A DNA stretch of 57,797 bases, the filler included, from Sphacelaria rigidula (taxonomy: Eukaryota): assembly GCA_964200075.2 (NCBI GenBank). It is 8 parts of 8 records of this genome, joined end to end, with 100 filler letters (N's around TTAATTAATTAA, not from the genome) between each part and the next. Parts side by side here need not be neighbours in the genome. Positions count along the whole stretch, not along the records: positions 28,951 to 36,087 come from CAXNAA020016307.1; 7 more parts are not named here. One strand, 5' to 3'. The notes beneath the pieces are model-generated. The model was given only the letters and a program-made list of their open reading frames with translations. It ran no database searches and was not told where the DNA came from. Both the position numbers and the translations under genes were made by a program. This document shows positions 1 through 57,797 of this stretch, piece by piece (positions within the stretch are counted from its first letter, which is position 1; every line of letters starts with the position of its first letter).

Positions 1-3000
1 GGAGAAATATGAGGTGGGCCGGGACGAGGGGGGGCGGAGTGTGTTTCTGCTGTGGTGTCCACCCCCCCCCCCCCCCCCTGCGCGGATCAGCTCCGCGGTA
101 TCGCGAGAGACTACTGCTCTCGTGCTACACCGCATCCTACGTTACTGAGGTAACAAATGTAAAGTTGCGGTCATCATCTTTCAACTGCGAAAATCATCGA
201 TACTACCGAACTGACTGTTTTTGGAGGGTGGTAAAAAGCGTGACACTAAACCGCACGCAGCTCTGGATACCAACGACGAGGAACAAACTCGACGAAGAAT
301 TGTCAAGGAACAACCATCATGTTGCAGCTTTATATCGCGGTAACATGTCATGTGGACATCCTCGCCAGCATACGAACACCCAGGAGTCGTACCATGTCGG
401 TACAAATTCAAGTATGGCTCTTCGAAATGACGCACGTACGATCGCGGTTCTTGCGACAACTTCAGCGCTTCCCTGCACAACAGAGAGTGTTCGGCGCAAC
501 CAGCGACATCCTGGTCATCTGGAGTTCTTGCAGAAATCTATTGATTGTCACACTTATCGTGGCCAAGCGCTTTTCGTGGCCGGCAGCACCGTAGTTATCC
601 TGGCGATTACGCTAGGAGAGTTTGGGACCCGGTGCGACGCGAATGTACATGACAGATGGTGTCTGTAGGGTACGTGCCCCGCCCGTATCCTTTAGGCAAC
701 ACAGTTGCCGCTCGAAGGCGAGCTTTGGTCGCTACGATACGCTCATCGCCCACCTTGAGTATTTGATGGTATTCGCGCCAGTTTGCATCATTTCGAGGAG
801 TAGGGATCACCGAAGCACTCATCATGCTTCGGTTAGAAGGATGGAGCAGTTGGTGGTAGTATTTTTATCTCGTACAACTGGACGGGGGAAAATATAACGC
901 GTGGGCAGAGACGACAAAGAATCCCTGTATTTCGTCGACTATTAAGACCCGCGGTCGTAACGTCAGACTTTTGTCTCTCCATTTTCCGCGTGTGACGAAT
1001 GGAAGTGTAGCATAGAGCACCCATCATCTACGGATTGATGTTCATAGTAACAGAGGCTATAGGCTGCAGTTACTATGACCCGCGCCACTGAGGTAACAGA
1101 CACAAAGGAGCGTAGGATATTTGATGGAGTATGACCTTCAGTATATTTGTTCACCACGGGATGACCTGATGCACAAATAGTACCGACATAAACGGGACAC
1201 AGTACATTTTCGTTGTCCTGCCTGTTGCGAGGGGGTGGATTCAAACTAAGCAGTTACGTTGCTAGTGTGCGATCCATAAAGGAGAATCTTCGCGAAACCG
1301 CAATACGGTACGTTATCATCGTCCCTGTTTCCTCTCTTATCTTCCCCTCATTTCCATCTTTCGCAACCTTTTGGCGCGGACAATCAAGGCCTCCATAATT
1401 GGTAACTACGGTGCTGGTTGGGGATTGGAGAGCTAACTGTATAGCGGCGCGTGACGAAGATCGTGCACAGGTGTGTTAATCTCCTCGGTTTTCTATGTCG
1501 TATGTGCAGTACAGCGGTATGTGCCGCCCGGTATGGTGCAGGGTGCAATTGACGTGTTGGAGAAAGGACGCGAAAGAACGACAGGTGAGAGCAATATCCG
1601 CACAATCACTTGAACTTATCAGTGCGGACCTGCCATTTTCAAAGCCGACGACGGTGGTGCTGTAGAAGCAGCAACGCAAGGGCCTGCTCGGACTGGCTGA
1701 CCTCCAGACAGAGACTTACAGAGGGAGGAAAGGGGCGGGAGAGAGACGGCTTCTAGACAAGCCAGAGGTCTTATCATGCGCACGACCAGTACTGTGTGCG
1801 TGGCTGTTGGTTACATGCGTGAATTCCGCAAGTCAAGATGTGTTTGGTTGGATGGCTCAGAGTTGATGGTACGATCATGTCCTTCTCGTTCCGGGAAAGA
1901 CAGAAATCACGAAAAAATGGTCGTCACCAACAGTACCATCGCCTTACAGTGTACGGGTAAACCTGTACTTCTGCACGGACTACTGTTGTTGCATATCGTG
2001 CTGCATAGACATGCAGCAGCAGCCCGATGTTGATTGGATGGGCGCTTGCAACATGTTGGATTTGGTGCGGTACGTTGGGATGTTCGTTAGCAGCAAGCAC
2101 TCTGGTACTTCACCGACACCGGGGTCATGTTGGATTTGACATCAGGGAGTGAGTGCACACCCACATTTCAGCACAGTTCTGGTACCCGTAATCCAAACAG
2201 TGGATCTAGTGTGCATGTATTTCGCATTTGTCTCCCCAACTCGTGACAACTCGTGAAACTTGTACTAGCAGGTGACTGTTAAACGTGACTGTTTGATTTC
2301 GCCGCGTCCGCGAAGGGCAGAGCTGTAATCAGCATGTCTAAACACTGGATGATTTGGCACTTGCGGGGATAGAACTGAGAGATCTGTTGAATGAGTCATT
2401 GATTATCGCACATCAACTGGTCCCGACCCAGCGGTGGTCAAAAGACACAGTAGACGGTAGACGGACCTAGGGTGAAATAACGGAAATGCTTGCTATAGAG
2501 GAAGGGCGATGGAGAAAAGCAAAAGAATGGAACAAACAGGGGACACTAAGGAAAAACAGCAAAAACAAGCAGAAAAGGGGGCGAGAAGGAACGAGGGAAA
2601 GCTAGGAAATATATATATATATATATATTATGGCCCCGGAGGGCCGAAAAACAAAAAATTACCTGCCAATTTTTTTCAAGCCAAAAGTTGGCTAAATCGT
2701 GCGCAGGACGGAAGACACGCCAAAGAGAAGACTGTGTAAGCATCTCGCATGGTTTGACGCCTGTTGCGCTATTCTCGACGTAATTTCACCACGCGGTCAG
2801 CGCACTAGTCAACCTCTCAACCTGCAATAGTAAGGTAATCAGAGTGTCGCGGGTCGTCGCCAAATCGTGTCTAATGTGGCGGAGAATATGACTTGGATCA
2901 AGTTATGCCAGTCCTTGATCACTTGGTTACAGTATGCCAACCTCAAACCAGCACAACATTATGCTAGAGGGAGGTGGGTGCCTTACGGGGGTTTTCGTGG

Positions 3001-4431
3001 TGAAGGCCAGGTGCTGGTAGACGGTATGTCATGTTCCACTTGTACAAGAGTTGGAGTACTCAAGGTTTATATAGGAGTTAGTATCGCATTATTGGAGGGA
3101 GAATGGTCCCCTGGTTTCCTACTCCCCGTCCGAGAAGTCGAAGTTGAAAGAGTTGGAGCGTCGGCTAAGAAAATGAAGCAACTCATAGAAGCTGTCATCA
3201 ACACGCAAGATCAGTACGCTCCGGGCCGAACAATCTTGGCAGGATGCAGCTTCACCCTTCATGCGATTCGCCGAACATATAACGGCACTTGGCGCTTGGT
3301 GATTTGATGGATTTCTCAACCTAGATATTATCGAAAAGCAGTAAGCTGCACGCCGACAGCCGGAGCATGCTGACCTATCGTAAAGATCTAACGACGAGAT
3401 GTTTTCATCCCAAGACGAGATTTTTCCAACTGCAGTACTGTATCGACGCAACTCTCTGGCTGCGCGTGGCTCGTGTCCGCCGAAAACGGCCTAGCGCGTC
3501 CCAAGATTTGAAGAACCCATCTCCGGGGAGGGAAAAGGGGGGGTATTCTGCGCTCCCTATGGTATGTAGTTTAGAGTTACAAATTTGAATTTACAAAGTC
3601 CCGAACCCTGCAGTGAACATAAATCCTGACCCTTAACCTCACTCTTTACCACCGTGCACAGTAGGTTTTGAGCCGTTTTCTTCAGGGGTAACAATACCCG
3701 ATAAATTGAACCCTGACCTGTCTAACCCCACCATCAACCGTACCCAACACCCCCAACAACAGTCCCGATCTCTTCCTTGAGCGTCCGTTAGTGACACTTG
3801 AGCGGTATGACTTTGTTCTACCCGTGCTCTGCCTCGATTGTCGTCGCAATAGAGCGCCGCGTTCAGTAAGTCTCCGGCGAGGACATTTCCCCACAATACA
3901 GATAGCACTGAGAAGCCAAGCGCTTGTCATCGAAGAAGCCCCGATTACCCGGTGTATTGGTGGCAAGAATGTCCACCTTTTTCCCCCCTGGAATCGAGGT
4001 TCCGCACTCGCAAAATATTCCTGTGATGGAAGATTTTCCCCAGATCTTTCTCACGGCAACGCCAGCGATGGCGTGATAGTCGCAGATTTCGAATAGATCG
4101 AAGTGCAGGCAAATCCCACTACTATTTGAGACAAAGGAGATGTCTCCCTTGATACATCATTCGAGATTTGAGAGTCAGGACATAACGATTTCCATCGTAG
4201 GTATGAATCGACCAAATTACGTCATTAGTCGGACGGGGGGAGTGAGATAGGTCCATGTGACCCAACACGAACAAAACGCCGTCATCTCTGTAATGAAGAA
4301 AAAATCTCGCCGGTACGATCTCTCGCTCGTGTCCATGCTACACCCACCGGAGACAATGCTTTGTCTCGAAAACTGGAACTACTCTGGAGCAGATCTTCAC
4401 GCCGGGGAGGAAGGGATGCGGGGTAGGGGAT

Positions 4432-4581
4432 GCGTAGTCATTCGTTGCTTGCCTTAGTCATTTGACCATTGACCACGCATTCCTTGCGGGACGGAGCAGT
4501 GTGGGGGGGGGGGGCGTACTCATTTGTTGCTTGCCTTAGTCGTTCGACCATTGACCACGGATTCCTTTCGAGACGGAGCAC
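4432..4581. repeat. Two tandem ~82-bp units of a dispersed poly-G-associated short repeat
   Basis: Units start at 4432 and 4514 (GCGTA.TCATT.GTTGCTTGCCTTAGTC...GACCATTGACCACG). Related copies at ~35975-36087, and inverted at ~21714-21780, ~41655-41700 and ~57360-57425. Confidence 0.8.
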
Positions 4582-7138
4582 GAGGGTGGGAAGGAATTCG
4601 TTCTTCGTCGTGTACGGTATCCCTCCCTCATTCCACTATGCAAGGAGTCAATCGATATGTTTCATGTCGACGCGCTGTCCTCACCATGGTGAACGGGTGT
4701 TGGGCATAGTATCTGACAATATGTCAATGTTATCGTTGCATATTTCCTGTACTTGCCCGTGCACAACATAGTGATCCTTTCGTGGTGAAGAGCAAGAGAA
4801 GGGATGATTTCTATGAAGAAACAAAAGTGGTGAAATCTATACATATCCGCTGTTCGCGTATATATTGTGCCAATATGTTGTTCCGAGATTGAAAAGTGAT
4901 CAGGCTCAGCCGTGCTTCATGGTCATGGAGTACAGCTTGCTCTCACACTACCGTCTTACTCTATCTTCGTCCTTTCTGTTTCGTAGACTAGATCATGTGA
5001 TATTCCACACATCAGCCACCAGTCCGCTTCTGGTAAAGTTAGCATGCAGTGCTCCCCTGCACTGAATGTAGAATGGTGCTTCCATATATACTACGGTAGT
5101 ATGTACCTACTCCTGCGTCGGGGACCCTGCGAACGCAGCGGTGTAGACAGTGTCAGCTCCATAGGTACAGGATGAAAACTCTTGCAGGTCCACACCAGCA
5201 TATGTTGCACACCCCCACGTGGAGCGTTCGAATCGTTTTTTCACACCCATCAGGGTATTTAGTCTTGTTTGCTCCCTCTGCTCCCCCCCCGTCCGTTGCG
5301 CCGTCATAGTCGTCCAGGCATGGTATTGTGAATACCCGCTGTCGAACGCTTTCGGCCACTGTCCAGTAACTTTTCCGCGGCCGTGCATCGCGGGAAGAGA
5401 GATCCCGCGGTGGGAACAGCCGTCACCGATATTCATTTTATACGCCCTTGAAACGGCAGCGGCGTCCAGGTGGCCGCGGCCGCACAAATTGTTTCGTCCG
5501 CCAGTGGCAGCAACCGAGGCACACACTGTCTGGGAGAATCGAGGAAAATAACACCCAACTGGTTATCTCGAGGGGCGCTGTAATGTCGGTAGTTGGGGGG
5601 GTTGGGGGCACCGCCCGTGGAGGCCAAAGCGACGCTGATGTCGGTGGCGAGGATGGTGAAGCTGGACACAGGAATGCGGTGGTTGCTGCCGTCGCCGACC
5701 CCTCTAGAAGGATTGGCGACCTAGGGAGGCTTCGCAGAGATAAACGACACGCTACTGGCGGGGGGAGGAAAGCGGGTGGTGCTAAGGATTCTGACAATGA
5801 AGAGGTGTGCAATCGCGAGTGACAGTTCTTGTCAAATATACGTTCTCATCGGTGGAGATGCGATGCGGTGTTATCCCTTTGGTGTGTTGCAGCGGTAGGA
5901 GGGCAAAAGTTGTGGCCGAGCGGGTGGTTTGTGGTAGCGCCTGCTATACTGCTGTGTGTCCTGTGTGCTGTGGTATGCCGCTGCGTTGCGGTGTCGTTTC
6001 TGCGCAGCATACAGTATCCGCATGCTCCGTAACAAGATTGTACACATGGAGCAGCTCGTGAGGTACCCAAATATTCTTCTTATTGGTGTACTGATCCGGA
6101 TCATAAGCTAACTCATTTGGCTCCTTTTCACATGTTTGCTCCCTGCTACGCTCGACGCCGAGCACGTGGAGCAGAGCAAAGGTAGCGCGTAGGCTTCGTG
6201 GCCCCTGCCGTCACTTGTTTTCTGTGCTTGATCGACAGATCTGGGAGCCCTCTTCGATTTGTCATATTAGGTAGTTCATGATCTATCCGACGTTTGTAAA
6301 GTTTTGACGTTCACCAGCTGTATACGCTTCGCCATTGTGTACCACGTCGTGTGTAAACCGTGCTCGTAGACGGTGGATACGGCCCATCTCACCCAGGATA
6401 GAGGGCGTGGAGGTTTAAACTGGGCCGCGTAAGAGGCTTATTTTCTTTCAGCCCGTTCTAACTGACGATGTATCGCGAGTTGTGCCTCCTATGACACATC
6501 GTGGTAATCGGCAAACCAGCGCGCGTCTTCAAGTCCATGTAGCACTGCGATCCGACAAGGCCTCATCAAACGAAATACCAAACTCTAGTCAAGTGCCGAA
6601 ATGTAGAGAGTTAAGGGTATCATATGCGGCGGAATGAGCCGAAAAAACGACTGAAATCGTATTCTCGGTTATAGTCGGTTGTGCCGCGTGGTGCCGCACA
6701 AGCTACAACTGCACAACACACGTTGCACTACTCGCGCAGTCTCTAAGAATGCACGCAGACGAGGCCCCCAGCGCGCCAAGGCGTCTGGTAGTAGTGTGCG
6801 AACCAACGAGCAGTTTGTGAAGACCTCTGAGCCGAAAGTAGAAGACAAGTCCATTTCCAGAGAATGACGCGATTCCCGAGCTCACTCTCGAGTCGTTCAC
6901 GATAAAATTTTGACACGATGTACAGGAAGTATATGCGATTATCCCTTCTTTCCTCTCGCGTTTTTTTCTTTTTCTTTCTGAGTTATTGGCAGCGGAAATT
7001 TCCCAAACAGTATTTTCGGAACAAAAATGCCAATAACTCACGAAGACAAGGAAAAAGAACAGGGGGGGGGGGGGGGGGGGGAAAAAGGGGGTTTCAAAAA
7101 AAAATTAAAATTTACCAGCAAAATTTGGGTTTGATTTT

Positions 7139-7238
7139 NNNNNNNNNNNNNNNNNNNNNNNNNNNNNNNNNNNNNNNNNNNNTTAATTAATTAANNNNNN
7201 NNNNNNNNNNNNNNNNNNNNNNNNNNNNNNNNNNNNNN
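7139..7238. other. Artificial contig linker (N44-TTAATTAATTAA-N44)
   Basis: 100-bp block with a six-frame-stop 12-mer; identical at 7 positions about 7237 bp apart. Confidence 0.97.
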
Positions 7239-7590
7239 ACACGGGCGAGGAGCTTCCTCTCTGTCGTTGCTTCTCTCTGTGGTGATATCGTCATCGACAG
7301 GCGTGTACGCCGCATTCGTTGGGTGCACCTACCCAGAGTTGCTTAACCCTTGGACCGTGGTGCCGGTAGTCCATCTGGACCACGTGTACTTTTTCGAAGT
7401 GAATATTGATGCCGATTCAGCAGGTAACCTACTCTTCTCGCGGTCAACGGTTAACTCCTCCTGCGGAGTTTTGGGGAGGAAGATACTTCCGCTCTGTGTT
7501 ACTGTTTCGTATCTTCCCTGCAATAGAGAAGTGCGACGTCAACCTCATTTTTTGTTTCAACCTCAAAAATTAGGATCGGCTGTTACAAGG
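7239..7590. repeat. Dispersed non-coding repeat module X
   Basis: Aligns by eye with 14477-14695 (same strand), 15800-16040 (inverted) and partly with 44190-44280. Confidence 0.8.
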
Positions 7591-8599
7591 TGATGCATTC
7601 GCAGGTTGAGGATAATTGTTTTTGTGCGATTTCGAGTCACAGCGTTTCCAGGGGTCGGTCTGCTTGATTGACAACCGTGCCTCTTGCACTGTGGCGGTGG
7701 GAGGTGGGTTGATAAGTGCGGTTTCGCTCTTTGACTAGCCTTGCTGGTGACATATAATGCACACTGGAGGCTAATTTTGCGTTTCGCTGGCTCCTACAAC
7801 CCTCTCAACTCTCGAATAACTGTGCACAAATGACCCATACGTTTCACCTACTGAAGCGTTCTTCGGTTCCTCTTGTATGGGATGGTGTCGCCAGTGCTGA
7901 GGCAGTGTGCTGTGCACGTCAAAGTGCTCTGCACCCGTAGTTTCATATCACTTCGTTGACACCATTGTGAACTAAGCTTCGCAAGGGGTGGGGCAGTAAA
8001 GTTACGGGTCCCGAAGAAGGACGTTGTCGTACCCTGCTGCCGAAGGATCTCCAGAGCGAGTCTCGTTCTTGTCATTTGGGCAATGATGCGACCGTGGTTA
8101 AGGGTACGCTAGAAGAACGAGTGAACGGGTAGGTGCGGCTATATCGGTCCTGTTCAACCAGGATTCATGCGGAGACTCTTGTTATACTGAGTTATTATAC
8201 CGGAGATCCCGTTGCCTAGGTTTGCTAAAAATTCAGTTTCACAGGTTTGAACATTTCGAGTCCGCTCATGTGTGTCACTGGCGGGCTCCGTTCCTGTGAC
8301 TGTTTCTCCGACTTACAGGTGTATTTGGATGCCACTACGCTCATACATACATGGCCTCCATAGTAGATTTCATTTAAAAAAAAACGATCGGACATCGTTA
8401 AGGGCCCGTACAACTTTAGGTACCTTCACTTATGGGACAGAGGAAGTGTGCCGTTTTGGCCCTTCTCTTCCGTTTGCCCGAAAATAGGATTGGGGGGGGG
8501 CTGACACCTTGAAATGACTTGCGTCATACACCGATCCAGACAACGTTGATAATTTCCGCACAGATGTGTTTTTGGTCCACACTATATTTCCAATAATTT

Positions 8600-8880
8600 C
8601 CAACAATGTTTTCATGATATTGAGAGTGAAAAGCGGTCAAGTAGCAAATGAATCGTTTCAGTTCCGAGATACCCCTGCACGAGGCCCAATATGCTTTCTG
8701 TAGTAACTTGCCACGGAGGCCCTTGGTATCTTCAAGTAGGATATCGACTGGTAGCTGTAAGCCCACGCCAGTGATGGAGGTAAAAAAAAGCACACCCGGG
8801 AAAAAAATTGGCGCAGTTGAAGCGAATGATCCGAGCCACTCTCAGTGAGCGCTCTACTCTCAATCTCACAAAAACGCTGT
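8600..8880. repeat. Dispersed repeat with imperfect inverted ends (CTCTCAAT.TCA motif)
   Basis: Reverse complement of 8620-8700 matches ~43735-43815; CTCTACTCTCAATCTCAC occurs at 8852 and 43822; 8600-8640 and 8845-8880 are imperfect inverted copies. Confidence 0.6.
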
Positions 8881-11617
8881 TTTCCATGTTTCAAGGTGAC
8901 GGAGAGGCAACGAACTTTCATCACCAGTGTCTTTAGACTGACTGGCATTATCACTATATACCTAAATCCTTGTACACAGCTAAGGATAGCATCACTGTAC
9001 CCACGCATGCTGTACCAAGCTCATTGCAACTGCCCTGTGTAACCCTGGAGTAACATTGACAATGAACCCAAGTCTGGACACGATCCGATGTCCTCTGTTG
9101 GCTGAGCGTCAAACAAAATAATGGGCTCGTGGAAGGAAATTACCCACTCCCTCTGGTCGCTAACGCACGACTCAGGACGCAAACTACCCCTTGTCATCCG
9201 GACTAGTGGTGTGTAGCGTAGCAGTGTGCAGCGAGAGCAATATTCAGCCACATTTCGGGAGGCCGGAGTGCGGAATGACCATCAGGTACGCACAATCGGG
9301 ACTTTGCCGCCACTGCTCAGGGACATGAACACAGAAAGGAAGGTGAGTCGTGAGTATAGAAATACTTGCAATTGTCGCCATCACACCATGAACCAGAGCA
9401 AGCACAACTCGAGTGAATTACACATTGCAGCACAGAAGCGTTAGGGGGGGGCAGCAAATGCCAACGAAACTAACGGACAAACCAAAAGTGGGATGTACAC
9501 GTCACGGTAAGTTAAACGGACTTGCAGTGAATCTTGACGGGGGCCCAAGCACGCAAAAGTGTGCAAGCTACTGCTACCAAGAGAATACAGCACGTTTTTA
9601 TAGCGCTGCCAACAGTACGAACAGAACGGCCTTCCTGCACCGCGAAAAGGGGGTGATACCGCGACCGCGACCAAACCACGACGCTGCCAACGTTCGCGAC
9701 AAATTTTACAGTCTCCCATAGAGATGGCAATCGCTCGCGTACGTGTCATCTTGTCGTGGAAGGCCGTCCAGACAAATACATGCTATCGTAACAGCACTTG
9801 TTCTCAACACCACTGCTGCTGCATGTTGCCAGTCCTGCGCATCAGTCGGGGAGATCTCACAAGGCCGCGGAAGCAACAAATAACACTCGAGCAAAAAATA
9901 TCCACAACAGAAACATGACGGCGCGGGGTAAAAAAGGAGGCCTGTCACTCGCAACTGCAATGCAACAAGTGCCGGGAGGAAGCAGAGAAATGGCAAAAGA
10001 CACCAGCAATCACGCCCGCAAGACAGGAGAGGACACTTCATAGCACAACACTACATGAACTTCATTCAAGGGTTAACAGCGCCCTTTCACCAAAGAGGAA
10101 TGCCGTTCTTCTTTACAAACCCCAGTCGCGCTCATTCACCACAACAAACCTTTCGCGCCCCCTCTCCCTTCCCCGGGCGCTTGAATTCTTTCACACACAG
10201 ACCACGCTATGACATGATATGACCGTGCGCGATCACGGTATATTTATTATATATGAAGTATCAAGCAAACACGAGAAAACATCGCCAGAAGTTGACGCGT
10301 GGTGATTATGAGTATATATATGGTATAAATGGACAGCAGCGACCAGCGGCCGCTTCAGGAAGCAAAATCGAAAAGGAAAAGAAAAACACCGCATCCGGGA
10401 TCCTAGTTACACTAGACTCAGGTGACAACCATCGAACAACGAAGGGTGTGTGGCCTTTGCATGGCCTTGGTGCTTTGAATAAGAGAAGTGCTGGCGATGA
10501 TGCTAGTTGTCATGCTGGCTCATTTTTCATCTTCGTCCCTCGACGTCGGGGTTAGTGGGGATCGGCAGCTGCACCCTCTCTCCGTTCGCATACCTGGAAC
10601 GGCAGAAATTCCACGCAGGAATAAGTATTCAGAAATGAGTATCTCATGAACCATGTGCAATGCCTCGTTACGCAAAAGCATCAGCACACCAGAGGGAAGT
10701 AGACTTCGCAATGAAGGCTGCGGGGCATGGAACTGGAGGCCACGTGAGCGTGCCTCTACATACACGAACTTGCCCAGATGTGAGTCACCCGGATCCTCTT
10801 AAGCGTACGGGTTTGCCATATGCACCGTGTTTAGTAGGAAATAGTTCACGGCGTCGGCCATCTAACTGAAGTGAATATCTAATTGAACCGAGCATCTAGT
10901 TGAACCGATCATCCTTGGAGAGGGTTACGGATAGGTTTATGTACGTATGCATCGTGAGAAACGGTTCAAGGATTGAAAGGACATGAAACTATTATAATAA
11001 CTAATAACTCATGATGAAAAAATAACTTCAACGTGTCACCATAAAGTACCACCAGCAATACGCGGACTACGTCGCAATCAGAAATCTTCTTCAGAATACA
11101 ACGATCATCGCTGGGACAAGCGTGAGTCCATCCTTCGAAGGCACGTAATAGAAGTATGAACCTCATAGCGTTTGCGATAACGTCAAACCGAGCGTGAGCC
11201 CGTCCTCCAAGGACACGTCGAGAGGATCTATTTCCACAGTGTTCAGTGTTTTGGTGACGCCAAAACAAACACCGGGAAAAAACAAACAGCTCCCGCGGCA
11301 ACAGAGGTAACGAATTCATGAAGTAGCAAAAAGGAAAAACATACGGGGTATCCCAAGCATCGGTTGGTACACGTGGTATCCGTTCTGCTTAGCGCGCTAC
11401 TACGCGCTGCTCTTCCGAATAGATTCCACAGGAACTGATTTTGGCACCAGAAAGCAAACTTTGTTCTGCGTGATGCCCACAGAGCATGCCGCACTAGACC
11501 GTCGCGTGCAACATGTCGAGGATCACACAGAGATACAAATCAAACAAACGATTCCTCCGCTGTGCAAGCTGCAGATAATCATGACACCATCACCAAAATG
11601 TATGTCGATTGTGTCAT

Positions 11618-11701
11618 TCACCTCACGACCAATATGGCCACACCCGTCGTCACAGCGATCCCCACGAGCACGATGGCAGCCCACAGCACGTCGATGAACA
11701 T
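11618..11701 (-). CDS. Putative terminal exon encoding a C-terminal transmembrane helix (unknown protein)
   Basis: CAG acceptor, then MFIDVLWAAIVLVGIAVTTGVAILVVR-stop; phase 0, compatible with exon 12301-12453. Confidence 0.4.
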   Translation of the reverse strand: MFIDVLWAAIVLVGIAVTTGVAILVVR

Positions 11702-12300
11702 CTGCCCCCCCCCCTCAAATCCCTGCCCCAGTCGAAACATGACACAACGAGAAGGAAAAGCACAGCTCATGATACACTCGAAATAAAGTGGCGATCACAC
11801 AACTCGCACAACAGCGCTTCGTTGACCGATTGACCCCTTGTGGCACATGAACATACTTCCATCACCTACGAATTCAACCGTGGACAAGCTAGACCAACTC
11901 AGAGTATGCGACAAGCAACAACACCACCGCAACTAGAGAAAAATGCATTTGAAAACTACGGGTGCGAGAGGACCGTATGTCGGCGTATCGTGAGTCGCAA
12001 CGCACAAGCACCACGAGGAAAACACAGAGGAACACAAAAGATCGGATTCAAGGACTAATTTTTGGCGCTCGCGGAGTGCGACCCGAGTGAAAACACGTGT
12101 ACACAGCGTCGAAACTGTCAAAAACCATCGAAAACAGCTCATCCTAAATAAAAGGTCATCATGGCTACAAACCCCGCCAGAACCCCCCATCGAATACTCC
12201 CAAATATTGTCTCGTTCTCTTCCAATCCAAACGCTTGACGTGCCATTTTCCTACCCAACCTCTGCGCACCGGCATGCTTGTTCATTGCCTATGCTCTCAC

Positions 12301-12453
12301 CTGTCGAGAAACCTTATGCTCCTTGAACACCATCTGGTACGGCCCTTTTGCATTGTTCCGCTGCCCCTCCAGCATCGGGTGATTGGAATCTGCCAGGAAA
12401 TCTTGATCGTCCACTTCTACAGATGATATGGCTCCGGAACTCGTAAAATCCGC
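12301..12453 (-). CDS. Putative internal exon (unknown protein)
   Basis: ACACAG acceptor and CAG|GTGAGA donor; 51 open codons ADFTSSGAISSVEVDDQDFLADSNHPMLEGQRNNAKGPYQMVFKEHKVSRQ. Confidence 0.4.
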
Positions 12454-13341
12454 CTGTGTGTCCCATGTCGGCAGGATGTGTGTTTGGTTTGTGTGTTTGC
12501 GCGCCCGCAAGCAAAACTTGGCGATATCGCATCCCTTGATGCGTGTCATTTTCCACGCTCGACTTTCTCGAGAAGCAAAATCCTGAACTCGTGGAGGAGT
12601 AGGCTTATCGACAAATCTCGACAAAACTTTGCCCACAATGAAACTAAATGTCGGTGGCACAAGCCCGCCGTCATTCTCCACAAAGTCAAGCCCGAAAAAT
12701 TATATTGAGAGGGTGACAATCGGGTTTCACGGCTTTTGTGAGATAAAACAGTTTTTGGCTTTGGTTTTTGATACAGACATAACCACACTGTTGTGTGTGT
12801 GAGCCTGCACAGTACTACGCGGTCTTTTCCCCAGGGGTCACAGCATGTTGCTTGTCTTGGTATGTGTTCATCAATATCCAGTTTCTTGCCGGGGGTCTCA
12901 TGAGAGCCTAGGCCTGTCGTCACTTAATCCACGCTTGACACTCTCTGGAAATGCCATACCCTACAAAATCGGAACGCACGACCCTGCGCAGATCAGCTAC
13001 CGCAATCTACCCGCGGGTAAGTGCACACTGGCTGAGCTCAAATGGGCGTGCGAGACGCTACTTCAAGCAAAAAGTGTGCACAGTACTCACGCTGGCGAGC
13101 AGCTGAGATTGTCCAGCTTCGACAACACTCCAGTCTTAGTCTCCGCACTCGAAACCGATCAAAATATTTCGATGACGAGCTGACGTGAACTCTGTCGATA
13201 TTTTGTGGCCACAGACATGGCTTGTCATGGGGAGAAAAACCCACGTGAAATCTCACGGGACGGGAATTCCACGTCCCGTTCCATCGTTTTTGGTGATGGG
13301 AAAACATTCCCGTCCACTTCGCTCTTCGCAGGGCGACTCTC

Positions 13342-14376
13342 GACGATCTGGGCCCGCCGAGAAGCGAATTTGTAGTTTGTATTTATTTAGAGTTGGACCC
13401 TGAAATTTGGTATGGACAATGAATAGAGCATAATAAAAACAAATACCAGTGCACACGACTTTTTTATTTCAATAAGTTGAGGGCATTGTACTAATACCTG
13501 AAAACTGATTATTGCCCTTAACTCATGAAAAACAAAAACTGTGTGCGCTGGTATTTGTTGTTGTTATGCCCTATTCATTGTTCATACCCAATTTCAGGGT
13601 CCAACTCTGAATATTGGCCGGTAAATGGGCCGTTTAGTGATGGGGTCAGAAGAAATTCGGAACAATATTTTGCAGGCCAGTCACCGGCCCTCGTTTGGTG
13701 TTTGTGAAATGAAACTTGTTGTGGGCCGTGGCTAGGACACAATTAACAGTGGGTGTTCCTTTTTCCTTTTCTTTCGCTGGTTTAAGCCATTTTGGTGTGG
13801 TAAAGACCGTTTTTTTCGAGAACGCCTTAACCTCTTCAAAAAAACTGAGGGCCCATTTTTCTTCAATTCAGCATACCTCTGTGGTTCTTTATGCTAAGTT
13901 TCATATCACGATTTAAAAAATTGAGCAAAAAATGAGATAGGCCGAAGAGCAGTATTCATTTCTCCTACAAACTGCGCTAAAAACGGAAAAAAATAAACGA
14001 AAAAATGAAAAAGCTGTTTTCTTCTAGCTTGATTATGCACCATCGCTTCTCCATACCAAAGTTCACAGCATAACTCTCAAAAACTGAGACGCGATATCCA
14101 GATGTGGTTCATATAGTGCATCTGCTCGTAATATATTGATTATAGTATGGCAACTTATGTGCGTCATAACTCGAGATGGATGCCGAATTAGGTGCAGGTG
14201 AGGGTACCTATCATCTCCCCGTGTTCCAGGGCATGTCCACACCAAAAATCGTCGTCACTCGTTGAATGTATCGATTGGGGGGGGGGGGGGGGGGGTATAT
14301 AGATTTTAGGATGGAATCTTTTTTACCTCCTCAAGGTATAGGAATTACTAGAAATGGGGTTTAATAAACCAAAAAA
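13342..14376 (+). mobile_element. Non-autonomous TIR-type element with subterminal hairpin (copy A), cut by contig end
   Basis: About 1 kb colinear with 53678-54700; inverted arms 13389-13484 and 13514-13608 around a 29-bp loop. Confidence 0.75.
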
Positions 14377-14476
14377 NNNNNNNNNNNNNNNNNNNNNNNN
14401 NNNNNNNNNNNNNNNNNNNNTTAATTAATTAANNNNNNNNNNNNNNNNNNNNNNNNNNNNNNNNNNNNNNNNNNNN
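14377..14476. other. Artificial contig linker
   Basis: Same 100-bp N/TTAATTAATTAA block. Confidence 0.97.
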
Positions 14477-16420
14477 TCTGTCGTTGCTTCTCTCTCTGGT
14501 GATATCGTCATCGACACGCGTATACACCGCATTCGTTAGGTGCACCTAGCCACAGCTGCTCAACTGCTGCTGCGGACATTTGGGGGGAAAGATGGCTTCG
14601 CCAGGTCGCTAGTGTTTCACGTCTTCCCTGCAAAAGAGAAATGCCACTTCAACCCTATATTTTGTATCAACCTCATTTTCTAGGATTCACTGTTAACCGC
14701 TCGAGAGACTGGCATCATGCATGTTACCAGCATGTACCGAATTTCTCATGTGCCGGTAGGCATGTTATATTGCTGCACAGCCCCCCGAAGAACGTCGAGG
14801 TGCGAAGGGATTTCGTCTCTCCTCGTCTGTGGAGCCCTCTAATGCAAAGATCGATTTATCTCTGCCTCTCTTTTTGGACAGGATGCGCCTCGGTGCGCTA
14901 CAGAACACGACGTTAAAAAACAGGGCGATGTTCTCGTCACCGTTACTGTTGTCTGTCACACATATGCCAGCAAAAACGGTACTGCGGCAATAACAGATCC
15001 AATTGGAACTTGGGGGGGGGTGTTATTCATCGTTGATATTACCCGTTATGTGATCCTCTGGGTACGCGACGACAAGAGCGTGCCACACGCCAGTTGGGGA
15101 GGCGTGTAGCAGCTGTCAATGGCTACCAGCAGGTGTAGGAATTGAACCATAATTCGAAGATTTGGTGTGGATACGAAGGTTTTAACCCTCCGGGTTCTCA
15201 TCCTTCATGAAAAGCTCCATCCTCAATCTCGACGATCGGCTGTTTTAAGGACGTTTGAATTTGGGTATATTGTTAGAGGTATCTCTGACTCGGCTCCCGG
15301 TTTCCTGGTCTGTTTTCTTCTATTTTTCAAGTGAAAGTGATGCCGATTCATGAGATGATGAGACCCTTCGACCACCAGGTCAGGTCCTCCTATGAATCGC
15401 GATCATTTTCACTTGTAAAAATAGTACACAACTCAGAGCAAGCGAATAAACCAGGATACCGGAAGCCGAGTTTGAGATACCTCTATTATAGTGAGGTCCA
15501 CTTTTTCACGAGAACGCCAAACATCTAAAAAAAATGAAGGCCTGCACTTTTTTTTTTGTTTTCGGCATGGCTTTGCGATTCCCCATGCTAAGTTTCAAAT
15601 TAAAGTTCTAAATATTGCGAAGAAAAACCGAGATAAGGGCCAAGAACAATGTTCAAGCATTTTCCCTTGAAACTCCCCAAAACACGAAAAAAATGGGGGG
15701 GAAGGGGGGGGGGGGGGGGGGGCGCAGGAAGCTGGGCGTTTTGTAGCGGTTCTCCACACCAACTTTCAATGCACAACTCGCGAAAACTGAGACGCAATAT
15801 AACAGCGGATCCTCAAAAATGGGGTCGATCTCAAAAATGAGGTTCAAGTGGCATCTCTTTTCACAGGGATGACGCGAAACAGTTACACAGAGCGAAACCA
15901 TATTTCCCCCCAAAACGCTGCAACTGTGGATCATCAGTTGTGGCTAATTGCACCGAACGATCGCGGTGTACACGCGTGTCGATGACGATATCACCAGAGA
16001 GAAAAGTAACGACGGAGAGAAAGCTCCTCGCCCGTGTCCTTCGTGTGCCCTCGCTGGGCGATTACCAATCGCTCGAAAGACTGACATCATGCATGTTACC
16101 AGCACATACCGAATTTCTCATGTGCCGGTAGCGATCCCCAAAGAACATGGAGTTGCGGAGAGATTTCGTCTCTTCTTGTCTCTGGAGGTCATCAATGCGA
16201 CGATCGATTTCTCTCTGCCTCTCTTTTTGGACAGGACGCACCTCTATGCGCTGAAAAACAGGGCAATGATCCTGTCACCGCTGCTACTGTTGTCTGTCAC
16301 ACACATGCCAGCAAGAACAGTGCGCTGTGGCAAAAATAACAGATGAGCTTGGGGTGTGTTATTCATCGTTGATTTTACCCGACATGACGTATCTGACCAT
16401 CCCAATAGGCCAGTTGGGGT
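14477..16420. repeat. Cluster of repeat modules: X(+) Y(+) ... X(-) Y(+)
   Basis: 14477-14695 is the reverse complement of ~15800-16015; ~14698-15100 is a diverged direct repeat of ~16070-16420. Confidence 0.8.
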
Positions 16421-16999
16421 GTGTGTGTGTGTGAGAGAGAGAGAGAGATCAAAAACTTGTGGAGACCTTCTTGACATGCGGAGTGAAAAAAGATACCTAT
16501 GGTGGTGACGTAACTGTTGCTAGCGTGGTGCAGGGGGGAGCGTCAGCTGCAATCTGGAGCTTTCGTTGCTCTACTCTACTGACTTCCGTCACACACGGTA
16601 ACAACATGTTCTCATGTACCCAAATTCGGAACAGCTATGGAAACAAAACAGTTCGGTTTTCGAAGCTACGTCCAGATCATTGAAATGGCTCTTGTTAGCC
16701 GAGGAAAAGTGTCCGCTTTAGGTCCGGTCAAACGTTCGAAGATACTGTCGAACAGCACCACCAAACTTTGCTGGCATTTGCATCCGCCAATCAGTACAGT
16801 ACCGAACACAAATCGACAGTTTGACGTTCTTATTAGAAAGCAAGAGGCATGAAACTGTTTGCAGGTAGGAAAGCGGGGGTTTTCATACACGAGAAACTCT
16901 GTGTTCCCCCGTGGGCGTTACATGCACTCCCAAAAACTTTGTCGTCCTTCTTTCATACCTGACGGGGGGACGGGGAAGCCGCAGTTCTAACGAATCCAG

Positions 17000-19900
17000 C
17001 CTGTTGTTTGCTGTCTGGGGGGCGTACCCGCCGACGGTGCCGTTTGAACCTGCCGGGGCGTCTTCGCCTGCGCAGCTTGCGCAGTCGTGGCGTCAAGTGG
17101 GATTAGCGGCGCACAGGTCAGCGGAAGAAGTTCCCGTGGAGCTTGCCGACAGATACATTCCTGCGGAGTTATGTCTTCCGAATCAACGGCAGCGTGGAGC
17201 CATTGTGGTTCGGTCTGTGTTGGATTCTGGAGCCCATTTGACTAGTCTGCCGGTGCAGATGGTTGAGATGCTGGAGCGTCAACTCCCGGGTGTGCCGCTG
17301 CGCATCCTGTTTTCGCTCGGGGCGCGGCAGGCAGTCACCGCGTCGGGTCAGCATGTTTCAGTCACGAAGCGTACTGTTCCGTTGCAGCTAGCCTTCAAGA
17401 CTGCTTGAGGGCTGGCGCCGTTGCCTCCGATCTCGTTTGCGATTGTACCAGGGTCGGGTGGCGTTGTCCTTCTGGGGCTGCCGACGCTACAGGATCTAGA
17501 AGTCCACCCGTATGAGCGGTTGAAGGACTCCATCAAGACGCGGATGTCTCCGCCTGGTCCGCATGTGGAGACGCCCGCCTTTTTGGGCAGTCGTCGCGTG
17601 AGCTTGTCGGTCGATGCTTTTCAGGAGGCTGGGGGGCAGGTGACCGAGGAGCGGGATGCAGCGGTGGAACGCTTAGTAGAGCGCGGCCCAGATATGTTCA
17701 TGGACCCGGCGGAAGAGGAGTCCGCTCGGAAGGTCGCACTGGAGGAGAGCGTGACAGATGCTATGGCGAAAGGCCTCAGCGTCCCCAAAGCGGAACGCCT
17801 GCGCGGCATCTGTGCATCGCCACGTCAACGCGTTTCGTCGTGCGCTTCGGGGTGATTCCCGTGCGCGCGTGGAGCCTATGCGTGTTCAGCTAAAACCTGG
17901 GGCATCCGCGGTGAAGGCGAAGCCGCGGCGGTACGATCCGGTGAAGTCGAGCTGGTTGGCGTCGTGCATGGTGGCTCATTTGACGCTTGGATTTGTAGTC
18001 CGGAACCTGCAGGCGGTATGGTCCAGTCCGGCGATGGCGATTCCCAAGAAAGACTCGTTTCGCCTGGTAAGCGACTACAAGGCCGTAAATGATCAGGTTG
18101 AGAAGTCTCCGGGTGTGATGCCCAATCAAGAGTCGGGCATGCGTGATCTCTTGAGTGCTCGTTTTTTTGGCGAGTTGGACCTCCTCCAAGGTTATTGGCA
18201 GATGCCATTGGCGGAGGAGGCGCAGGAGATTTTCACAATCACGACCCCGTTAGGCTTGTTTACCCCGAAGCGAGTACCGCAAGGCGTGTCGAATGCCACG
18301 GCATATTTTCAAGATACCATGGCAGAACTGTTTGTCGGCTTGAAATGCAAGATATGGGTGGATGATGTGTTTTTTTTCGCGGATACGGAAGACGAACTTA
18401 TAGACACGCTTGATGCTATCTTGGCCCGTTTAGAGAATGTTGGTCTGTTTGCGGCGGCGCACAAATGCACTTTTTTCGCTAGTGAACTCGTATGGTGTGG
18501 GAAAGTGTACTTACACGGACGTATATCTCATGACCCTGTCAGATTGCAAGGCTTGTCTGACATGCGGCGCCCGGAGACGGGCGCAGAACTCATACAATTC
18601 CTGCAAGCCGTGAATTGGCTGCGTATCTCGTTGCCGCGTATGGCAGTACCCGTAGCTCCCTTGCGTTTTTTCCTCGAAGAACTCATGGTGGGTGCTGCGG
18701 CGGACGAAGCGTGTTGCAAAAAAACGCGCTCTTCCGCCTGCATCGTGGGCGGAGGGTAGGTTGCAGGCGTGGGCGGCAGCGAAGGATCTGGGGGCTCACG
18801 CCGTGACGCTGTTCCACCCTCGTCCTGATCGTCAGGTGCTAATGTTTCCGGGTGCATCTGAGTGTCATTGGGGTAATTTCGTTACGCAGCTGCCTAAAGC
18901 GGAAATGCAAAGACGCCTGCCAGTTGAGGACATGACGCATGAACCGGGCTTTCCTCAGTGGTAATTTTAAGGGTTCGCAGTTGCGTTGGGCCACAATTGA
19001 TAAGGAAGGTTTTGCTATCGTAAGCACTTCTCGTCGTTTGGAGCATACTTTGTGGGATGGCGTGCACATTTTCACGGATCACCGAAATCTCGTGTATGTT
19101 TTCAACCCGGAAGCGTGCGTTACGCCTGTGTCGAAAGCATTGGCACAAAGTTTGGAGGGCTGGAAAGCTGTTCTTGGCCAATACCGTTACTCAATTTGCC
19201 ATATTTCGGGTGACCGTAACGCGTGGGGTGACTTGCTTTCGCGCTGGGTGAATATTCCCACTTTGCCTGTGCGCGCTGTGGCTGTGTATGGTCCGTGTGA
19301 ACCTGATGACTCGATGCCGTCCAAATCTGTTGTCCGCCAAGCCCAACGAAAAGATCTTGGGACCGAAGATGCGGGTGTGCAATCTTTCGAGTCGGACGTT
19401 GGTACTGCTATCTTGGACAATGAGGGTATGTTTCGTGTGCATGTACGCGGCCGAAACGTTTTGTGGATTCCGAGTTCTGACAAGCAGTTGCAGGTACGTC
19501 TGATGATTTGTGTGCACATGCGACGCCGGGCGTCGTGGTGTGGTTGCGACGCTCGTGCGCTTGCAAGAGTTTTGCGTCTGGCAGGGGATAGAAACTCGTG
19601 TGCGCGCATTTGTTCGCCAGTGTCTTCACTGGGCTGACTCGAGGGCGGGCGATGTTGTTCCTCGCCCGCTCGGCGGGAAGGTCCATGGGACGACGCGGAA
19701 TGAAGTCGTTCATTTTGACTTCTTGTACGTGAGCGAGAGTGACCCGCTAGCTTCTCAAGGTTTGCCGAAGGATGCTGGGTTTCGATACATTTTGGTAATC
19801 ATAGATGATTTGAGCAACTTTGTGGCTCTGGAACCAGTAGCAGCGTGTACTGCTGAATCAACCGCTGCATCTTTGCTGAATTGGTGCAAAACTTTGGGGG

Positions 19901-20872
19901 TGCCGCGTGTGTGGGTGAGTGATACCGTCGCGCATTTGAAGAATGCGATCTTGGCCCGATTGCGAGAGGCTTTGCGCGTTGATCACCAGTTTAGTGGTAG
20001 CGTATTCTCCGTGGTCTAACGGTACGTGCGAACGCATGGTCAAGGAAGCACTTTGTGCTCTTCGCTCTATTCTTCTCGAGCAGCGTTGAGCGGTTTCCGA
20101 GTGGGTGGACGTGTTGCCCGCGGTGCAATGGGCGCTTTATACAGAGTATCGTCATCGTTACGATAGTACGCCGTAACACGTGATGTTTGTTCGTGCCCCT
20201 CGGACGTCTTTCTCGGTCCTCGCGTCTTCGTCAGCGGGGGAATGGAAGTGTGATGTTTTGGACGATGTTCAAATTAGGAGTGCATTGCAAGGAGTCTTGG
20301 ACGTGCAAGAACGTTTCCACGTTCGAGTGCAGGAAGGTGTTGCCGCTGAACGTGTGCGTCGACGTGAGGGGTCCTCGTCGGGACTGGAAATGCCGAATTT
20401 TGAGACAGGTGACTATGTCTTGTACGTACGCGTGCGTCGTCTGGGTGTTATTACGCCCAAGTTGATGGTAACGTGGACTGGTCCATGGAGAGTGGTTGTT
20501 GCTCACCACCCGCACGTGTTTGAGATTCAAAACATTGTTTTGGGTCGTGCTCAGACCGCCCATGTAGCTCGTTTGCGTTTTTATGCAGACTCGCAGCTTA
20601 ATGGTACGGCTGACGTTAAGGACGTGTTCCAGCATGCTTTCAATCAGGGGCAATTTCAGATGGTTGGTGTTGTCCGAGTTGCAGAAGCAGATGGTTGTTC
20701 GTTGATCGTGTTGGTCGACTGGGTTGGTTTCGAAGTTGAGGAGCGTACGTGGGAGCCTTTCGAGGTTATTTTTGAGGCCGCTCCGGAATTTCTCACGAAG
20801 GATGTGCGTAAATTGCGCGTGAATCGTGCCGTTGCTGCTCGCATTTCGAATGAGTTTGGTATTCAGTTGTGA
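17000..20872 (+). pseudogene. pol: Gypsy pol pseudogene (protease, RT, RNase H, integrase, chromodomain)
   Basis: VLDSGA (Asp at 17223); LDLLQGYWQ, PQG and WVDD (18355-18366); WATIDKEGFAI and FTDHRNL; VHFDF...WVSD...CER integrase core; LVDWVGFEVEERTWEP chromodomain. Stops at 17406, 20087 and 20174; frameshifts near 17820, 18700, 18945, 19520 and 19990. Confidence 0.93.
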
Positions 20873-20946
20873 CTTACTCATCGTTTTGGCGTTTTCTATG
20901 AGTCAAGCTTGTTGATCGATTTTCGTCCAACGCGCGTTGGGGGTGC

Positions 20947-21460
20947 TATGACGAAATCACGCCGTTACGTTGACTTGGTAGTGATGATCTGGATAATGAC
21001 CGTTGGTAGTGATGATATGACCGTTGGTAGCGATGATCTGGAAAATGACCGGGGACACTAGGTTGATACCCTGGCGTGTCTAGGAGGCTGTGCCTACGAG
21101 GGCACTCCTGAATAATGAGCATGTTGTAAAGGCTGACAACTGAAACTGAGGCCAGTAAGACTGGGGAGTCCCTCAACAGCAGTGGTCCAGCAGTTCTCCC
21201 ACTGGCTGGCGTCACAGCTGTTCCTTACGAAGTATGTGAGAGTACAGTACGCCAGGATCACCATTTCAATGTGCTAGAGATATTCCGAATAAACTTGCAA
21301 ACGGGGATGCCCTGACCCCTATTCTTGTACAATCTAGAATCGTTAGCAGCCCTTGAACCAGACAAGATTTAGCGCAAGTACACCCCTACCGTAGCATTGC
21401 TCAGTAGTATGGAGCCCTATTTATGTGCGTAATATATATACAAGCTGGTTCAGGTTGACA
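20947..21460 (+). repeat. Probable 3' LTR
   Basis: Starts just after the PPT-like tract; has a short internal tandem repeat (TTGGTAG.GATGAT x3, 20975-21050) and AATAAA at 21288. Ends in ...GTTGACA at 21460, or alternatively CGTCACA at 21216. No second LTR is available to confirm. Confidence 0.55.
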
Positions 21461-21613
21461 ACTCAAAATTGTGTCCCCGGCGATTCCTCACGCCGTTTTT
21501 TGGACCTAGACCAGGAGTACCCCCCCCAAAAAAATGCGAAGCCCTAGGCCGATTTTTTTAATCCTAGGTGTTTTCGGGGGGGCGTGGTGGGGGGGGGGGG
21601 GGGGAGTTTTTTG

Positions 21614-21713
21614 NNNNNNNNNNNNNNNNNNNNNNNNNNNNNNNNNNNNNNNNNNNNTTAATTAATTAANNNNNNNNNNNNNNNNNNNNNNNNNNNNNNN
21701 NNNNNNNNNNNNN
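21614..21713. other. Artificial contig linker
   Basis: Same 100-bp N/TTAATTAATTAA block. Confidence 0.97.
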
Positions 21714-22249
21714 GGGGTGCGAGCTCCATGGTCTTATAAATATGGCATGCATGATAATAAGGACACCCCCGCCCCCCCCCCCCCTACCCCCCCCCCACAC
21801 ACACCATAAAATAAGGGAAGCATATACTGCTTTGAGGAGCAGAAAAACTGCTCCGAAACGCGGAAGCACAAACTGCTTCTGCGTGATAGCGATCAACGAA
21901 GAAGCACAAAATGCTTCGGCGTCCTGGCAAAGCGAAGGAGTAAAACAGGGAGGTAAAACAGGGAGCAGAGCTTTAACCTGGGGGAATCCAAAGAGAAAAA
22001 ACGGCAAGATCATTATGCGATCAACGTATGTTGGTCAGAAGCGAAACCTGAAAACCGGTGATTCAACGAGATCGATCGCCAGTCGGAAGGGGATACTAGA
22101 GCTCCAGTAGTCGTAGACGGTGGGTGGCTTCAGTAGTTCTTCGATCGTCGTCCGATGTAGGTGCTCCTGTCGTGGACGTCGTAGAGTAGGGTCCTGGTGA
22201 AGAAGGGAGGGCAAACAATACCAAAAGGAGGGAGGAAACGTTGCAGCGA

Positions 22250-25200
22250 AGGAGCGTGGTTTGAAGCGGGGCGTGGACGTCGTGAGTATGGTCGATATTG
22301 CGCTGGAGACCGCGGCGAAATCCTTTGGACTTGGGGCGCTGAAGGCATCAGGATCCGCATGGTGCAAATGGGCTGGTGGTGTATAGTGCTGGCCGGAGCT
22401 TGAGCTGTATAGGTCCAGGGTCATCAATGAAGCGCACGATGTATTTGTCGGCAGAAATCAGGTTGGCGGAGTGGGTCTGACCCAACCAACAGAGATTGTA
22501 GATGCCTTCGAACCAAAGGCAGCAGCCCTTGGATAGTATTCGCTGGTTTGCGAAGAACTTCGTCTGACAAGTCTTGGTGGGTACAAGTTCGTAACTACCG
22601 GCGACAAAGTGTAGTCCCTGATCGCGGTGAAGTTCGCGGGCTACTGCACCACGACGCATGTTGCGATATTTCTTGTTGTGAGCAAGATGTTGATGTTGGG
22701 ATTGCATTCAGTAAAGGAGGATTGCAAGGCGGTGCAATTGAAGGTCGGATTCGCGTTCCCAAGGCGCTCGCCGAAGACCGTGCCAGTGGGCCTTATACAT
22801 GACCGCAATTTTTCCACCTCGATCACGGTTTATCTGGTGGCCGGAGATGGTGGACACGGTCAATCGGAGGGGCTGTTCCGTGGCGTCGTCGGTGGTAACA
22901 TGGTAGGGCGGGGACTTGGTCGAGTAGCTGTTGAGTACATACTGTGTGAGTCCGGCAGGCAGGTACTTGGGTATGTCACTTGTATCATGCGGGTTCGTGC
23001 AGGCTTGCATCTGTGCACGAAGACGCGGGGTTTGGTGTCCTTGCCCTGGAAGTCGCGAGGCAGATCGAGATAGAGTAGTTTGTCATCAACGAGTTTATCA
23101 TCCGGCGATGATGGCGATGGTCCGACTGTCAGGATCTTGAATGGTCCTGCCCAATTGAGGGACAATTTTCTCTTCAAAATTGTTTCGTTGGCTGCCTTGC
23201 TGGAGCCTCGGCGAATGGTCGACAAACGGTTGTAGATCCAAACCGAATCACCAACTTTCCAGTTGGGGCGTTTGTGCATGAGGTTGTAGAGAGCAGTGTT
23301 GGATCTCTCCAGGCGCGAGGCGTTGACAGCGTGTTGTTCGCGCACTAGGGCAAACGCTTTGCGTTGTCGTGAATACGCTAGCTCGTGATAGGATATCTGA
23401 TCCTGATCCAATCCTTGGTGGCCATCGAACGTGTGTCGCTCAAACACGGTGATGGGCAGCCGAGGGTAACGTCCAAGATGAAGTTCGTTCGGAGAAAGGC
23501 CTGTGGCAGCGTTAACCGAATTGTTGTAGGACAACATGATGTGCGAGAGATGTAGGTCCCAGTCATCTTGGCGGTTATTAACAACCATAGAGAGTATCTG
23601 GGCCATGGTGTGATTAACTATTTCGGTACCACCGCTACCGTTCGAGTAATGGGCGCTCATGGCAAATTTGCGGATGTCCAGGAGCTTGTGAAGCTCATCA
23701 GAGAGATCTGAGCAAAGTCGCTGACCATTGTCTGAAAGGAGTCGCTTCGGGCAACCGTAGTGCTGAATGTAGTCGTGACACTTTCTACAATAGCCCCCCC
23801 TCCAAAAGTGCATGGTTTTGGGAGGCAAAATCTTCATATAAATCGAAATGAGAAAAGCCGAGCACAACGAGGAGCTGGGAATTTTCACGCTTGGGTTCGT
23901 TCTAGCCAATATCACCAATATGAGGCGCTTATGCAGCCTGAACCCAGACATCAGGCGCTGTACGGTCATTTTTTTCGTGACACTTTTGAGCTGGTTTTGG
24001 GGGGGGCTATCGTAGAAAGTGTCTCGTGGACCAATACGTCGGCGGTTCCGGCGGTAGTGAAATCTGCAGCGGTCACCGCGTACATGGACGCGTGGCGGCT
24101 GAGGCACTCAGTGACGAGTGAGATATAGGTGTTGCCACGACCTGTGGTCGGTAGAGGGCCAAAGTATTCAGGGCCAAAGTATTCAAAGGACACAAGGTGG
24201 CCTGGCGCGTTGAGGAGCCCCATAGAGATGACGGGCCAGCGTACTGTTTGCCGTGAAGTTTTTCGGGCTTGGCATTTGAAGCATCGCCGAATCCAGAAGC
24301 GGGTGGAAATTTCCATGCCAACCCACCAGTAGAAGCGTTCCAAGAGCGCTAGGGTGCGGGTGACGCCAAGGTGATATGGCAAGTCTGTGTGACAGCCTTT
24401 CATGACCCAGGGGTTCGTTAATAATGGGACATATATGCGCGTTGGTTCGTCATCGAGTAGTCGTGCGTGGCGTCCCGCGGTTGAGACGGAGATTGCACCC
24501 GTCGAAGGCGTGCGGCGACGCACGAGTAGTTGTACACCTTCATCCGTACTAAAAAGGGTGCCTTTACGCACGAGTTCGTATACGTCAGAGATATCTGGTG
24601 AAGGTAGTGTGCTAACCGGGGCGAGAAGGGCGGATGGAAACGGGACTGGGCAGTCAAGCTTTACGTGCCGGATGACTGCGCGACATAACAGTTCCGCGTT
24701 TTGTTTGCGAGCCCAATCGCGGTGAGAGTAGCTGGCGAGAAATTCGCGTAGTTGACCTTCCGCTGGCGAGCCGACCAAACATGGTGGGGTAGGCAGCGGG
24801 GGAATAGGTGACGGGGCAGAAATGCCAACATCAATATCTGCCCCGGGAGCAGGAGCTAAGTCGTCAGCTCCATGCTCGGGAACGGTAGATGTTGGTGGCG
24901 CCGTTATGGGCGGCGGGGCTGTATCAGTGCGCGGCGAAGATTGTCCGCGGCGCGTGGTGCACGTTGCAGGAGTTTTTGCGGATCGTTGCATGCTGGTCCG
25001 TGAGACCGGTGCTGCGTGGCTCGTGGAATTTCCTGGTGTTATCGGGTCGGTAGCGGCGGGGCACTCGGGGGGGTGGTGCGGGTGGCAGACCGAGAGTGCG
25101 TGTTGTCGGAGATTAGGTAGGTGACCGAAGGTGTCTCCGTGAAGTACTTCGCGCGAGTACCCAAAGTGCGGAAATCGACAAAATCAGAGGTAGTGGGCGC

Positions 25201-27550
25201 TAACGCATCCAAGACGGCGGCATATGGTAGAGGGCGAGGCCCTCCCATATGCATACCGGTTTCTGGGCAATGGAGGTCGAGGACGTAAACGGGCGTTGAA
25301 AAGCGTCTAATCGGGTGAAATCCAGGTTCGTCGGGTTCCTTTTAACGGCAAGCCGGGCTGGAATCTGCGGCCGTAGGCGGGAGGGGTAGTCGAGAAAGAA
25401 GATCAGCGTTCCCGTTGGTTTGGCCTGGACGGTGCTTAATGGTATACTGGTATGCTGTTAGAAACTCCAACCATTGTTGTACACGCGTGTTGTGTTCGCC
25501 AACTTTGGCGAGTAGTTCGAGTGCTCCATGATCCGTTTAAATCTCAAGGGGCACGTGAAACAGATATTGTCGAAGGCGCTTAATGGCCCAGGTGATTGAT
25601 CCGACTGCCAGTTCTAGCGGGCTCCAATTGGCCTTATTGGGCAGCGTGGCGCAGCTGATATAGATGAGGGGTCGTACGGAGCCATCAGCCTGAGGTTGAT
25701 TCAAAACTCCTCAAAATCCGTTTGTGCTGGCGTCAGTGTGGAGTTGGGATAGGCGAGAGCCATCTTGTACGGCCTCCCAATCGGGAAAGCAGAGTACCGG
25801 CTTTTCGGTAAGCGTTTGTAGCAGTTCGCGGGTGATATTCTCCATATCGGTTGTGAACGTAAACACGGCTCCTTTCTTGAGTACCTCAGTAAGGGAGCGA
25901 ATCCGTTTCGATAAGTTCGGCAAAATTTTGCGGTAGTAGAATAGTCCGCCCAACAATGAGCGAAGTTGATAAATGTTATTTGGCATCAGCAAGTAAGTCA
26001 TCGCCTTGACTTTGTTTGTATCCGGATGTAGTCGTGCTGGCATATTGGAATGCCCCAGGAAATCCAAGTCAGTCGCACCGAGGCGAGCTTTGGATGGAGA
26101 CAGTTTCAAATCGTGTGTGCGTAGGCGAGAGAGAAATTATCGTAGAGTGCGGATATGTGCAATGGGTGAGGCATCGAAAGCGATAGCATCATCTAGATAC
26201 ATGATGTGCTCGAGGCCCTCGGTGACGCGTTGCGTTAAGCGTTGAAAGCATCCCGGGGCATTGGCAGCGCCTTGTGGCATTCGAAGCAACTCATACGGTC
26301 CGGACGAGGTACAAAAGGCCGTTAGTGGGACTGTGTCAGGGTGAAGAACATTCTGGGAGAATCCAGAGGCGAGGTCGAAGGTGCTGAAAAATTTTCCTTC
26401 TCCTGAGGAGTCGAAGACGTCATCAACGCGGGGAATTGGAAGTTTACCGACCGCAGTGACGCGATTCAACCATTGATAGTTCACGGTTATGCGTATGTTT
26501 CCATCCTTCAGGGGGAGGACCGCAAGGGGCGAGGCCCAACGAGAGGAAGGATGTTGTATTAGTCCCGGTCCCAAATACGCATCCAAGATGGCGTTAACCT
26601 TCTTGGTAAGGATTGGGTTTGTTCGGTATGGTCGAGAAGAGATCCGCGAGACGCCGGGTTGGAGGATAATCTCGAAGGGCAGCGTTTTGCAATACCCAAG
26701 ATCCGTCTTGGACCGGAAAAATCGGTTTTGATACTGTAACAGGACTTCACTGAGTTCTCGGGTGACTGCCGGTTCCCTGCCGGACTCATGAAGGTCAAAA
26801 CTGATGTCGCTCATGTGTGGCGGCAGTTGGTGCCACATCTGCAAGAAACTATTTCGAGAATATGGTGGAAAGCGTTGAAGCACTTCAGCAGGAGGATCGA
26901 GATTTAACTGGGTAGGATCCACGGCGTGGACCTGGGGTGGAGTCCAAGAGGCGAGGTTGAAATAAGGTTCATCGACACAATGGACTGACTCCGTCGGAGG
27001 TGTTGCGTTTGGCGCGGCAAGCTCTGTTCCGCACGTCTTGAGTGGGATGTGCATCAGGGGGGCAGCGGCGGTTCCTAAAATATCGCCGGTTTCCAAGTTA
27101 GCATGACCCGTAGGGGGGGGGAGTTGTTATCCCGCCAAGACAAAATGTTCTGTGTTGACTGGTGCGTCCATACGGGGAAACATTTCGGAAAGATAATGAC
27201 CCACAAGTGCTGGCATGCCATTTCGGCAAACGAGTGCATCTTCTAAAAGTTGAGGATCGTCGGAGAGTGTATACGCTACTGTTGTATCGTAGGTGGTAAG
27301 TAGCTCCGGTTGCTTGAGTATTCTTTCGGTAGGCAAGGTCGCCGTGGAGTGTATCAAAGTGTTCAAGGTTCAATTCCCCACGAGGCGTGGAATGTGGCAA
27401 TGGTGGTGGAAGCGCGCCGTAGGTTCGTGTATTGAACCGCATATAGCTATATCTGCCCAATAATATGGCGTGGTACATTGCGCTGTCGGGGACAATGTAT
27501 GCCCAGACGGCCAGGCTGGCAGAACGAGTGGTGTTATGAAAGAATTGCAC
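22250..27550 (-). mobile_element. Second-family Ty3/Gypsy retrotransposon, degenerate pol with chromodomain
   Basis: Protease C-terminus AILLGR (27098-27550); RT FDLASGF/RMPQG/YLDD (26137-27096); RT-RH DFLGH...HTDAS (25711-26109); integrase HLGVTRT...CFKCQARK and LLSDNG...TEIVN; chromo HWHGLRRAPWERESDL. Many stops and frameshifts. Confidence 0.92.
23777..24023. mobile_element. 247-bp MITE with GACACTTTCTAC TIRs and 4-bp TSD (TCGT)
   Basis: TIRs GACACTTTCTACAATAGCCCCCCC / GGGGGGGCTATCGTAGAAAGTGTC; TCGT on both sides; removing it restores integrase DVLVHDYIQHYGCP. Confidence 0.92.
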
Positions 27551-27967
27551 ACTGAGACGTACGGATTATCGTGTCGTCGGGGGTGCGGCAGAATCACCTA
27601 AACCACCCCATACTCGAGGTTGGCTGGTGGTTCCGCAAGCTGCGGTAGCAGCGCCCACACGTGGACAGATGGCACCCTGTGGAGGGGGTCTACAGGATTT
27701 ACGTACCCTGCGCAGTGTTTCTGGCGGGAATTTTACTGTACAGTGTTTTCCAGCGTAGCACAGAACGCTCCACAGGGTTTCTTTACAGTGGTCATGAATA
27801 GTGTGCATCACAGGGTTCCGTCGCCCCGTGCAGAGTTCATCGCTGCTGGCAATGCTGTGCAGTGTGTTGACGCACAAACACTACCTTCCACATGCAGCTG
27901 CGGAGTTATGCTACGGTAGGGTTGCACTTTTTGAGCGAAAATATTTCTCGGGGTGTTACACGGATCA

Positions 27968-28026
27968 TTTTGAGAATCGGCATCATTTTCACTTGAAAAG
28001 ACTGAAAATGATGCCGATTCTCAAAA
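27968..28026. repeat. Perfect hairpin (24-bp stem, 11-nt loop) from a dispersed repeat
   Basis: TTTTGAGAATCGGCATCATTTTCA / TGAAAATGATGCCGATTCTCAAAA; the core ATTTTCACTTG recurs at ~15325 (inverted, imperfect), 15405, 47198 and 48022. Confidence 0.85.
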
Positions 28027-28174
28027 AGACCCCTGAGTGCATCTCCATGTCCTGTCCCCGTAGATTTGGGTTGCACAGTAAGCCCCATATGATCGGTTTC
28101 CTACAAAAACGAGACCCAGAAACAAAAAGTGCAACCTCTATCGTAGCATTGCTCTGCGGGCGCAAGGTACAGGC

Positions 28175-28266
28175 GGAAAAAAGAACTCATTAGCTTGGAC
28201 GGAGAGTCGAACCCTCAACATCATCGTCATAGAGTTGAACGGATACACACGGAGCTACGCGTGGTA
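28175..28266 (-). mobile_element. tRNA-derived SINE-like head
   Basis: Minus strand: TAGCTCCGTGTGTA (A-box-like), GGGTTCGACTCTCC (B box), then a T-run; no intact cloverleaf. Confidence 0.5.
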
Positions 28267-28850
28267 GTCATCGTGGATTGTATACATTTTTTTGTACTTC
28301 TGAATTTTGGGGCCCCCGAAGGTCCGTGTCAATAACACTGAAATCCTCCGAATTGTTTTTAGAGGCACAAGTGTAATGAAAATCTGGAATTTGGACAGCC
28401 GCTGCTGTTTGAAATAAATCCTAATTCCAAACTTGGAACATAGGGGGAAAAGGATTCATTTCAAAGAGCTTCAGCTGTACAGATAATCTCATATACACTG
28501 TATATAGCAGATGGAATTTGTACACCGCCAAGAATACCTGAAATTGGGCTGACGTCATGATAACGGATCGCAATTGACCTCGGCGATAGATGCATATACC
28601 TGACGAATACCCCATGGTCCCGCGTCGACGAAACTAAAGCAATATGCAGGGAATAATGAAATAATATCTCATCGCGCGGTTGATACTGCGTACTCGGGAT
28701 ATATATTCACAACAATAAATTGGACTGGACTGTACAATACCATTGCATGCGGGACAGTGCGCTATACCGCCGTGCTTATACGTGCGGCGCCATGTACTGC
28801 AGATGGCTGGCTATAAATACAATGTAGATGCCTGCAGCTTATTTTGATAT

Positions 28851-28950
28851 NNNNNNNNNNNNNNNNNNNNNNNNNNNNNNNNNNNNNNNNNNNNTTAATT
28901 AATTAANNNNNNNNNNNNNNNNNNNNNNNNNNNNNNNNNNNNNNNNNNNN
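28851..28950. other. Artificial contig linker
   Basis: Same 100-bp N/TTAATTAATTAA block. Confidence 0.97.
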
Positions 28951-28994
28951 GATCTGAACAAAACTGCTTGTCGATAAAACGCAGCACTTGTCGT

Positions 28995-29060
28995 TGTGGG
29001 GGCAATCACTTCTCCAAAAGTGATTCTCTTAAAAGTGATAATCACTTCTGATAGGACCCC
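28995..29060. repeat. End of a short element with AATCACTT/AAGTGATT motifs and a GGGGTCCTATCAG terminus
   Basis: Repeated self-complementary motif ending ...GATAGGACCCC; abuts the hairpin arm of the next element. Confidence 0.45.
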
Positions 29061-29214
29061 GCCTAAGTGATGGAAAAAAAACCCTTGTGTGCACTGGCAG
29101 TTTTTTTATTATGCCCTATTCATTGTCCATACCAAATTTCAGGGTCCAACTCTACGTATTGGCCATACAATGGGCCTGCAAACTGCAGGATCGCTTCTCG
29201 GCTGGCCCAGCTCG
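29061..29214 (-). mobile_element. Terminal fragment of the hairpin TIR family (copy D)
   Basis: Reverse complement of ~53678-53842; ends GGCCCAGCTCG|TA directly against the Gypsy chromodomain end. Confidence 0.8.
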
Positions 29215-29216
29215 TA

Positions 29217-32200
29217 CTCCGGCGCTAATTTACTGGTCAGCGCCCGAGTCAACCACATTTTACGCAGTCCTTCAAAAACAATTCAGGCGCAGAAGAATGA
29301 ATCTTGCGAAGAGACTCCCACGTACGTTCTTCAGCACCGAACCTTCCCAATCGACCAGAACAATGACATCACTATTGTCATCCTCAGCGACGTGCACCAA
29401 AGCATTCATCGGACGTTAACCTTGAGCATACGAATGATGAAAAACATCTTTGAGTTCCGCAGTGATGTGCAACTGCGAGTCAGCATAGAAACGTAAACAA
29501 GCGACATGGGCCGAGTGCACGGCGCCAGAAACAATGTTCCGCACCGAATACACATGAGCGTGGTCGGCTCCGACCACTTGCCACGGACCTGTCCACGTTG
29601 ACGTCAGCTTTGGCGTCACACCTTGCCTACGAACACGGGCATACAATACGAAATCGCCAAGTGCAAACTTGGGCAACACAACCTGGCCCTGAGCAAACTT
29701 GCGTTTTGTTTCGCGACACACCGCGACAGCTGCTTGCATTTCGTTACAAAACCGCACTTGCTCGTCAACCACGCCTCGAACCTTGTCACGCAACGAATCA
29801 GCATCCATGACATCGACTTTTCCACTCGCCGCCAGTGACAGAAGCCAGCGGAGAAAACGCTGTACACGGCGCACGCCCAAACATCACACAATACGGAGTG
29901 TTACGGTAGCGTTCAAGAGAAGAAGTATTCAATGCCCACTGAGCGGCTGGCTCGACCCATTCAGACACCGGCCGTCACTGTTCCGACAAAATAGACCGCA
30001 ACGCACGAAATCCTCTTTCATCATGCGTTCACAAGCACCATTCGACCAAGGGGTATTCGCAACAGCAAATTGGTGCTGCACTTTCAGCGCATCGCTCAGC
30101 TACGCGGCAACTCGATTCTTGAAGTGCGTGGCGGTATCACTAACCCAAACATGCGTCACCCCCAAAGTCTTGCACCAGTGGAGCAAGTGCTTCGCCGTAA
30201 CCTCGGCGGTGCAAGCCTCGGTCGGCTTCAAGCAAATGAAATTGGACAAATCATCCATTATAACCGAGACGTACCGAAAAACATCCTCCTCAGGCAAATC
30301 ATTAGCACCTTCAGGTCCGGTACTTCTGGCGTACAAATAATCAAAGTGAACAACCTCACCTGGCGCAGTACCATGCACAGTATCGCCATACGGACGAGGT
30401 ACAATCTAACCAGCACGAGTGTCTACACAATGCAAACACTGGCGAGCGAACTTGCGAACGTGGGAATCCATGTGAGGCCACACTATATTTTTTTCAAACG
30501 AAACAGAGTCAGCGCCACACCACGGTGACCAGCTGACCTCATGTCAGCGCACACCATTAAGCGAGTTTATAAAGCCTTATCATCCGACGGAGTCCACAAA
30601 ACATCACTACTGCAAACACGCACGCGAAACAAACCACCGTCAGCCAAAGTAGCTTGACCGAAAGTCGTGGGAAAAGAGTGGACACCTTTGCCGACTGTTT
30701 TGCGCTGCGCGGTACGAATGACATCGAACGAGGGCAGCGAATCATGGGCATTACACGGGCTGTACACGGCAACAGAACAAACAGGCACGGTAGGAACCTT
30801 CACCAAGCGAGACATCGAACCTCCCAAAAATTGCCGTCTCCAGGAATGAGTTCAATGGCATACCGGTATTGATGTTGAGCTCCCAGCAACTTCCGCATGT
30901 CTCCTTGGCTTGGCATCACCCCCCGGAGACTGTTTCACTTGCACGTTCACCGCCTGATAGTCGCTGACCAAACGGAATGTGTCCCTCTTCGACATCGCCA
31001 TCGCTGGACTCGCCCGTACAGCCTGTGACGATTTATAGGCGACCGATTAGACTACCGTACAGTTAGCGCTGACTGTATGGTAGTCTAATCGGTTGCCTAC
31101 AAAACGTCAAAAAAGTCCGTCGCTGGTTCGATTCCCGTCGGACGCACTTTCTTTGAAGAATAAAAGGAAAACCCTACCTCCGGTAAAAAAAAAAAAGTGA
31201 TGGGGGAGAGTCCAATGCCCGAGTTGACTGCTAGAGACCCCAGTGCACACACTCTGGAAATGAGTGAGGGAGACGAGTAACTCCGAGTGGATACGTGTGG
31301 CAACATTACACCGATACCGTAAGCGCAAACATTTATATAGCGCTGGTAAGAGGCGTCGCCCTCCTCGAAGTGAAGGTGACGGGGATCGAACCCCCACAAC
31401 TGACTTTTGTGACGATTTATAGGCAACCGATTAGACTACCGTACGGTCAGCGGCTGACCGTACGGTAGTCTAATCGGTTGCCTATAAATCGTCACAAGCC
31501 TGAACATTCCTTACCAACAAACCAAATGTCATCAAAACTGCGATGCATGAGGCAAGACACACGGTCTTCACCGGATCGCAGCGGCGAGGCTTGGCCTTCA
31601 CAGCCTCCTTCATTGGCTCCACGCGCGCTGGCGGATCACCACACAGCGCACGACGAAATGCGCGACGAGCCAAAATATCGCGCAGACAATGTGCGCCGTC
31701 GGCGCTCAGGCCCTTCTGCTCGGCCTGCCGCACACTATTCTCAAGCGTACGTTCTCTTGCACCTCTCTCCTCTGCTGGGTCCATGAACATGTCCGGCCCC
31801 CGATTGACCAAGCGCTCCACCGCTTTATCGGTAGGAGCCCCCTCCTCATTGGCGCTCTGGAATGACGGTATGGATACGATCACACGCCTTGTAGCAAGAT
31901 AGGTGGGGTTTTCCACGCCGGTTTGCACCGGCACAGCACGCGGATGTAATTTGTCCAATGCCAGCGGATATAAATCAATCCCGAGCTCCTTCATCGTCGC
32001 CATCCCAAATAGAACCTCGTTGTCCCTAACGGGCATGACAGCGAAAGTGATGGGCTGCAACTCCACAGCCCCCCACGGCGTACTCACGCTAACAGTAATC
32101 GATACCTTTTTGTGTGTAACCGTCACGGGAGCACCCGTGGTGGTCTGTGCTGTTTGCGGTCCGTTTTCGAACGGCATCTGAAGCTGAGCGACGCCAAACT

Positions 32201-33790
32201 GCGAAGACATCTGTTGTAGCAACTCCACACCGATCGACGTGAGAACGGATCCAGAATCCAGAATAACGTGGGCCATTAACGAACCTACAGGACTAGGTGA
32301 GGATAAATCTGCGCGTAAGCATTCAGCCTCGCGATCGACAGGTACCACGCCTGCCGAATAACCCTGTTCTGTACCAAGGGTCACCTGACGCCAGGGCTGC
32401 CTTCCAGCACTTGGCATCGATGGCTGCGACTCGTCGGTCCAACCAGACCAAGCCACCGAATATGCAGACGGCGCTGTTACAGCCGTCGCAGCAGTAGGGA
32501 ATGCACCAGACACGGATCCTGCCTGGCCGAGGGGTTGCGAGCTATTCGCTCCAGCACTCCCCGCCGGAGTATTTGCATTTCTCACGTGCACTGTCCGCCC
32601 CGCTACGGGCGAGCCATAAGATCCAGAGTCACCACTTGATGACGTAGTGGAAGAAACAGCAGCGGAGGAACCACAATCTGCCGTCGATTGCTTGCTACCG
32701 CGGCCGCCGCGCCCGCGTCCCTGATTGACACGGCCCCGTCCACCGTGACGACCGCCCCAAGATCCTGATGAATCTCGCGCATTGCCGTGTGCAGAGGCTT
32801 GAGCGCGAGGCTTGGGGTAGTCCTTGATCATATGCCCGGTGTCGCCGCAGTTGTAACACGCGCGAGTGGACGACTCTCGCGAAGACGGCTGCTGCTTCTG
32901 TCGCTGTTGTTTGCGGCGTATACTACCTGCACTTGTTGCAGAGTCGCGCCGGCTATGTGCACCATTAAACGTCCACTGGTCGGCCACCTCAAATATTGTT
33001 TTGAACACCACCGTCGGGTTCTTTATTCAGCCGTCAACACACGTCAGTACACTTCTAACCAAAGTCTTGAATTCCGGGGGCGAAATCCTGTCCACCAAAG
33101 CTATGGAAACCGGCTCGGCCGGACCTTGCAACCAACTCCTGTCCTCCGCACGATACATGGCTTGCACCGTCAGGTCTGAGAAAACCTTTCAATAGCTGAG
33201 CTGACCATCATCGCACGGTCCTTAACAGATTTCCCACTGCTTTGTGGCATAGTAAGAACGTTGCGCAGATTTGCTGCAGCCCGCGCAGCTTCATGCTTGC
33301 CGCCTGTTGTAGTATACCCGGCATGTTGCTTTACAGCATTAAGCGATTCGTCGGGGGTCATAGCCCGACGGTCCTTGTGCATATCTTCGAAGCAACGGTG
33401 AATATAGGTAGAAATGAGCTGTGCTATGCTCACTCTCTGATGCCGTATGACTTCTGTATCGTTGCCTAAAATCAGCCTCTCTAGATAGTCGATATATGCG
33501 GCATAAAACCTTCTTGACGCCTCTTCGGTCCACACTTCGCCATCCTTAGGCGGTTCTAACGGCTCACCTTACACCAGCAGTGCTGCCGCTGCTTGAGCCA
33601 TGTCGACTAGACTTCAACACTTCACTGAGAGACTGTTGCCTGGCTCGTGCGTCTTCCAGCCCACGGCGCATATGCACTGCTGTGCGTTTCAAATTGGTCT
33701 CCTCCTGTATGCGGACTAAAATGGCTCTCAGTTGCAGCCCGCTTCTCCCCAGCCAAACTTCTCTCACAGAGTGCCGGGAGAGTATCTAGA
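29217..33790 (-). mobile_element. Ty3/Gypsy retrotransposon related to the contig-3 element; gag present, RT/RH largely deleted
   Basis: Gag fragments (33170-33767); zinc knuckle CYNCGDTGHMIKDY; protease ILDSGS; GPDMFMDPAEE shared with the contig-3 element; integrase VHFDY...WVSD; KLTSTWTGPW; chromodomain. About 1 kb deleted near 30871. Confidence 0.92.
31024..31496. mobile_element. 473-bp non-autonomous element with hairpin termini, TGT...ACA ends and 4-bp TSD (AGCC)
   Basis: AGCC at 31020-31023 and 31497-31500. The right end is a perfect 44-1-44 palindrome (31408-31496); the left end is an imperfect 44-44 palindrome (31024-31111). B boxes at 31125 (+) and 31381-31392 (-). Confidence 0.92.
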
Positions 33791-34839
33791 TATTATAGCC
33801 TCTGCCAGACGATCTGGACAAGAGGACTATCCACGAGGGGCTCCTCCAGTAGCACTCGCCTCGTGCTCGACAAGTCCTGTCTTTTCACTTGTTATTATCA
33901 CGGAGTGATCCTCAACAGACCACATCAGGAGCCAGACAGCAAGGGGGCACACAGATGAGGGCCATCAATCCAGGATCCCCTGTCCCCTGCCACTGCTCCG
34001 CTCATGCATGCGATTATATTGAAACCTACGGCTTGGTATCATTTGGCTACACACCGCAGTGGGTTATTGCGATGCTTGCGTATCGGTATATCCCAATCTT
34101 ACTATGGTCGGTTGTGTCTTTCCGTGGCCGCGAGCGCTGGCGCCGATGCCAGCGGCAGAAGCCGCCATGCTGACGGGTGCAAACAGTACCCTGGCCGTGC
34201 AGTTTATTTGCACTCTGCTGTGCGTTGCTCCGTTCATCGGAGCACGGGGTCTCGCCCAGCCGGTCGAGCGGTGTATATCGGCGCTGGTTGTATGTCTTTA
34301 CCCAGCCATGTTCGGTATCGCGCACGTGATGGGTCCGGGTAACATGAAAGTGTTAACAGGTAGTCAAGTGTGTAGACCGTACTGCGTCCCGACTGATGCT
34401 ACAAAATATTTTACAAAGAGACGAACACAACCATACAGCACCTCAAACAATCTCAGCGGAGACCAAACCGTCTTTGCGAGGTCTCAACACACCACATAAT
34501 AGTGATAGCTACAGCATATATGAGAGAGGACGTGAGTGTGTGTGTGCTGCAGTACAGTGAAAGAGAACACGTATCATGTTTTAGTTCTTCGGCTGATTTC
34601 AAACGGGTCCTCAGTACTTGTCGGGTGCCTGTCTTGAACGCTCGGCCATAATCGTGCTTCACGCAAATAATTTAACTCACAACGAAATCACCCCCATGTA
34701 GCTCTATGGGTCATGTGCCTATTACGAATCGCAAGGGCATACTAGGTGTGACAAAACAAAACTGGCCACCATTTGTTTTCGTGAGTTATGAACGCTACCG
34801 TGAAAAGTGGTCCTTGTTTAACTATAACGTTCCTAAGTC

Positions 34840-35275
34840 AAGAGGAAAATGCTCAATATCCCGCAGACCTTGCCTCTTTGTTAGTACTCCCTTGCGATTC
34901 TCGACACAAAATTTCAAGGCACATGCCTCGAAACTGAGCTGTCAAATGGCCTACAGTATCCAGCTTCGTTGGGGGGCTCGTCCGGCCTGTAAGTCCGGAA
35001 TCCTTACCTCAATTTTTAGAGTTGCAGTGCTGGGGCATATTCAAAGACGCTATTCTGGGACCCCGATAATTTGCTTTTCTATGATTTAGGGACGTTATAG
35101 TGCAGACTGAGTCTTGTTTCTTGCCCTTATCCCATGAACAAAATCTCAAGGCCCCAAAGTCACTGTTTTGTTATGCCGTGGTGATTCTCCTCACCAAATT
35201 TTAATCTGCAACTCTCAACATTGAGGTGAGAATCTGCCTCATCCTGCAGATCCGCTTCTAGGCTGGCCCAGCTCG
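34840..35275 (-). mobile_element. Diverged copy C of the hairpin TIR family
   Basis: Ends GGCTGGCCCAGCTCG|TA; degenerate inverted arms around a 29-bp loop at 35094-35122. Confidence 0.65.
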
Positions 35276-36087
35276 TAGACGTCACCCACCTCAATCTACG
35301 GACCACAGCCATAGTGTACCCAGGGATGAAGGACCTTCAACACCAAGTACGCCCTTGACATTTTTAGGTCGAGTACATGGCATCTGTGTTGGAAAGGCAG
35401 CTTTGGTGCTGTGTTGCCTCGCTAGCAGTCTCGCATAAGATGCCGAGTGGGTGTGAAGCCCACTCACGTTATGCAGGAAACGATAAAAAAAGGTCGAACG
35501 GTTTTTGCAGGCGCTTATGTGACCAACACGTGATATAAGCGCAGTTTTCTCAGAACTAGACTACCAGGATGAGATATACTGGGAGAACTCTGGAGCATTT
35601 TCCGGGAGAGTGATACACCGTGGAAGGGTAGAATTCTCTGCGAGTCGAGTGGTAATCCCTGGGAGAGAGACAAGGGCGTGGCCTCGACTGGTTTCATGAT
35701 AACAAGCTCACGTGCGGACTGGGATGATCCAGCCTAACGTAAGATGGGTATTGGATATTCCAACGCCTCACTATAGAAGGCAACAATTCAGAGCAGCCTT
35801 GCTGTACTAACACTGGGCTGTTTCAATCTGCGTACAATACAGTGTATGGCACTACATGATCCACCAGATGACGCAAAGTAGCACAAGCTGCCCCGCATAC
35901 GCCCAAAATAATGCTTTCAAATGGGCACCCCACACTAGCACCGTTTCGTACAATTGGTATTGGGGAAGGGGGGGTGTAATCATGATCATCCATGTATGTC
36001 GTAGTCATGAAGGGAAGAGGGGGGGGGGAGGGGGGCGTACTCATTTGTTTCTTGCCTTAGTCGTGTGACCCTTGACCACGCATCCCT

Positions 36088-36187
36088 NNNNNNNNNNNNN
36101 NNNNNNNNNNNNNNNNNNNNNNNNNNNNNNNTTAATTAATTAANNNNNNNNNNNNNNNNNNNNNNNNNNNNNNNNNNNNNNNNNNNN
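36088..36187. other. Artificial contig linker
   Basis: Same 100-bp N/TTAATTAATTAA block. Confidence 0.97.
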
Positions 36188-36255
36188 CCAAGGGACAGGG
36201 CGGGAGGGGGGGGGGGTGGGGGTGGGGGGAGGGAGGGGGGGAGACGGGGGAGGGG

Positions 36256-36292
<37 letters not shown>

Positions 36293-36583
36293 CGTTCTCG
36301 CGTGTACCTGCCTGTAAACTATGGTGTGCCAGGAGTCATGTTCTTGAGTTGGTCGCCTGGTCGGTATGTCAAAATTGGAATGCCTTCTTAACTGCACGCG
36401 TGGAGGATATCCGTATTTTTGTTCACACAAGTGTCGGCACGCTCTTTGATCACTTCGTAGCTTGATGTAGCGGGGGCCCGAGTGGACCTTGGGTTCGTTC
36501 GCTGCATGAGTTAGGGGGATGGAGGATGATGGGGGTGCTGTTATCCAGATGAGGAAGTGCTGTTCGACGTGTTGCATTGACAG

Positions 36584-36696
36584 GAATGGCAGCTCAGGCC
36601 CGAGATATGGCTGCTCGGATTAAAAGTCAGCGGGTGAAGGAGTGGGGTGCTTGGGAGGTCAACTTGCTCGAGCGCATCGCGGCGGACGCAGCCGAG
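36584..36696 (+). CDS. Exon of a Spc7/KNL1-like kinetochore protein (C-terminal region)
   Basis: GACAG acceptor and GAG|GTAT donor; MAAQARDMAARIKSQRVKEWGAWEVNLLERIAADAAE resembles the Spc7-domain K..W..W...LL..L motif. Confidence 0.6.
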
Positions 36697-37580
36697 GTAT
36701 TTTTTGTCTGAGTCCTGCCTGTCTGAGCACGAATGTATCAACGATTATGTCTCAGCCATTGGACACTCAACTGGGCGTTGCATCTACTCAAGGGATGAAC
36801 CACCGCGAGGACGCATCCTCCGTACATTGTGTCATAGCCAGCCGCTCGATGAAACCGTTTGGAAATACGTGTGCGGGTATGTATGCGTGAGCCGGCACGT
36901 GTCCACGGCTGACTTTTTCTGAATCTTGATGGGGCTATTACGTATGGTGTACGCATGAATAAAAACCAAAAGTGAAATTGCGACATGCAACATGCAACAT
37001 GCGTACAACACAAACCGCACCTGATGAGACAAAGTGTGAAGCCTATGTAAGCACGTCAAGTCAGACTCTACATCATCGTCCGAGAAGTTGACCGCATGTG
37101 TGTGTGTGAGGGATTTTTTTTTTTTTTCAGGCTGTACAACTTGAAACCCGCCACGGCACGGCGTGAATGTTGGTATTGCTTTTGCAGGGCTAATGGACGT
37201 GTGACAACATAGCGTGGTCTCGTAATGCGCCGCACTTCGCCTTGTTGCGGCCACAAATGTCTGCCGCAAGTCGCATCCCCTCTACCATTTTCGAGAGATG
37301 GCGCGCTGCCAGGGTAGTCCGGGGTCCTGCCTTGATGCAAACATGCCGGTGTGGCAACCCGCCGCACTGTGATGGAACTCTCACTGTATCCCAGTTTTTG
37401 CATCCCTCCTTGAGTAGCCTCAACCGAACTACGATTTTCACGATGCTCGTACAGTGCCCGTAGATGCTGTTATGATATTCTGTGCGCCGGCCGTGTTTCA
37501 CTATTGATGATGTTGATGATACACGTGTTTAATGGAGGTTCCCTATACACGGCAAAATGTACTGTATCTGTGTTTGAAAG

Positions 37581-37708
37581 GTACTTGCGGAGGGTTCCCG
37601 CAGACTGAAGGGTGTGACGTCTTCTGAGACGTTGGTGATGGGTGTGGACTCCACCATTGTCAGGGCGGAGAAGTCCATCGTGAAAGCGGAGGCCCACGCT
37701 CAGATCCG
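37581..37708 (+). CDS. Exon of a Spc7/KNL1-like protein (coiled coil)
   Basis: TGAAAG acceptor and CG|GTGAGC donor; VLAEGSRRLKG...IVKAEAHAQIR; phases 0 and 2 fit both neighbours. Confidence 0.6.
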
Positions 37709-37943
37709 GTGAGCGCGGTGAATGTTGCTGCTTGTGTTACAGTTGCTGCGATTGCCGTCGTCATCACGTCGTTGCTGTTGGTGGTGTTGTTGTCGGTGGC
37801 TGTTGTGATGATGTGGTGCGATTGATGTCCGTGCTGGTTGACCCTGCGAACACGCGCATGTTGTGGATGTTGAAACCTTGTGGTTTTCGAATGTTTGCTT
37901 TCTGTGCTCGGTGATGACGACGTGCTTCTTGGTCTTCACTTAG

Positions 37944-38040
37944 ACAACGTATGGAGGAGGGTGACAAGACGGTGGAGGCTGTAAAGGCACAGGCCAACGC
38001 CCTGGAGGAGGAGGCCGCTGAATTGGCGCGGCAAGAGCAG
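37944..38040 (+). CDS. Exon of a Spc7/KNL1-like protein (coiled coil)
   Basis: CTTAG acceptor and CAG|GTGT donor; QRMEEGDKTVEAVKAQANALEEEAAELARQEQ. Confidence 0.7.
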
Positions 38041-39528
38041 GTGTGTTTGCACATCGTGCGTGCGGCGAGTGTACCTCAACTGAATAACAGCTTTTATTCG
38101 ACAGATCCGTCCGTCTATCGAACGCCGAGATGTGGCATTCGGCCGTTTCTCTGACGTCACGTTCCTCGATATGCACCAATCGCCTATTCATGGTTGTTTT
38201 TATCTTCCGTTTTTGTCAAGGCGAATAATTGCCCAAGGCGAGGAGCAGACAGACCCACGGGCAGACTGACAGCTTTTATCGAGCGTGATCGCCGGCTGCT
38301 GATGAAACCATCTGTAGTACACAAAATGATGCAGAAACCATGTCTAAATTCTTACCTTCTACCGTGAGTACGACGCCCAAGCAGCAAGCCATGCGCAGGC
38401 GACCGAAAATCCCCCCGGTGGAATATTGTCGAGTCGTGAGCGGGGTGCAACGATGTTGGCTTACACTGAAGGCTCGAGCAATCTTTCGATGTGCACGGAG
38501 AGCTGGCGTGAGGTCGCACCGCTGTGAATGACTTGTGTTGAGGTAGCGCTGTTGGTTTGGTGATGCGTTGAACGGCCGTGTGTTGCCCCATTCACTCATG
38601 ACCATCTCATTCTGTGGGTACATTTCTAGCGCTCTGTCGACGTTTCATCCCTTTTTTTCACGTTCCCACGTTTGCTCTTCGTTATCATGTTTGTGTGTTA
38701 CATTTTGTTTCGTTTTTAGTCCATTTTGTCAGTGAGCTTATTTCCCAAATCCTTCATATTATTTCATTTTATTCTAAGCTCTGATCTTCCCCCCTGTTTC
38801 GTTTCCTTGTGTTGACTGGTCCTCCATTGTTGGAAGGACAGAGGTAATAACATGAGTAACTTCGCTAGTTATTCAGCGGTGAAGTCATGCCCCATGATGT
38901 CTCATGATGGCCGTGACTGAAGTGAGTAGGCGGACACAAGGAAACGCGAGGACAAGTACAAGTGCAGCAAGATGAAAGAAATACAAACCAACGGAGAAAG
39001 CGAATAGCAAAGTAAATAGACTTGAATCGACACCGGGTGCAATGCGCAACAGCACACGTCGAACACCTTAATACCACTTTTCATCAGTACGGATCCGGAT
39101 CGTGATCAGGATCATTCAGTCACTGTCCTCATATTTGCTGCCTCAAGCGCTGGACGCCGAGGACGGAGAGTAGCGCAAATGTTACGCTTTGACTTCTCTG
39201 ACCCCGCGGTCACGTTCTGTGTTTTTGGATTACCAGATCTTGGAGTCCTCTCTGATTGGTTATTTTAGGCACGGTAGCTCATGAGCAGTCCAATGTGTGC
39301 ACGATAAGATGGTATCTAAGCCCCGACTATAAGAGCCCAGCTCCCCGAACATTCGATTTTATTTTCAAGCAGAGGTTCGTTCGTACAGCGAGGGCAAAGC
39401 AAAGCAAAGCAAAACAAAGCAAAGCCCGCTGAACGAGGAAACGGGAGTACCTCCAAGGAAGATTGTATCTTTCCGGTGGACGTTTCACTCGTCTGGATTT
39501 TTACCCTTGGTTTGCTCGTCCTGTGTAG

Positions 39529-39672
39529 GAGGCGATCGAGAGGGTGGCCGCGCTGCAGGAAGCCAGGGCACGCCGGGAAGAGCGGAAAAAAGCCGCTGCT
39601 GCCCGCGCTGCCAGCGTTGCCCATCTCCTTGAGGTGGAGGAAGAGTCCATTCGCGCGGAATTGGATGCCTGG
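39529..39672 (+). CDS. Exon of a Spc7/KNL1-like protein (coiled coil)
   Basis: TGTAG acceptor and TGG|GTGAGG donor; EAIERVAALQEARARREERKKAAAARAASVAHLLEVEEESIRAELDAW. Confidence 0.7.
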
Positions 39673-41204
39673 GTGAGGGAGATGATTGATTGATTGATTG
39701 GTTGATTGATCGATTGATTGTCGCACTTTAACTGAGCCCCCAGGGGTCCAAGCCGTGGTCTCAGAATAGACGTAGCCACGAAAAACGAAACTGAAACACG
39801 CGCTGAAGAAAAGAATGAACAGAACGGAGAAGAAACAAAGGGTCGAACAGAACGACATAGCAGACCAAGTCGTAACAAAAAAAAAATGATGAATGACAGG
39901 ATTCGCGTTAATGTGGTTGAATTGTTGGGCAGAGATGCCTCAGTGAGTGGGATGTTATTGGATCTTGTCCGTTTTTTTCATTTTTTTCAAATAGCGATTG
40001 TAGCTTGTTTCAGATGGAGTTGTGTGGGTTGATGAACATGGAGGTATTTGTGGGGTGGTGATTCGCGTGGGATTTGCTGACTTGCGGACAGAAGCGTGAG
40101 ATACAACCCCTGTGAGATTGACGTGTGAGTGGTGGAATGCTACATTGGTGAATTTTAGGTAGAAAGAGGACCAAGGTAGTTGTAAAAGATTGAATTTTTT
40201 TCGTAGGTGAGGTATTTCATTGTGACGAGAGGTGGTGTCCTGGTGAGTAAGCCAGTGGAGTATGAGGGTATGCGCATTTTTCATCCCTGGGTGTGTCGTC
40301 TTCCCACCTGGGCTTGCAGCGGTAACCGGTATACAGATTTCCCCACCGCATCTTTATGTCGTCACGCGTTGCTTCTTCATGGATTCCGAAAACATGTGCT
40401 CTGCATCCGGTTTTTCTTTCGTTTGCCTTCCCCTGTTGTTTTCATTTTCTCGAAGAGCGCGGTGCAAGGGGATGCCCTCGTTGCTTCGTGTTCTTCGTCG
40501 GCTTGTTTGACGCTTGCGTGTTGTAATGCGTGAGAGAACCGCGTGCTTAGAGGACCGCATCGGAACTTGAACATCCCTATGGTTGTGGTTAATGATAGGG
40601 TTAGGGTCACGGTCATGGTCCCTGCAGGGACTGGCGCGATTGATTTTAAAAAACGTCGATCCTGAGGTGTTTTGAACTACGATGCTGTCACCTAAGCACG
40701 CGATCCTCTCACGCATTATTGTGCACCACGTTGTCACACGTGGATGTTACGACGTCAGGACGTGTCAAGGTACTCCATGGAATGTGTGTGCTTGCGCTTC
40801 GTCCTCTTGGTTGCGCTGTGCGTCGCTTCTTTCGCGTTGTACGTGCATACAACATGCGTGTTTTCGTCTCTTGAGCCTTTAGACGTGGAGGCACGGGATG
40901 ATCAGATAGGTTCCTTCAAAATATGGTTGTGATTGCTCGGTGTTATCCGATTGTGCGGAAGTAAAGTGCACTACTTTGTGGTGGCACGCCGCTTCACGTG
41001 CTCGAGAGAGGGAATTTAGCGCGAGAGTCCCGCGCTCAGAGAAGGTAGATCGCGTAAGCATGACCTGGGCAATTCGTTAACACGTACCGGTTGTTGATTG
41101 GTTTATAACACGCTGAGAAAATCAGGGAAGAAGTAAAACTTGCCTCATTTTCTCCTCTCCCTCCTCGCTTTTTTTTTCCTGCTCGTGTGACACCGCACTC
41201 TCAG

Positions 41205-41327
41205 GATTGCAAGGAAATGGTGGACGTGCACCTAGGCCTCCGGCTATGGTGCCGGCCCGTGCGGCTTCACATGGATGGAGTGGTGCTGGCATTCGCTGCC
41301 CCGCACTCGCCGCCTCTCAGACACGAG
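41205..41327 (+). CDS. Exon of a Spc7/KNL1-like protein (start of RWD-like region)
   Basis: Pyrimidine tract plus CTCAG acceptor, GAG|GTAT donor; DCKEMVDVHLGLRLWCRPVRLHMDGVVLAFAAPHSPPLRHE; phase 0-0. Confidence 0.6.
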
Positions 41328-42353
41328 GTATAAACGAGATTTGACTCTTTCCTGCGCCTGGGTGGTGCTGCTGAAATTAGGGGTACGGGTGTTTTCGAGC
41401 CACTTTGGAAGTATCGCTGCGAGAACTGTGTTTGCTCCCATTTGAATGCTTTAATTATCACCTTAATGCACGTAGTCACAATGACTGGCAGCGTTTTGAG
41501 CCACATACAGGCCTGTAGGGAGTATAAGGAAGTATATAGCGTGTGCTTGTAGCCTATCTTGGTTCATGCTGCCCCCCCCCCGTCCTCTGATTGAGTGCGA
41601 GCCTGGTCCGGCGAAAACCCGGCGTGCTCCGTCCCGGCTTTGTAGGGGTGCCAAGGCGATGGTCTCATGACGACGGCATGCATGATCATGAGTACCCTCC
41701 CCTTGAACTGAGGATAACTTACACGAGTGAAGTTTTAGAGATGTACGGTACCATGAGTGCGATACTCGACTTTGCTGCGCACCAAAGTGTGACATTTCCC
41801 ACACGCTTCACGAACCCGAGTCCACTAGCGGAACTCAGAAGTTGTTGAGATACGAGTAGAGGTTGACTCATGTCCTTCTATGTGAGTCGAAAGACTCGAG
41901 TGAGCACGACCTTCAGTCGTACGCTCATGGATTTGCTGTGCAATTTCCAGGGCTTGTGTCGTGGCTCATTTCTGGTCGTGACAGCTCATATTGTGGGCGT
42001 GATCTGGTACCGTATGGAGTGAGGATGGCGATGGTATACGGTGTGTGGTTTGCCTTGTTCGCCTTGGTCATGAGCGTCGTTCGCGTGTTCGGTGTTGAAT
42101 GCTCGTAACGGTATCTTCGTGGTTTCCGGTTTGGTTCTTTCTTGTACTCGCACACCGTTCATGCTCATGCAGGCGAGCAGGTTGGGACCGTGGGATGGAT
42201 GAATATTTTGTTGCCCTGTGCGATACAGGGGGACAAAGACTCACGACACACCCCTTCGTTCCCTCTTGTGCCGAATTCCCCTTGGCTGCTGGTGTTGCTG
42301 TCTTAACTTGCTCCCTCCCTTCCCCCCCTCCTCCCCATCGTTTGAAAAAACAG

Positions 42354-42464
42354 CTGACCTTCGTCCTCACGGACGCACCCGTCGTGAGAGCTAAGTTGGT
42401 GGCGACATACGCAGACCGCAGTGCCAGTGTATCCAATCCGGCGGTTCCCGCTGTTGGTGATGCG
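42354..42464 (+). CDS. Exon of a Spc7/KNL1-like protein
   Basis: AACAG acceptor and GCG|GTAAGG donor; LTFVLTDAPVVRAKLVATYADRSASVSNPAVPAVGDA; phase 0-0. Confidence 0.6.
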
Positions 42465-43194
42465 GTAAGGGTTCATTCTTTTTAAAATATTGTCCCTTAT
42501 GGTAAACTTGAAATACCCATTTAGCTGTCCGCCCCCCCGTGTATGGTCCGTGTGCACGAAATTCGCGTTGATGCCTCGTGCGCTTTACGTATACGAACCA
42601 CACCACGAGTATCTGTGGTTGTCGTACATGACGACTTAGCCGGTTACAGGATGGACGCAGGCAGAGCGCGCATCGTGCTAGTGTGGGACGTGATCTCTTC
42701 AGCGAGCGACTACTGTAGGGTACCTGGTAAACCGGTTGCACCACCTGCTTCGAATCGCTGTCTCGCAAGAAATACTGAGCGTTCCGTCCCAAATTTACTC
42801 ACTTCTTATCAATACCCTCCGAGGTTCACGTGGCGTTTATTCAGCACAGTGCTCTCAAAAATTGGACGTGCTTTCGGATGACGGCGACGTTCCCTGATCC
42901 CTTTTCTTCCAGACATGTTTAAGTGCTCATCGATCGAGATGACTACCCCTATGCTTGTTGTGGTGATACCAGGGATTAAGTTTGTTAGCAGGGAAGACCA
43001 GGGCCTGAAATAGGCCTTCGGCGTGCTCGGCGTGCAGCAAAAAAATAGAGGGTATATACGCCATCCTGCGTAGTTTTACCTTTATTTCTGGTCCGTTCAC
43101 GGCCTTGGCGAAATGTGGGCTTTTCACGAGGGACACGCGGAAACTTGATGCTGAAACGGAGGACAGTTAATGGTATCCTCGGTGTTTTACATGC

Positions 43195-43324
43195 GACACT
43201 TTTTACGATAGCCCCCCCCCCAAAAAAAAAAAAAACAGCTAAAAGTGTCACGAGAAAAATGGCCATACAGTGCCTGATGTTCGGGTCCAGGCTGCATGAA
43301 GCGCCTCATATTGGTGACATTGGC
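43195..43324. mobile_element. Partial copy of the GACACT-TIR MITE at a contig end
   Basis: Reverse complement of ~23905-24023. Confidence 0.85.
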
Positions 43325-43424
43325 NNNNNNNNNNNNNNNNNNNNNNNNNNNNNNNNNNNNNNNNNNNNTTAATTAATTAANNNNNNNNNNNNNNNNNNNN
43401 NNNNNNNNNNNNNNNNNNNNNNNN
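43325..43424. other. Artificial contig linker
   Basis: Same 100-bp N/TTAATTAATTAA block. Confidence 0.97.
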
Positions 43425-43685
43425 GGCGAAGCGGATATCCGTACATCGGAAATTTCAAGGATTATTGCGGAGCGGATATCCGCCAACGAAAATGTCACGG
43501 TGCGGAGCGGATTTTTCGAATATGGTACGGAGCGGAGCGAAGCGGATATCCGCCAGTGGGAGAAATCACGGATTGTCACGGTGCGGATATCCACCCCGTA
43601 CAAATGCCACGGAGCGGTGCGGATTGACAAACCGCACCGTGGTAATCCGTACCGCGGAGCGGATTGTCCTCCGTACACATCCCTG
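43425..43685. mobile_element. End of a hAT-like non-autonomous element with subterminal GCGGA/GCGGATATCC repeats
   Basis: Dense GCGGA motifs ending in ACATCCCTG, i.e. a CAGGGATGT terminus typical of hAT TIRs; the other end is outside the contig. Confidence 0.6.
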
Positions 43686-44676
43686 GTAATTTTCAGACGC
43701 ATCATGATCTGTCCGACGTGTGCAAGAAAACTGCAAAAACCACATCGGACCTCATGGAGGGGTATTTCGGAACTGAAACTGTCTACTCAGTAATTGACCG
43801 CTTCTCACTCTCAATCGTTACCTCTACTCTCAATCTCACGAAAAAGCTGTTACAGATGCCCTCGACCGGTCTCAGCGAGTAGAGCAAGTAATTCCAAGGT
43901 GTCAACATTTGCCTAGCCCTCTCTTCGGGGAAAAAACGACGGAGAAGGGCCAAAAATGCACTTTTGAACAAGTTTTTTTTCAAATTTTATACATAGATAG
44001 CCTCAGACGGATCCTGTAATAGTAATGATGAATAAAATAGGGTCCAGGGGGTTGTGCTTCCAAATGCATATGCGTCATTACGGAGCCGGATTAAGACAGG
44101 CCCGCCATGCGCGCAGGCAACATCTGCGGCGATTTTTCCCGTCTACAGTATCGGAACTTGTACCGGAACTTGACCCATACAACGCGAGGGTAGTCCATCT
44201 GGAGTACGTATGCATAATTATATCAAGTGAAATCGATCCCGATTCAACCGATGACCTACTCTCGCCGTCTAGGGGTTAATACAGGATATCAATTGGAACC
44301 CTAAGACATAACCTTGGAATATTCAGCCGTATACATAGCAGGAGATACTGAGGAAATTGTTTGGCCAAGAGTGGGTGTGTGCAGACAGTCAGTAGCACCC
44401 ATGATCGTCTACAAGATGGAACCAAGTCATTTCAGCATTTTAGAGGTGGTGATTTCGTTCTTTGGCGTGACAGGTCGAAATGCGGAACAAATGGCGCAGG
44501 TCGACAGGCAGAACAAATGCCGGGTCGCAACACGTAGCTTGCAGAGTAATTTACAAACATCAGCAAGCGCATCAGACTCTGAGATGCGCACAATACATGT
44601 TCCCCAACTCATTACCATGCTTCCCCCGCCAACAGTATTTTCAGCTCAAACAAGCTGAAATGTATACCGGAGGCAC

Positions 44677-45648
44677 CTCTTGCAGCCGTTTCTCCGCAGA
44701 AATTTTGGGGATGGCCCCGTTCGGTAAAGTGAGTTTCATCGGACCAATTGGTCTTGAAGTGGACGTGCGATAGAGTAAACGCAAATTGAGATCAAGGACA
44801 GACGGCCCGGATACAGGGAAAACAACGTACAAGTGACAGTATCGACAGACAGCGGAGTACAGTGCAGTCAGTAATGCACGGGAAAACGACTTTCCTCACC
44901 ATGCATGAGGCATATACCCGTTCCGAAGTCGACAACTACCCTACATGCCGCAAAACAGAAATGTATCTACCGTGACTGTACCTACTGTTGTACTCCAAAA
45001 AACACGATTATACGAGTAGGCAAATCCAGAAAACAACTTTCGTACGACGGTTACGGCATTGCTGGATCCCCCGTGGGCCCCCCCCCCCCCCCACCCCACC
45101 CCTCCCTGCGCATCATATGTTCATTTTTTTAAGATCGTCTGCGGCACCGCAAGTTGCCATGTACATGGCTAAGTGCCCTATGGGTTTGGTTTCAGTAGTT
45201 CTATGCAGACTTGCATTTTACAGTACACCCGTCAGCTGCATGTAGCAAGTATGCATGCACAGATTGCCCCGGTCGAAGGTTGGATTGTGCGCACGACGAG
45301 CGGAATACGTTTTTCACCAACAGTACAGCAGTGGTGCATGCTGCAAATAACGAGCTGCTGTCTGTAATCGAAAGCACATCATGTGTCACACATGACACTT
45401 GAACTACAACAGTCCCTTTTACTTCGCAGTTTAATGGAGTGCTTCTTCGTGCGACGGGGGTGACAGACCGTAATCGCAGCAAAATCATCACTTCCTGAGC
45501 ACTGCTTCATCGACTGTTGTCGCCCACCGACAACAGTACACACATACCAACAAAACGCGTGTAGCACCTGGTATGTCTTCATGCCATCCGGGATCGGCCG
45601 AGGCGGAGGGTAGGTTTGAGGTCGCTCATCCTCGGCAGCAGCTGACAT
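44677..45648 (-). CDS. Putative first two exons (45568-45648 and 44677-44752) of an unknown gene divergent from the acyltransferase
   Basis: MSAAAEDERPQTYPPPRPIPDGMKTYQ|GT, then AG|TNWSDETHFTERGHPQNFCGETAAR|GT in compatible phase; no recognisable domain. Confidence 0.3.
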
Positions 45649-46506
45649 GCTCACTCCCCAACCTGCCGGACCCTTTCTCGACGACGGTGTTCTTCTTGCC
45701 GAAGAAGAGGGTGGACCTCCGGAATCGTTATAAGTCGAGTGTTTGAGAGACAGACTAGCAGCTACGCCCGTCTTCAGAATTTTCACAGGTAACAACATTC
45801 AATGACCGAAGGGGGTAAAACGCGCAAAAAAACAAGTAAACCAGGGAGAAGAGCTAGGCAGGGGGAAGAAGAATCGAAAAATCTGTTGGCTAGTAAGATT
45901 TTTCGAGAGTCATAGCCTATTTGTCTGGATTGCTTCAAATACTTTTCAAGAATCATTTCGAGTGTAATGATGTTGTTGTCTTCACATTAAATGCTACGGT
46001 TTATTTTCTTTACGTATGGAGTTGATGTGGAGACTTGCTCTCATAAATAATTCACACGGTACCACAGTAGAGCGATACCACAGCAGAGGCAGTAGAGGCA
46101 TGGACTCTCGCCTTATGGGTTCGGACCTCATCTCCACCACGGGTCTGGACACAAAAGACTAATATTTATACTAAAACTAAAATATCATGTCATGTGTCCG
46201 AACAGGTCGGGCTAGAGTACCACGACAGGTGTGAATCGAAAGTTTGAAGTTCATCCGCGATCTGCCGCTACCCTGCGACTAAAGAGGTGCATCACATCAG
46301 CGGGCGTGCGTTATTCTTTGCACAGGTACATTCATGTGTATATGTTCTAAGATGTATCTATATTCTATTTGAGGTAACCAAGAACGGAGCAACAACAGTA
46401 CAGATCCGGTTCGCACTTAGTCTTGATCCAAGTTGGATCTGTGTTGAGCCGCCATCACAGCCGTCACCGACTCGACCAGGCTGGCAGTCTCTGACGGACT
46501 AAAGAC

Positions 46507-46746
46507 ATGGGACGCGCCAGCCCCTTCCACGTGACCTACGGGGACTACCGCACAGAGGATTTCATAGAGGCTGCGCCTGCCCCACCGCTGTACCAGCTGC
46601 AGAACTCCCTGCCGCGCCTTCCTGTGCCAACCTTGCAAGAGACGTTCAAGCGGTATCTTGCTTCTGTTGAGCCGCTTGCGGAATCACCTGAAGAGTACGA
46701 GAGCCATGTTGCGTCTGCCCGAGACTTTCTGCGGCCTGGCGGTTTG
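46507..46746 (+). CDS. First coding exon of a choline/carnitine O-acyltransferase
   Basis: LPRLPVPTLQETFKRYLASVEPL is the family N-terminal signature; in-frame stop upstream of the ATG; TTG|GTGAGT donor. Confidence 0.9.
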
Positions 46747-47284
46747 GTGAGTGCGATTGTGCTGTGGATTGGAAATCAGTGCCCGGAAGTACGACTGGCG
46801 CTGTGGTTTTGTCCCCAAGTATTTTGGATACAGGCAACAGCCGCTGTTTTCGGTTGGGACTCGATGATGGGCCGCCTGTTTTTGGCTGAAGAAGTTTTAC
46901 AGTAATAGTACAACAACAGTACAGTACAACAGTACAATCCGATACTCGTAGAACGATGTTTTTCTTTCACATTCCCCTTTCCTTGAAGAAACCTGAGCTG
47001 TACAGTAGTAGTATAGCGGTAGAACGTATTGGTCAGGGCAGCGGTTGTCCTACATCCATACATGGTTTAGTTTAGAGGGGGTGTTAAACACCGTAGTACG
47101 GAATAGAAAAGTACAGCATAATCAGCGCCGGCACGTGGGTGAACGTGCTCATCATCGCTTTGATCCCTAGGGAGATCAGTCTGCTAGATCGACATGATTT
47201 TCACTTGAAAGTTGAGCGTACGACCCAGACCCACCGCGATGGTGCCATAACTTCGTGATCTGTTGAGATTCGCACACAAGAGGG

Positions 47285-47353
47285 AACGGTGGAGGGATAT
47301 GAGTCCTCACCCTCTGCGGATAGCAAGTGTTCTGCCAATTGAGCTACGTCGGT
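47285..47353 (-). mobile_element. Degenerate tRNA-derived SINE-like head
   Basis: Minus strand CCGACGTAGCTCAATTGGCAGAACAC (D-arm/A box), with a decayed B box GACTCATATCCC. Confidence 0.45.
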
Positions 47354-48537
47354 ATCGTTGAGGGATAGAGCTCAAGCGGACAGGGCAGAGGAAATGTGAA
47401 AGTGAGATGGGGTAGGGGGATGTATCCCCGCAGCCCGGAAAAATTATACGTGTACCCACGTGCGCACTCGAGATTCATACGCACCATGGGATGATGACAA
47501 AACACGGCTGGTCAGTGCCACATGACCACCGCACCCCGACCGTGGCGACTTGGGTCACACTTCCAATTGGAGCCAGCACAACCAACGCCGAGTACGGTAG
47601 TACAGTAACATGATACTGTACTCTCTTTCATCTCTCACCATTCGTCGCGTGGCCAACTTCCTTTCGCCGATCGACTTCCCACTGCCATCTCGAAAATAGT
47701 AAAGTGCTCTGTTGATAAATTTAAACATCATACTAAATGCTTGTTTTCTCCCCATCCACATATCATCCATGCCGACACATGGTTGAGAGAAAAGAGCTGC
47801 CGCTTTGTGTAACCAACAGCACAGAGAACCCAAGAAAGAGAGCGTCGCGCGCACTGGACCAGAAACATCATGGCGACTGTGTTATGTTTTTGTGTTTGTC
47901 ATCTGTGTTGAGTGTATCGGTACCGCCATGCGCCGTGCTGTCTCTGTAGCATCCGTCCGCTGTTTGGAAGAACATTGAGGACGTGTCACCTCGAGGATGG
48001 GTCATCTGTTGCCTTGGCATAATTTTCACTTGAAAATATAGTCAACACCTGGATGATCCACCCTGGTGAATACGGGGTTAAAGTGTTGAGCTGGCGGCGG
48101 GAAGGGTTCACGCTCTCCGGAGGTTTGGTGAAATCTGATCCTTTGGTGATACCCGTAGACAAAGGGAAGGTACGCAGCGGGGGGGAGGGGGGGTCAGAGA
48201 AGACGACACTTCACTATACTGTACAGCATCGTACTGTCCTGCGTGTTCTATGGACTGCCGTCCACCGACACTGTTGTCATGTGTACGGTACTGTCTCCAC
48301 ATCATCACTCACGTGCTTCATGGTCCTCCAAACAGCGGGCGGATGCTGCAGAGGCAGCATGGCACACATGGTGGTACCGATTGACTCAACACAATTAACA
48401 AACACAAGAGAAGAATGCAGTCGCCATCATGTTTTCTGTTCTAGTAGACGCGACGCTCTTTACCTTGGTTTCTCTGTGCCAGTGGGTACACAAAGCGGCA
48501 GCTCTTTTCCCTTCAAAGTTCGTCGGCGTGCATTATA

Positions 48538-50084
48538 CAGGCTGAATCATACTTATCAACCTAAAAACACTCACCCGCAAAACTTCACGCCGTTTGAAGG
48601 GCTTGGATCATATTTTTTCTTCACACACGTACTATGAGGCATTGCAAATTTTTCGAAGGTCGAGATTTTATACACGTTGTTTTTCCACCGGCTTTCGGGG
48701 GTCCGAGGGTTCTCGGTGACCTACCCAGGGACCTTGGATCCCGTGGGACCCCCAATAAACCGATGAAATATTAGTCAGAAAAAAATCGTTCATCGAAAGG
48801 CTTGCGGTGACCCATAGTACGTGTGTCCATTATGTTATGGTCTCAGGCCGGATGTTATGGTGAACAGATTTTTTGCCCACAGGTTGTTCACTTTTGGGAC
48901 GTTTGACCCACCTTCTGACCCCCCAACCAAGAAAACCGCCAACACACGTCTCGGGCACTTTGCATCACTCCACTGAGAGGAGCCTAGTCTGCTTTTCAGA
49001 TTCGCTTGGCTCGGAGGTTTGAGATTGGCCGCTGAACAAAAAATCGTGCGCAAAATTCTGTGCTTGCCGACCCCCGCCAGTTTGGGCGAACTTTTTTGCG
49101 TACGAATTTTTGTTCAGCGGCCAATCTCGAAACCTCCGAGCCAAGCGAATCTGAAAAGCAGACGAGGCTCTTCTCAGTGGGGTGATGCAAAGTACCCGAG
49201 ACGTGTGTTGGCGGTTTTCTTGGTTTGGGGGTCAAAAGGTGGGTCAAACGTTCCAAACGTTCCAAAAGTGTGAACAATCCGTGGGCCAGAAATCTGTTTG
49301 CCATAACATCCGGTCTCACTCCTAAAAATGGCGTGAAGTTCTGCGATTTTTTTACCGAAGTGAGCTTGACACGTGCAAACGCCCAACTACTTGATTTTTG
49401 TGTGAAACGTTTTTTTCGGGTATGTTGAGAAAAGCCGTGCAATATGACGTTTTCGATTCTCACAACCAAATTTTATGTACATGTTCCTTGGACTACCCGG
49501 GACTCAAAATATCAGTTAAATTTTTTATTTTGAGGCATTCTGTATCGCCTTCCGGGGGTCTTCACGCTAGGACACCCAACAGCCTGTAAGTAGCGGAGAA
49601 ACTTTGAAAGATTGCCAACAATAGTTTTTTCCTATTTGGAGTATCAACATCTACGGAGCTGCCAAGTTTGAGGGCGATCTGAGACAGATATAAGGGGAAC
49701 AACAGAAATCCGACGACGCCAAAACCCCACGTCACCGAAATACCACAGTTTGGGGTATGACTCGATTCCATAGTAACCGTTTCCAAATCTGCTTAGATTC
49801 CCAAGCTGGTGGCGATCATGGCGGCTCTTAGTGTGTGGATATTGCGTAGAAACAGGGTTGAGAATCCGTGTTTTCGACTTCACAACAATTGGAAGGACGC
49901 TGAGTGGTCGAGATGCCTTTTCGCCTTAGCGCCACCGTTATGGCCTTACACAAAATGCCGGCCCTCTCACCCTCTTCGTCTGTTCACTGCAGTCAGTATG
50001 ATACCATGTGTGCGATTTTTGGGTGAGTGTTGCAGGAGGCATTTGCTGATTACACAATTTTGGGTGATGGCTTGAACCAGCCTG
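48538..50084. mobile_element. Non-autonomous Tc1/mariner-like element (TA|CAGGCTG...CAGCCTG|TA) with an internal foldback
   Basis: TA on both sides; short TIRs CAGGCTGAATCA / TGAACCAGCCTG; segments homologous in reverse orientation to 52824-52915 and 55440-56566; no transposase ORF. Confidence 0.75.
48845..49316. repeat. Long palindrome with ~210-bp arms and a 38-nt loop
   Basis: 48845-49055 is a near-exact reverse complement of 49094-49316. Confidence 0.95.
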
Positions 50085-50501
50085 TACATGGGCTGGAAGA
50101 AAGCGAGCATATAATTTTTAATCTTCGAAATGATCAACACAGCACTTTTCTATTTTCGAGCTGGCAGTGGGAAGTCGATCGGCGAAAGGAAGCTGGCCAC
50201 GGGACGAGTAGTGAGAGATGAGGAGAGTACGGCATCATGTTAATGTACACTGTACTCTGTGTTTGTGCTGGCCCGGATTGAAAGTGCGACCCAGGGTCAC
50301 CACCGTCGGGGTGGTCATGGGGCACTGACCAGTCACACGTGTTTTGTCATCACCCCAGGGTGTGTTTTTGTCTTGCAGTGTCTTGTCATCCCGTCTATTC
50401 TCGACGCCAGTCTACGCCTTTCGGTATATGTGAGCGTATTAGCCGGGGTTACACAGGAGGGAGGCCAACACATACACATATATATATATATATATAATTC
50501 T

Positions 50502-57797: not shown

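Follow-up and report, generated by a model that had tools for sequence, protein, structure and literature searches.

What kind of mobile element is the 473-bp unit that interrupts a decayed Ty3/Gypsy retrotransposon in Sphacelaria rigidula, and what could have put it there? We addressed this within a window of 57,797 nt (the whole stretch of DNA analysed, made of genome pieces joined by filler). As a first-pass annotation had claimed, the unit is a real, clean insertion with TGTGACG...CGTCACA ends and a 4-bp target-site duplication (AGCC), and three independent empty-site results bear this out. An intact homologous polyprotein (P0001) is contiguous across the point, the upstream frame of the host ending at residue 695 and the downstream frame resuming at 696. 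A paralogous Gypsy copy elsewhere in the window has no insertion at the corresponding point, where it carries a single CGCC. Finally, contigs from public runs of related algae contain a joint from 31019 to 31497 that skips 477 nt, i.e. 473 + 4 (two contigs in run X1, two in X4, three in X5 and one in X6). The full word repeated at the flanks of the insertion is AGCCTG, and the cut point of the element is therefore ambiguous by 2 nt. The same annotation had spoken of an insertion into Gypsy RT; the Gypsy polyprotein gene is correct, but the insertion lies at the N-terminal edge of the RT and not in its core, 9 residues before Pfam RVT_1 as placed on the intact homologue. The host copy has no equivalent of P0001 residues ~745–1080. 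No LTR pair was found when sought for the host and paralogous Gypsy copies, and an apparent 101-nt direct repeat near the host proved to be an artefact of the N spacers.

Table 1. Coordinates of the insertion, its parts and its surroundings (positions in the window).
Feature	Position	Strand	Basis
Uninterrupted target site CGCC in the paralogous Gypsy copy (17058–20869, + strand), another window piece	18012..18015	-	paralogue comparison
Host: decayed, internally deleted Ty3/Gypsy copy (gag CCHC, protease, RT start, integrase)	29208..33535	-	homology to P0001
Left target-site duplication AGCC	31020..31023		sequence; empty-site joint; paralogue with single CGCC
Inserted 473-bp element, TGTGACG...CGTCACA ends	31024..31496		sequence, repeats, empty-site evidence
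Left terminal palindrome (outer arm 31024–31067, inner arm 31068–31111)	31024..31111		arm mismatches 6/44
Left member of full terminal inverted repeat (palindrome and B-box region)	31024..31139		119 aligned nt, 86.6%
Left degenerate tRNA-like module (A-box-like TAGTCTAATCGG 31081–31092; B box 31125–31135; then CGGACGC-A and T-rich trailer)	31066..31146	+	motifs; sub-threshold Rfam/ARAGORN
Interior segment of very high summed contig depth	31112..31162		X1 534,019 against 7,651–33,107 in four arm-holding bins; 81 X1 contigs at 31117
Internal A12 run (T12 on - strand)	31185..31196	+	sequence
Second interior segment of very high depth	31214..31315		X1 404,872 and 108,553; 71–80 X1 contigs at 31235 and 31267
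Sub-threshold cloverleaf reusing the near-palindromic T-arm	31330..31404	+	sole ARAGORN call in window at 90% threshold
Right degenerate tRNA-like module, homologous to left via the inverted repeat (B box 31382–31392)	31370..31455	-	inverted repeat; motif; ARAGORN 80% c[31370,31449]
Right member of full terminal inverted repeat	31378..31496		119 aligned nt, 86.6%
Right terminal palindrome, perfect 44-1-44, centred on 31452	31408..31496		arm mismatches 0/44
Right target-site duplication AGCC	31497..31500		sequence; empty-site joint; paralogue

Each end is a palindrome of 88–89 bp, the right one perfect and the left one with six arm mismatches, and a 20-mer from the arm occurs four times in the window, always within the element, and never in shuffles of the window; the earlier description of two palindromic ends sharing a fourfold arm thus stands. 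Folded as RNA, the left palindrome reaches -60 kcal/mol (z = -14.1) and the right one -80.1 kcal/mol (z = -17.4). The terminal inverted repeats match over 47 nt at 91% and extend to 119 aligned nt at 86.6%. Since each end is a palindrome, the ends double as direct repeats (87 nt at 90.8%, a divergence of ~9%); the right direct repeat is bounded by TG...CA, and the inner end of the left one reads ...CGTCAAA. Both palindromes start with TGTGACG, and the right one also finishes with CGTCACA. At the base pair 31445/31459 the right hairpin has G-C and most related contigs have A-T, as does the left hairpin of the window copy at the equivalent pair; this compensated change indicates that copies retain the palindrome. 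All four runs contain opposite-strand joints at the hairpins, which shows that complete hairpins exist in related genomes and leads us to reject an assembly artefact as their source. In Rfam the hairpins found only generic microRNA-precursor models, far below gathering scores, and we rejected a microRNA-precursor identity, regarding these as palindrome-driven matches without meaning; neither a hammerhead nor another ribozyme was matched in the element. The first-pass statement that the unit fits no MITE definition is too strong: it is small, lacks recognisable coding capacity and has both terminal inverted repeats and a duplication, and by the working definition (terminal inverted repeats, duplication, non-coding) it would count as a MITE.

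Do the ends derive from a tRNA? The B box GGTTCGANNCC occurs twice in the window, both times inside the element, once on each strand, against ~0.5 matches expected by chance, which upholds the claim of a B box on both sides. Canonical tRNA genes have a start-to-start distance of ~44 nt between A box and B box, and the A-box-like and B-box words lie 44 nt apart on the left and 46 nt apart on the right. The A-box-like word is itself non-specific (37 window matches against 24 expected). The left arm had been misread, as it carries TGGTAGTC and not CGGTAGTC; likewise the GTCAC stretch ascribed to both ends is found on the right, but the left reads GTCAA. By eye, the left module continues into a T-arm, a 3' acceptor strand and a T-rich trailer. 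Dedicated searches gave little: ARAGORN at default thresholds reported 0 tRNAs, Rfam found no tRNA match in 1.5 kb and nothing tRNA-like in the right module, and a 106-nt left piece matched only tRNA-Sec (14.6 bits against a gathering score of 47, E = 1.1). Neither module folded better than shuffles (z = -1.07 and +0.22). Lowering the ARAGORN threshold to 80% gave 34 calls in the window against 34.6 in shuffles, 31070–31145 and c[31370,31449] being among them, and the single call at 90% (31330–31404, + strand) compares with 0.9 calls per 57 kb over 20 shuffles. The tRNA(Asp)-like heads proposed earlier therefore retain their B boxes and their spacing, while no tRNA is called at default settings and the remaining signal is at or near noise. 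Because the strongest right-hand cloverleaf below threshold is read from the + strand, it is in tandem with the left module and not convergent with it, and the convergent promoters of the first-pass annotation are not established. Altogether, these motifs weakly support a tRNA-derived origin of the ends.

Two stop-free frames of 112 and 107 codons cross the interior on the - strand, so the absence of any ORF claimed at first pass was loosely put, although neither frame matched a Pfam family at E <= 1. We compared the element with DNA contigs of the four public runs X1, X4, X5 and X6; the best-matching runs carry 0.21–0.25 of the sampled words. None of the contigs listed spans the stretch, the long pieces listed are ~80–88% alike, and we treat these runs as relatives or paralogous copies in which the window insertion itself is not seen. 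Arms and interior alike recur in these genomes: 22–39 distinct X1 contigs cover the arms, and related contigs carry uninterrupted interior stretches of 213–223 nt at roughly 80–86% likeness. Depth along the element in X1 runs from 2,412 to 534,019, a ~220-fold range, which means that the related runs do not contain it as a single family of uniform abundance. The two hyper-abundant interior segments point to a tRNA-related repeat family deserving its own annotation and, judged by description, not readily recognised among the curated Ectocarpus families. Neither a similarity search nor the count of the arm 20-mer revealed a second copy of the element in the window. A metagenome contig collection gave 0 matches for an arm 19-mer and 0 for an interior 25-mer, and a viral contig collection gave 0, 0 and 0 for three motifs. 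An arm 18-mer found one locus (L001) in a genome contig collection, with only those 18 nt in common, which we set aside as a chance match.

We tentatively favour, at somewhat less than an even chance, the reading of the unit as an inverted-repeat element of Ginger/Gypsy-integrase type, non-autonomous and assembled from tRNA-related repeat modules. To judge from sequence, the TG..CA ends and the 4-bp duplication fit a retroviral-type DDE enzyme. Acting in trans, such an enzyme (either a transposase like that of Ginger or a Gypsy integrase) would join the double-stranded 5'-TGTGA...TCACA-3' DNA ends to the target, with cuts staggered by 4 bp that would leave the AGCC duplication; the enzyme class is read solely from the termini and the size of the duplication, and the transposition intermediate would be DNA and not RNA. 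The ends of ~117 bp probably descend from a degenerate tRNA-related module, whose 5' half would have been duplicated in inverted orientation to make each end an 88–89-nt palindrome, and the interior has segments in common with repeats far more abundant in related algae. Several observations weigh against this reading. Only a single full copy was seen, with none other in the window, and abundance along the element is uneven in related runs. The targets AGCC and CGCC differ from the CCGG/CCGT given for Ginger1 in the portion of its description used here (PMC2836005), and a literature search for Ginger transposons in brown algae found no report, its single brown-algal match being to the surname Gingeras. 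Moreover, TG..CA ends, a 4-bp duplication and a length of 473 bp also describe an ordinary Gypsy-type solo LTR.

That last point makes the solo LTR a serious rival. An LTR-type origin, whether as the solo LTR that recombination left of a nested Gypsy-type or LARD-like retrotransposon or as a tiny TRIM/SMART-like retroelement, nevertheless appears rather unlikely to us. In the part of the curated Ectocarpus table used here, almost all Gypsy rows carry a 4-bp duplication (the exceptions being two NA fragments and ECR-2, marked '?') and Gypsy LTRs measure 231–636 bp (PMC12477816), so that in both respects the unit would pass for a Ty3/Gypsy LTR. Its place inside another Gypsy copy is the usual nesting pattern, and its ends also match as direct repeats. 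On the other hand, terminal inverted repeats of LTRs are usually short, whereas here a 119-nt terminal inverted repeat with two sub-terminal palindromes takes up about half of the unit. The left repeat ends inwardly in ...CGTCAAA instead of ...CA, and ends ~9% apart, one of them a still-perfect palindrome and the other with 6/44 mismatches, are hard to square with LTR-type replication, in which the ends are identical at integration. TRIM and SMART elements are miniature non-coding LTR retrotransposons with terminal direct repeats and TG..CA ends, presumed to borrow RT and integrase; the TRIM/SMART version would have the 89-bp palindromic ends act as LTRs, with RNA copying by a Gypsy RT and insertion by a Gypsy integrase. 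The unit resembles them in being small and non-coding, with such repeats and ends, but its repeats are palindromic and unequally diverged, and by eye neither a TGG-type primer-binding site within ~10 nt inside either 89-bp repeat nor a polypurine tract is seen alongside them (5/16 purines before the right repeat and 9/16 in the mirror stretch at the left).

The hybrid proposed in the first-pass annotation strikes us as improbable. There, tRNA-derived heads would drive inward Pol III transcription, the hairpins would self-prime or regenerate the outer arms, and a borrowed Gypsy integrase would insert the DNA copy. The B boxes of the two ends, each canonically spaced from an A-box-like word, would suit this, as would the integrase-type ends and duplication. 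The first run of at least four Ts on the + strand after the left module (31405–31408) abuts the right palindrome, and six As (T6 on the - strand) lie directly next to the left one. Furthermore, reverse-complementing the first 44 nt of the module gives the outer arm, which might in principle be regenerated from a transcript starting at the hairpin tip. Against this stand the lack of any tRNA call at default thresholds, sub-threshold calls no more frequent than in shuffles, modules that fold no better than shuffles, a common A-box-like word and a best right-hand cloverleaf on the + strand. In addition, the T12 at 31196–31185 on the - strand would stop Pol III after ~250 nt, far short of the left end, and a transcript from an internal promoter would be without both outer arms. 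We consider it very unlikely that the unit is a SINE-like parasite of LTR retrotransposons and not of LINEs, with Pol III transcripts, arms rebuilt by fold-back and insertion by a Gypsy integrase; integrase-type ends, B boxes at tRNA spacing and T runs flush against the inner edge of both hairpins are consistent with that life cycle. A composite, in which each 88–89-bp palindrome is a minimal inverted-repeat-only element and two copies mobilised the ~295 bp between them, is similarly hard to credit. The TGTGACG start of each palindrome, the CGTCACA finish of the right one and the complete hairpins shown by opposite-strand joints in 4/4 runs speak for it. The inner flanks AAAG (31112–31115) and CTTT (31404–31407), however, are not duplications of the outer AGCC and instead extend the inverted repeat by ~30 nt more, through the B box. 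A loose-end consensus in X6 before 31101 (14 reads, agreement 0.69) resembles the inner arm by eye, suggesting that this arm is part of the repeat module and not a separate insert.

If other copies confirm the preferred reading of an integrase-type inverted-repeat element, an algal genome without a described Ginger-like transposase would contain a small element whose ends are of the retroviral-integrase type. One would then have to ask whether DNA elements can be moved in trans by Gypsy integrases or by a relative still to be discovered, and tRNA-related repeat modules would be seen to serve anew as transposon ends. Should the unit be a solo LTR, the finding would be ordinary, except that the LTR would be unusually symmetric. 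Our comparison with curated families is by description.

How does the element compare with known systems? A tRNA-derived SINE is defined by a tRNA-related head with A and B boxes, a 3' tail and a LINE-type duplication of variable length. The element shares with SINEs a B box, an A-box-like word at tRNA spacing, a T-arm and acceptor strand like those of a tRNA 3' half, and interior segments that are hyper-abundant in related genomes. It differs in having inverted-repeat ends in place of a 3' tail, an internal A12 run, a 4-bp duplication, 44 nt outside the would-be transcription start and no tRNA at default thresholds. Literature searches for a tRNA-like palindromic MITE precedent and for tRNA-derived MITEs with Pol III each returned nothing relevant among the matches listed. 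Sower, the most abundant unclassified Ectocarpus repeat, is put at 1.2% or ~2.5 Mb of the genome in the part of the source used here (PMC3145265), and from this matching size we infer that it is RTEX-N1_Ec32, a 2.48 Mb family whose table entry describes a ~600-bp LINE-dependent element with C-rich duplications (PMC12477816). Sower is rejected as the identity of the 473-bp element on that description, by way of the presumed equation and not by sequence.

The curated Ectocarpus table, in the part used here, has no Ginger beyond one 'possible Ginger?' entry, DNA5-N1_Ec32, a 502-bp non-autonomous element with TGTTG-CAACA termini and a 5-bp duplication (PMC12477816). Compared by description only, it is like the unit studied here in its size of ~500 bp, its non-autonomy, its TGT...ACA termini and a duplication length of LTR-retrotransposon kind, and unlike it in the 5-bp duplication and an imperfect 9-bp inverted repeat (PMC12477816). 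Ginger1, as far as the excerpted description goes, has, in autonomous copies, a transposase related to Gypsy integrase (YPYY, H2C2, DDE, GPY/F), together with TGTNR termini, a 4-bp duplication at CCGG/CCGT and inverted repeats of 40–270 bp, and Gypsy LTR ends show the same TGTNR pattern and a 4-bp duplication (PMC2836005). The element departs from Ginger1 in its target, AGCC here and CGCC in the paralogue, and from both Ginger1 and Ginger2 in that its ends are palindromic and tRNA-like and that it is known here without a transposase partner (for the Ginger1 target, PMC2836005). Finally, with Ginger1, Ginger2 and their non-autonomous derivatives it shares TGTNR...YNACA ends (here TGTGA...TCACA), a 4-bp duplication and an inverted-repeat length within their range (excerpts of PMC2836005).

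The element interrupts a minus-strand gene for a Ty3/Gypsy polyprotein. Above it, a 509-codon frame contains a CCHC knuckle and matches a protease weakly; below it, fragments match the integrase core. As residue reference we used P0001, an intact homologue of 1647 aa with the order CCHC, RVT_1 (705–857), RNase H, H2C2, rve: the upstream host frame aligns with it through residue 695, and the downstream frame restarts at 696. Taking out 473 + 4 = 477 nt (159 codons) restores ...VQAVRASP..., which reads ...IQAVWASP... in P0001. The site is unbroken, with a single CGCC, in a paralogous Gypsy copy in another window piece (17058–20869). In related algae, a joint 31019 to 31497, which skips 477 nt and is ambiguous by 6 nt, was seen in 2, 2, 3 and 1 contigs of the public sequencing runs X1, X4, X5 and X6, which represent at most three samples from two studies. 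Five more joints in contigs of related algal runs (31015–31025 to 31507–31547) look like more diverged Gypsy copies, likewise without the insert. The element is thus a real, clean insertion, as the first-pass annotation had proposed; the site, placed there within the reverse transcriptase (RT), lies 9 residues ahead of RVT_1 (P0001 numbering).

The host copy is decayed: it contains stop codons and has no equivalent of P0001 residues ~745–1080. At 30875–30883 it jumps from residue ~744 to ~1081. The loss takes in most of RT and RNase H, which makes the host copy a non-autonomous deletion derivative in its own right. The second copy of the same lineage, 17058–20869 (+), covers P0001 379–1647 at 44–72% identity in several frames, and a more distant RT/RNase H-like stretch at 25372–26790 (-), with 25% identity to residues 613–1112, probably belongs to a different LTR-retrotransposon lineage. 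P0001, the closest intact homologue, is attributed by one source to a Marinobacter MAG though its polyprotein is of eukaryote-type Gypsy, most likely through eukaryotic contamination of a bacterial bin. The window itself consists of eight pieces of ~7137 nt and is not one contiguous stretch, the element's piece being 28951–36087. Its seven spacers, N44-TTAATTAATTAA-N44, recur every ~7237 nt (linker letters read at two of seven, geometry equal at all seven), and an apparent direct repeat of the window proved false, being produced by them. A long G-rich run (36188–36240) directly follows a spacer.

Features of the element, contig depth in run X1 of related algae, and window spacers
Feature	Coordinates	Strand	Details
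Inserted element	31024–31496		473 bp; TGTGACG start, CGTCACA end
Left end palindrome	31024–31111		imperfect; 6/44 arm mismatches
Right end palindrome	31408–31496		perfect 44-1-44
ARAGORN call, 80% threshold	31070–31145	+	
ARAGORN call, 80% and 90% thresholds	31330–31404	+	
ARAGORN call, 80% threshold	31370–31449	-	
X1 summed depth	31112–31162		534,019
X1 summed depth	31214–31315		404,872 and 108,553
X1 summed depth, four arm-holding bins			7,651–33,107
X1 summed depth	31316–31366		2,412
X1 summed depth, Gypsy flanks			11,198–125,656
Spacers (100 nt)	7139–7238, 14377–14476, 21614–21713, 28851–28950, 36088–36187, 43325–43424, 50562–50661		

The 4-bp duplication and the termini described earlier can both be read, with AGCC on either side of the element; the flanking repeated word is really AGCCTG, so the junction is movable by up to 2 nt. 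Both ends are palindromic, as had been reported, and only the right one is perfect. As single strands they fold at -60 kcal/mol (left, z = -14.1) and -80.1 kcal/mol (right, z = -17.4, each against 200 shuffles). The fourfold occurrence of the arm was likewise borne out: all four copies of an arm 20-mer found in the 57.8-kb window lie within the element, and shuffles contained none. In inverted orientation the ends align over 119 nt at 86.6% (31024–31139 with 31496–31378); their palindromic nature means that they align directly as well, over 87 nt at 90.8%. Positions 31445/31459 form a G-C pair here, whereas most related contigs, like the element's own left hairpin, have A-T. This is one compensated change keeping the palindrome, which could reflect selection or arm-to-arm copying.

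The ends had also been described as tRNA-like, with convergent Pol III promoters. A B box, GGTTCGANNCC, is indeed present on each side, the sole two matches in the window against 0.5 expected, and an A-box-like word lies upstream of each, at 44 nt on the left and 46 nt on the right; the loose form of that word has 37 window matches against 24 expected. By eye, the 3' part of the left module resembles a tRNA gene 3' half (4/5 T-stem, CGGACGC-A, T-rich trailer). Apart from the B boxes, the tRNA signal is weaker than claimed. ARAGORN at default found no tRNA in the window, and an Rfam scan of 1.5 kb no tRNA match; on 106 nt Rfam returned tRNA-Sec alone, which at 14.6 bits (E = 1.1) stays below its gathering score of 47, and on the right module nothing tRNA-like. 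Shuffled sequences fold as well as the modules do (z = -1.07 and +0.22). At 80%, ARAGORN made 34 calls in the whole window, three in the element, against a shuffle mean of 34.6 (n = 5). At 90% the sole window call (0.9 per window in 20 shuffles) falls on the plus strand, and its cloverleaf shares the near-palindromic T-arm. The strand of the right-hand 'promoter' is thus ambiguous and a convergent arrangement is not established.

We found no second copy in the 57.8-kb window, and scans of public sequence collections for further copies returned nothing usable. Among contigs of the four related-algae runs, compared at ≥80% likeness, no complete related copy was seen. Arms and interior are nevertheless both repeated in these relatives. 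Hairpin arms occur in 22–39 distinct X1 contigs at positions 31445 and 31459, opposite-strand hairpin joints (31055 to 31444 and 31072 to 31452) occur once in each run, and 31119–31331 (in one 1350-nt contig) and 31168–31390 (in another) are contiguous at ~80–86% identity. Summed contig depth, which is not equal to copy number, spreads ~220-fold across the element in X1 at comparable contig counts (about 20–90 per position), so two interior segments come from repeats far commoner than the hairpins. In the four runs these segments, 31112–31162 and 31214–31315, have summed depths 10–200x the rest of the element. The loose-end consensus ahead of 31221, judged by eye, resembles a further tRNA D-arm or A box. 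Together with the depths, this suggests that the two segments reflect a tRNA-related repeat of very high abundance, possibly a SINE. A second such consensus, ahead of 31101 and seen in X6 alone (14 reads, agreement 0.69), resembles the inner arm, again by eye.

How might such a unit have moved? In a genome rich in Gypsy elements one would ordinarily expect a solo LTR, and ends, duplication, size and nesting are all compatible with it; the sole counter-argument is the element's extreme symmetry, and we consider this reading, taken jointly with a TRIM/SMART-like form, rather unlikely. Still more doubtful, as read from sequence, is the hybrid originally put forward, which would combine Pol III transcription with hairpin self-priming. 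Both hairpins have T runs directly on their inner side, and copying from the inner arm could, in principle, regenerate the outer one, but a minus-strand T12 run would end the right-to-left transcript early and internal promoters would omit both outer arms. We also consider it unlikely that two palindromic mini-elements formed a composite, since the inverted repeat does not stop at the palindromes but runs ~30 nt further inward at both.

The sequence shows a double-stranded unit that is bounded by TGTGA...TCACA and was joined to its target with a 4-bp stagger. A retroviral-type DDE enzyme, supplied in trans, would perform this joining, given TGTNR ends and a 4-bp duplication as in Ginger1 and Gypsy. 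As intermediate, DNA seems likelier than RNA because the ends are long inverted repeats, because no primer-binding site or polypurine tract was seen beside the 89-bp repeats, and because the end repeats are ~9% apart, yet there are six mismatches in one palindrome and none in the other. Had the ends been identical at integration, such unequal divergence would not be expected.

Judged operationally, the element counts as a MITE-like unit whose ends are of the Ginger/Gypsy-integrase type. It differs from SINEs in tail and duplication and from TRIMs in primer-binding site and polypurine tract, so the view that it is neither SINE, MITE nor TRIM holds for the first and last and is too strong for MITE. 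Compared by descriptions only, no element of ~470 bp with TGTGA ends and a 4-bp duplication appears among the curated Ectocarpus families, a table of one species and mainly abundant families (PMC12477816). Its duplication lengths are 4 bp for nearly all Gypsy rows (ECR-2 is marked '?' and two fragments NA) and 5 bp for Copia, and one entry, a TGTTG-CAACA element of 502 bp whose duplication is 5 bp long, is annotated 'possible Ginger?' (PMC12477816). Ginger1 is described as having TGTNR ends, a pattern shared by Gypsy LTR ends, a 4-bp duplication and a CCGG/CCGT target (PMC2836005); our element departs from it in target (AGCC) and has its type of ends and duplication length in common.
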